The notes under the pieces were generated by a model. It was not told where the DNA came from. It made no database searches and saw only the letters and a list, made by a program, of their open reading frames with translations. The position numbers and the translations under genes are program-made. A stretch of 64,000 bases of DNA from Lytechinus pictus (taxonomy: Eukaryota): positions 14,944,001 to 15,008,000 of the forward strand of contig NC_087245.1 in the NCBI RefSeq assembly GCF_037042905.1, read 5' to 3'. Positions 1 to 64,000 of this stretch are shown in pieces (the first letter of the stretch is position 1; each line of letters opens with the position of its first letter).

Positions 1-1565
1 ACCAGAAGACGATATGTAAAGCCACTGGATATTGCCTTATGGCAAATAACATCAGTTTGGTAGAGTTTATTTAATGGATGTACGAGTATCCTACAAATCA
101 TATTGGCATTTAGTTTACCCATGATTTTTACCTTACTCAATTTAATATACAAATAAATGTTCATTATTGATATTTTCACATGGCTAAAACGTGCTGAAAA
201 ACATCTCTATGAATATCGCAAAATGGATAAAAATCTTAATTTGGAGATTTTCAAATGGCAACATACATACTCCAAGCCAAATTTTCACAAGGGTTATGTA
301 TTTTGTGGTGTATAAACTATTATCTATATTATTTGGCTTTTTAGCAGAGCATTAAAACACAGATTTTGGTCTACATGATTTTGCCTGTGTAATATCTGAG
401 CATATTGCACAGATTGCCAAAATCTGACAAATTCTCTATAGGCTTACGGTACCCGGGAGGGGGGGGGGGGCACTTACATATATGGGCGGTACGGGGACTT
501 GCCGCTTTGATGACCCCCCTTTTCAGACCTAATTTTCACTTCTCTAGATACTACGAATGACAAAAGTTCAATTCAGAAGCCGCCCAGCCCCACTCGCAAG
601 ACCCCCATTACGAGACATCTCAGTTCCCCTGCCCTGCCAAAATTGTCAAGCACGAGCGCGAGTGCTACATGTGAGAGATGCACGTATGGCTTCGCAACTC
701 CCTCCATATAATTAGAGGCCGCTCTCTGCATGGCTAGCGCATGCCCAGCACTAATGTGCAGTGTACCTACAGTGCCGCGATCCCGTTCCGTAGACCCTGT
801 TTTTCATGCTGCGCGGTATTTAAGTCCTCACGACCCCGTACTTTACCCTTGTAGTCAGTTCCTTAGACCCCCATTTCAGAATTTCGTGAGGCACACCCCC
901 ATCAAAAAATAATTTGAGTGAACTCCCCCCCCCCCCCCACTGTGCCAGAGGTCAGTTTCTAGAAACTCAATCTAAATTAAAGAACATAAAATGGAATGTG
1001 TATTTTAAAATGAAATGTGGCCCCTGTAATTCAAACTCTGTTTGGCACAAGAAGAGGGGGTTATGTTTCACTGATGCCTACATGTCATCCAATATTCATG
1101 ATAGCAATAAACTGTTCTCTTTTACCCAATGTAGCAGTAAGCTGTTGAGCCCACTTGTGAAGTCTGAGGACACAAACCCTATTGAAACTTTAATCAACAA
1201 GTGAGACTTTAGACCATTATAGCATAAATACAACTTTCAACTTCTCAGCAAAAGAAAGCTTCAATAAACACAATTCTCAGTCAGAGATTTTAGATAGCAA
1301 TGCAGACTTTCATAAAAAGAAAGGGTTTTTACAGCAGTCAAGAATTTGAGCTTACTGGGTTGTAAATAGGAAATGTGATGGCATGGTTCCTTGTTTTATA
1401 TTTTCATTTGATAGCTCTTTTCAAGAAGTGATTTTAACAAACTAACTAATAAATACAATGCTAGACATGATTGATTTGGTACAGTGTCTGAATACTCCCA
1501 TAAGGCACTGAGAAGTTAACAATTAGAAATCAATTTCAAATACCTAATAATATATAATAAACTTA

Positions 1566-1664
1566 TCATAATAAATCATAGAAGTAATCCAAACCCTGTC
1601 CAAGTTCCCATATTGATATTCCAGTGCCAAGCTCCCGAGCTAAATCTATTCGCATTGATATTGA
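1566..1664 (-). CDS. CHID1: CHID1 terminal coding exon 10
   Basis: tttcag|[35 protein letters not shown]. Confidence 0.95.
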
Positions 1665-1960
1665 CTGAAAGAAAAATAAAGAGAAAGACATGAACAATAA
1701 GTATCAAATATTATTCTCAACAAACAAGTTCTAACACCATTGATAATGCAATTTATAATAATTGTTATGTTATAAACTGATACTTTATAATTATGAATTG
1801 ATCATCAAGCCACAAATGATATCTCAATTTTCATCAACCCATTTTGAATGAAATAGATATATATTACAACAATGAGAATTCATTAAACTCTCCCTCCTTT
1901 TTTTTTTTTACAATTCATCGGTTGTTGCAATACTTTATTAACCCTACTGTGTGCATAGTA

Positions 1961-2037
1961 TCAGACATTATCTTGCATGACTGTTTTGATCACTAGAAAT
2001 TCTAGTGACCAAAACAGTCATGCAAGATAATGTCTGA
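1961..2037. repeat. 77-bp near-perfect palindrome (hairpin) in the last CHID1 intron
   Basis: Two 38-nt inverted arms, TCAGACATTATCTTGCATGACTGTTTTG(A/G)TCACTAGAA, separated by 1 nt, with one mismatch. Confidence 0.9.
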
Positions 2038-2306
2038 GCTGTTTTAACAACATTTAATTGTGATGTGAAGGTGCACTTAAATTTAAAGTTGTAGGTAGTA
2101 TGTCATTCATCACCAGAAATTACACAAGTGACAGATGCAACTGAGTATTAGTATTTAATGAGATTAAAACATAAAAAATAATGTTGGTGTTGAAGTATGG
2201 TTTTAAGTAAAACCTTAAATCTTTGTGAGGCATCCCTTCCCAGATACATAATCAAATAATAGAAATATAGAAAGAAGATAAAGGGCAACAAAGACAAGAT
2301 TCCTAC

Positions 2307-2349
2307 CTGGAGAGTCGGATAAAATACACGTCGAGAAATAGATCCATCT
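2307..2349 (-). CDS. CHID1: CHID1 coding exon 9
   Basis: tttcag|DGSISRRVFYPTLQ|gtagga. Confidence 0.92.
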
Positions 2350-2859
2350 CTGAAAAAAAAAGAACAATGAGAAAGAAACATGACCTGGTTATCTTGTGTA
2401 TTTTTGCATTTTGCTGTCTTTATTAACATAATCATTTTAGAAGAACACGAGTCCCACCAATAAACTCAAATTTGTGTAATAATGAGTCATTATGGCATTA
2501 TATGACAAAAGTCATAACAGTATTGTCACAAGTTTTTATCACATTTAATGGATACTTTAATTTTCATTAGTGGAGCAATGTGTATCATCATGTTTGAATA
2601 CTGGAAAATGTTTCTTATCACACCTGAAATGAGGCTTAAGTTTTTTTCTTATTATGAGACTAAAACTTCACCTACAGATTGATTTAAGAAAACATTGAGA
2701 TTTTTAAAAAATTCATTTGAAGCATTAGGAGCATCTGACCTGGGAAGGGGGGGGGGCATATCCAGTGTTAAAGTTAGAACATGTACTTTTCCCTATCAAA
2801 ATCAGTATAAAAATGGACATACATGCAATTTCAAAGAAGACCAATGCAATTTAACTTAC

Positions 2860-2931
2860 TTGTATTCAAAGTAGTGTTCTGCTGAATTTGAGTCCCATTT
2901 TAATTTGTTTTTCTTGAGTAATTCTAAATAC
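2860..2931 (-). CDS. CHID1: CHID1 coding exon 8
   Basis: ttccag|YLELLKKNKLKWDSNSAEHYFEY(K)|gtaagt. Confidence 0.92.
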
Positions 2932-3341
2932 CTGGAATGAAAGAAATGCAAGAATAAAAGGCATTTTTTAACCAACAAACATAATGGAATGGATCAGTTC
3001 TACCACTACTGCTATCATGTTTGCTGATTATTATGATAAATAAGAAATAAATATAACACAAAATATAATAAGGAAAATATAACAACTTACAAATTTTACT
3101 GCCAAAGGAATGACCTACAATGAAAGCAAGTTGACATAAGTACACTATACAATATTGACAAAAAACATAATATTACATGAATTCATACAATTCATCAGAT
3201 TCACTTCCCGATGATTTATTCACATAAACTTTGTGAAATGAACATCAGCTAAGTTCTTTTAAGAAAGTATCTATAAAAATATTTTTTTTAGAAAGTATCT
3301 ACAAAAAGAGAAACAGTTATGAAAATGAAGAAAGTACTGAC

Positions 3342-3494
3342 CTTGGGCCTGTGATAGCATCAGCTGCTTGTGGACCAAAGTCATAACCATAGAAGTTCAG
3401 ACCAAGAAGGACCTTAGCACGATTAGGTCCTGGATCTGGGACCAGAGCCTCCACGCATAGTCTCACCCATTCAATAGGAGAATTGGGACCAGGT
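3342..3494 (-). CDS. CHID1: CHID1 coding exon 7
   Basis: tttag|PGPNSPIEWVRLCVEALVPDPGPNRAKVLLGLNFYGYDFGPQAADAITGP(R)|gtcagt. Confidence 0.95.
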
Positions 3495-4265
3495 CTAAAA
3501 AAATATTGGTACAATAAATTTTCAAAAGCTAAGTGAAAATTTGAAAATACTGAGTTTACATTAAATGAACGCCACGCCATGACATACAGATTTTTTATAA
3601 CAGACGACAAATGAGGATCGAATCATATGAATATATTTCGCATGAATTTCCAATAGGACTTAAACTGTAGCAACTTTTTAAATAGCAATCATAAATTCAA
3701 TTTGGAAACCAAACCAACAAATAGACCCAGTAAATATTGTCATAGGAACTTACTGAAAAAGGTAATTCAATTGGTGCAGTAACATGAGAAAACATTTTTT
3801 TTTAAATCATGAAATCTGACACTTTGTCATGCTGTATCATCAACTCCCCCACCTACAACGATGGGTCAATATCAACAGTCACAGTCCACGCAATGCTCAA
3901 ATGTCTGCTGGTGGGATCATCTCATATAAAATGTGCGCAATGACAGATAAATATAGAAATCTCATTGGTTCTTCAAATGGGTAGCTTTGTGTGTTACATG
4001 TGTACAAGACTCAAGACGTATGTATTTTAAATACTTTGGCCATTTCTGATCAAACTGTTTGTAACTTATGATCTAACATCAATAAATGTAGACATTTTTA
4101 TTCGAGCTAAAGAAGTTGAATATCCAAAGGGCAATGTATCCAACTACTAAACAATATTTTCTTGAAATCCCACTTATTTAATTCCTTTCTCCTATTAGTG
4201 TTCTCATTGTACCCTTATATTTACCACTCTCTTTCTGAAGCAAGTAGACAGTATATATAATTATT

Positions 4266-4718
4266 CCATCCCTTCAGTACCACAGACGTCATGGAGACAT
4301 GATCCAAGTGTACAAAACTGTTCACGGATTTGAACGCATCCCAAGTGATGCCTTCTTTGAACTTGCAGCAGGCAATACAAGAGGTCACAGTCTGAAGCTT
4401 TCTAAACCCATATGCTTGACCAAACTGAGGCAAGATTCATTCAGCCAGTGGGTCATAAATGACTGGAACTCACTCCCTGAAGAAGTAGTTACAGCTCAGA
4501 CTGTGAATAGCTTCAAGATCAGACTGGACAAGGTGTGGGCAGACCAGCGGTTCTGCCCACCATATGAGTAGCAAACCCCTTATAGAAGATAGAGATCTGA
4601 GCCAAAACGACACTGAGCAGACACCACACCAATCATTAAGACGGATGAAAATGGCACAGAACTGGAAGCCTGACTGCTGGGATCCACAGCACTCTTCCAG
4701 AATCTCGGGTAAAGGGTA
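4266..4718 (+). mobile_element. 5'-truncated CR1-clade LINE fragment (ORF2 C-terminus plus 3' UTR)
   Basis: PSLQYHRRHGDMIQVYK...TRGHSLKL...FSQWVINDWNSLPEEVV...NSFKIRLDK is the typical CR1 ORF2 C-terminal region. The 3' boundary is approximate. Confidence 0.85.
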
Positions 4719-4738
4719 GATATGCGAAACAAACTTAC

Positions 4739-4834
4739 CTTTGTACATTGGAGAAGTCATATGTCATGAGGCTAAATCCATCTACCACAGGCGCCAACAT
4801 ATCAAAGTTATCCTTTGTAAAAAGAGATTGCTGC
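4739..4834 (-). CDS. CHID1: CHID1 coding exon 6
   Basis: ttttag|(E)QQSLFTKDNFDMLAPVVDGFSLMTYDFSNVQ(R)|gtaagt. Confidence 0.93.
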
Positions 4835-5242
4835 CTAAAACATAAAGGTGAAGAAAAATATCAAGAATGGGTGAGGTGAAGAAAAGGTGTAGAGAAAGAG
4901 GAAGAAGGGAGGGGAAAGAGAGAGAGAGAGAGAGAGAAAGAAATTGAGAGAGGGGCAGATATCTATATAAAAAAGGTCCCCAACCAACAAAAAATATTCT
5001 TTAATGCTCAACTGAAGATGTTGAAATATTGGTGACTTATCATTGCTTATCTTTATCCTCATATTCATTATGCTTTCCAAAGTGAAATACACCAAAAGAT
5101 TGAAAAGATAAAAATACTGAAATAAATTAGATAAAAACTAAGAGTCATGTAGAAGACAGAGGCTATTTTTTTTATTTTTCTTAACACTAAACAAAATAAT
5201 GCTTTAAAAAAATGGCCACAGTGCATGTGTACCATGTAGATT

Positions 5243-5660
5243 GGGTTTATTTCCAATCGGTCTAATGCCAATTCATCTAATTACTAACTCGTTGACTTTC
5301 ATTTGGTCTATCATAAATTTGTCCACTATCCATATGGTCTACTTTCATTTAGTATAATGCCATTCCGTCTAATAACCACTTGGTCCAATAGCCATTTAGT
5401 CCATAAACTATTTGGTCTAATTGGATAAGTATTAATGGGGCAAAATGAATGAAAAGAAAATGGGTATTAGACCAACTGGTTATTAGACGAAATGGTCATA
5501 GACGAACTGGTGATTAGACAAAGTGATCATTGGACCAAATGGTTAATGGACCAAGTGGCCGTTAGACGAAATGTTGATGGGATGGAATGGCATTAGACTA
5601 AATGAAGGTAAACCATGTGATGAGTGGACGAGTTGGCAATAAACGAATCGGCAGTTTACC
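5243..5660. mobile_element. Foldback/MITE-like element built from ~18-20-bp degenerate units (TAGAC(C/G)AA(A/C)TGG) in inverted orientation
   Basis: The left half carries CCATTT.GTCTA-type units and the right half carries their reverse complement. Boundaries are approximate. Confidence 0.6.
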
Positions 5661-5699
5661 TTACATTGTATGAAATTTAGGCCGTTCCATCAATAATTA

Positions 5700-5890
5700 G
5701 GAGGCGTGCTAGCTCAGTCGGTAGAGCTGTGGTCTAGCAATCTAGTGATTCGAGTTCAATTCCGAGTCAATGCACTAGTTCCCATTGGTAAGACATTTAT
5801 CCTCATTACAAGGTCCCTTGGAGAGGACCTTGTGCTATTGGTCCTCTAGTTGCTTACTAAAAAGCATTCCATCAGGTAAAATAATAAAAA
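5700..5890 (+). mobile_element. tRNA-derived SINE (degenerate)
   Basis: Pol III box A (TAGCTCAGTCGG) and box B (GAGTTCAATTCC), followed by a non-tRNA body and an A-rich tail. Confidence 0.65.
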
Positions 5891-6041
5891 GGAATCCTCA
5901 CCACAACCTAAGTCATTGAGCCAAACATAAAATGTGGTCGCTCTGAAACCAACAGGTTAAATTACAGTTTTTCATAACTTGAAGTACATTTCATTGATAA
6001 AAGAATGACGAAAGTTTACAGCAAGTATATATGAGACTCAC

Positions 6042-6196
6042 TCGCCCAGCGAAGGTGGAGGTATAACCAGATAGAAAGTCATTCCAGCATTGTGGACTGC
6101 ATCTGCTATATCGACAACCATGTGAAGGAGATCGTCTTTATTCATGGAACGAACCTGACTCCATACTTCTAGGACAACGCCATCAAATTTTTGTTT
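6042..6196 (-). CDS. CHID1: CHID1 coding exon 5
   Basis: tcag|KQKFDGVVLEVWSQVRSMNKDDLLHMVVDIADAVHNAGMTFYLVIPPPSLG|gtgagt, ends phase 2; carries the degenerate GH18 catalytic strand (FDGVVLE instead of FDGxDxDxE). Confidence 0.93.
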
Positions 6197-6756
6197 CTGA
6201 GAAATAAAATGTTATGAAAAGAGAGAGTTTGAATCATCAGATATGCCAGTCTACACCATCCCAAATTTTAGAATTTTTTTAGTACCGTACTTTATCTAAA
6301 CCCTTTGGCCAAAATTCACAAAAGAGGAGTAAACCAGAATGGGTTTTTAAACCATAGATTATGCAGCTCCTACACTGAAAAAGATCCTAAATATTTGTGC
6401 ACTTTTGGCAAAGGGTAATTGAATGAAGCGTGATTAATTATGAAATACACAAAATCTGCATTGCAAAGTCCACAGTTTAAACCTAAATCTAATTTGAGGG
6501 TATTTATCCCTACAGATTTATGATGTTCACATAGCAAGTTGAAATCTCAGTGATTTTTAATTTAATTAAAATTGCTAATATTTCTAGATCCAAATATGGC
6601 CTTCGCTACATATCAAAATAAAACCAAAATGCTTAATATGATTACTCCCAAATATTTGATCACTTTGAAAATTGTGAAAATATTTGCAAACCAAAAAATA
6701 TAGTGGCTTGTTTAGTATTAAATTTTTAAATCAGTACAATGAAATGGTCATGATAC

Positions 6757-6908
6757 CTGATAGAATTTGACTATTGTATCTGCCAAACTTTTAATTTCTG
6801 CCTCGCTCTTGAAGACCGCATCGTAGTCCCTCATGGTCCAACCATCAAACAAAAGTCTGGGAGCAAGACCAACCTGACGTTTTCCTTTCTTGACCTCTTT
6901 AACCCAGC
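6757..6908 (-). CDS. CHID1: CHID1 coding exon 4
   Basis: ttcag|(G)WVKEVKKGKRQVGLAPRLLFDGWTMRDYDAVFKSEAEIKSLADTIVKFYQ|gtatca; absent from the ORF track. Confidence 0.93.
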
Positions 6909-8078
6909 CTGAAGATTAAAAAGGGGGAGTCATTTCCCAGAAATATTATAGATGATTTTGATGGAATAGAAAGAACATCACAATCATGATGAAATTACAG
7001 AGAACACTCACACACTTAGGAAGCCCAGTCATTATCTCATATTCCATGGGTGTGTTGCATGAAACTTTTTGTAATTCATACACAACTTTACACACGAAAA
7101 TGCTGATCATTTCTTGTGCTAGATCAGAAACTCCACAGTTTCTGTTTTCATAATGAGACAGAGATTTCTGTCATTTTAATTTTGAAAAATAACAAACTTT
7201 ACATTCTCCATATTAGATTTCAACGTCAGCTAATGGGAATACAACTTCTTGATAATCCGATTTTGCACATGAAACATTCTCCATTTGTGTATCATTTAGA
7301 AAGGGGAAAAGAACAAAACATTAAGAAAAGCACTGATAAGATTTAACATTTGCATTTAATAGAGTTTGTTAGAATGGGAAAATATTTAGACATGCCCTGC
7401 TGAAATTTATAAAAGATTTGTAACATGACAACTCGCCAGGATTTGATTCCTACATGGACACCACCATAGGAGCGCATCATCATAGGAGCACATCAATCCT
7501 GCTGGAGAGCTTACCAGAGGCAGTCTCACTAAAGAACACCTTAAAAAATAGGCCCATCCAAGTTTACAAATTATTGCACTATCTGATACAGGAAATTATC
7601 CCAATAAAAACACTCTAGAATGTTTGTAATAGAGACGCAATTTATTACAATATTTTGTAGGCTTAATCTCAAGATTACAATCCCCAGTCAACTTTGGATT
7701 ATCTGCAAAATATTGTGCTACACATTAATTACCCAGCTAATACCCAGGTGGAGATGTACTCAGATTTGGCTTTGGGCCGATTGATTCATTGTATTATATC
7801 ATTGCACGTTCAAAGCTTAATGCATGCGCACTCTACCGACCAAGGTCATATTCCACGCTCATGCAAGAACTCTCTCCACTTGTGGAGAAGTGGTTTGTTG
7901 AGTCTAAAGACTAATTGCAAAAGATAATGGGGGAGAACCTGGGGATTGAGTAAACTTGGACCTATGGTGCACCAGCTAATGATTACTTCTTGCAAGAACA
8001 CTTGTCATTCATGAGGGGACGTCCTCCTGAAAGGGGATCCATCCTTTTGCCGAAAAGATCTTACTACAAGCAGCTTAC

Positions 8079-8211
8079 CTTTATCTATATCATGGGCACC
8101 ATTGATGGTAAACTCCCTGGACGCTATCCGCTTTACCTGTAGCCACACTGGAGAGATTGCAGTGAACTTTCCACCAAACCATTTAGCAATGTCATACCCG
8201 TGAGAGTTCCA
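8079..8211 (-). CDS. CHID1: CHID1 coding exon 3
   Basis: tttcag|WNSHGYDIAKWFGGKFTAISPVWLQVKR...GAHDIDK(G)|gtaag, ends phase 1. Confidence 0.95.
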
Positions 8212-8963
8212 CTGAAAAAAATACAAATTTCATAAGTAACGAGAAAAAAGAAAAAAGAAATTGCATTTTTCATATAATTTGAAAGACATTACTCAAAATA
8301 CAAGGTTTTTTAAGGAACATGGTAAGTAGTCAACACAATTGGCAGATTTTGAGATACTTAAGTTTACTGAGATCCAAAAGTGCAGGACTAACTTAGTGAC
8401 CAACTTGCATTTTTTTTGTACTAACAAAGATCTATATCAACAAAGGACTATTCCAATTTGCTGTTCACTTTTCAAACCATTTGAATTAAAAAATCCACTC
8501 AGGATTGAACATTCTTTGTGAATTCCTGCAGTTATGCTTTGTGGTTATCTGTTCATCTGTCCTGCATCGGTTGTGAAACGATGTTCGCTTAAGTTGTAAG
8601 TCCAGTTGACGAGCTTAATTCTACATTTTAATCAAATATCAAGAAAGGGCTGCAAAACAAATTGCTTGTCTGGTTCTCAAGTAGTTTTATTGAAGTGTCA
8701 TATTTGCTATCAGAAATCTGTATGGCACCACTATCCAACATGTGTAGTGAGCTAAACGGCACAGCGTAGGGTCCAGGGGCCTGCTTAAAGGGCCTCTTGT
8801 GGTGTTCAAGGTGGAAAACTGTTAAATATGAGGCATTTTCCTTAGCCCCCAAAGTGATATCATTAATATTAACAACATTACTACAAATTATATTTGGCTT
8901 CCATGCCCCACATTGCAAGGTCTGATGCATCACAATGCAGGAACCCCTGATATAGAGACTTAC

Positions 8964-9119
8964 TGGGGTAACATAGCCAAGCACCTCTCCTGTGAATTGC
9001 CTTTCCTCTGACTTGGCGTTGCAGTAGTTGGCATGCTCCTTGTGGATATCTTTTGTTTTGGGGTTTTCTTGGACCAGTCCTCTCTCCATTACAGTCCTAT
9101 CAGAGAGCTTGACTTCCGG
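8964..9119 (-). CDS. CHID1: CHID1 coding exon 2
   Basis: ttcag|PEVKLSDRTVMERGLV...FTGEVLGYVTP|gtaagt. Confidence 0.95.
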
Positions 9120-9566
9120 CTGAAGTACAGAAGGGGAAAAAGGAAATAGAATGATTCATCTTACACATGGAGAAAAGCAAATAAATTGGTAGTAAGCTTT
9201 GGTCAATTCACAAATCTTTAAAACATTCAAGACAAAGTAACCATATTTTGCACAGAGCCATATAAACAAACAAAAATAAATGAATCAGAATGAGTGATCA
9301 AATCAGTACTTAATTATGCCCATAAAAGTAAGATAATCACTTAATTTCTTAAATTGGGAAAGCAATAAAAAAACGAAAATGAGCAAATTTTAACTTCTAG
9401 ATTTATTTAATTTCTACAATACAAATAAGATATTAAACGAATATTGATCGTAGTTTTTTGTACATGACTTTCCATCAACTTGCAGTTAGGCTTCTTAATT
9501 GAATAATTGAATATCATGGCACTTATCTAACAAGTTAAGATTTATGGCCCAGGATTTTTTTCTTAC

Positions 9567-9689
9567 CGTTCCATTTTTGGACTTCTTGGCTGCCTTTTTA
9601 GGTGGACTGCCTGCATCAACTGGTAAAGACCACAGGTAGATGGAGAAGATGATGACTATCCAAGCTTTCCAATCCCAGCTCACACGCAT
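9567..9689 (-). CDS. CHID1: CHID1 coding exon 1 (signal peptide)
   Basis: MRVSWDWKAWIVIIFSIYLWSLPVDAGSPPKKAAKKSKNGT, hydrophobic N-terminus; donor ACG|GTAAGA, phase 0. Confidence 0.85.
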
Positions 9690-10514
9690 CTTGCTTGATC
9701 ATGTGACAAGATGCACAAGTGATGAGAGAATGCAGTTCAGGGGGTATCAAATCTTCTGGATAAATCTGAAATTATTGATAGAAATGAATACATGGATTAA
9801 ACAGGAAAAGGCAATCGTATATCCAGATGTTGTATATCAATGTTGTCTAAAACATATTTTTGTCATATATTCTAATCTTAACAAGACAGACTGTTTTTTC
9901 AGACAAGATGGCAATTTGGAGAATTTGGAATATTTCATTTGATTGAGAATGTCCGACAATACATAGCACAATCCTTCAAAATATATCTTACATATTTTAA
10001 TTCCATGAAATAAGTTTTTTTCATAGGTTTTACTTTGTCTCGGCAATGGACCACATGCTACAAAATTGTAAGGTAAAAACATTATCAATGCCAATGGTAA
10101 TATTAACTGTCAAACTCAAAGTTATTCTTCAGTAATTTTGGTCATATAATTCATAAAGGGACACAAATGCACAACAATTATTCCAACATAGAAAATAGAA
10201 ATGTACATAATATTAATGATCAGAAGCACAAAATAATACAAGAAATGGATTATGGAGATTCAAGATTTCAAGAACAGAGCTGCTCTTTTTAGCTTTTAGG
10301 AGCAGCTAGTCTAATGACTTTAATGTTTAATTATTAAACTGACAAAAATAATTAGATCTAACCGAGTAACACTCTTCAGTAGATATAATATATGGAAGTG
10401 GAGCATACATCCTACTTCCTAAAAATACTAGAATACAAGGAACAAGGATTAACGATGCTCATATTTTTTTACTGGATCTATCAGTCTCAGAACAACGTTC
10501 TTCTAGTCTACTCG

Positions 10515-10976
10515 TAGACCAAAAGCTTCAGTCTCTGTTAATGTTGGTTGTTCAGCTGAACTCCATTGGCTTCACTCACCAAATACAGAGACCGAAGTTC
10601 TAGCGCGATCTGTACAGGGGACTCAATGGCCATATCTTTATGTACTTAAGAGCGGATAAAAGGGGGAAGTGAATTTGCGCGACAGCCGAGGTAAGTCACT
10701 GTTTTTGTTCCTTTTAACTTGATTTTTCTCTGTTTTTTGGCAATTAATGCCAAGAGGGAATATTAATTTGCATTTTGGTCGCGTTAATTTTCAAAAATTT
10801 TATTCATTAAACTGTTAAAGGCAAAAATTGAAGAGCCCCGACGGGGGGATTTTGCATTGCAAGTCCCCTAATGGTGGCTGCACGATAGCGAGCCGTCTGA
10901 GCTGTGTACGAGGAGAAATAAAAAAAATAAAAAAATGTTAAAAAACTCCTCGAAACAGACGGCTGCCAGCTGTCTA
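10515..10976. mobile_element. Putative non-autonomous DNA transposon with 9-bp TSD
   Basis: GTCTACTCG at 10506-10514 and 10977-10985 flanks a segment with inverted termini TAGAC...GTCTA. Confidence 0.55.
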
Positions 10977-11305
10977 GTCTACTCGTTACTTAGAGCTCGT
11001 TTTTTTTTATTCGATACACAAAGTACTGTATGTGGGACTGAGCTCAAAATAATTCTAGCTCCTAATTTGATAATTAACAGTACAAATCGTTGCAAACAAA
11101 ATAATTGAGCCCCCAGGCCCCAGAAGATGATAATTATTCTGTTTATCATAACAGACTGGTAAGTCGGAAATTTTACCTTACAAATTGATGATGGTGAGGC
11201 AATGCAAAGGCAAATCCGAAATCGGATCGACAACCCAACTATGGGCGTGGCTTGCGGTGGAAGGGGAATTCCCTTAAAAAATAATAACATTGACACTTTT
11301 CGCTC

Positions 11306-11611
11306 CAGCCACATTTCCCCTACGGCGTGTCGAAAAACCACCGTTTTATACCTCAGTCCCATTTCCTCTACGATGGCCGTAAGGCGAGTCGAAACAGCCT
11401 TTTAACATTGTTTGTATCAGCTACACATGGTGGTAAAAAAAAATGAATAAAATGGTTGTTTTCGACTCGCTAGCGCTGTACGGCCGCCGTAGAGGAAACG
11501 TGACTGATTATTCATTTTCATTCTAACCACCGATAATTGGAGCTGGTACAAAAAAAATGTTAAAACGGCTGTTTTCGACTCGTCGTACTCGCCGTAGGGG
11601 AAATGTAACTG
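11306..11611. mobile_element. MITE with CAG...CTG termini and internal inverted sub-repeats
   Basis: TIR CAGCCACATTTCCCCTACGGCG / CGCCGTAGGGGAAATGTAACTG; flanks CGCTC and CGCTA. Confidence 0.7.
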
Positions 11612-13033
11612 CGCTATTATAGTCACGTTGTCGCTCTTTATGGTACACCCCCTCAGTTGGTTTATAAAAAAAATTGGGGGGGGGGGGGTGGCAGAATTCT
11701 AAATGACTAAATTCTGAATATATAGGCCCTATTTTTTTTCACCTGGCACACACACAAAATTAAGTAGATTATGTAAAAGTGACCCGAATTCTAGTGACTA
11801 ATCTTGACAATATTAATTTGGACATCTCACAAAGATTTGACTATCGCGTTGGGTGCACACGTACAGTATCAGGTAATCTTATCGTATTCACTATAATACG
11901 AGCACGGAATCAGGGGCGATGCTGCATGTGAGGAGTGGGGCTGATGCGGTGCGGCAGCTAGGTTCCCAGGAAAGAGGGAAAAGAAAATAACAAATCACCC
12001 CCACCCCACCCCTGTGATTTTGTTGAAGTTGTGAAAAAAATGGGAGAATTTTAAATCACTTAAATGACAAGGAAATGGAAAGGAAGGAAAGTATCAAAGT
12101 GGACGTCGTTCGTATAACTTCATAATCTCGAAAATTCATTAAAAAAGAGCAAGAAAATCACCCTCATGTTGCCCCCCCCCCTCCGCGCAAAGGCGTCACC
12201 CAGCCTGGCCATGCATACTGTATCAAAATTACTACTTAACATGCTAAACCGTTACTATATGCTACAGAAAATGCAGATGAAAGGTACCATGAAAGTTACC
12301 TTGATAGAAAATTTATGATATTTTAAAAGATCTATTTTTTTCTATTTATTTTTTTATATGTTACATACATTGCTATGATGTTGAGTTATTTATTAAACTG
12401 CAGGGCACCTTTGGAAAGCAGTTTTGCATAACTGAACAGGCCTACCCTGCAGTATAAAATATAAATAAATAAATATCTTTTCAAGGAGAATGACATTTGG
12501 TCGTCATGATCAACAGGGCCTATTTTTCGTTGTTTTTTTTACCAGAAAAATTTCAATTGCTCCATTAAGTATTTCATAATTGTTGCATTGATGACTAAAA
12601 TGCCACCAGTGCAAGATAATTCGAGTCAAATCTGAAGATAATTGGTCTACTCTCATTGGAGAGCTGAAGTACGGGGAGCGTTTCATGAAAGAACAAAGTC
12701 TGATTTATTCTTCAGTTAACGCAATCAAAATCGAGGAAAGTTGTCAGATCTGACATGTTGCCATACTTACAAATGTTGATGAAATGCTCTCCGGGGCTAG
12801 AATGTAAAGCAAGAAGTAACGTCATGTTTTTAATTATTTAGTAGTAATTGAAGTTCATGCTCAACATTATATGCTTACAATGATATCACAGGAAAGAGGG
12901 TAAAGAGAATTTTGCTTTGATGTGTTTGACGTGGACATACAGAAGAAGGATACTTGGATTCACCGAATGTAAAGACAGGACCCGTTAGTAGATCATATAT
13001 ATAGCTGCAGTTGCTACCTACTGTCATGAGGAA

Positions 13034-13246
13034 TTATTATCATTATTATTATTAATATTATTACTATTATTATCATTATTATTATCATTATTATTATTAT
13101 TATTGTTATCAGTATCATTATTATTATTATCATCATTATTATTATTATTGTTATTAATATTATTATTACCATTATTATTATTAGTAGTAGTATTAGTAGA
13201 AGTAGTAGTAGTAGTAGTCATGGTAGTAGTAGTAGTAGTAGTGGTA
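13034..13246. repeat. Compound microsatellite (ATT/ATC)n-(AGT)n
   Basis: Directly visible trinucleotide tract. Confidence 0.95.
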
Positions 13247-16200
13247 GACAAGTTTTATTATTTTAATATTATTATTATACTAAATCCAAAAACATTATTG
13301 TGTATGACCGAGCGCACTATGATTCTCCAGGGTATGGCACAAAATGTTGGACCCGGTTGGGTTAACATGTTACTGCAATGTTTTATTCATATAGCAAAAT
13401 GGAAGAAATGGTTGGGCACAAACGTGCCTCATTTTCCCATCTCTCATTTTCCATCCCTTCGTCGTTTTCGGAAAAAAGATAAACGCACTTCTCAATCAAG
13501 CATATCGTCAGTCATTACGAGGCTTAACTTGATATCTCACGAAGAATAATCAACAGTTTCCATGGCAACCTGCTGTGCATAATAACAGGAGATGAACAAA
13601 GCTCTTTGAAAATCAACTCAGATTGCCGACGGCGAACTCGGGAGGTGCATATGAATTGTGAATATATGGCGAATAAATTGCATTAAATTTCCTGCATTGG
13701 AAGAAAGACAATTCATTCGCTCGTCTGTCAGATATATGCATGGATGTGGGTGCCTGAATATTGGGGGGGGGGGATACTGAAGAAAACTTCAATATACAAT
13801 ATACAACACTTAAATAGCGCTTTATACAAGTATTTATAATTTCTTCCTTTAATATGAATACCTGTCTGTACAGTCTGTTACCAATTTACGTCAGTTGGGG
13901 ACCGTTTCATAAAGCTGTTCGGAAGTTGAGAATGACTTGTCATTTTACGCACGACTTAAAAATGATAAATCCCTATGTAGCTGACTCGGCACAAAGTCGT
14001 GTAAAGTCGTGCGTAACTTACAAATGGCTTTTATTTCAATACCATCCATGGTCGAGAGTGGCAAATGTAGATAAACGGACGGTTATATACCGAACCCCGA
14101 ATAATATGATCTAGTCGGGGGACACATCCTCTCTAGCCATGGCTGATGGGGTTCATTCCATTTTTATCAACTTTCAATAGGATATATGATATGGGAGAGT
14201 TGTAAAGTTAAGATAAAGATCCTATAAAATGTCTGTATACCACAAGAGTGACCTCCCTTTCATGCCCTCCCCTGAAAATACTCGGCCTCCCGTCCCCATC
14301 GTTAAGTTGTCCATAGTCCATTTTAATGATTTTAAATTCAGTTGAGCATAATGATGTTTACTAAGTACAAGTGCTTTATCTCATATTTTCTATCAGTCCA
14401 CATCTATCACCCTCTCCTACAAATCCCTTGGGCCTGATTGATAGTTAGAAGCCGGAATATAAATTATGTTGTTAACCGATGAGCATCAATTTTATGGCCA
14501 ATTATTAAAAACATGAAATCGTTTATTCAAGTAAGAAAGAAAACATGAAGATATGATGGGATACAGAAATGGCATTAATCCGGCATAGTTGAATGGCCAA
14601 CGTGTAATAAAACAATACAGGATAAACTTGGGGTGAATGTCTTTGAAGATTTCGTGTGTGAATAACGACAAGGAGCCAAGGACATGAAGGAAAGAGTGCT
14701 TATTGCATTCTAATTTAAATTATAATGGATAAACACAAAACAGTCGCTCTGTCCTTCGTTTAAACTTTCACGAACTTTGGCTGGTAGAATTGTTTTTCAT
14801 GTAATAATGATGATGATGATGATGATGATGATAGCATATAACATTATTGATAATAAAGATAATTATTCACCATCACCACCATCATTAACACGACCGTCCC
14901 AATAATGATGATGATGATGATAATGATTTCCACCGTCTCACATTCCGCTTCCGAGACTATAATATAGATGCATTTCTGCTCGATCGTTTGCCTCTTCATT
15001 TTAACCCAAAATAGTGTCCTTCTTTCCTGATTCTATATGATTTATCAATTTATCCATCCGCTCATCCATTAATTTATTAATGAACTAATTCATATTATCT
15101 TTCCATCCATTTATCAATCAATTCATTAACTAATTCTCTAGCCCCTTACGTTCGTATATAGGGCTTGTTTCGTTAGTGACATATCCGCATCATTCACGAT
15201 TACAAAAAGTGCCTACAACAACGTCGATCTCCTGTTTTTTATGTTTTTTACCTGAAAATTATATACCACGTTTATTTCAGATAATGTCAATTATTTTAAC
15301 TTGTTATATGATGCAATGTGCCGTTAGAAAAATTTGCATTATTGATTATAGTCTTTTTAGCAACTTTTTTAAAAGTTCTTTTTCATAATAATGAAAATAA
15401 AACTTAATTAGTATTAATTGTCATCTATAACAGGGATTTGATTTCCGTATATTTACAAAGTCGTATAGATTAGAATATGACAGGATTGATACAACTAACA
15501 CCACACAAAATAATAAAATGAGGCCCTGTAATGTCTTTATTTAGTAGGTTCCATGATACTGTCACACCGACGAAACCGACTCCAAACCAAGTCCATTTCA
15601 AATAAAGTACTGAATGGCTTTGATCGGTCTGGGGTCGGTTTCACTGATAAGACTATTAGTGTCTATTCATTAGCATGATGTTTACAGTAACAATATACAT
15701 GTATAATAAAAATTACACAAATGTACAATCTATAACTTTTTTAAAGATACTCCATAATATGTTGTCAAATCATTAAAAAAAGTACCGGAACACATTTCCA
15801 TCCACAGTTTACGCTAGGAGAAAACCGATTGACATTTCCATTTAATTTATGTTTATACTTTTTACGAAGCGCATGATCATATGTTTTAAAGATAAATGAA
15901 TTTTCATGGCATCTTAAACATCACATTACATTCCCAGATAGCACATAAGACTGTAGATCATATTTTCCAAAGTAATGAAATCCCTTTAGATAAGGATTAT
16001 GATAATACCCCCACAGCACTGTAAGATGAATGCATGGTGTGATCATAATGACTTCAATCCCGAGGGTCTCATTTAATCAAAGTTATTACCTGCTGAGACA
16101 GCACGCAGACGTCTTAGCAATATAATTATGCATTTCAGTTATAAAAGAAAAATGAACGTATGTTGTAGGATCGAAGAGCAGTTTCTAAACACGTACTAGT

Positions 16201-17272
16201 AACTTAAAGATTCATTGGATGTAAAGTGCACCAGTACTACATCAAAATGAATCTGATGTTCTGTCAAATAAAACAATGAAGTGAGTATAATGTAAATGAA
16301 GGCTTATATTTCAATAATTTCTTAGAAAGAATGGTTGAGATGTTTTACTTTCCACATAGCAATGAGAGGTGAATCGATTTTAGGCCAATCTCCGCGTCAA
16401 ACTTCTTATCGAAAATGTTGATGATTGTATTCCACAAAGATATAGGCTATTCTTTCCGACCACATTCACATAATGACAACATTCCCAAGGCTCTATAGGA
16501 GTTTCATTTAATCAAAATTATGATTACCCGGAATACCCGCTGACACAGCGAGAATTATAGGTCCTGCGTTTTTTGTTTTAAATGAAAATGAACTGAAGTT
16601 GATGATATTACCGATAACATGAAAAGGAGAAGTTTCGACTGAAATTTGTAAGCCCGTAGTTACAACTTCTAGTCAAATGACTACCATATAAAGCGTATTC
16701 ATGCAGTATAAGGGCGGCTCTATTTAATCCGCCAATGTATATAGAGAAGACCTCACCCCTCCACATCTGGCGATGGCGATGATAAACATTGGAAGGGGAC
16801 CCCCCCCCCCCTTTCGCTGGTCATATTTAAAGGAGAAATGGGCCTACGATAATTGTCTGTTTTGCATATCATTTTTAAAGTAAGAATTATGTAATTTTTC
16901 GTCTAGAACATTTTATTTCCTTTATCGCCCCTGGCGTGTGGTATAATAGTCTTGGGCAGCCGCTGCAGTGTGTAGTTTGTGATGACAATGATCACTTTGA
17001 ACCTATTACGCATCACCCTTTATAAATAAATTTCTAATCTCTCGTGTGGGGACCTTACGATTAAAATGTGTTATTTTCATTAGCATCATTTTATTTTATG
17101 AAAATTAGCATTATCATGGATACGGCGCACTTGATAAATAAACAAGGTATATTTCATGTTATTGCCAATTTCACTCATTTGCAACATGCTGTACCCGGCA
17201 GTTTTCAACTTTTAAGAGGGGTAGTTTGCATTATTTGATAGCAGTTAATACAGGCCTACTCATATTAATATA

Positions 17273-18008
17273 AGTAGTTATGGGTGAGACCTCATACCAA
17301 CTTGACCTTTGACCCGGTCAGCCATGACCTTTGACCCATGACCTTAGACCACATGACCTTTAACCCGGTCATGACCTTTGACCACATGACCTTTAGTCCG
17401 GTCAGCCTTTGACCACATGACCTTTAGTCCGGTCACCCACGCCCTTTGACCACATGACCAATACCCCGTTCAGCCTTTGACCACACGACCCGACGGCCCT
17501 AACCCAGACTTCCGGTCAGCCATGATGTCACCATGAAATGGTATTACGACACAGTTATGCAACCACCATGATGTCATCCCAGGGCATTACCCTTATTGCA
17601 CCATCGATATTGCACCACCGTGGCGTCATCGCCACGTATTGGTGATTTTCGGTCGACCTTATCACACGATGCAGCGACGTTGCACGGGTATTTTTAGCAT
17701 ACGATACGATGCACAAAAAGACATCTATACAGTTTCTTATTTAAAAAGTGATCATTCTCCGCCTACCAGCGGATATGTCAAGCGCCTCGCATGACGTCAC
17801 CAGCTACGCAAGCACCGTGATGTCATCCAAGAGAATTACCCTTTACCCGGTATTGCACCACCGTGGTGCAATCGTCATCGCCACGTATAGGATACGATGC
17901 ACATAAAAACGACGTATGATTTCTATACAGTTTCTTATTTAAAAAGTTCTTTCTCCGCCTACCAGCAGATATGTCAAGTGCCTCGCGGTTCACGATCGAT
18001 CACCCCAT
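17273..18008 (+). repeat. Left terminal inverted repeat (736 bp) of the Polinton-like element
   Basis: Reverse complement of 19646-20363 apart from four indels (14, 18, 2 and 12 bp) and a few substitutions. Confidence 0.95.
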
Positions 18009-18688
18009 ACACGCCCAACGCTCGTCATTGAACTAGGGAGATCATATTCAAGGTGAGAGCCGACTCTCTCTGCCTCTTAATTATTACAACAATTATTGGT
18101 AATCCAACATGTGATTATAATCATGATAATAGTGATATCTCTAGGCTCTACTCATTCCAGACTTTTCCCCATCAAAACTCTCTGACTTTTTCATACTGTT
18201 TTGTTCATACTTTTCATTTAACTCACATGACCTGCCCGGCTCTCTGACTCGCAAAAAGTATACTATATTGAAACCGGTAGATGACACCTTTAAATCAACT
18301 TCATTCATCCGCAGTACAGATGGTGATAACATGAAACACTATATAGTCAAGGATGATTCTTTATTACTATCATCATTTATTCTATTCCATTTCAATGTAG
18401 ATAGGTTCAGATATTGTATAAACAGCAGATTTTGATACAAAGGTAAAATAATGTAAGTTATGTTCTCAAATTATGTTGTAATAACAAACTAATTGTTAAC
18501 TGTTCATTGTTGATATTACAGTGAAGTTCTCGTTTTTCCATATTTTCGCTTAACTTAATGGATTGTAACATATGTATATGGATGGCATTCAGAAAATATC
18601 GGCTATGAACACAATGAAGTTCAATCTGTCATTTATGTTGACGGCGTTTTCTTGGATTATTATTATTTGACAAGCTGATGTGTGTGCC

Positions 18689-19342
18689 TTATTGGTTGTA
18701 GGCTCCATCTTCACCCTCCGTTTCTTCTCCACCATCATCATTATCGTCATCGTCACCTTGATACTGGAATAAACCATCGAATTGTGAACCATGCCTGGCT
18801 AACACTCTCTGTACGGCTTTCCGGAATTCCATGCCATTCTCTAATCTTTCCATGAGATCGGACACGATTTCATGATTGATGTCAGCGTCTTCGAGGTACA
18901 CGTTCTGCTGCAAAAACTGAGAGTAAAGATCGAAAAAGATGCGTTTGACTGCCTAGAGTAGTTTCACGTGAGCCTTTGCTTTAGCGTCTTCTTCTTCCAT
19001 TCCTTCTGAGATGTATTTCTGATATTTTTCGTCTCTCAAGTCCTTGGTGGCTGTCATGGCTTGCTCTAACCATCCTCGATAAGCAAGGTTGTCTTCAGTT
19101 TCTTCCATGTTTGCTGTCATTGACGAATCGTGTCCATCGCTTTCTGATACGCTCCTTTCGGAATCATCGTTGGATTCTTCAACTCTTTGCATTTGAGAGG
19201 GTGGGTCGGAGTCTTCATCTTCACTCGTTTCTTCTCCAGTATCATGCTCATTTTGTTCATGCCTCTGCATATCATACTTCCTACTAAAGGTTTTATCGCA
19301 TCGTGAACAAGCGTAGCGTTTGGACATATCCAACGTATTCAT
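18689..19342 (-). pseudogene. 217-codon C2H2 zinc-finger/acidic ORF within the Polinton-like element, interrupted by one in-frame TAG at 18955-18953
   Basis: YACSRCDKTFSRKYDMQRHEQNEH matches CxxC-x12-HxxxxH. Track ORFs 19342-18953 and 18913-18689 share a frame and read ...HVKLL*AVKRIFFDLYSQFLQQNVYLED... across the stop. Confidence 0.75.
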
Positions 19343-19451
19343 GTTGACTCAATGATTATTTGCTGGGAAATGAAGAAAATTAACGTTCAACCTTGTAATA
19401 ATACGTAATCATGAAACGCGCGCGAATGTACTTCGATTACTCACATATTTT

Positions 19452-19646
19452 TACGGATTCTACGGATTCTTACGGATTTTTACGGATTCGTACAGATTTT
19501 TACGGATTCTTACGGATTTTTACGGATTCGTACGGATTTTTACGGATTCGTACGGATTTTTACGGATTTTTACGGATTCTTACGGTTTCGTACAGATTTT
19601 TACGGATTCGTACGGATTTTTACGGATTCGTACAGATTTTTACGGA
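19452..19646. repeat. 10-bp tandem array TACGGATT(TT/CG/CT), about 20 units
   Basis: Directly visible; abuts the inner edge of the right TIR. Confidence 0.95.
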
Positions 19647-20363
19647 TGGGGTGATCGATCGTGAACGGGATCGTGAACCGCGAGGCACTTGACATATCTG
19701 CTGGTAGGCGGAGAAAGAACTTTTTAAATAAGAAACTGTATAGAAATCATACGTCGTTTTTATGTGCATCGTATCCTATACGTGGCGATGACGATTGCAC
19801 CACGGTGGTGCAATACCGGGTAAAGGGTAATTCTCTTGGATGACATCACGGTGCTTGCGTATAGCTGGTGACGTCATGCGAGGCGCTTGACATATCCGCT
19901 GGTATGCGGATAAGAAACTGTATAGATGTCTTTTTGTGCATCGTATCGTATGCTAAAAATACCCGTGCAACGTCGCTGCATCGTGTGATAAGGTCGACCG
20001 AAAATCACCAATACGTGGCGATGACGCCACGGTGGTGCAATATCGATGGTGCAATAAGGGTAATGCCCTTGGATGACATCATGGTGGTTGCATAACTGTG
20101 TCGTAATACCATTTCATGGTGACATCATGGCTGACCGGAAGTCTGGGTTAGGGCCGTCGGGTCGTGTGGTCAAAGGCTGAACGGGGTATTGGTCATGTGG
20201 TCAAAGGGCGTGGGTGACCGGACTAAAGGTCATGTGGTCAAAGGCTGACCGGACTAAAGGTCATGTGGTCAAAGGTCATGACCGGGTTAAAGGTCATGTG
20301 GTCAAAGGTCATGGCTGACCGGGTCAAAGGTCAAGTTGGTATGAGGTCTCACCCATAACTACT
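19646..20363 (-). repeat. Right terminal inverted repeat (718 bp) of the Polinton-like element
   Basis: Inverted copy of 17273-18008. Confidence 0.95.
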
Positions 20364-22796
20364 AATATAGCTCTATCAAAGTGATTAATGAATAGGCCTA
20401 TACCAAAAAGAGTGGTGATGGTAATGGTATAATAATGGAAGGTCATGGTGAAATCGAGACTTCTGTTATAGTGGAATAATCCAGCACTGTGTTGATCACA
20501 GGCAGTGGCGGAAACCGATGAGGGAAGAGGACCGAACGTCCAAAAAATTACTGAATTCTATTTCCAACATGATAAGATGATAATATTTACGGGGTTTCCT
20601 TGACCGTGAGGCCTATTCAACTTTCTAACAAATTCTATGCCAGAATTTGCTACTTGATTTGAAATGTGGTAATTTTAGAGCTCGCGTCTTTCGCTCGCGC
20701 GCAATTTATTTCTGAAAACGTACACCGGATCCAAAACTATAAGTCCCGATAAATTTTGCCGCATTTCATTTTTTATTATACAAGTTTTACTAAATTTACT
20801 CCATACGCAGAACTGACGATTCTTGTAAATTTTAAACTTGTCTCTATTTAAAAAACATTTCAGTCAATAATGATTCGTTCACATTTTCAAGGAAGTCTAG
20901 ACTAGGGATTATACACAAATAAGAAAAGTAATTAGCTTAGAAATAGTTGTGTCGTCTAGAAATACATCTAAAGGATTAGGAGCCCGCCTAATACAAATAT
21001 GTAATTTCTTTTCATACCACCAAAGGCCATATACCACTCTGTATTTTTTACCTTTTCTTTGGCCGCTTATCAAGTCCCCCCAAAATCAAACTTCGACCAA
21101 CTGCTGCTCTCTCGTGGGACTTAAAAAAATAACCCTCTCTATGTTCCATGAAAAAAATAATACTCAATTAATGACCCTTGAAGTTGTATTTGCAATATTT
21201 TACACACAAAAAATCTACCACACCAACCTAATTACGGGCCGAGGAGAAATCTATACTACCCTAAAATGGCAGGCCTGCATAAAATGGTATCCATTTATAT
21301 TGTGTTTACATATTGTGAGTGACGCAACATGGCATGTGGGACATGCATAAAACAAAACGCCAGCGAGGGAAGAAAATGGAATTTAAAAAAAGGAATATCA
21401 CATTTCCTTTCACTTTCATTTTCTTCATTTTCTCTTCTTTTTTTTTCTTGGTCATGAAACTTTTCTTTGGTCAATTCGTGCCACAAGCCTCCATCTATGA
21501 TATAATTATTTCAGTGGACATGATGGATGTGAGAAGTTGTGGGTGTAATGTTTTCGCGTTGGAATACCTGTTAAACTTATTTAAACGTGAGTCGAATCAT
21601 GTTTCAAAGTTTGCCAGCTTTAACCATGTTAACGTCTATAGCTTCTGTTGTCTTCATCCATCCCACAATCATTATCTTTAGTTCCTTATATTGAATTCTA
21701 ACAAAACCGTCCTTCCAAACATCAACATGTCACACTGGACTTTGTTACTTTTAATCTGACAATTGACATAGAGACATGCCTGCGTTTTCCTTTTTAAATG
21801 TTTACTCAGGTTACCATAGTATATACTTATGATGAAATACTTTTGCAAGTACATGATCACAAAGAATGCAACCGATCATTATTGATGCGGTAGGATGTTT
21901 CAGGGACGTTGAAATTTGGTAAAAGAGCTATTGAAATTGATTAATCGTCGTGAGCAATGGATATTTAAACGTATTTATCTCCGGCAATACAGACGTATTA
22001 GGTGCTGAGTAGACGCCAAATTGTTTTACCATAGCCCTATTCCATGGCGTCAGTCCATTTGACTCAATTTCGGAGTTAATTGACAGATGGAATGATCTTA
22101 ATCCTTGGGTCCATAGAGCGAATCTAAACAACAAAGAGATGAGATGGTAGATTTTAAAGTGTTAGGTCGTGTAAAAGATACTGAAATTATGCAAATAAGA
22201 ATAGATAGATGTAAATGGATGTCTATAATACAAGAGATCAATATTTAACAGATGACGATGTTTCCGTAAAAATATACACGTCTTTCAAAAGTGCACTTTA
22301 ACAATGTCAAAGCAGACGGCTTTTATACATTCTGAATGTCAGATGAGCTGAAGTTTTGAATTCTGTAGGGAATATCAGAAAACAGATGGATGGTCTGTGG
22401 TGACAAAAGGCAAAATAAAAACAAAACGTAATAAAATGATACAACAAATCTTACAAAAAGAGTGAATTTCAATCCTATATTATAACTAAAAACAAGAATA
22501 TAAATCGTTCGGATACTTGCTGTCGATCGTCCATGCCTCAAAAATCATATAATGGATCTTCCATCATTGCAAACGTCATGAGTTCAGAAACGATAGTATT
22601 ACATGATCAACGGGGGAGGGGGGGGGTGTACATGGAGAAAAATAAAGAGAAACTCATCTAGATTTTTTTTTCTTTGATCACCTTTTGATCAGCAAACACT
22701 TTCCTATGTATCGGGTAACCAGTATAAGGAGTAAAAGATAACAATCACGCCACATGCACTTTTTCACGTTTTACCAGCGTGTATAAAGTTACCTAG

Positions 22797-22903
22797 CAAA
22801 GGACGTATCCCTGCCCCCCTGACGAGCTTGAAAGACCTTTTTGCCCCCCCCCCCCCTTGACGAGCTTGAAGACCTTTATTGCCTCCCCTGACGAGCTTGA
22901 AGA

Positions 22904-22940
<37 letters not shown>

Positions 22941-23005
22941 TGTCAAATTTTTTGGCGGACGGTTTTGCCCCCCCCCCCCTGTGGAAAATCCTAGGTACGC
23001 CACTG
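22797..23005 (-). mobile_element. Truncated copy of the CAGTGGCGTACCTAGG MITE family
   Basis: Reverse complement of the terminus and body of the 38811-39145 element. Confidence 0.7.
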
Positions 23006-23036
23006 GTGCAGGGGCGACAATTTGTGGTGCAACATA

Positions 23037-23317
23037 CACTGTTAAAAAAAACCTGATTTTACAGGGGGAAGAAGATTTTGCAGAAAGCAATAACAGAATA
23101 ATTCTGTAAATTCATAAAACAGGAATTTTCTACAATTCAACAGAACAGGTCTGTTTAAAAAGGGGAAATTGGTGTTTTATTCAAGGAAATTTGTAAGGTT
23201 CCATACACCAAATACCAATTTCCTGTAATTTTACATGATATAATGTAAGATTACAGGTGTTCTCAAGACTCTGCTGCAAGAACTTCTTTTATTTTAAGAA
23301 TAAATTTTCTTACAGTG
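23037..23317. mobile_element. MITE with CACTGT...ACAGTG termini and TA flanks (CMC/EnSpm-like or Tc1-like)
   Basis: TA|CACTGTTAAAAAAA ... TTTTCTTACAGTG|TA. Related CACT-ended elements occur near 25111-25367, 37981-38178 and 60944-61812. Confidence 0.55.
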
Positions 23318-26300
23318 TACCCTCATCTGTCCCGTCTTGTCGACTCCATCCTTCAACGCCCATACGCCAACGATAGCGTAACATGGGAAGTAATTGAGGT
23401 GAAGATATATTATGTTACGTGTGATTATTTCATAATTTGAATATTTTTCTAGTTTTTCCCCTTGCTCTAGCAGTCTTTCTCTGTATATTTGATGAACTAA
23501 AGAACCTCTCCCCTCACACGTGTATACCGTAAACATGAGTGTCACTATACGATAGCTGCCGTCTTCATTACCTTTCAAAAGGACACATGTAACCGGAAAG
23601 CATTATGAACCTATATCCAAGGACATGGACAGATGGATATCACGTAAATGCTTCTATTTTTTTTTGACAATTTTGATATTTTGTTATGTTATTCTCTCTT
23701 CTCTCAATAGGCCTAAATCAAATTAAGGTTTTGAAGGTTTCAAGACCTAGAGCATTCTCGAGTAGTTTCGTAAGACAGAGTTACTTTTTCAGATTCTACT
23801 ATTGGCCTACATGTATGGTAAACCAGGTTCTACAGAACAATCTCGGGAAAATGTATGATTTTGCGTATTGTTAGCATGGGTAAATGTGATCTTAAGTATT
23901 GTAGGCATTAGTAGAAATCTCTTAATTTTTGTTGATTCACTATGCTTGCCATTGCCTTTCTCTGTCGGTCAAAACGATAAATAGTAACATTCATTTTTTC
24001 TTTAACTGATTTTCATCACACCTTCACTAATAATTTTATGTTTGAATAATTTTTCTACTTTTATTGCAACAATCTTATTGTCAGAGTTAACTTCCCATTT
24101 AAGATGTCAACTCAAGTTACATCATTAGTAACAATTGACGATGCTACAGCTATATGGGGGTGCAGGTGGAACGGGTGCACCTTACCCTTCTTATCCCCCC
24201 ACCCCAATATCAAAATGGGAACATAAATTAAGTGGAGTAATGAGCGAAAAATTCAAGCAATACAACATGGTGTATGGGGAGGAAAATTTATGAAAAGTCA
24301 TGAGCAATTTTTTTTCTTTTTAGAGTAAAAATGAAATTTTGTGATTGATTCTGACCTAATGATCAAAATCACCACTTTCTTTTGCTTTTCTTTTTTGGTC
24401 GTGCAACTCGTTTTGGGTGGTGAGTGTCTCCAAGCTCCGATCTATTTGCCAGTGCATATAAGGCGAAAAACACAACAAAAAGTGATCTGGGAGAAAAGTC
24501 GTGTTTGTTTAAATGGTAAATCAATTAATTTTTTTAGTGTTATGCCTCAGCTCTTTAAAAAGTCTCTGGCGCTGACAAAAGAGAACTCATGCAAGAAGCT
24601 TTCAATGATCTCGAGTAGATGTAGCTATACCTATCGGAATGAGCCAATTTCATGTAATGATGATAAAAACCAAAATTGAAATCACCAGTATACTCGAATT
24701 GTGAACATTGTTGACTTATAGAAGTGTGATGAAATTTTGCTCAATGAAAGTAAATCATCTTTTATGTCTTCGAAACGTATTCAAAGAAGCAATAATTTCA
24801 ACAGGCAATAATTTCAACAAGCTGATGAAGTTATTATTCAGAACATCAGATATCCAAGCGTATTTTAAAAGTATTTTGTATCTCATTTTGATTTAAATGC
24901 AATCTGTTATATAAATTTGGGATTTTTCTTTTCATGGAATATCGGGTAGGGTATTTTTCCCCAATCACCAAGCCTTTAAAAAATACAAAGCAGACGTTGG
25001 ATATCATTCCAAATGATATTTTTCTGATGGATTATGCTGAAGAGGGAAGAAAGATAGAGAGAGAGAGAGAGAGGGGGGGGGATAGAATCAAATAAATATT
25101 TATATTAAAATACTCTCTAAAAATATTGGGTAAAATGCTCCATGAGGGTACTTGCGTCCAACCAACATTGGGCATTTCTTTTGGACATTTTTATTCATCC
25201 AGTGGGATGAAAACTTTGCCAATTCTAAAGTGCTTGCTGCTTATTTTTTTAACCCTAATCATACTAATACTGGTCAATATGCTTCCCGCATTGGGTAATA
25301 CAAGTTGGTTGGAAATAAAACTACCATCGGGCTGGTTAAAATTTTACCCAATATTTTTTTAACAGTGTATCGGGGGGGGGGTGTTTAACAATGAGTTAGG
25401 TGTATTTTACAGTTGTATAAAAGTGACAAAGCGCATGGTATATTTTATGCAAACTTGATCTTGGAATTTAGGGGCCGTTTTAAGTTCGAACACTATGTGT
25501 ATCACCGCGGGTTAAGTAAAATTAAATCGCACATAAATTAGTAGTTACGTATACATAGTACGATATACGCTTCATCGTGCTCATGATCTGGGTGCCGTTT
25601 CATAAAACTGAGCGTAAGTTAAGAGCGACTATAAGAACGACAGGTGATACTTTCTTGTGGTAAATTATATGTTTATTGGTGATAACTGAGCGCGTAAGAA
25701 ATGTTCACCAGTCGTTCTTAAAGTCGCTCTTAACTTACGAACAGCTTACACCCACCTGGAGAGCGTTCCAACATTTTGGTCCGTCAAGTTGTCAGATCTG
25801 TCGGATAAAACGTCCTTAACTCTTGCTCTTTTTGAAACACTCCCTGATCATTAAAAAAAAATGTTAATGAAGTCGGAGGGATATTTCGTTCTTTTTGTTG
25901 ATATTGTTGGTTTTTTTTACATTTGTGTATACTTTAATTGCAACACACACTTCAATTTCCAAACCTTGAGCGCACTCATGGATATTTGAAGGCTGCAAAC
26001 TATTATGACTCTGCGATGTAGTCCTACCCAATCATGACCAAATAACCAGAGAAGAAGACTTTTGAGGTTGGTTGATTAATATCAATCTTTCTCGTGCTGT
26101 CTTCCAAAGAAACCTTAAGTAATTTTGCTCTTTTTTCTGAATCATATCAACAAATGCATCAATCCCAATCCAACTGTATGTCCATTTCAAGTTGAGCGCG
26201 CTTAACCAGTATACAGAAAGTGCATTTTGTTTTCTCGGCCCTGACCTTGACAAGCGAATGAATGACCGCTTGAGGACATCGTCTCATGTATTTTCATGAA

Positions 26301-26694
26301 ACACCACACTCCGAAAACAATCCAGAAAAATGATATGATATACATCCTACGGGCTAAATGACTTTGAAAGTTTTCTGAAAAGATGATATTTTCTTTCACA
26401 TGTTTATGCTGTCCCAATAACATCATTGGACGCCTTCGGCAGTACCATGCAATGCAACGGATTGATTTTCACTTCCAATGTCATCAGTGCGCAGAGAACA
26501 ACGTGGAAGGGTCGAACAAGCAAGAAATTAAAGATGAATGATGCAAGGCTGCAACACATTCTAGTTTGTTATATAAAACCTGCCAAGCGTGTAGATATCT
26601 CCAAACAACTTCCAAGCTAAATGAACTCGAAAGTTTTCTTGAAAGATGAGTTTCTCTTCAGACATGCTCTCGCAAATAATCATGCCGCATATAA

Positions 26695-26857
26695 CAGGAG
26701 CCGCGGAACGGTTTTCAAAGTGGGGGGCTGAGCCAAAAGTGGGGGGGGGGGGGCTGACCATGCAAAAAATCACAATCATAACTATGGTAATTTTTACGTT
26801 TTTGTACATGGTTTTGGAAAAAAGTGGGGGCTGAAGCCCCCCCCCCCGCGGCCCCTG
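26695..26857 (+). mobile_element. ~165-bp MITE of the CAGGGGCCGCGG family, 5-bp TSD
   Basis: TATAA|CAGGAGCCGCGG...CCGCGGCCCCTG|TATAA. Confidence 0.8.
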
Positions 26858-29553
26858 TATAACAATCTCACAATGGTCACACCCCCCTTCCCAAAACACA
26901 AGTAGCGTACGCAGGGGGATGGTTACAGGAGTTGGGTTCAACCCCTTTAATTTTTTTTGATATCCCAACCCCCCCCCCCTAAAATTTTGTGAAGACCTTT
27001 TTATTTAATTTTTTTTCTTCATTTTTTGCTTGTCAAATTTTGTTTGAGGTACAAAACGACGTAAAATTGATGATGAAGAACTTTTTTTGGGGGGAGGGGG
27101 GTTGTCAACATTTCATTCAGCTTGAACACCCCCCTTTCAAAATGACTGCGTAAGCTAACATGCGGATTATAATCCAGATCAGCATATGATCTCAGGTGTC
27201 TTCAGTATCTGTTGATTATTTCCAAGGGGCCCCGGGAAAGAACAGATTGGATATAGCCAATCTAAAACGGGTTATCCTGACGATATGTGTTCGAGCTCTA
27301 TATTTTGTATTCTTTTCATGGCTTTGTTTAGATATTGTTACAAGTAATCACTTGATCATGCAATGTATTTTGCTTATTCGAGAATAAAGCCAAACCAAAC
27401 CAAACTAAATTTCAGTGGATTAATCTTGGTTTCAGGAAGACATAGAAATATGTACAAATCTAATCATTTTTTTCTCTCTTTGATTTATTCACAAACAATA
27501 AATAAGAAACAATTTTTATCGAATTCATAGTATAAACCAATTAGATTCGTGATTATTATGCTATACCGATCCAGTAAGCGGTAAGTAGGGTAAAGCTGTA
27601 TAACAGAAACATGATATAGAAATGAATCTAAACAGAATATTTGACATTCATTTTTTTTTCTTTATCTAAGACGTGCTCCAATCATCCGCGTGCTCAAAAG
27701 AAAGAAAAATTCAAAATTGTATAAACACGATAAAAACGATTAACAGTGTACATAATAAGTAATACAATTATGCCTATCTACGTATGAAAATGAAGTTTTC
27801 AATAATAAAAAAATAATATTATAATAACATTCAAGGGTTTAACGATAGAATTTCAACTTTTTTGGACTAGATAATACATTCTTTACACCACAATAACGCC
27901 AGTTGTTCACAATGTTTATCCTTAGTTTATGCGAGTAGAAATGGCGTATTTTACTCTACCGGACACCTTTATACCATCTTTCCCCTGAATATACATTTTT
28001 CATATCATTCAACCCTTTAAGATTCTTTATTATGTTTCTTTAAACTTAACTCTGTAACACAGTATAATCATAATAACCAAAACTCTATTATCTTTATGGA
28101 TATTGGTGATACGTGGAAGTATTCTTTGAACATGGTTGTGAGATTTTAAATTATTCACATGTGGTGGTTTCAGGCTTCTCTCACGCGGGATGCCTACGTC
28201 CCACTGCACCAGGTGAATGTACTATGAAGTATTCCTCAGTTCAGTGCGCGCGAAGGATAAAGAGGTGATGTTTCGAAGGGAATGTAGTCTGCTGTGCGAA
28301 CCCTTCACCATGCTCGAGTTAAGGGTCTGAGTTGCAGCCTACCCATGCCTTGTGTACTGAAGGCCCACTCGCTCAGGCAAGTTTTGTATGTGCTAGTCTT
28401 TACGTTGAGACACACTCGTTGATCAAAGTTTCATTCAGGGTCTGTGCCTGCAGACTAGAGGGAATGTGCATGGGGAGGGGCTGGAGGTTTATAAGACTGT
28501 TCGTAGTGAGATGCATCCTTTCATCATCAACCGCATTGAATGGTATATTTAAAGAATAGTTTCTGGATTATTCTAAACACAATACTTGCTGTTGACTCAC
28601 AAATTTTCTTTTTATGAAAATTAAGTATCATTCCTTTCAAGGTTTACATGAAATAACGAAATATCCTTAACACGTCCAGGCATCCACGGTTACAGTATGG
28701 TATTTGATTTCAGGGATCCGCTGTGTAAACTTGTTTAACCCTCAATTAAATAGGTAACCCATCATGTTTAGATAAAAATATCATTAACCGCTAAAAGCAA
28801 GGAACGGGGGAAAGGAGAGTGAGGAAGAGAGAGCTGATTAAGAGAGAGGGAGGGGGAACGAGGGCTAGGATGGGGAAGAGAGTTAGATTTTCGTCCCAGT
28901 ACTCTATTGAAGAAATTCACAGCACGGAGCAGATGAATGGAGCTTCAACATCGAGTAGACATCACGTCACTAAACATATCAATCAACCCGCACCCCCAGC
29001 ATCAAAAGCTATCATGCACTTTTGTAAGTGCTGTTCCCTCGCATGTATAGCAACATCTAATGCCTCTTTGGGTATTCACTATCATGACTTTTACAAACCA
29101 GCGTGTCTTACAAAAGTAAACGTACACAAACTATGAAGTGTTGACAGTGCTTAAGACCATAATTGCATGGAATATAATAACATCACTATTTACTTGACAA
29201 GTTTTTACCTTTGGGTAAACTCAACCCCAGTAAAGATTCATCACCAACAGAGAAAACGATATCTCATTTATCATCATTCGTTAGAACAACCGATCATTAA
29301 AATAATGTTGTTGACAAGACAAGAAAAGACGTGACTGGCAAGATCCTTAATCTGATCAAACAGAATTGGTAAACAACTGACTGTTTAGTTTTAAGTGCTT
29401 TGGTGCTGTATTAGCGTTTTCAAGCTCATTCTGTCCACTTCATAGGACACTGACTTTAGCATTTATCATTAGACTAATTATTGTCTTATTTGAAGTTCAG
29501 TGGTCTGAACGAGAGTGCAATATAAAGGAACAGGGAAATTAGAAATAGCAGAG

Positions 29554-30798
29554 TCAACGAAATTGCGACTGCCATGTATAAACAAACAGGTATGTCTCTG
29601 TGCAGATAGCGATCGATCCAGGACATGGGACAGCTACAGAAAGCCACTGGAACTTGGGAATCTTCAGATTTCTTGTCAAACTTTCAAAGAACTTCCCTTC
29701 TGACGAGTACACATCTATTGAGACGCACTTCTCTACCCCCTTCCTGGAAAATACGACGTAGATATTGTCATTCTGGTCGACTGCACACCATGCACTCGAC
29801 CAGTCTTCCTGGTGTATTGCAGAGAGGATGGATCCGTTTTGGTGCACGAGTTTAATAGCAGGTCCGTAAGGAGGACAAGGATCAGCAACCAAAAGATTGC
29901 CTGTTGATAGAACGAAGAGCTGCCAAGGGGTGGTAGCACCGGTTGGGATGGTTCGAAATGCTTTTTTAGCATCACCCTTGAGATCAAACAGAAATATCTT
30001 CTCCAGCTCGCAATCGCCTACAAAGAGCATGTCGTCCTTGTCCGCGGTCACAGAGAACATGAAGCAAGTCTCCTGCGGACTGTGTATCTGTAAGGCTTCC
30101 CCTTTCCTGCTGTAGACATGGATTTGACGGTCAAAGCTTAGCAAAACCAGAGTCCCATCAGGACGGACTGTCATGTCTCGCACAGTCACGTCATTGACCA
30201 ACCGTTTAATTCCAAAATCGCGTCGAAAGATATCAGCGCCTCCGGATTCATGTCCAATGACCACACTGCCATCAGGTAGTGAGGTCAGACTTCGCTTCGC
30301 GTGGCCAGGGCATTCTGGTAACTTGATAGATGCTATAAGTCGAAGTATCTTAGGCTGTACTATATGTCCTATAGACAATTTCGAGTTCGCGTTCTCGCGA
30401 TTGAATTGGATATCGTTTAAGAGATCTAACACTGCTGTGATATGTTCCTCGATGTAGGCAACCGGATCATCCATATCAACCGATGCATAGCGTCCGATGA
30501 CGGAGAAGCAGCCGACATTGTTCTCGCGCGATTGGTCATCTCTCTTGGAGGCATATCCCATCCCGACCTCTCTAAGCTTGTAGTCGAATTCCTCAATCAT
30601 CCTCTGAACCTGTAGAAGAAGGGTTCGCCTGCACTGTTCTATCTGCTGCATGTCCTGATCAGCTGCTTCTAGAATCTCTTGTCTAAGGGACTCCATTCTT
30701 TCTTTGATGATGGATCCATACTTTTCCAACATGTCCATCCCATCTCCTGGGGTTCCCTTAAGCAATGAGTGGGTGTCCAAGTTACCACCCTGAGCCAT
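29554..30798 (-). CDS. 414-aa coiled-coil plus NHL-like beta-propeller protein (TRIM-NHL-like, no RING/B-box), single coding exon
   Basis: Longest ORF in the window. Helical E/Q/R/L-rich N-terminus, then repeated propeller-blade motifs (LPDGSVVI, VRPDGTLVL, ADKDDMLFVGD, LSTGNLLVAD, AVDQNDNIYV). Good start context AGGATGG; splice acceptor at 30822-30820. Confidence 0.85.
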   Translation of the reverse strand: MAQGGNLDTHSLLKGTPGDGMDMLEKYGSIIKERMESLRQEILEAADQDMQQIEQCRRTLLLQVQRMIEEFDYKLREVGMGYASKRDDQSRENNVGCFSVIGRYASVDMDDPVAYIEEHITAVLDLLNDIQFNRENANSKLSIGHIVQPKILRLIASIKLPECPGHAKRSLTSLPDGSVVIGHESGGADIFRRDFGIKRLVNDVTVRDMTVRPDGTLVLLSFDRQIHVYSRKGEALQIHSPQETCFMFSVTADKDDMLFVGDCELEKIFLFDLKGDAKKAFRTIPTGATTPWQLFVLSTGNLLVADPCPPYGPAIKLVHQNGSILSAIHQEDWSSAWCAVDQNDNIYVVFSRKGVEKCVSIDVYSSEGKFFESLTRNLKIPKFQWLSVAVPCPGSIAICTETYLFVYTWQSQFR

Positions 30799-31866
30799 CC
30801 TGGATTTTTATCAAGGCACCTGAAAAATAAACAAATGGGATAATATATTTAATTTAATCTTACACAACAATAATGTCGGTCAACAACAATTTCCACCCAC
30901 ACATATCTGCATCTGCATGTTTTTTAATACCAAAATAATTATGTTTAAAGTTTAGACCAACTGCTTGTCTAAACTAAAGAAAAATAAAATTTTCCCAAAC
31001 ATTTACTTACTATTCGACCCACTAATGTATATATAACATGACTTGTTTAAAAACGATATTTAACAAAAATCAACCATTTACCAGTGAAACTTAGCTTACT
31101 TAAACTTAATCAGAAGACTTTCTTGAACTGTGTAACTCCTCTGATTGATATAGAAAAAAAAATCGAGCTTAAAGTGGAAGCTTCACCGATCTCATTATTT
31201 CCGCTGAGTTTTTCAGTCAGACAACAAGACTTGTGTTATATACAACAATCACTGTATGCATTTATCATTTTTCACACCCGTCAAAGCATTTGGCGCTTTC
31301 CATTTGTCGTAGCAGCAATGCATCTTAATCAAGAGTATGGAAGTTATATTCCCCAAGAAGGGAGTAAACATTAAATTATTTCCCTGGGTGAATGAAAAAT
31401 AAGACTACTGGCAAGAAAATTTGACAACCATTAGCTAATTTTACAGGAAAGCGTCCTTGCAGACAGTGATCACTTTCAAGAGACAAAACAAACAACCGAA
31501 CATGCTAAAGGGAAAAAGTCTTCAATTTCAACATCGAGGCTCACAAGTAGTACGTCAGAAATGTGTCGTTTTTACAATCCACTGAATGACGGTCATGATA
31601 GTAATGATTCTTTTCTTTTATTTTCTTATTTGATTTTACATGTCACCATACGTCGTTCTATCCCTCTATTCTTGCTAAATTATGGAACGTTTGAACCCCA
31701 AGGCTTTGTTCAATGTGTGAAGATTGCAAAATATCTCTCGAGGAAGGTGTCGCAGCGCGAAAGTAATATCCATATCATTTCTGAAATTATAGGGCATGTT
31801 TTGAGAAAGTCATATCGTCATTTTGAATGCTGGATCATAATGCTTACCAAGAATATGCCTCTTATA

Positions 31867-32685
31867 CAGTGCGTCCCACAAAAAACGAAACCGAGATTTA
31901 TCGATGATTTATCATAACTTAATCGCAAATACAATAGACAAATGACCTACCATTTTAAAGCTTAGAATCTCCTCTTTCATCTGAAATTACTTAGATTATT
32001 TCTCATTCATGCATGAGTGAGCAAAAACAATTTGAAAAGGGGATACCAAAAAGTCACTTGGCGGGCCGGATCTGGGTTTTAAAAAGAAAACCACATTTTT
32101 AAAATGTTCAATATCTGCTCTTTAATTTGATACCTCAATTACAGAAAATGGTCAAGAAATAACAAAGTTCTGGTTATTTGAAATAAGGCTTGAATTTCAA
32201 TAATTTTATAAAATGAAGAGGTTTAACAGGCTAGCGTTCAAACTCACTCGACACTCCGTTTTGTTGACGATCAGCCATGCATTAAGTCTTTTGTTACCGT
32301 GCGATAGCTTCTGTGGGAAACCAGTGAAAACACGTTTATTTAATGAAATTATGGAAATACAAGCATTGCTTCGAGGGATCATAACTTTTTTACTACTTGA
32401 CCATTTGCTGTGATTTAGGTATCAAAGAAAAGAGAAGATGTTGAACTTTTTAGTCATGTGATTTTCTGTTTGAAATTCAGATACCCCCCGCCAAATGAGT
32501 TTTTGGCATCCTTTCTTTGAATTGTTTTTGCTCAATCATGCGTGAATGAGGAATAATCTAAGTAATACCAGATGAAAGTGGAGATTCCAAGCTTTACATT
32601 GGTAGGTCATTTGTCTATTTTATTTATGATTAAGTTATGATAAATCATCGCTAAATCTCGGTTTCGTTTTTTCTGGGACGCACTG
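31867..32685. mobile_element. Tc1/mariner-type MITE, 819 bp, long inverted arms
   Basis: TA|CAGTGCGTCCCA.AAAAAACGAAACCGAGATTTA ... TAAATCTCGGTTTCGTTTTTTCTGGGACGCACTG|TA; imperfect inverted symmetry extends about 300 bp. Confidence 0.88.
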
Positions 32686-34077
32686 TATATAGAATGAATG
32701 TATCATCTTGAACATTTAAAAGATGATAAATGTACGCTTATACTGTCAGGGTTTTTTAAATCAAAATACCCTACAAAAAATTATTATAAAAATATAGAGG
32801 TACAGATTTTTTTTAAAGGCTTAAACCATTATGCAGTCACTCCCTAAACTGGCAACAATGTTTATCTTTTTTACCCATTTACATAATTTTACGAAATATC
32901 ACGTAAGTAAATGATTGCAAGATTGCACACAAAAAATGCCCGTTCGCATTTTAAGTTTTGTAATTTAATTGTTCGGTTTAAAATGTTGCTAATATAAATT
33001 AGTGTTTAGCTCAAGTGATTACTTTATATTGTGATGAAGAGGGTTATTTTTTTTCAGTACATCTATTTCTAGTTATATTGCGCGCATTCAGTATAAACAT
33101 ACTCTGCCAAAGGGTTGTCAAGAAAACACTGTACCTGTAAGCATCTGTTAGCTCATTGGTTTTTATTTTGGATCATCTCCTTATCAATCCTATCGTAGAT
33201 TGTGTCGCCTTCTTAAAAGGAAATGTAGGATTGGCTTTCAATCTTAAAATAACCTCCCAGAATACAATGAACTTTCTAAGTAATAACCAATTATCTTGAA
33301 ATCGGTTGTTTTTGCTATCATTCTGTTAGTAACTTGTTGCAATAAGGGTCAAATCCAAAACTTAATTGAATATCTTACTTTTTCAATACAATTCTGTATT
33401 TTCTCTACACTACACTCTTTAAAAAAGATATTGCCTGTTTTAAAAAATAGCATCTCTTCGACAGAGGCGGCGTCAGATTTGTGGGAGAGTAAACGAAAGG
33501 GTGACGCCATTAGTTAGAGCCACAGTCTCGCCACACTGTGACCTCACAACAGAAATTAGGTATACTCAACATCTGAGGGGTCAGTACGTTCAAACAATAT
33601 CACTAGTAATTTTGGCAATTTCTCGTGTTAATCGAGTCAATGCTTCATAAGACAAAACTTTTACGAACACCGATGAACAATCCCAGTTTTAAAACCAATA
33701 TGAATAGATATTTGATAAAAGTTAAAAACCATACCATTACAACAGAGATAAAGCATCCAAGTAAGATTGGGCTTGATGACGAATATTTAATTCATCTGAT
33801 GTGAAAATAGTGCCAAATGCTTCCTTCTTTAAAACTAGAATTTCGAGGAAGCCTTGTGACCTCTTGACCTCACTATCCTCACTACAACAGTCCATTTTGA
33901 TGAACATTTTTCATGAATAATGTAATGTATATATTCTATATAGGGCTTTAACTGATCAACAAGAACAGAAAATATTTTGTTATATCTTATAAAAGTCCAG
34001 CCAATTGCTATCTTCATTAGATATTAACATGACCGAACAACAAACATTGACCAATAAGGAATAGATGTAGTGTGAAC

Positions 34078-34768
34078 CAGGGGCATCAGAACGTATTTTG
34101 CTTTTTTTTGGAGGGGGGGGGGGGGCAAAGCCAAAAAAGGGCACTTAGATTTCAAAATTGGCATTTTGGTACAAACGGATATTTTCACCACGAGATTATC
34201 ATCTTTGTGAAGTAGTTGTGTGTTTTGTAGTATAATTCAGTTGAGAAAAGCCTTTTTGAAGTGATTTCTGATTGATAAGACATATTTTTTAGGCTTTATT
34301 TTTCGGCGAGCGAGCGATTTGGAAAATTTTCAATTCTGAAGTTGTAAAACTCCCCTTTTGGTCAATTGTGGCGCTATTTAATGTTAAAATGGTATCCTTG
34401 CGAGTTGTCGCGAGCTTAAATTTTTAATATACTGACCAGAAATGAAAACTTAAGGACTGCATTTGGTGACTCATGAAAAGGATACATAATGGCCGAAAAT
34501 GCGATCGCGAAGCGCGAGCTGAAATTTTTTGATATTCCAACCTGAAATCTGGACATTCTAAGCATTAAGAAAAAACATGAACAGAATGAGTACCTTACTA
34601 AACAATTATTGATGCGAGCGCGAAGCGCAAGCCCCCAAAAATGTGATTTCCCAAGCTAAAAGGTATCATGTTCTACTTCAAATAGTGTATTACATTTTGA
34701 AAAAGGGTATTTTTTCTAACGGGGCCGGGGGGCACTTGTGCCCCCTGCCCTCCGGTTCGCCGCCCCTG
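34078..34768. mobile_element. Degenerate hAT-like non-autonomous element
   Basis: CAGGGGC...GCCCCTG termini, internal GCGAAGCGCGAGC repeats and poly-G/C subtermini; TSD not clearly preserved. Confidence 0.45.
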
Positions 34769-36847
34769 GTGCAAAAATAACACTAGTCGGACTTGTTACC
34801 GATCAAGCCAGGTCAATCACTTTTTGGCATCCTTCAGGGAATTTTAGCCGCATGCAATCTTCATAAGATAGGCCTAGCATTTACAATTCGGAGATTCTAG
34901 TAGTAGCAGCCTCAAGTCATTTAGTATCACAACAAACATTGGTATGGGTGGTGTAAATACTATGTTAATGTGGTCTCTATGTGGTACATATCTCATCCGG
35001 TCATTAGCGTTTGTCACTAAGCATGAAAATCAGGCACAATGCTAGCTTCATTTTTTTAAATTATATTTTGATGTTATCGATTGATGTGATAAAAATGGTA
35101 ATAAAGCTTTTGTATGCCAAAATCAAACATTTCCTATTAGGCGTCTAACCAATCAAGCTTGGCCATATTATTGCGTCATCTTGCATGTCAACATGGTAAT
35201 GGCGCCAAATGCTATCTTCATAAGATCACAATAGAGAATCGTGACCCTACACTCTCTACTTAAAGAAAGGGAAGTAAAGATTCAACAAAGCGTGGGTCTC
35301 ATTAATTTAAGCAACTTCTCTCTTACCCAACCTGACTTTGAGATTTGTCAATAATAAGTTGTCGACAAAATATGTATTTGTTTTATATTGTAAAACACTA
35401 CTTCATTATTGCCCAGTTCTCGAACACTGAGAAAATAAAACTTATTTTTAATGAAGCATTTGTCACGTATGATATATTTCATTATAAATAGAACCTGACA
35501 TATCGGCGTTTTGTTGGAATTATCTCACTAGATCATTGTTTTGATACTTAACAATTTACAATGTGGTACGAAATGGAGTGGATTAAAAAAAACACCCCTG
35601 AATACAAGCTGCACATGATTATTGATTTTACAAAGTGTCAAATATATCACAGAAGCATGAAAGATCATCAGTACTAGACAGGTTGATAATCTCCCCCCCC
35701 CCCCCCGCCTTTACGGGCTTTATACTCCCACCCTCCCGCTATGTTTGCACCTAATAAACTCTCATCATCGACAACGATGGATTCAATGACATAAATTTTC
35801 CTAGAGCTCCCGAGGTCGATCTACATTGAAGAGTCCTTAATTGACCTCAAAACACTTCGTCTATTAACAATCCCCCAGGAAATCATGGAAAAAAAACTAC
35901 CACAAACAGTGGAGCTGAAACGGCGTGAGATACGATGGGGGTACCAACAGTAATGTGTTTTCATCATCAATTTCACCCATTTTATTCAAGCACCTTGCTT
36001 GCAATCTTTCTAACGCTCAAGGCGCAAACGGCATTAGCAGGTCAAAATTCAGTGTACATTTCACTTCACTGTTTGCATTTGCATTCTGAACTGACTAGTC
36101 AGGGGCGACATTTCTCTTCTAGGCTACGCCGTTGTCATTCTTGGTCTTTTCCCCATCACATTAATATCCAGGGCAGACGTGTAAAAGCATCCAGCATCAA
36201 ATAATTTATTTGAAAACCCGCATTATATTTCATTATTATCCGCTCAATCTCTCATCCCACACATCACCCGTCCTCGCTATCACCCAAGGGATTAAAACAG
36301 TCCAGATGTTGTTTTCCCCCATTATTTGATTAGCTGACAACCACTGACAAAAAACATGTAGGCCTACCATAATGCTATCGGGAATAAAAGTGTTCCGTTT
36401 CATCACTAGTGCAAAATATTTCTCCGGGTGGAAGCGCATATAGACTTTTATACCTTTATGAGAATTAATATCATTAATGAATCACAAGTATGAAATGTAT
36501 CTGGGGATTACATCCTTTAACGAAATCTTTTGTCTGGATCAACATTTTAGGATTCTTCATCGTCTGAAATCTCTCAGGTAATACCTGGAGATTTGCGCGC
36601 GCTGACGTCACAATTGATTTAGTGAGGCTCTTCGAAGCTGTTCATAAGCGATTTATTGAATAACATATCATATCATCCTTCATGCCCTTGGTGCATTCGT
36701 CAATGTTTTGAAATAAAGTCAAGAACTGATAAACAAATGCGTCTCTAAAACTTGAATTCTTTCTCATAATGTCTTGATATTGTATTCATTTTGAAAGGCA
36801 TGGTAAAGGCATGTATTTTGAAAACTGTTTTCTCAGCGGGTCCTGCT

Positions 36848-37053
36848 ATTATTATTACCCCGGCTTTAGCTGGGCTGCCGAGGCGCTCAAGCATTCAAAG
36901 AATTCCTACCGGGTACTTATTCACCTCACCTGGGTTGAGTGCAGCACAATGTAGATAAATTTCTTGCCGAAGGAAATTACGCCATGGCTGGGATTCGAAC
37001 CCACGACCCTCTGTTTCAAAGTCAGAAGACTAATCCACTGGGCCACAACGCTC
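36848..37053 (-). mobile_element. tRNA-derived SINE with (AAT)n tail
   Basis: Minus strand reads GAGCGTTGTGGCCCAGTGG...GGTTCGAATCCC (boxes A and B), then a body related to 53818-54182, ending in AATAATAAT. Confidence 0.8.
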
Positions 37054-38810
37054 ATCATACAGATGAGGGCTTGGGGCGATGGGCGCCCAACGTTTTACGT
37101 CCAAGAAAAAACAATTGAGAAAATTAAAGGGAAAGACCCTTGCACATTTTTAGAAACTTTGCTCCATCCGCCATATCTTTCCCTTCAAAGTTGTTTTTTG
37201 CCCATTACGCCACTGATTAAGTTGATATAGAATGTGGTATCTCCTGGACTGTGCATTTCCTGGACTAGAAACACCAACATTTATGAGCGATAGCCACATA
37301 AAATTACTCATGCACTATAACTTAAAAGCCTACATAATTGGGCTCTCATTTACCCCTGTGCTTCCTGGCCAAACTAGAGGAATTAAGTTCAATACAACTA
37401 TCACAACCATTGTAGTATATCCCTAGACTAGCTCATAATACAATATTGGTAAACTCGTTTCCGCTCTTCAAGAAATTTATTGGTTTATCTCATCTTCTAT
37501 TAACCCCCTCGGTCTTTCACTATTATTTTAAATGAAAACGGAGAATCGTATAGAGGCTTTCTAATTTGTTCCAAGGGAAGTTGGATAGACAGTGGTTGGG
37601 TTTTCCCCTCGAATAATTGATGATTCCTAAATCCTCATGATATCACGCGAACCACCAGGCTATCAACATTCACATCAAGGGAAGAAACCAAAAACTTCCC
37701 CAATAATTCCCACCAACACACCAACCAGGTAATTTTCAGGTATGCCCTAGATAATGAGCAACCTTATCCAAAAGACCACATTAATTCCCGGATTGTTACA
37801 GTCACATCAGTGAAGTATGAGTCAAAAAATTTGAAGTGCAAAAACATGACCGCGCTCCTAAACCTGAAAAGTCGAGAGCGAGCAAAACTTTGAACCACTT
37901 GAATCTAAAGCTTTTTTGTGTGATAATAATCAATCTGATTTTTACAGTTAATTTGTCCGCAATTAAGTTAAGTTATTTTACACTCTAAAAAAGGTTGGGT
38001 AACATACTGTCCACACAACAGTTGGTTAAAACTTAATCCAATTCTGGGTAGTTTTAAACCAATAATGTGTGCTTTAGGTGAAAACTACATTGAAAACTTC
38101 CCAGAGTTGGATAATTTTTTTAACCAATTGTTGTGTGCGTGGACTGTTGACAGTATGTTGCCCAACATTTTAAGAGTGTGGGTAGTGACATTAAGTTAAT
38201 TAAATTAAGTAATTAGGTTTTTCAATGTAAAGCGCTCAGATAAATTTTAGTAGGCGCTGTATAAATATCAAATTATTATTGATATATTTTGACAATTTAA
38301 ATTAATAATAGTTCAATCTTTTACCTTTCCCTTTTCTTTCCTTTTCTCACTTTTTTTTCTTTGTAGTAGAACTTACGCCATGTGATACACACTGATGAAA
38401 CTGACTCCATATACCGAGAGTATTAGGCCTTACATTAACACCAATGACATTATCAATCGGTCGGGTTGGAGTCGGTTTCATTTGTGTGACTGTAGCATAT
38501 ACAACCTTTAATTGATCAGGTGGGGGTGCTGAAGTTAATTTGACAAGCCCCCCCCCCCCAAAAAAAAAAAAAAAAAGAGAGAGAGAAAGAAAGAAAGGAA
38601 GGGTTTTCAGTCCAAATTGAAGGTCGTTTTGGTCCCAACAAATTTGACAAGCCAAAAAAAAGAAAAGGTCTTCACTCAAAATTGAAGGTCATTTTCGTTC
38701 CAAAACAAAAATTGTCAAGCCAAAAAAAGGGGGTTTCAACATGTTTTTGTTTGTCTTTTTACATACATTTCTCAAATTTTACACACCTACCAGAAATCCA
38801 GGGGGTGCAG

Positions 38811-39145
38811 CAGTGGCGTACCTAGGATTTTTCACAGGAGGGTAAATTCGTCCGCCCAAAAATTTGACAAGCAAAAAAAAAAAATGTCTTCAACCACAAA
38901 TATAGGATTTCGTACCAGAACAAAAATTGACAAGCAAAAAAAATAAGAATAAAAATAAAAAAATATTTAAAAAAAGGTCTTCAACCACAAATATAGGATT
39001 TCGTACCTGAAAAAAATTGACAAGCAAAAAAAAAGAAGGTATTCAAGCTCGTCAGGGGGGGGGGCAGGGATACGTCCCTTGCATGGGTTGTGACTCGTCA
39101 GGGGGGCAGACTGCCCCCCTGCCTCCCCCCCTAGGTACGCTAGTG
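38811..39145 (+). mobile_element. hAT-type MITE with 8-bp TSD, nested in an older repeat
   Basis: GGGTGCAG|CAGTGGCGTACCTAGG ... CCTAGGTACGCTAGTG|GGGTGCAG. Confidence 0.85.
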
Positions 39146-40814
39146 GGGTGCAGCCTATATGTACGCATGCAGCACCCCCGCTTCCCAGGGCCATGTAATT
39201 GATAGTTTCTCTTTTGACCTGTTCATCATGTCCATTGTCGTGAAAAGATGAAGAAATATAAATCACATTTGTGTTGTATATTATAGGAGCACATTAACAG
39301 AGAAATGATTGAAGTTTAGAGGGATGTATGACTTTACAAATAAAGTGTTTTTGTCTTCCCCCCCCCCCCCCTAATTTATGAGGTACAGCCTTACCTTTCC
39401 CGGGCAAGGAAGCATCTCGTAATGCAGTGGAGTGGATGGTAAACAAGCAAATCTAATTAAACAATCGGAAAATGATAAAATTAATGAAAACAAATATAAC
39501 TAACTCTTATTCGCATTATGCTCTCCATCAAATTAGATCAATAAAGTTAGATTAATATGACCACTTAAATTGGCTCAATTAGTCAGAGGATAGAAATGAG
39601 GTTTCGTGGTTTCGGGCTCATTCCATTTTTTTTTCATACTGATATTCCTTATGGTTACACCATGAAAATAATGATTAAAAAATCCCATAAAAGTATAAAT
39701 TTATTATAATAAAACGTCAAAAGATTTGGGATTTTGGTCTCTCGGGGGGGGGGGGGGGTCGGCAAAATAGCCCTATGTAGGCATAATAGGCTGATGTAAA
39801 TAAAACAAAAGGGTTCGATCCCGTCTCAGCGTGGCATTTTACAAAAGAAATTGTGACAAGTGTTATTTTGGCACCAACGTGTGTACTTTTTTAGATTGGA
39901 AAAGTATATAGCCACTGGTTATTGAAATTCATATAGTGAAATACGATGCACTCTCTGGTCAACCCATCTACTGTGGTAGTGCTGACCTGGTGCTGGTGCT
40001 CTAAATATATGCCTAATTTTAATCCTCATCAAGCAAAAATCGAAGCCAAAATGACCTAGCCTTAGTGATAAAATTTAAGGTCTTTTATTCTCCAATAAAA
40101 ACACCTTTAAGATACATAACTGTTTCCCAAAATTGCTAAAACACCCGATATTTGACATTCCCCAGGCCGCTTCATGCTATTTTTGAAGTATAATTTCATC
40201 ATGTTCATTATGATGCAGCTGTGAGAAGGAAAAAGAAAATTACTGATGCATGGGTGGGCTCTCAAATAAAAAATAAAACAATAAAAAACCTCGAGTGAAT
40301 CGGGGGAAATGTATCATAAAAAACCATAGCATACAGAAACACAAACAAAATAATTACATAAAATTGAGTTCAAAATAATAAAATGAATGCGAGTGATAAA
40401 TAATAAGACACCATCTCTTCTTTTCGTATACGAAATAAAAGGAGGAGAGAACTAATCAACAAATTAGTAGTCTTTCAATCACTATTGTGTTATAAATGGC
40501 TAGTCTTAAATTATACCTTTTGAGAACACTATTAGTAAAACCGAGAATTAAATGACCTAGAATTTTATTTATGTGAATAAATTAATATGTTTTTGAGAAA
40601 AGTACCCACACTTGGTAACATAATCATTGCGAATAGTGCGTTCTCATTTAAGTGGGCCTATATTACGAGACTACACCGCTCAGAATTATGGGTAAATAAC
40701 CTGGCCAGATCATGCAAATAGGAGTAGTTGAGGGTTTGTGGAGGGGGCTGCTAGATTTAAAACGTAGTAAGAAGGATACGAGCTTACTGTTAGTAAGATT
40801 GAAACTTGTTTACA

Positions 40815-40978
40815 CATGGGCCGCGGAACGGTTTTGAAAGGGGGGGGGGGGGTGGGTGGGGTTACTGACCATGCTAAAAATCGCAATCAGTACTGATGGA
40901 AAGGTTTTGAAAAAGTGGGGAGGGGGGCTGAAGCCCACCCAGCCCCCCCCCCCCCCCCCCCCGTTTTCGCGGCCCCTG
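40815..40978 (+). mobile_element. MITE of the CAGGGGCCGCGG family
   Basis: TTACA|CATGGGCCGCGGAACGG...TCGCGGCCCCTG|TGACA. Confidence 0.75.
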
Positions 40979-41920
40979 TGACAGATTAATCGCCCTCGTT
41001 TATTATTACACTTGAGTGCAATGAAAAGTAATTTTTACCCCTGTGGTAATTACCGTGATGTACTTCAGCGCACATTATAATGTTTGTTTTTTCAAAAAGA
41101 GATTCATCCAACCAATTATCGTAGGTGTCATTGTCAACATAAGAACCACGAATCTGAGCTCGATATCTCGGTTTCAATGACAAGTTTATATCTCCTTTAG
41201 GAGTTCAAATAGCCACTTTGCCTGAAGGGATTATTGAGAAAGTGTATAATGGTGCTTTAAAATGTGTTCTTGGATGGATTGAACCTTAAATAAAAATCAA
41301 GGGACGACGATTACTGAATAGATTTCACGCTTTTTTACGCGTGTTTTTTAAGGACATACAATCTGCGAACGTCCGTGTCTGATTCTTTTTTTTCTTTTTT
41401 CGTTTTATTGCTACCTGTTTATGTAAAGCGATCGTAGAGTCCAGTGGGTAGGTATGATAGTGTGAATCATAAGATACGGGATTCGAATCCACAGCAGCAA
41501 TTATCTCTTCGCATTTTGTTTTTTATAGGCAATATCGTATTTTAGCATCCACTTCGCAGACGCTTCTGCAACGTTCAGAATCTATTGAAAATGCCCGTCA
41601 TATCGTAATTCACAAATTAGAGGTCATTGTCGAAATTTGGCGGGAAGGAACAGCACATCGTTTTACGATTTGGATTGGACAAAAAATTATGTATAAGTCG
41701 AGAGTCCAGGACGACACTGCTGTTTTGATTCACCGATTTTCGATAAAGGCTGCTTTATTATGAAAGACTTTTTGCTAAAATGCCCTATTAATCTACATTT
41801 GTCACCACACCACTGCTGAGAGGATTTAGCTTATTTTGTTTTGTCTCTCAACCTGGGTGAGGCCAATTATTTGAAAGATAAGAAAAATGATTGAAAGTTG
41901 AATTCCATTTTTTATATATA

Positions 41921-44006
41921 CACAACAAAAAAAGTAAGTCCCCCCTAAATCAAATTACTGTAACTTTTGAACGGAGTTATTTTGAGATATGATATTTCGT
42001 AGGTGGTTTTCTACACTCATTAAGCAACTCCTGGGGGAAAATGAGATTGATCGGTTGAGTCATGCATGAGTAATTAAAGATTTAATTAAAAATGACCATT
42101 TTTGAAAGTCACAAGAGTCGTTTTTCAGATTGTGCAAATACAAAGTTGGGCAAAAGTTGTTTTTAGGTGAATTTTGTGGTGTTATGCTGTTTTGCTATCC
42201 ATCATTTAGCCACTCTACACACAATTTTGATATCGTATGTTCATGGTTGAGTGAGCACAATATCGCAGGGGCCGCGGAAGCGGGGATGGGGGGGGGCCAC
42301 TTTTTTCCAAAATCATGTACAAAAATGTTAAAATGACCATACGATTGTGATTTTCTGCATGGTCAGCCCCCCCCCCCCCCCACTTTTGGCTCAGCCCCTC
42401 CCCCAGAATTTGAAAACCGTTCCGCGGCCCCTGTATTGTGACGTATCATCATAGGGGTTTTTGGTAGTATCCTCCACAACTTGTTAGGTCATATTAAAAT
42501 TTGAAAATGTTGGTGGCTCCCCCGATTATAGGCCCCTCCCCCATTTTTAAATTTTGGATCCACCACTGATTTGTCCATAAATTAAACTGATCATGAGAAA
42601 TTGTTAGGAAAAGAATACATTTATGCAGTATAAAGAGTATTCATTCCTAAGTTTTCGAATGTGCTCGCTCAACCATGAAAATGTAAAGTTCGGTAAGTGT
42701 GTGGTGATAGAAATGATGGATGATAAAAACAACAGGAATTAAAGTCACATTTGAAACCGAATTTGCCCCCAGTATTCACCTTATTACCCTTTAAAATGAG
42801 TCTGTGACATTGAAAATACCCATTTTCTCACTTTGATGCGTGCTCACTCATCCGTAAATAAACAAATCGATTTCATTTTTGCACATAATTCTGCCCATAG
42901 GTTGATAAACATTACTGCCAAATGACATTGCTAAAGACAGCCTTGATAAAAAGTTCCACCATATTGAATAAGGGGTTACTTATTCTTAAACATACGCACC
43001 CATAATGTACACAAGTCTATGAGAGAGGAAGTCAAAATTTTAACAAATATGAAATAAGGGGTTTGTTTCATGGACGGTTTCTGTTACTTCTGCCAACAGT
43101 TATTTCATGAAACTTCGCACATGGCTTCAGAGTAACACTATCCAAAATGCGCGCACACCAAAATAACAATTCGATACGGCACAGAGTGGGGCCAAGGCCT
43201 TGAACTTTCTTCTCATTTGCATAATTTCAATATTGTGTGCTCACTGATGCATTAAACATCGGGATTTTCATAAAAATCAAATCAAATGAACCATGCAAGG
43301 AGGTTTGTGACAGATATCCATAGTTACAAGTTGCATTTTTTCCAATAACGTAAAAAAGAGCTAATCACATTCCACATGTTCATTCAAGTGTGAATGTTTA
43401 ATTAAACGCCTTTGAATCATTGAAGCATGTTAATTGGTCATGAACATAACGAAAAAGTTGATAAAAGATCAGTTTCAGTTACCAAAATGAAACAATACTT
43501 GCCTATGATATTTGAAAATCGTATTTTTTGTTTTCAATAAATGTTCATTGAACCGTGAAACGATGAATATTGTTGAAGATACTCTTCCCAAAAATAAATG
43601 TCATCATATTCTATCATTTTTATTGATGAAAATGTGTAAAAAAATCCAATGAAAGCAAATTTGGACATGTGTTTATTCAACCGTGAAATTTAGCCCAAAA
43701 AATTGTATCGTCTTTTAGAAAGTACCTTTTACAAGCCTTCTGACTATTTTTCATGATGAGAATGTGGAATCAGTTCCAATAAAATGGAATCAAAGTCATG
43801 ATTTTTGGCTTGTGACTTTTGAAAAGTGACATTTTTGCCTTCTGACGGTGCTCACTGAAGCATGACGTAAAATATGTCCATAACATTCACTCAGAGGGTA
43901 GCTTATAAAATTACCTACACGCTCATGTAAAAATATATCAAAAACTTGCATTGTTTGGGAAATTATTGATGTTTGATCAAGGGGGGGACTTACTTTTTTT
44001 GTTGTG
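41921..44006. mobile_element. 2.1-kb non-autonomous DNA transposon, TA TSD (Tc1/mariner-like)
   Basis: TA|CACAACAAAAAAAGTAAGTCCCCCC ... GGGGGGACTTACTTTTTTTGTTGTG|TA; no transposase ORF. Confidence 0.85.
42266..42433 (-). mobile_element. MITE of the CAGGGGCCGCGG family nested in the 41921-44006 element
   Basis: TATCG|CAGGGGCCGCGGAA...TTCCGCGGCCCCTG|TATTG; the body is the reverse complement of 26695-26857. Confidence 0.8.
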
Positions 44007-47000
44007 TATATACTGTATATAAAACATCAAAAAATTGTATATCTTTTTTTGTATCATATTTTCTACCGTTATTTTTTCGTCACTTGGAAAATGATAGGAG
44101 CGACCACCCCTGTATCATGACCTACAATTATGAGTTATGACAACCCGAAAATTTTGCTTTCGTCTATAATCATTCATAATTCAAAATCAGTGAATGTATT
44201 TGACTTCACTGTGATTCTCGTTAGTTCATTTACATCGTACGATACCAATGGTCCATCAGTCATAATTCAAACGTAAGTAATGCTTGAAGCATACCCATGC
44301 TTCCTTCCACGTATAGTAAGCTGCATAAAAGTAATATAAACACTGTTAATTGACGCCGTGAGTGGAGGTAAGATGATTTATGCTCCGAAAATGGTTGGGG
44401 CGTTATCTGTCGATGGGAAATGAAGAAAGATTGATCGGTATAGAGAACACAATTCTTGCCAGTGTTAAGGTCACCGCACACCTTAGACTAGACCACGATC
44501 TGATTTTGGAACAAATCGCATTTAGCTAATTTTCTGAAAATGCGAATGAAAAGTATGTTTTTACTTGAGGTTTAAATTTAATGTAAGAATACTAAAACAT
44601 GTACAACATTTTGGATGACTGCAAGACTATATTTTGAAGTAAAGGCCAAATTAGTGCCAAATGATAGCCAGCCTTACGATTGGTAATGACGTCATTACGA
44701 CGAGATATCAAATTCGCTTTTATTATATAATAAGGACGATAGCGTAGTCAAATATTATTTTGAATACATGTATTCTGACAATGATTTTGAACATTACACA
44801 GTAAGATATTCCATGTCTTAATGATTACATCAAATTCTACGACGTTTTATTAATAAACCGGGTCGCAGACCAATCGTAAGGTGTGCCTTTAGCTTATTTC
44901 AAATACTGACCGAATATTCAAAGCGAGTGTTCACACCTACTTCCTTAAAGTGTCTTCCATTTGATAGAAAGATCCCTCCCCTTGGAGAATGTTATTTCAT
45001 CCCAGTGTCAGAGTTGACACCTTTTCATACATAAACGACATTTTGAAACCCCCAAGGAATTTATCCTTCCGAGGGCCGTTCTCCATCCTCTTTATCATTT
45101 CTTTACTGTGACATTTAGAGCAATGCAGGAACATCGGAGAAATCCTTTTCTATCATCGATCTATTTGATGATCCAAGAAAAAAAAAGTAAAAAAGCAGCA
45201 TTTTCCTGCCTGTTTTTTTTTTTCATAGATGTACTTTTGTCAGTTCACATGACTTTGTCTTAAAAAGTAAACTTGTTTGTTATAAAGCACTAGTGATCTT
45301 TTTACGAATGCAGTACGACTTTATAACGACTTTTCTTTTACGACTGTCATGATGTTTTGATAAATTCTTGTATTTTACACCAATATGTAGCTGAGCATTA
45401 AATAAATAATTTGCTTCAAAGGCTGCAAGGAATGATTTTGAAATTTATAATTTTTTTGCTGGTCCCGCTGTCCTTCTCAAGTCGGTTTTAACACACGGGT
45501 GAAAATCATAGAATAATGTAAATGAATATCCCATCTCTCTCTCTCTTTGCATTTTTAATCCTTCTCTTTTCGGTCTCACTCCCAAAGGCGAAATTGTTTA
45601 TTCATGCCCATCCCGTAATGATGTATATCAACTTCCCGAGTACTGTTATTTCCCCTTACCGTACACAAGGGCTGAATGACTAAATATTTGAAGAAAGAGA
45701 AAAAACAGATTGAAGTTTGCCGGTAACACGGACTGTAACAGTATATGGCCATGTTCCTTAATGAGGATTGATTCTTATATCAAACATCCATCGAAGCCTA
45801 AAAATTTTGCCTGTAGCAATGTCAACATTCATCTCATACCGCTCCAAGTTTGCTCCATTCAGACTAGGTAATGTTTAAATGTTTTCTCTAAATGTCAGAG
45901 TTCCTGTAAAATGTCAGAAAATATCACCGAGTGTGACACATAAACGCGATGCCGAAATAAGAAAAACGCAAAGATAGTGGAATGGGGATGAAAAAAGTGT
46001 AGTGAGAGTATGAGGCAGTTATTATATAGAGAGAGAAGAGAGGGAAGCGGGGGTAGGAGATATTTATAGAAAAGGATGAAAGATAGAGGGACAGGGAGAG
46101 ACAGTGGGGGGGGGGGGGGGAGAAGGAGAAAGAATGATGTGGTCGTAGTATAGTCTTGAAGACGAATGACCGCTTAACCTGCTATATATCATTCATGGTG
46201 TCAAACAATAAGCATCAAATATATGACTCTATACCATGACTGCGTACTGGCATAAGCAATGATGCTATTTAAAACTATGATTGACTGCCTGCTCATTTTT
46301 TTTTAACATACATTCACATTAATAATTGTAAATTTATCATGGACTACGATGGGTCATATCATAACCTGAAATAGAGACGATCAAAGGGCTATGTAAATCT
46401 CTATACATGACTTGTGTACGACTCCTTAGATTGCCAGATATGTATGTTTTCCGAAGTTTCATACATAATATTTTATATTGCTATATGCAAGATTATACGA
46501 TGTATACATTACAAGGAAATGGAGCGCGTAAAGAAGAATAAGCACCCCTTCTCGTTTTAGGAGTGTTCGATTTTATTATAAAAATGTTATTATTGCCAAA
46601 TTTTCTTGCTATCAGAAATGATCTCGCATCTACCATAATATACTTTCGATCACCACACAAAAATAATATCTGAAGTGCTTGATTTGTCTCTTAAATACGG
46701 CAGATAAAATCTAAAATATATATGTCATTATATATGTAATAACTTCATTCGTCAGTTATCTCATTAAATTGAAATGCGGAGAATAAGTGCAATGTCCGTC
46801 GAATTGTACAGTGTTTTTAATACTTTTTAAAAGAAAGTGTTTTGGGTGAAAATAATTCACCTGTGTTAAATGACCCGAAGACTGTTTGTTATGTATGATA
46901 CGGTCACTCTTTTTAATGCAGTGATATCGTATTATAATCATATAGCTCGAATTATTGGAGTGAATGTTATGTATTTACATAAAACTATTATTTATGAACC

Positions 47001-47616
47001 AGAATGATTGCCTTTCTTAATATCGCCACTGCTTTGTATTCAGCAAAATATACGACAGTCTCTTGCATTCCCCTATACTCGTACACTTTCAATATTTGAT
47101 TTTTATTTGTGTATTTTATAAACATTCATATACTTTCTTTACATTGTTTACGATTTTTGTTTAACATTTGACACCGTTTACATTTTATGATATTAGATTA
47201 TGTATTATATATCAATTATGTCGAGAAAAAATAATATAAATAAACTAAAGTTATAGGAATTGACTTGTCTTCGCAGGCATTTAAACGCAATCATACTTCG
47301 TGTAAACAATCCAATGAATTAAGATGTGGCGCAGAAGATTAAAATCGTTTTATGCTGAACGAAGTCACGTGTATCCTCATGGGGAAATATGAACTTCTTC
47401 GTGTTTTACACTTAATACTCTAGTTCCCGAGATTCAATTTCATCCATGTCCCATGTAGCATTTACATTTCCTAGAACGCTCTTATATATGGTATACCAAG
47501 GGAGATCCCCTACGCCGGGATACTGATATATGATTTTCATGTCAAAAGCATTATTTATATATAAAATTTACCTAGAGTTCGGTAAAAAAAAAATACAAAA
47601 GCATCACTTATTCCCC

Positions 47617-47659
47617 GAAGAACGTTGGTGAAGAACGTTGGTGAAGAACGTTGGTGAAG
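47617..47659. repeat. 13-bp tandem repeat GAAGAACGTTGGT x3
   Basis: Directly visible. Confidence 0.85.
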
Positions 47660-48972
47660 GCTGAAGCTTCTAAAGCCTGCGCAGTACGGGTTGTTTTGCC
47701 GGAGAGAATGCCCTTTCTTTTTCATTACGTTTGAGAAACCTTAAAGTGGTAAATTTCACATTAATGGCTTTTTATTGTATTCATCACAGGATGGTGCTCA
47801 ATGCGCTCCAACATACTGAACAATTAAATCAAAAACAAATCCGTATTCCATGTATTTTTTTATTATTAATTAGTAGTGTGTGTGAAAAAATATACAACCG
47901 GTCCACCGCCGTAAAGATTATAGCACTCCCTTAATGATTTGAAGTGATATCCAATGTAATTTTTTCATTTAGTAAGCTTTGATCTTTTCATCATTTGAAT
48001 AAATAATGGAAAGCATTGATGAGGAAAACAACAATCGAAAGATACCTTGATTATACCTTTTACGCAACTCATCTCCTCCTTCCCTCTGTACTCATTATAT
48101 TTCTTTAGTTTTTTTAATAATCTTTTTGTTAGTTCTTTCTTCTTATTTGTCTCTTGTCTACTTAATGTCTTCTCCAGTTTCTCATACTTCTTATTTTTCT
48201 TCTCCTCATTCTCTTCGTTCTCACATTCTTCGTCTTTCACTCCTCCTTCTTCTCCTCCTCCTCCCCTCCTACTCCTCTTCTTCTCTCTCTCTTCTTCGAC
48301 CTTCTTCCCCTGCTCCTCGTCCTCCACCTTCTTATTCCTCTTTCTTCTCTCAGAGGTCCCTGCTTATGCGAGAGATGTTCAAGAGAAAACTCGCCCCTCG
48401 ACCATTTACATTCTATGTGATTGATTTTCCTTTCTTTTGTCCCAATTTCAACAAGTCTTCAGCCATTGAAAGCATGTAAATGATGGGACATGCTCTTGAA
48501 TTTGATCAAGGTTTGACCAGGGAACCCGGGAACCCCCTGGTTTGACTGGCGTTATTGAGTTTTTAAGTGATATCTGAAGCACACCTGCCCCCCTCGTTGT
48601 TGTTTCTGTTAGTCTTGCAGGGAAAATAACACCTAAACTCAATAAAGGAAAGACCCATCGGAAGACTCATCACAAGTCAAGCACCGTCCTCGGGTTTCTT
48701 CTCTTTTTTTTACCCTATGCAGTGACCTATATAAACAAAAGTAGGATATTAATGCTGGTGCATCGGGGGGGGGGGGGGGAGGTATGATGAAGCTACCACA
48801 TGAAGTAGCTAAATATCCATCTCATATTTTATACAAAATGTGTGAATGACATGTTAATGATCGCCTGTTGCAATCTATAGCAAGTGGTGATAATGATTAA
48901 ATCACTAGTTACTGATCGCCTGTCGAAAACTGTCACAAGCGATGATAACGTGTAAATGTATGGTGCCCATGA

Positions 48973-49661
48973 AGGGACATCGCAAATAGACCAAATCGCG
49001 AATATTGACAACGAAATTCACGACGTCGCCGATCCCGTCGTGAAATTCGCGACGATATTCACGATGCCGCCAATATCGTCGTGATTTCGTTTCCAATTTC
49101 ACAACGAAATTCACGACATCGTGAATTTCGTCACCAATTTCGTCGCAAATTATTCACGACGCCGCGAATTTCGTCATGAATTCGTTTTGCTTGCTTGTAC
49201 TTTTAACCATGCTTTCTGTGAAAATGGTAGGTTTTATCTTCAAATTATGATCCTTTGTAATTTGTACAAAGTGGAATAAGTATGTAGATTTGTTTGATCT
49301 AAGGCTTCCACCGCCTATAATTCTAAGTATTAAAGTTGTTGAAGACTACCGGTAGGCTAGATCGATATTTCTCGTTTCTTAATTCAGTGCCAATCCCATG
49401 CCAACATGCACGTGTCCAACTAGAAATCATAGTCGTCTTCTGGCGCTTGTTCGAGGACCGCCCAAGCAAGCAAAACAAATTCACGACGAAATTCGCGCCG
49501 TCGTGAATTTCGTAGTGAATTATTCGTGACGAAATTGGCGACAAAATTGACGATGTCGTGAATTTCGTAGTGAATAATTCGTGACGAAAATGGCGTCAAA
49601 ATTGACGATGTCGTGAATTTCGCCGTCAATTCTCGCGATTTGGTCTATTTGCGATGTCCCT
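48973..49661. mobile_element. Foldback-like MITE with ~200-bp modular inverted arms
   Basis: TIR AGGGACATCGCAAATAGACCAAATCGCGA; arms made of CGAAATTCACGAC units and ending in TTTTGCTTGCTTG / CAAGCAAGCAAAA; TSD unresolved. Confidence 0.8.
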
Positions 49662-51704
49662 GCAGGGCCATCATAAATTATGAATGACATGTCAGTGATC
49701 ACCATTTTCTATTGTTAGCGCTACCCATCGCGAGTGGTGACCATGTCTGAAACCGCCCAGAGAATCATTTCTACATTCTCAGAAATTATTTAAGGTTCGT
49801 TACCTTGCTATATATTTATGAACCTACCACCTGTAGCTCCCTCCCCCCTTCCCCATCAAGCAACCTTATTACGTGCACACCACCGAATGGCGCCTTGTTG
49901 GTTCAGTTCACCAACTGACAAACTGCTTGAGTTAAGAAGCCCTTCGCAACAGCAAACCTGGAGGGTGACTATCTAATGGCAGTGGCGCCTGCATACAAAA
50001 CACGTTCCAATAATATTGGTCGCTCCGTGACTTGATGTAATTGCCTTTCTTGGTATAATTATATAGAAGAAATCGTTTCCCAGGTAAGGACTATAACCCT
50101 CAAAATTCACCATTGTCTATTCCTAGGAAAACGTGACGCATTACCTAATAGGAGAAAACAGACACATGAATAATGCACAGGGTTTTGGCTCATCACACGA
50201 CAGAATTTGAGGGATGCAATATATATATCTTCATCTTAACTTATACAAATGTATTTTGAGTTGAGTAACCCATTACTGCGAGATACATTTGTGGGATTAG
50301 GTTATGACGCGTGTCGTCAATCACCAGGCGCAGATCCAGGTGATGGGAAAACATGGGGCAAGTGCCCCCGCCCCGCCTCCTCCTACGCCTCCCTTAGCAC
50401 AGACCATACACACCTTTGCAAATTTACTTCCTAATATGAGAAGAACTCTCTATTTATAAAGTAAATTTTTTTAATCATTTTACCTGTCAGATTTCGTCAT
50501 CCGTCATTCCGTCATTATACCCCCTTTTCTCTTGATCATGTTGATACAAAAGTATCGTACCCCTCTGCTATGAAATCTCATGAATCCACCCCTACCGTGA
50601 AAAACGATCACTCTGACCGGGAATAGAACACTGTTTGCAGATCCTTCATGGTTTTCCACAAATTGTCTTGGGTTTCGTTTCTGACTGTGCAGGCGGTTTA
50701 GGAATTAATGGCTTTCTTAAACAACCTTAAAGGTAGCTAAGTAATACTGCTTCAGGTTGGCTGTGACTCGTGGAAGTAATGAAGCCAGCTCAACAGAAGT
50801 TTGAAAGAAATCGGGATGATTATGAGAAAAAACCTACAAAAGATAGAAGTATATATTTTTTACAATTGTTCTTTTTACCACATAAAAGTACCTTCGAAAC
50901 ACGAGAATGATTATTTCTTGTTAAAGACGTCATTTGGTTTCATAGAGCTATCAAATTGTGAATAATAAAAGAACTCGTGGCTGAGTGATGATAGGCGTAC
51001 AAAATTAGTCTCTTAATAAATTATATAGTCATATTTTATTAGATTGTCCGATTGTAGGGCGAAAGGCGAAAAAATAAGTCGTCCAAGAATACCCCAATGT
51101 AAATACATAAATTTGATAATACCTCCAGAAATCAGAAAATTAATTTTGCGTCGCCTTGCATCCGCATGCCACAAGCTAAAGGGAAAGGAAGTAGATAGAC
51201 TCGAGCAACAGGAAAAATTCATGGCAGAATTCACCGAAGGCTGTAATTCAATTGATTTGGACATTTATGAACTGATATACTAGGAGGGAAAGGTATCTCT
51301 ACATATTTTAGTCTTGTCCATTCTAGCCTAATTTATATTAGGCCTATATGAATCGTCAAGATGGTCGATTTTTTGTGATAATCATACCAAGATTATAATA
51401 AGAGCACAAAGTCAAACTTCATCTCATCAATTGTAAAACGAAAATCAAGTCATTTGAATGTGTTTTTATTATTATTCAATGTGTCGATAAGCAACAAGAA
51501 AATGTATTTAAAATCATTCAATAAAATCTGCATATTCATTACTTTCTTACTAAATACGGACACTTTTAATCAAACTTGGACTTGGTAATCATTAAGAATC
51601 ATCACTGGCAACGTTTTTAATGCGTTATTAATTGTTGAAATACTGAAACCATAATGCAAAACATAATTGCTATGTTTACTACAGCAATCGTATATAGCGT
51701 TATA

Positions 51705-52689
51705 CAGTGCGTATCAAAAAAAGTTTATACTTTGAAAAAGCCCTGGGAATTAGAAATTATACAACATGTGGGTAATTTTTCCACATATATTCTTGGGTTT
51801 GGGTCTCATCTATCCAATGAAAGTAAAAATTTTGACAGAATGTTACACTTGAGTGAGCACTGTCCATTTTTGTAAAGCTCGCAGAAATCTGTTTGCGCAG
51901 AAATGCTCGTTTTCACGATGTGTCAAGGGGAAAAGGCGAAATCAAACTTATCCTGCGATACATTTCTCATACATTTCCCTTGCACTTTTAGTCAATTGAA
52001 ATAAAACGGATACATGCAAGCATTTTGTAACAATTTGCCACCAAAAATCAAAATGTTAACACTTAGTAAGCACAACCTTTATCCTTTTTGTGCCAGCTGG
52101 ATCTGAGGACATAACTAAATATAAAACAAAAGCTTATATCAGACATCTCCAACATTTTTCACTAAGTGTTTATCACTTTAAATGGGTTTACATTTCATTT
52201 TTGTTTAATAAGTACTTGTTTCTCCACACTTTTCCCAAGCTTGACAATGATTAACAAAATGAAAATCAAGCCTAAGCCATTTCATGAAAATCACAGCTCA
52301 GTGTAAAGTAAATATCGTCACGATGGCTTCGGTGTGTGGGGGAGTGGGGTGGGGCGCAATGGCACTCTTCGAAGTGTTTTGGGCAAGGAAACAAGTTAAA
52401 AAATGTAAAAGATATCTTCAAATCAATTTTACTAGCTAAATTCCATGTGTTCTTCATGAGTAAGGTCTACTTTTATTCGCATAATTATTTCTGCACTAAT
52501 AATTTTTCACTAACTTTTCAAAAGTAAGTGGTGCTCACTCAAGCGGAAATATTTTTTGACAGTTATCTCGTCATTTGCTTAAATGGATCTGTATACCAAT
52601 GTTAAAATTTGGAAAAATCTTCAGGATATTACAAATGTATAATTTTACAGGACTTTTTCTAAGTGTCAACTTTTTTTTGATACGCACTG
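51705..52689. mobile_element. Tc1/mariner-type non-autonomous element, 985 bp
   Basis: TA|CAGTGCGTATCAAAAAAAGTT ... AACTTTTTTTTGATACGCACTG|TA. Confidence 0.85.
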
Positions 52690-53817
52690 TATTATACAAC
52701 ATGATTTGAGCCTCAAAAAAATTCCCAGGTCTCTCATATCACCATTCGAAACAAAACATGTAGTGGATTGATAGTGAAAATATCAACAAAATTGCTATAC
52801 CATGTATGTGTATAATTCGATCATGGAATTATAGACAGGCACTTTCTATTTTAGATGAGATATGCACATGAGACGCTGCTGTATAATATATACATGTAAT
52901 TTAATATCCATAAAAATTCGATACGATATACCTTGGAAATAAAGACTGGTTCGGGCATAAAGCGAAATGAATTTTCAGTTTACGACTTCCTCATTTCAAA
53001 TTACAACCTAGCGTTACACGTTAGGAGCAGTTCTATAGGCTTTTCGGTATGATAACCTCCCAATTAATTAATCAATTAATTATTTTGTTTCTACTATTCA
53101 TGAAACGCTTTATGTAAGTTAGGCAATTCTACTTTGAATTCAGTAAGAGTGTGTGCTCTTTCAAGGATCCCTCTCCAGTTCTCATTTCTCTGAGGTATAA
53201 TGTCAAACATAATTTTTGGTGAGGTTCTTTTTCCCGCCCAAAGAGAATAGATTTTTTTTTTTTTTTTACATAACATACATAATATGCACACATTGATATC
53301 AACAAGGCCTACATCGTTTCCATTTTTAGTCCTTGTGCAAGGATGTACCGATGGATGGAGATTTATACCCCGAATACCTTGTGTTGAGTCATGCACCTTA
53401 TTAGTGACTACATAGCCAGGGAAGGTGCTGATATACAGATAATTAGAAACTCACTTCAGACGAAACGTCAAGAAAATCTCATTATTTCACTGATCGACAA
53501 TGCCGAATATCCTAATTAAATAACTCCTAATTAATTAACGCGTTAAAGGCAAATTTGCTTCGACATCAAGTTATTTTTGATAAAAGCAGAAGGTAAACGA
53601 AACATGCTAATAAAATATGGCGGAAATCCATTGAAAAGTAATAAAAATTTTGACTTATGATTTTGTGGCATCACATTCGACAAGTTCACATTTTTTTTTT
53701 ATATACAGGTCATGATAATTTTAGTTTTTCCTTTATATACAAACATGCATGTATGAAATAATTGGTCTGATTTAAATATTACATCATAATTATGCACCGA
53801 CAAATGATCTTTGTGTG

Positions 53818-54182
53818 GAGGAGCCGTGGTGTAGTGGTTCTGACTCTCGCCTTGTAAACAGAGGGTCGTGTGTTCGAATCCCACCGCGGTCTGGCGTCCT
53901 TTGGCAAGGCGTTAATCCACACTTTGCCACTCTCGACCCAGGTACTAAATGGGTACCCGGTAGGATGTGAAAGTCATTGTAGCTTGTCCAGTACTGTGTG
54001 CGCCTCACCGGCGACTGACTGGAATACTCCCCAGGGAGTGGAGGATGTGCACACATTGTGTGCGGGAATGACTGATTGAATCCGATGACCGGGGTAATAA
54101 TATATCTGTAAAGCACTTAGACACGTCGTTCCGATGTATAAAGCGCTATATAAAAAACCGGATTATTATTATTATTATTATC
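53818..54182 (+). mobile_element. Apparently full-length tRNA-derived SINE with L2-like 3' end and (ATT)n tail
   Basis: Box A TGGTGTAGTGG, box B GTTCGAATCC, central CTCGACCCAGGT...AAATGGGTACC, 3' TGTAAAGCAC...AAAGCGCTATATAAA then ATTATTATT. Confidence 0.85.
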
Positions 54183-57100
54183 TTTAATTCTTTAAGCAAA
54201 TGGTAATGACTGTCTTATCATTTTAATTGATTTTTGACAATCCATTTTTCTCTTTTTATTGAAACCATCTTTACATCAGGGTCGACTTCCTTGAAAGAAC
54301 CGTCCTGGTTGACAGACATGCAAAAACTATTCTGGTTATATGACTATCTCCTGTTATGTAGGCCTATATGCAAGGAATTTTGCAAATTAGGCCTCGTCAT
54401 AATTATAGCAAAGCCAATTGGCATATCAGTTGCAATATTACCGATAGAACAAGAATTAAATATGATAGTCACTCCATTGATTGCCAATTATGGGCAATTC
54501 CGTAAAATAATCAACCTTTTTGTACATCCGACCCCCATTTTTCTCAGTTCTTACTTCACTTCATAAACTGACCAAGTCATGATCATTTGAGAATATTACA
54601 GACTATCAAAAGAAGCAGAAGTCAGAGACAGAAAATTTCATGAAGGACATGGGGTCGGATGTATACATAAGTTGCCCCCAATGTTATAATTTGGTGTTCA
54701 TTATTCTCTTTTATATATACATTATCTTTTTGACAATCAACCGAAACCATACATTGTTCGAAAATGAAAAATTGCCATTGTGGCTGTGTATGTAGTAATA
54801 GCATGCTCTAAATGAGGTAGACAGGGACTTTTAACTTCGTGCGAATTTTTAGTTGATCAACAATGATTAACCAAAACTTTATGAAGAAGTTTCTAGAGAA
54901 CTTAGATTTAATATATAGGCCTATGACAATTATAATTCATAAGATAAAATGGCTTTTTATACATACCTCGAGGTATAAGCCAGATCCGCAATAATAATCC
55001 TCAAATGAACATCATAGTCCATCCAAGAGCTACATCATCATAAGCACTTCACATCGTCATGAACGTCGCCACTCACCTCCAGTATCGATATCTCTTCAGT
55101 TGTGGCGGCAAGCAAACCTAAACACTCTATTTAAGTGTGTTTGCAGGAAGGTCGTTGAGTTTGCAGACGACGCGCTCGTGTGATCGCGATACGTATCTTG
55201 CACGGTGAGGTTGTAAAATCTTTGAAAACCCGTGGGGCCACTTAACAGCATATGAAGACCGATATTGCTGTAAACTGCAAGATAAGGGGCAATTTCACTG
55301 GTCAATGTGTATCCATGAAGTCATGGGTTTAGGATGGGCGCCGCTTCCCCTAATCAAAATACCCAGGAGCTGCCCTTGATTAAGGCAAAGAGTAAAATGA
55401 AAAATTCTTGAAGGTTAACACAGATGATGGAAAGCGACTACTCGGAATGATCAAGTGTCCGCATTTCACTTTCGTATCCGTTGACGAGGTGTAATTATTT
55501 ATTCAGTCTAAGGTTGAACAAGTAAGATAGATTCACAATTTGTCCGCCCGTCATGATTTCATTTCGGCATCGGTTTCATATAGGACCCTATCGGTCATCT
55601 AGGGCTCATCTGCTTTAACTCCAAGTAATAAACGAAAGTCAATTACATTAAAACCACGAAAAATGGATCAAAATGTTAAATGTTTTACGTGCTTCCGGAT
55701 GATGCCCTACTTTATCAAATTTAAGAAACGTAAATCCATGATGAAAGGTTTTCAGTATTTATCCCCTTTCGTATTTAAAAAAAAAACTTTACCTACCAAA
55801 AATAATTTTCGTGCCCTAACCTATATACTTGCCGGCAAGAAACATTTCCGGTGTATGTGCGGAAAATAATTGAGAAAGGGGATGTTTGTGTTGTCTTTTC
55901 CAGCACGAAACACGGAATCAAACTTTACATTCGAATTTTATAGACAAGACGTCGCGTTTGGATTGTTTGGATTCTTAAGCTTGGAGACAAGCCTGCAGAA
56001 CCAAGCGGAGTTACTTTTGAAATACATCCACCTTTAAGTCGCATTACCTTTCGGTGAATCAATCAATACCACATAACTCTTTAAGTGAATGAACGGCGGA
56101 ATCGCGATCTCGAGCTACAATTAGATATCCAAGGTAACATTACTAACTTTCTCTGGGAATATTCTCTTTCTGGCTGATATTTTCATGTGACAAGAATAAG
56201 AAAAAGTAAAGAGAGAGGACAAAATACGTATAAATTTGAACAGTCAATGCATTAATGTCTCTGTTACGACTGTCATGAAATTGTGTCAGGTCAAGTGACA
56301 TAATTTTTTTATGTGATATACCAGCATTAATATGACTTTGTTTACATTCATTTGGGGATAAAATTATGTTGAATGTTGTCATAAATCAATTTCTTCGGAT
56401 TTTCGAGAGATTTGCACGCTGGATTTTGTGAATTAAACCATTCAGCCGTTTGGCTTCGGGAAACTTGACGCATATACTAGTATATGTCTCTATAAGCGAG
56501 TAGTGAAAAGATAATAGGGAATGGAGGGACAGGGAAGAAAAGATGGAAAAACAAAGAAAAGATAAAAAATATCGTATTCGCTTGACTACGATTGCGTATT
56601 GTACCAACCATCATTTAGCAACATCATTTTGTTTCGAAATTCTATGAGTATTTTAGCGGGGATTTTTGTTTTCTTATTTTACCTTTGTCTGTTGGGCCCC
56701 ACCTGTTTTTAGTGGCCTTTTTTTAAAACATTCAAGTTATTTCTTGATTATGTAGCCTCTATCCACTATATGATTATCAGAACAAGTTCTGCTACCCTAC
56801 AAGACTTGCGAATTCACGTTCCAATATCTGCATGAGATTGGTATTACCGCTGGCTTCCTTCGGCCATTTAGCTCTCCGCCTCTTATCCTATTATCCCGAA
56901 TAAGTAGATTCTTCTGTATACATCTCAGTCTTGAAAGTCAATTATATAATTTGTATCTTGTTTTATCTGAACTTATGTATATTTTATTTTTATTTTTATT
57001 ACTGTGGAATTATAGTTAGAGGGTGTATGAATAATAGATTCACATGAGTGTATAAGCGTAAGATAATTGTCTACCTTGATATATCACCCCTTATCATCTT

Positions 57101-59649
57101 TGGTCCTCTAAGAGCCTATTTAGCCCGAAACAAGATCATGCATGAATCATGTGAATGCTAATCGAATTTGAACCACTTTGTGAGAGTAACTATCTTTCGG
57201 GCATCACATATTGGGGAATGTACCCTCATGCTTTCTAGCTCTGAAGTCCTATTTGAATTACTTCTACCTTGATATCGTAACGAATTTAAGTTTGATTTTA
57301 AAGCTGTTTTTTTATGAAGAAATCTTTATCAACGGAATGATTGTTCTATTTTTATACGACTATTCAATTACCCTTCATATGTAATTTCATCTGATTCGCA
57401 TATCGGCCGCGTATAGCTCTTTGCAAACTTTTGCTCCCGTAAGTGGCGCACTGGTCACGTGCCCCACCCCCACCCGTCCCCCCCTCGATACGCTTCTATG
57501 TCGGTTTGGAGTCGTGGTACCGATTCTATATCCTCAACTTTATGGATTTCATAAAGCCTTCTTATTCCATCTCAAATATTGATTCTTTGAGAGAGGCCGT
57601 TAATCTACCGTAGATGGTAAAGGAGTCTTATATGGATTAGGTTCCATCGATGTGAATAATTTTTAGGTCAGTTTTGACAGCTGGAATAACGTTTTATAAT
57701 CCATCTTACTTAATCTATGAAGGAGAGGCATTTCCTATGCCATTTACGGGATTTACCTCATCATCCCCACCTCTCCAACGTTATAAAACAGCTAAAATAC
57801 TTTGTTTATCAATTGTGATCAAAATTGTAATACAGGACCGGCGAATGTGTTATCTTGTTTTGAAAACTCATCTGGTCTAAGCTTCATGCAAACTTATTAA
57901 AAACGACATCCTGAGACACCATGGATCCGGTAACTGAATTCCATATTCATTTCGTTACCTGGCAACCGTTTCATCTTGAGACTAAAATCTGACAATCAGT
58001 AAGAGGAAAGGACTTATTACTAACCTAAATATTGAGTGGATGGATGCTTCTCACTCTTGTCAATTTATGTCGCTTATAAAGTCAGATTATTACGTTGTCG
58101 CTCCAATTTAAAAATATTTTTTTCTGCTTAATGTTGGGATAATTTGTAATGAAAATAATTTGCATAAGATTTATAAGTAAGGCACTTTACAACCTTCATT
58201 TTTTGTCGATGTATAAATTGAACTCAGTTTAAGTTCCCTATTGGCATTTCTGTGTTTCGATATTTCTCCCTTGGCAGTGTCTTTTATCCATTCGTTTAGG
58301 CCTAGTGCACTTAGCATTGCATAAATTCAGAACGAATGTTTTTACTACTTACTTTTCTAAAATAGTCTTTATAGCTACGCCTCGGGATTATCCATGATTT
58401 CATTTGCATATAAATGCACCGTAATAGCAGCCTAGTCAAAACTTCGGATTAAGTAATAGCTCCAGAAGTTATCCCGTCAGTACAACATTTCCAGTTTTAA
58501 AAATGAACTATATAAAAATGAAAAATATGTTATATTGTATCTTATTTCATTTGACATGGTGATCAGAAGTTAGGTATATACCATGTATACCATTGGCTCA
58601 ATTTCATATCTCAATTTTGACATGCATGCTGGTCCATGGGTGCAATTTTACGAACATTTTATGAAGAAAAGATAAATGAAAGAAAAATATATATACCGGC
58701 ATTCAACCTTTCAAAAGAATTGTCATTGTACGAGCTTGATTGAAAAAATATCATTTTACCAGACTTGCAACCTTCATCACTCCAAGAAAATAGTCATATT
58801 TGAAAAAATGGGCCTATTTCAGAATCCCTTGTCTCTTATTCCAAGGCGCTGTTTTCAAATACTGAAGAAACAGATTTTTATATAAAGTCGGATCTAAGCT
58901 GCCGAGTGATTCATTTTTATATCACTGCGATATTTTGTATATTTCATAAGTATCCTAGTAGAAGGAAATGCAAAATCGATCAAAGGTAAGGTTTCTCAAG
59001 TTCGAACGCTCTAAAACCATTTATTTTAGCCCCTCTTTTCCTAGCTCCTTTCCTCCGAGTAACATTGGCCCCCATGCATGTTTATTTAGGCACGGACTCC
59101 CGTGCAATTATATCGATGTATGCGGCATTGATGCCATCCTCTGATGACACATATTCCCATCATACCCTTCATTCAGATTTGTAATCGACAAAATCAAAAC
59201 CGTTTGGGATTTCAAAAAACCTCAAGTACTTCTGGAATACCATATTATGAGGGAAAAGGGAAGGAAACGCTGTTATGTTGCTTTATTCAAGCATGATGTT
59301 TATTTCTTTAAAATTAATTTCTTTCCACCTACAATCATCGGTATGTTTATCAGCGATGAGACTCATTGTCATAAGCAATTGGTATTTTCATTTCATTCAT
59401 GTTTCAATTAGGCCTATATGTTTTGTTTTTACTTCCTCTTTTTGAAATAATTTATAGTCACTAAAAATATAACAAGGCTGTATTTTCCTAAATAAGATGA
59501 TAATTATGAATGACTCAAATCGGTGAAAATAATACTACTGCGTTTAAGACGCATACTTGAAAATATAGGAAAAACTCAACACAGAGTTACGTTTTTATTC
59601 TATAATGGTTACAAAATCGACGAGGCTCTATCCCTGTATTCGTTAAATG

Positions 59650-59765
59650 CCTAGCTTACAGGGTAGCAGAAACTCCCATCTTTGGTCAGCATGACGCGGT
59701 CGGCCGGGGTTTGAACTCCTGACCTCCCGGTTGTGAGACGGACGCTCTACCAACTGAGCCAACAC
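59650..59765 (-). mobile_element. tRNA-derived SINE 5' fragment
   Basis: Minus strand GTGTTGGCTCAGTTGGTAGAGCG...GGAGTTCAAACCCC followed by non-tRNA sequence. Confidence 0.65.
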
Positions 59766-60068
59766 ATGTAATGGGGTGGTGTCTTCTGCGATTGCAGGTC
59801 TTTTACTATAGAAAGAATACAAGTGTGCAGCTCAAGTGAGCCATTCTATTCTATAGTCTCTGAGTTTGTCCGAGTGCATTATTTTCTCTTGTCATTTATT
59901 CACCAATCAATCTGAGAACAAAGTTCAATTTCATTCGAGCTTTATATACAGAGAGGTGTATGTTGTCTAGAAATTCTGTTAATTTAGTTAATTGATGACT
60001 AGAACCATGAAGAGACAGCATGTCCACATAAAACATAATCCACCAACGGACGTCACATGAAGTTAACG

Positions 60069-60345
60069 AATTTAATAATGCCTACTTACCCTGAAAAGAT
60101 ATATAATAACATAAAATTAGAAACACAGTCTGTCACGGTCACCGGCAGCGAAGCAAGGCAAAACAGATCATAATTAGAGAACAGAGCAAAGAAAAGAAAA
60201 GAAATTAATTTAATAATGCCTACTTACCCTGAAAAGAAATATAATAACATGAAATTAGAAACACAGTCTGTGACGGTCAGCCAGCGAAGCAAGGCAAAAC
60301 AGATCATAATAAGAGAACAGAGCAAGCAGAGCAAAGACAAGAAAA
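60069..60345. repeat. 138-bp tandem duplication (2 copies)
   Basis: AATTTAATAATGCCTACTTACCCTGAAAAG...GAGAACAGAGCAA starts at 60069 and again at 60207, with few differences. Confidence 0.9.
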
Positions 60346-63300
60346 GAAACAATCAAAACAAAGCAAAGAAAAGCTAAGAAAGAAAGAAAAAAAAATTAAA
60401 GGAAAGAGAGGCCTGCAGCGTTTAATCAACATTATTCGTCCGACAAATTGTCATCTCTGACAACTTTCCTTTGTTTTGATTATATGAGACTGAAGCACTG
60501 TTACTATGGTAACTGTCAGATAAAACATGACTTGACGGATAAAACCGCAGACAAAATCTTTTGATAAAAATGCTCCCTTGCCGGTAAATGCAAAACAAAT
60601 GAAATAAAAACGAATAAGAGCGAAGCAATGCAAATCACACTAAATAAATGCAAAGCAACAACAAATCATAATCAATCGCGAAGCAAATTATAAGCATCCC
60701 CTATAACGTGCTCGTATCATATACACATAAACCAACTAAACCAAGTGTAGCATGCCCTATGATATTATCAAACCATAAAAATCCCCCAAATCCTACCATG
60801 TCAGAGTTTTAAATAACGGAAATTAATATAAAGGACATAAATTCAAATTATTCACATGTATTTACATGTAAGCACACATATAGGCCCTTAATAATCACCA
60901 ATTTTCGAAACATAAGCTGGTTGAGATGTTGTTTGGAACCATGCACTCTAAGAAATAGGTTTGTTTAACCATGGATCTAGTAGGTCCATGGTTAAACATG
61001 ATTATGAACTTACCGACTGTTGCTTCGTTTACATGCAATTTTCTTTCAGCCAACACAGTCACAGTAAAAAAAAAAACCCGCTGTTTAAAAGATTATACAT
61101 CGTTGTTTACTATAGGACATAAGTAGTTGTTTAAACCATGGACCTATAAGGTCCATGTTTAAACGGTACAAGTGTTTAAATTCTTAAATAACAAAGTTTA
61201 ATATTTCAATATCTAATTTGCTGTGTAATTGTATTTTCTATAATAAATATTAAAGAATCTTCAACCAAGGTGTGGGTTGGTGATGATGATGATAATAAGA
61301 GACATGTGGATGGAGGGGTAGAGAGAGGGTGGCCCGGAAGGAGAATAGAGAGAGGGAAGAGATGGAGAGAGAGGGAGAGAGTGATAGGAGATGGAAGTTG
61401 TACAGAGGGTAATCGTGATAATGTCGTAGACGGCGCTGGACTTTCAAAGTCCAGAGAGTTCTTGAGCTCTGGAAGCACACTTTCAAATGGCCGGTTGTCC
61501 CCCCACCTCTCAAATCTCGAATTCCTATTTCTCTTAAAAAGTGACAAGCAACCTCAATGAATCGTCGCGTCTGCGTTTTTATTTTTATAAACGTTTATTA
61601 TTATTGCTATTTATTCGACCAATATAATTTTTTTCTTCAAAAGATCATCATTAAGATATACTTTTGAAACAAAAAAACTTTTTCATTGACCAAAGTCACC
61701 TGTTTCCATTTACATAAATTTCTTCTTACTTATTAATACCTTGTTAAGTATTTTAAAATAAGGAAAAACAGAAAATGGGGAAAATGTGACTTGAAACTAC
61801 TTTTTTAGAGTGCGTGCAGACGTTGGAGGGCGGGTTGTGTTTTTCACTGCTTTTCCTTATTCAACTATTTATCCTAATAATCAATTCATCAGGAAAACAA
61901 TGTTTTCATTTACTTTTCACTTTTAATTAATCATTCTAGTCAGTAAAGATATTTAATGTACTAATTTGTAGTAGAAACAGTGTAGGCCCAATCCGCTCTT
62001 CGTGCCCCAATGATTCAGTGATTCACAATAAACTGAACAATGATAAACAAAGTTTCACATTATTCTGAGGGGCTGTGGAACTTTTCCCTCAGATTGTGTA
62101 CAAAACCGTAAAAATGAACTTCTGATTTTGAATTTTTTTGCATGATCAGCCTCCCGGCCCCTCCCCCACTTTCAAAACCAGTGCGGCGCTTGTATTCAGG
62201 GTGGAAAAATACATTTCTTTTCAAATATATATAGGCCAGACAAATAAAAAAAAATAGCGAGTCCTTCATTTACTTTGTGCCAAAATATGCACCCATGCCC
62301 ATACGCAAAATTTTTTCGCCAGGCTGGGGGGGGGGGGGGGGGGGGGGGAGGGGCAGCATGGCTTAAACTAAAGTTTTAAAAGAAATTCGAAAGCGAGGGA
62401 GCGAAGCAACCGAGCTTGTCATTGGGACACCTTTACACTATAAAGTGAAATTGAAGGATTTCGTGTGTGGTGAATTTTGTGAACATTTTCAGTAAAAAAA
62501 AAAAGTAATTTTTCATTTCTGGGGGCAACTGCCCGGGCCTCTGCCACCCCCACTGCGTACGGTCATGTATGCATCAACTGCTTTGGGAGGCGAAATCTGA
62601 CGTCGTAAATTTCTTAGTAGTGTCTACATCCAATTATATTTTTTAGTGTTATCCATCAACTTTTTGTTGGGGTGCATAGACTTAAACTTTCAAGTTTAAA
62701 TTGTCCCTGCATGGATAGTTTCAACGCATTTTTTTCCATAATAATGAGCTGAAAATTTTATTCTGAAAGATATGGGCTATGAATTTCCAAGGTCGATTTG
62801 AAAGCACACGAGGGTCGAGGTAAAACAACAAGTATAGCACCATATGATTCAATTTACTCATATAATATATCTATATGAATTATTTACTATACCATAAGGT
62901 AACACCCTTACGTTGTATCTTTATCATCTGCTAATTTCAATTATTGGTAGATTTTTCTTTCTCCAAGTATTTGAAAAAAACATATCTAAGTAGCAATGAT
63001 GATTTTTTAAATTTCTGATTTTAGTAAAAAGTAAGATAAAAAAATATATATGAAGATATTCATGTATATATGACCTGATTTTTATCAGTCATTTTAGTGG
63101 AGATTATTATTATTTTTTATATTTATTTTATTTTGCTTGTGGTAGACTATTTTCGCACGCGCGCTATATGCATGCTTTGAGCGCAGAATTTGTCTGATAA
63201 TTTCAGCTGGTCTTGACACACAGGGATTAATGGCGTTCAGCTCAAAATTTTGTCGTTTTTAAGCCTTCAATCTTGGCGTATTTCAAACTCAAGTGGTGGA

Positions 63301-64000
63301 TTTAAAGGTTATTACAGGTGGAGGTGACATTATCGGATCGAGAAGGTGGTTTTGTAGCTCTTAAATGGACAACTCTGTTGTATTTTAGGAGGATAATTCC
63401 TCCCGTTCCGGCTTTTTCTTTTGTCGCCGACATTCTCCGACTGTGACCGGTAACAAAGCCCGTGCAGGGCCCACGGTGCAGAGATCGTTCATTCATTTAG
63501 TCCAGCTGCAAGTGCAACTCTGATTTTTCTGAGTACGATAGTCGATACCGTAACTTCCGTAGCTTCGGCCTTACCTTCGTCGGGGTATTAAGCCGACAAA
63601 TTATAGCGTTTCGCCTGCACTAGGAGATAGTCTTGATCTTGGTCGACGTCCACACCACACAAATTTTTCTCAACTCCACTAGTCTCCAGTCAAGGAAAGG
63701 CAAGTCAGCCGGGGAAGAGAATGGCAGATAAAGGTGGATCAATTGACCTGAAATGGGTGGTAAGTTTACCATGTTTACGGAGATATAATCTATCAAGGCC
63801 TAGGCCATTCACACTATTGCGAGGTTAGTATATTCTATACGAACCTCGCACAACCATCGTGTTTTTGTAGTGGATTTTAGAGTTGTCGTTAACATCGCTT
63901 CATAACGTTAATGCACTCATCCTACGAACGAGGTTATAATATAACCTCGTTCTCGTGTGTATACACTAGCATGGCCAAAAAAAGCATCGACTATTTTCCT

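Follow-up and report, generated by a model that had tools for sequence, protein, structure and literature searches.

Mostly palindromic elements with Polinton ends and a zinc-finger gene: a probable satellite family in Lytechinus pictus

A 3,091-bp element in the genome of Lytechinus pictus raises the question of whether it is a satellite mobilised in trans by a helper Polinton or a single copy that was deleted after insertion. Polintons (Mavericks) are characterized, in the parts of two published accounts considered here, by a 6-bp target-site duplication (TSD), (AGT)2//(ACT)2 or (AG)3 ends and long inverted termini (PMC8097293, PMC6431247).

The element in the window

The window is a 64,000-nucleotide stretch of the genome (NC_087245.1, positions 14,944,001 to 15,008,000, forward strand), from whose first letter the following features are numbered:

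17267..17272, no strand: left copy of the 6-bp TSD
17273..20363, no strand: whole element, 3,091 bp, assigned to satellite family A as a one-armed member
17273..17490, plus strand: left terminal domain, an (AGT)2 tip with 15/31/68-bp tandem repeats
17273..18008, plus strand: outer left arm, 736 nt (the left terminal inverted repeat, TIR, of the first-pass annotation)
18009..19446, plus strand: inner left arm, single copy here, in both arms of palindromic members
18689..19342, minus strand: 217-codon gene encoding a C2H2 zinc finger, acidic linker, helical domain and acidic tail
19447..19647, plus strand: 10-bp tandem array of about 20 units
19640..19660, plus strand: copy-specific junction, where the array is fused straight onto the outer right arm
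19646..20363, minus strand: outer right arm, 718 nt (the right TIR of the first-pass annotation)
20364..20369, no strand: right copy of the 6-bp TSD

The two flanking 6-mers are identical, the termini read (AGT)2 on the left and (ACT)2 on the right, and alignment of the two ends (736 and 718 nt, 47% of the element) showed 2 substitutions and 4 indels; the element, its TSD, its (AGT)2 ends and its 736/718-bp inverted repeats, all described in the first-pass annotation, are real. Since a 19-nt end pattern had 133 matches in the whole genome, compared with none for the reversed control, the element lies far beyond chance expectation. The same annotation held that replication, integration and capsid genes are missing, and tblastn comparison of the pPolB, integrase, ATPase, protease and capsid-like proteins of a coexisting Polinton with the element (locus L001) indeed produced no match. 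The helper protein that we take to be capsid-like, judging from its size and position, had no match in Pfam or PDB. The left terminal domain likely serves as origin and integrase site. Two features had been overlooked: the minus-strand zinc-finger gene and the 10-bp array.

A dispersed family of palindromes with a gene of its own

The core of the window element recurs, at 87-94% identity, in dozens of dispersed relatives. Both ends were present at 44 of the 52 loci examined in the genome, and 41 of these 44 copies are flanked by perfect 6-bp duplications, which differ between copies; the dispersed insertions for which the first-pass annotation had proposed a genome search thus exist. Its ~3.1-kb form is nevertheless not the unit of the family. 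Whole-element palindromes, palindromic over at least 85% of the half-length, account for 31 of the 44 copies and are mostly ~5 kb long (family range 3-6 kb); a further five carry both gene copies plus insertions, and eight are one-armed. In palindromic members the 10-bp array lies on either side of the centre, in both orientations, and a centre motif is common to 30 of the 36 copies that have both arrays. The same centre variants recur, by inheritance, at loci that differ in their duplications, indicating that palindromes transpose as palindromes. A fold-back artefact of assembly was rejected, because duplications flank each copy, the arms differ slightly and the centres are conserved across loci. 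Homogenisation of the arms is evident in 28 elements, where 82 private substitutions in all occur in both arms as against 38 in one arm; in a nearest-neighbour check, seven of the 28 did not have their own other arm as strict nearest neighbour, which counts against the explanation that we prefer. A frame that continues unfolded in L123 contains, at locus L118, a new fold-back with 2 nt of microhomology.

The gene in the window copy is interrupted by an in-frame premature stop at codon 130 (18953-18955), a stop that none of the other two-ended copies (44 in all) has at this codon. Values of dN/dS, computed from open frames only (so that the within-family value is biased down), were 0.13-0.20 between subfamilies and 0.32 within family A; judged from these comparisons, the gene is under purifying selection. 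Its helical domain was not found among 5,944 frames in 35 Polinton stretches (best E 0.69, compared with ~1e-50 for controls), and no Polinton with the zinc-finger gene was present in an incomplete helper list comprising the stretches retrieved at 15 of the 18 pPolB loci and two further, end-matched elements known only via their ends. Within those 35 stretches, the family thus appears to have what defines a satellite, a gene of its own that is under purifying selection and absent from the helper. Of 299 gene candidates in total, 149 lay outside the scoring.

Concerning the function of the product, a Polinton ATPase or ATPase tail is fused to four of 91 distant homologs of the helical domain (predicted proteins). 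The AlphaFold model is of low confidence (pLDDT 58.5, pTM 0.33), and a structure search of the PDB with it yielded nothing at E <=0.001, only weak zinc-finger rows; a profile search of PDB sequences gave nothing but zinc fingers in the best 60 of 274 rows, and the ESM Atlas no usable match. Our guess is that the protein acts on DNA or on the packaging step of the helper. Related loci were absent from 528 candidate stretches in viral contigs and occurred in one of 469 in metagenomes, on a 1.4-kb contig without context. A search for RNA data sets containing the element listed none. In one raw RNA run of 8.7 million reads, 66 fell on the core; they covered both strands and were mostly 90-95% similar, which represents low family-level transcription at most, and nothing for the window copy.

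Ends shared with coexisting Polintons

Three loci of 16-17 kb, belonging to one Polinton family, have the same kind of end as family A, and Pfam scoring of two of them (C6 and C21) detected pPolB, integrase and A32 ATPase. The search suggested in the first-pass annotation for a full-length element with related ends therefore succeeded, with a 17-kb Polinton, and its view of a young insertion with Polinton-type cis signals is supported as well. Matches to these Polinton ends were found for 28 of the 44 copies (280-574 aligned nt, 81-96%), and the longest exact terminal matches, each to a different one of three helper ends, reach 43, 57 and 68 nt. Fifteen copies have a short helper match only. 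The window copy is one of them: it aligns over 98 nt at 78%, with at most 8 nt of exact terminal match. The helper subfamily of this copy is therefore missing from the Polintons compared, a point against our preferred explanation. Nucleotides 1-179 of its left terminal domain are 74-78% similar to the ends of the 17-kb Polinton family; past ~nt 180 nothing matches in the Polintons sharing its ends, nor did the family core have a DNA or protein match in the helper stretches. A core without helper match, carrying its own gene, means that the window element is not a deleted helper genome.

Terminal identity is below 80% in 8 of 29 core-close pairs (within 0.3%) and above 90% in 40 of 297 core-distant pairs (at least 3% apart). 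These alignments indicate that end modules reassort against the core, although overall terminal identity and core distance are still correlated (Spearman -0.51), which counts against it. The same gene lineage occurs on five end types, three of which (A, B and D) match full Polintons:

Type A: partner, the C6/C21/C17 Polintons
Type B: partner, the C8 Polinton (96% over 377 nt)
Type B': partner, polymerase-only elements (94% over 813 nt); no integrase-bearing partner found
Type C: no partner found
Type D: partner, the C3 Polinton (95% over 965 nt)

A 16.2-kb pair of type C ends, considered as a helper, proved to be a multimer of the satellite. With ends common to coexisting Polintons, the elements likely ride on these as satellites.

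Origin, alternatives and relation to known systems

We consider it probable that the window element belongs to a dispersed, non-autonomous and mostly palindromic family with Polinton ends and one conserved zinc-finger gene, that coexisting Polintons copy and integrate this family in trans, and that this copy has lost its centre and the inner part of its right arm. It lacks the conserved centre, the reverse array and the second gene copy, and its palindromic share is only 47%. The junction, searched in the whole genome with up to two mismatches, matched only itself; given this uniqueness and the missing centre, the 'TIRs' are likely remnants of arms, left by a one-off deletion of a palindromic satellite. 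Both possibilities raised at the outset are therefore partly right, the family being likely trans-mobilised and the copy likely deleted, and what falls is the deletion of an autonomous Polinton. The best reading of the family is that of gene-bearing snap-back satellites, mobilised in trans and changing helpers through end capture. The pPolB of the helper would prime at the (AGT)2 ends and displace one strand, which, thanks to its self-complementarity, would fold back on itself as a hairpin with a single open origin. Replication around the hairpin would then regenerate the palindrome, so that one captured end might be enough for a new replicon. Insertion by the helper integrase would create the 6-bp duplications. 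If templates were switched while satellite and helpers replicate together, end modules would pass between them, and the core would occasionally receive the end of another Polinton family.

Arm-to-arm conversion is known in long palindromes. It could also homogenise the arms here if the Polinton integrase moved the family while palindromes arose by fold-back repair and stayed identical by gene conversion within the chromosome, with no free hairpin replication; many small asymmetric deletions in the centres and a stop codon common to both arms of L057 fit this scheme, which we find unlikely because loci that differ in their duplications have inherited the same centre variants, and because end modules are exchanged with helpers, more easily in co-replication. 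It is more doubtful still that the window layout (end, gene, array, end) is an ancestral monomer with true TIRs of ~730 bp, from which palindromes formed by copy-back. Such one-armed copies do exist, and that of L053 breaks, by a different junction, within ~16 nt of the arm position of the window copy (short arm 741 against 725 by BLAST); a preferred monomer boundary would explain this as well, which counts against our preferred explanation. The junction of the window copy is unique, however, and the copy lacks the centre that L053 and 30 of the 36 palindromes retain; the short arms stop at scattered positions (<50 to ~1,300 nt), and the window core is nested within the family in the core tree.

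The perfect duplication and Polinton ends would equally suit a lone autonomous Polinton whose core genes disappeared once it had inserted, a reading made highly improbable by the lack of a match beyond ~nt 180 and by the dozens of dispersed relatives. Just as little credence is given to a foldback-type DNA transposon mobilised by a cut-and-paste transposase of non-Polinton kind, despite the very long inverted arms containing internal tandem repeats. Foldback transposons (FB, Galileo and the sea-urchin TU) have a cognate cut-and-paste transposase and 7-11-bp duplications; in the family studied here the duplications are of 6 bp, and the long elements sharing its ends hold pPolB and integrase. 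Moreover, 6-bp duplications with (AGT)2/(AG)n ends are a Maverick signature in the portion of the source considered (PMC8097293).

As probable trans-mobilised satellites, the members of the family can be compared with systems of several kinds. As portrayed in the portions of the literature considered, autonomous Polintons share its duplication, (AGT)2//(ACT)2 ends, long inverted termini and the end sequence of coexisting copies, but are 15-25 kb long and encode pPolB, integrase, ATPase, protease and capsid, absent from the 3-6-kb satellites, which are usually whole palindromes and whose core bears no relation to the helper. Non-autonomous Polinton derivatives, with helper-type ends, no enzymes and dispersed copies, were reportedly described by Kapitonov and Jurka in 2006; the likeness extends to a duplication for each copy, whereas our family is not an internal deletion of a helper, has its own selected gene and uses the ends of several helpers. 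The pGKL1 derivatives F1 and F2, reportedly described by Kikuchi in 1985, and those of kalilo and pSLA2 are palindromic or hairpin forms of protein-primed linear plasmids. They too are palindromic duplexes around a short unique centre and would, under a pPolB, alternate with a hairpin of half the length. Unlike the present elements, they do not integrate, and each arose by deletion from its own parent plasmid, in the laboratory or in nature. A whole palindrome with a short unique centre is also the form of snap-back defective genomes, and that of 31 of the 44 copies here. AAV snapback subgenomes, in the part of the account considered, are self-complementary, keep one end and occur in both polarities (PMC8235507), here paralleled by B and B'. 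Those are, as described there, transient products of the parent genome by hairpin-primed replication, whereas the satellites are heritable, integrated, likely protein-primed and carry a gene absent from the helper. The phage satellites P4 and PICI are small helper-dependent replicons with conserved genes of their own. Transpovirons, in the passages considered, are likewise helper-dependent with own genes, and are linear with inverted termini (PMC5499653). Unlike these, the present family has no integrase, replicase or helicase of its own, relies on captured helper ends and is palindromic. We found no description of palindromic or gene-bearing Polinton satellites in the literature searched, which did not extend to Repbase Reports, supplements and most subscription papers; entries in repeat libraries could already list these families.

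With about equal weight for and against, we propose that animal Polintons have satellites of their own, an old lineage, defined by a zinc-finger/helical gene from the packaging module of Polintons, that persists in the form of integrated snap-back genomes that hop between unrelated Polinton families by single-end capture and fold-back, and may be a eukaryotic counterpart of P4 and PICI. The window copy itself is damaged, and the interest lies in the family that it exposed. To our knowledge, the replication, integration and packaging of Polintons have been modelled and hardly observed, and dozens of young satellite insertions would provide natural read-outs of these processes. Reassorting end modules may map the cis requirements of the helper, whole palindromes predict half-length hairpin intermediates in native DNA, and the zinc-finger/helical protein, with its link to the packaging ATPase, is a candidate effector. 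One conserved gene on the ends of several helpers would add a parasite-of-a-virus layer to animal genomes.

The window element and its probably truncated arm

Alignment of the two ends confirmed the element recognised in the first-pass annotation: an insertion of 3,091 bp (17273-20363), with an identical 6-mer on each side, (AGT)2...(ACT)2 termini, and inverted repeats aligning over 736 and 718 nt with four indels and two substitutions. The end motif and the duplication length are the same as those of Mavericks in PMC8097293. Our verdict is that this insertion is a damaged, one-armed copy belonging to a family of gene-bearing palindromic Polinton satellites, i.e. non-autonomous elements with Polinton-type ends (family A).

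Features of the window element and usual layout of its family
19342-18689, minus strand: 217-codon gene (C2H2 zinc finger, acidic linker, helical domain), with a stop at codon 130
19447-19647: 10-bp tandem array within the window element
Usual satellite, mostly 4.4-5.8 kb: end, arm, gene (outward), array, centre, reverse array, gene, arm, end

The zinc finger was assigned to the C2H2 type by Pfam (E 9e-5, a match below the curated threshold), and the nearest named database homologs of the gene are from the sea urchin Lytechinus pictus. The terminal repeat units at 17323-17490 presumably resemble nuclear-receptor half-sites in direct repeat.

In the window copy the array directly abuts the outer right arm and the centre is absent. 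This junction has a single match genome-wide at up to 2 mismatches, which speaks against the 3.1-kb form as the family unit. The short arms of other asymmetric copies terminate at varied positions, and the window core branches inside the family tree, at a distance of 3.2% from the closest of the sampled relatives. Taken together, the unique junction, missing centre, scattered short-arm ends and nested core lead us to infer that the copy is a palindrome from which the centre and the inner part of the right arm were deleted, either before it inserted or afterwards. Locus L053 speaks against this deletion: it breaks near the same arm position, with another junction and the centre kept. The 2 substitutions between the arms, in 693 paired positions, point to a recent insertion, provided that the arms did not undergo conversion afterwards.

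Elsewhere in the window, three more hairpin-like or internally repetitive inverted repeats (31863-32689, 48955-49679 and 5303-5647) are probably MITE-type elements. An intronless 417-aa open frame (29554-30807, minus strand) looks, by eye, like a coiled coil at its start and like a propeller in the rest.

A dispersed family and one gene on five end types

A DNA search of the same genome (23 of 209 candidates scored) yielded at least 214 matches, with nt 1-2375 of the element matching mostly as inverted pairs, and a degenerate 19-nt end pattern was found 133 times vs 0 for the control. We examined 52 loci, the window and 51 others, many picked for paired ends, a sample that leans to complete copies. 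Both ends were present in 44, and 41 of these have a perfect 6-bp duplication; of the remaining three, the first differs at one position, the second becomes perfect once an additional terminal trinucleotide is counted in, and the third lacks a duplication. These loci show dispersed insertion with Polinton footprints. The two-ended copies comprise palindromes over at least 85% of the half-length (31/44), copies with both copies of the gene plus insertions (5/44), and one-armed or otherwise asymmetric copies, including that of the window (8/44). A centre motif, often accompanied by a small inverted repeat, whole or partial, is common to 30 of the 36 copies with both arrays.

At G000:C17:8134560-8181441 (loci L111-L114 of this genome) about a dozen palindromic units, repeating every 4.1 kb, make up an array of ~47 kb, in which a left tip opens each unit and one 6-bp duplication bounds the whole; the array may reflect tandem amplification, concatemer integration or an assembly artefact. 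Palindromes of 1.9 kb folded within the gene, without recognised ends, occur at three loci (L126:3786-5690, L127:3579-5437 and C15:18525298-18526455).

A protein search with the gene (150 of 299 candidates scored) revealed further subfamilies, B, B', C and D. The end of B is that of a 17.3-kb Polinton on C8 (96% over 377 nt), and D shares 965 nt at 95% with a 17.2-kb Polinton on C3; tblastn detected polymerase, integrase, ATPase, protease and capsid-like genes in both Polintons. In B' (L116, L118) the B core is folded in the opposite sense, with the gene pointing inward, and the end of L116 is 94% similar to the end of a 14.6-kb element whose sole detected gene is a polymerase. Type C ends are of a kind of their own; among the loci examined no partner element was found. 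Both ends were present in 7 of 16 non-A loci, with matched duplications in all seven, and in 5/5 further type C loci, again with matching duplications.

Several related structures were observed. Two 14.5-kb Polinton-ended elements (C19:4647614-4662238 and C29:1070203-1084533; L131-L134) may represent a semi-autonomous class with a polymerase alone: a divergent pPolB and small zinc-finger frames were all that was detected in them. The inverted arms of the C19 copy, 3,446 bp long, are 100% identical. More than 20 B' tips, all in the same orientation and spaced ~2.9 kb apart, are arrayed in tandem at G000:C15:2051528-2099092 (L145), and the zinc-finger gene was not found in the stretch examined. 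Subfamily B has a second frame, of ~147 codons in L123; at the DNA level this frame is 86% similar to sequence next to a degraded C17 Polinton (compare L074:1749-2468).

Pairwise dN/dS among 56 unique open frames (broken copies excluded) was 0.13-0.20 for comparisons across subfamilies and 0.32-0.46 for those inside a single subfamily; judged from these frames, the gene is demonstrably under selection. A helical-domain profile was run against 5,944 frames from 35 Polinton stretches without a hit (best E 0.69; controls ~1e-50). A profile run against 1.84 billion representatives listed 150 matches, of which 91 have the helical domain, preceded in 4 of these 91 by a Polinton-type ATPase or its tail; from these four we consider the gene a likely packaging-module accessory in other Polinton lineages. 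The low-confidence predicted fold of its product gave matches limited to zinc fingers.

Candidate helper Polintons and exchange of ends

A pPolB search identified 18 loci. Three loci (16-17 kb, on C6, C21 and C17) have ends of the family A kind and 6-bp duplications. In these candidate helpers Pfam scored pPolB and integrase (C6 copy) and an A32 ATPase (C21 copy); a protease-like protein matches a viral cysteine protease, and a further gene, to judge by its position, may encode the capsid. By the left end of the helper family lies a gene for a PC4-like single-stranded DNA-binding domain (L042:337-1029; PF02229, E 1e-7).

The ends of these helpers are matched by 28/44 satellites over 280-574 aligned nt (81-96%) and in the tip region only by 15/44, among them the window copy, with 98 nt at 78%; one has no match. 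Past its terminal domain the window element has no match in the three helpers, and its derivation by deletion of a helper was rejected on this ground. What stands of the earlier interpretation, a miniature Polinton either mobilised in trans or deleted once after insertion, is a dispersed non-autonomous family with individual duplications and Polinton-shared ends.

The tips are hypervariable, with 28 left-tip types among 44 copies, and the two tips of a copy are identical in 41/44. Three satellites match the tips of three different helper ends exactly (43, 57 and 68 nt). Terminal identity is below 80% in 8/29 close-core pairs and above 90% in 40/297 distant-core pairs, with the overall correlation retained (Spearman -0.51 against core distance); in part the ends reassort against the core. 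The two tips of the C6 Polinton (L041:9811, L043:6733) differ, and each exactly matches a separate satellite (57 and 43 nt), suggesting exchange of ends in both directions.

Proposed replication of the satellites

Comparison among copies demonstrates that palindromes are inherited together with their centres and that the arms are homogenised. In 28 elements, 82 private changes are common to both arms vs 38 in a single arm, and the own arm is strictly nearest in 21. Adenoviruses follow a panhandle model of protein-primed strand-displacement replication. From this established replication mode we infer a cycle in which the helper polymerase would copy the satellite starting at an end, the displaced strand would fold back into a hairpin with a single open origin, and a second round of copying would restore the palindrome; conversion within the chromosome remains a rival explanation of arm identity. 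The fold-back point of L118 lies within a frame that continues unfolded in L123, with a 2-nt microhomology and a short spacer, and is, on our reading, a direct trace of new snap-back. A single captured end would be enough for a new satellite type, which would explain both the five end types and the occurrence of two polarities.

The satellite can be likened to the hairpin derivatives reported for pGKL1, and its mode of life would be that of a phage satellite. The satellite is not an autonomous Polinton. Its proposed working is similar to that of a snap-back defective genome (PMC8235507). Neither literature searches nor passages of PMC6431247, PMC8097293, PMC3014272, PMC11414722, PMC5499653, PMC4443254 and two preprints yielded a description of palindromic gene-bearing Polinton satellites. 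We give even odds to the view that these elements are satellites that switch helpers.
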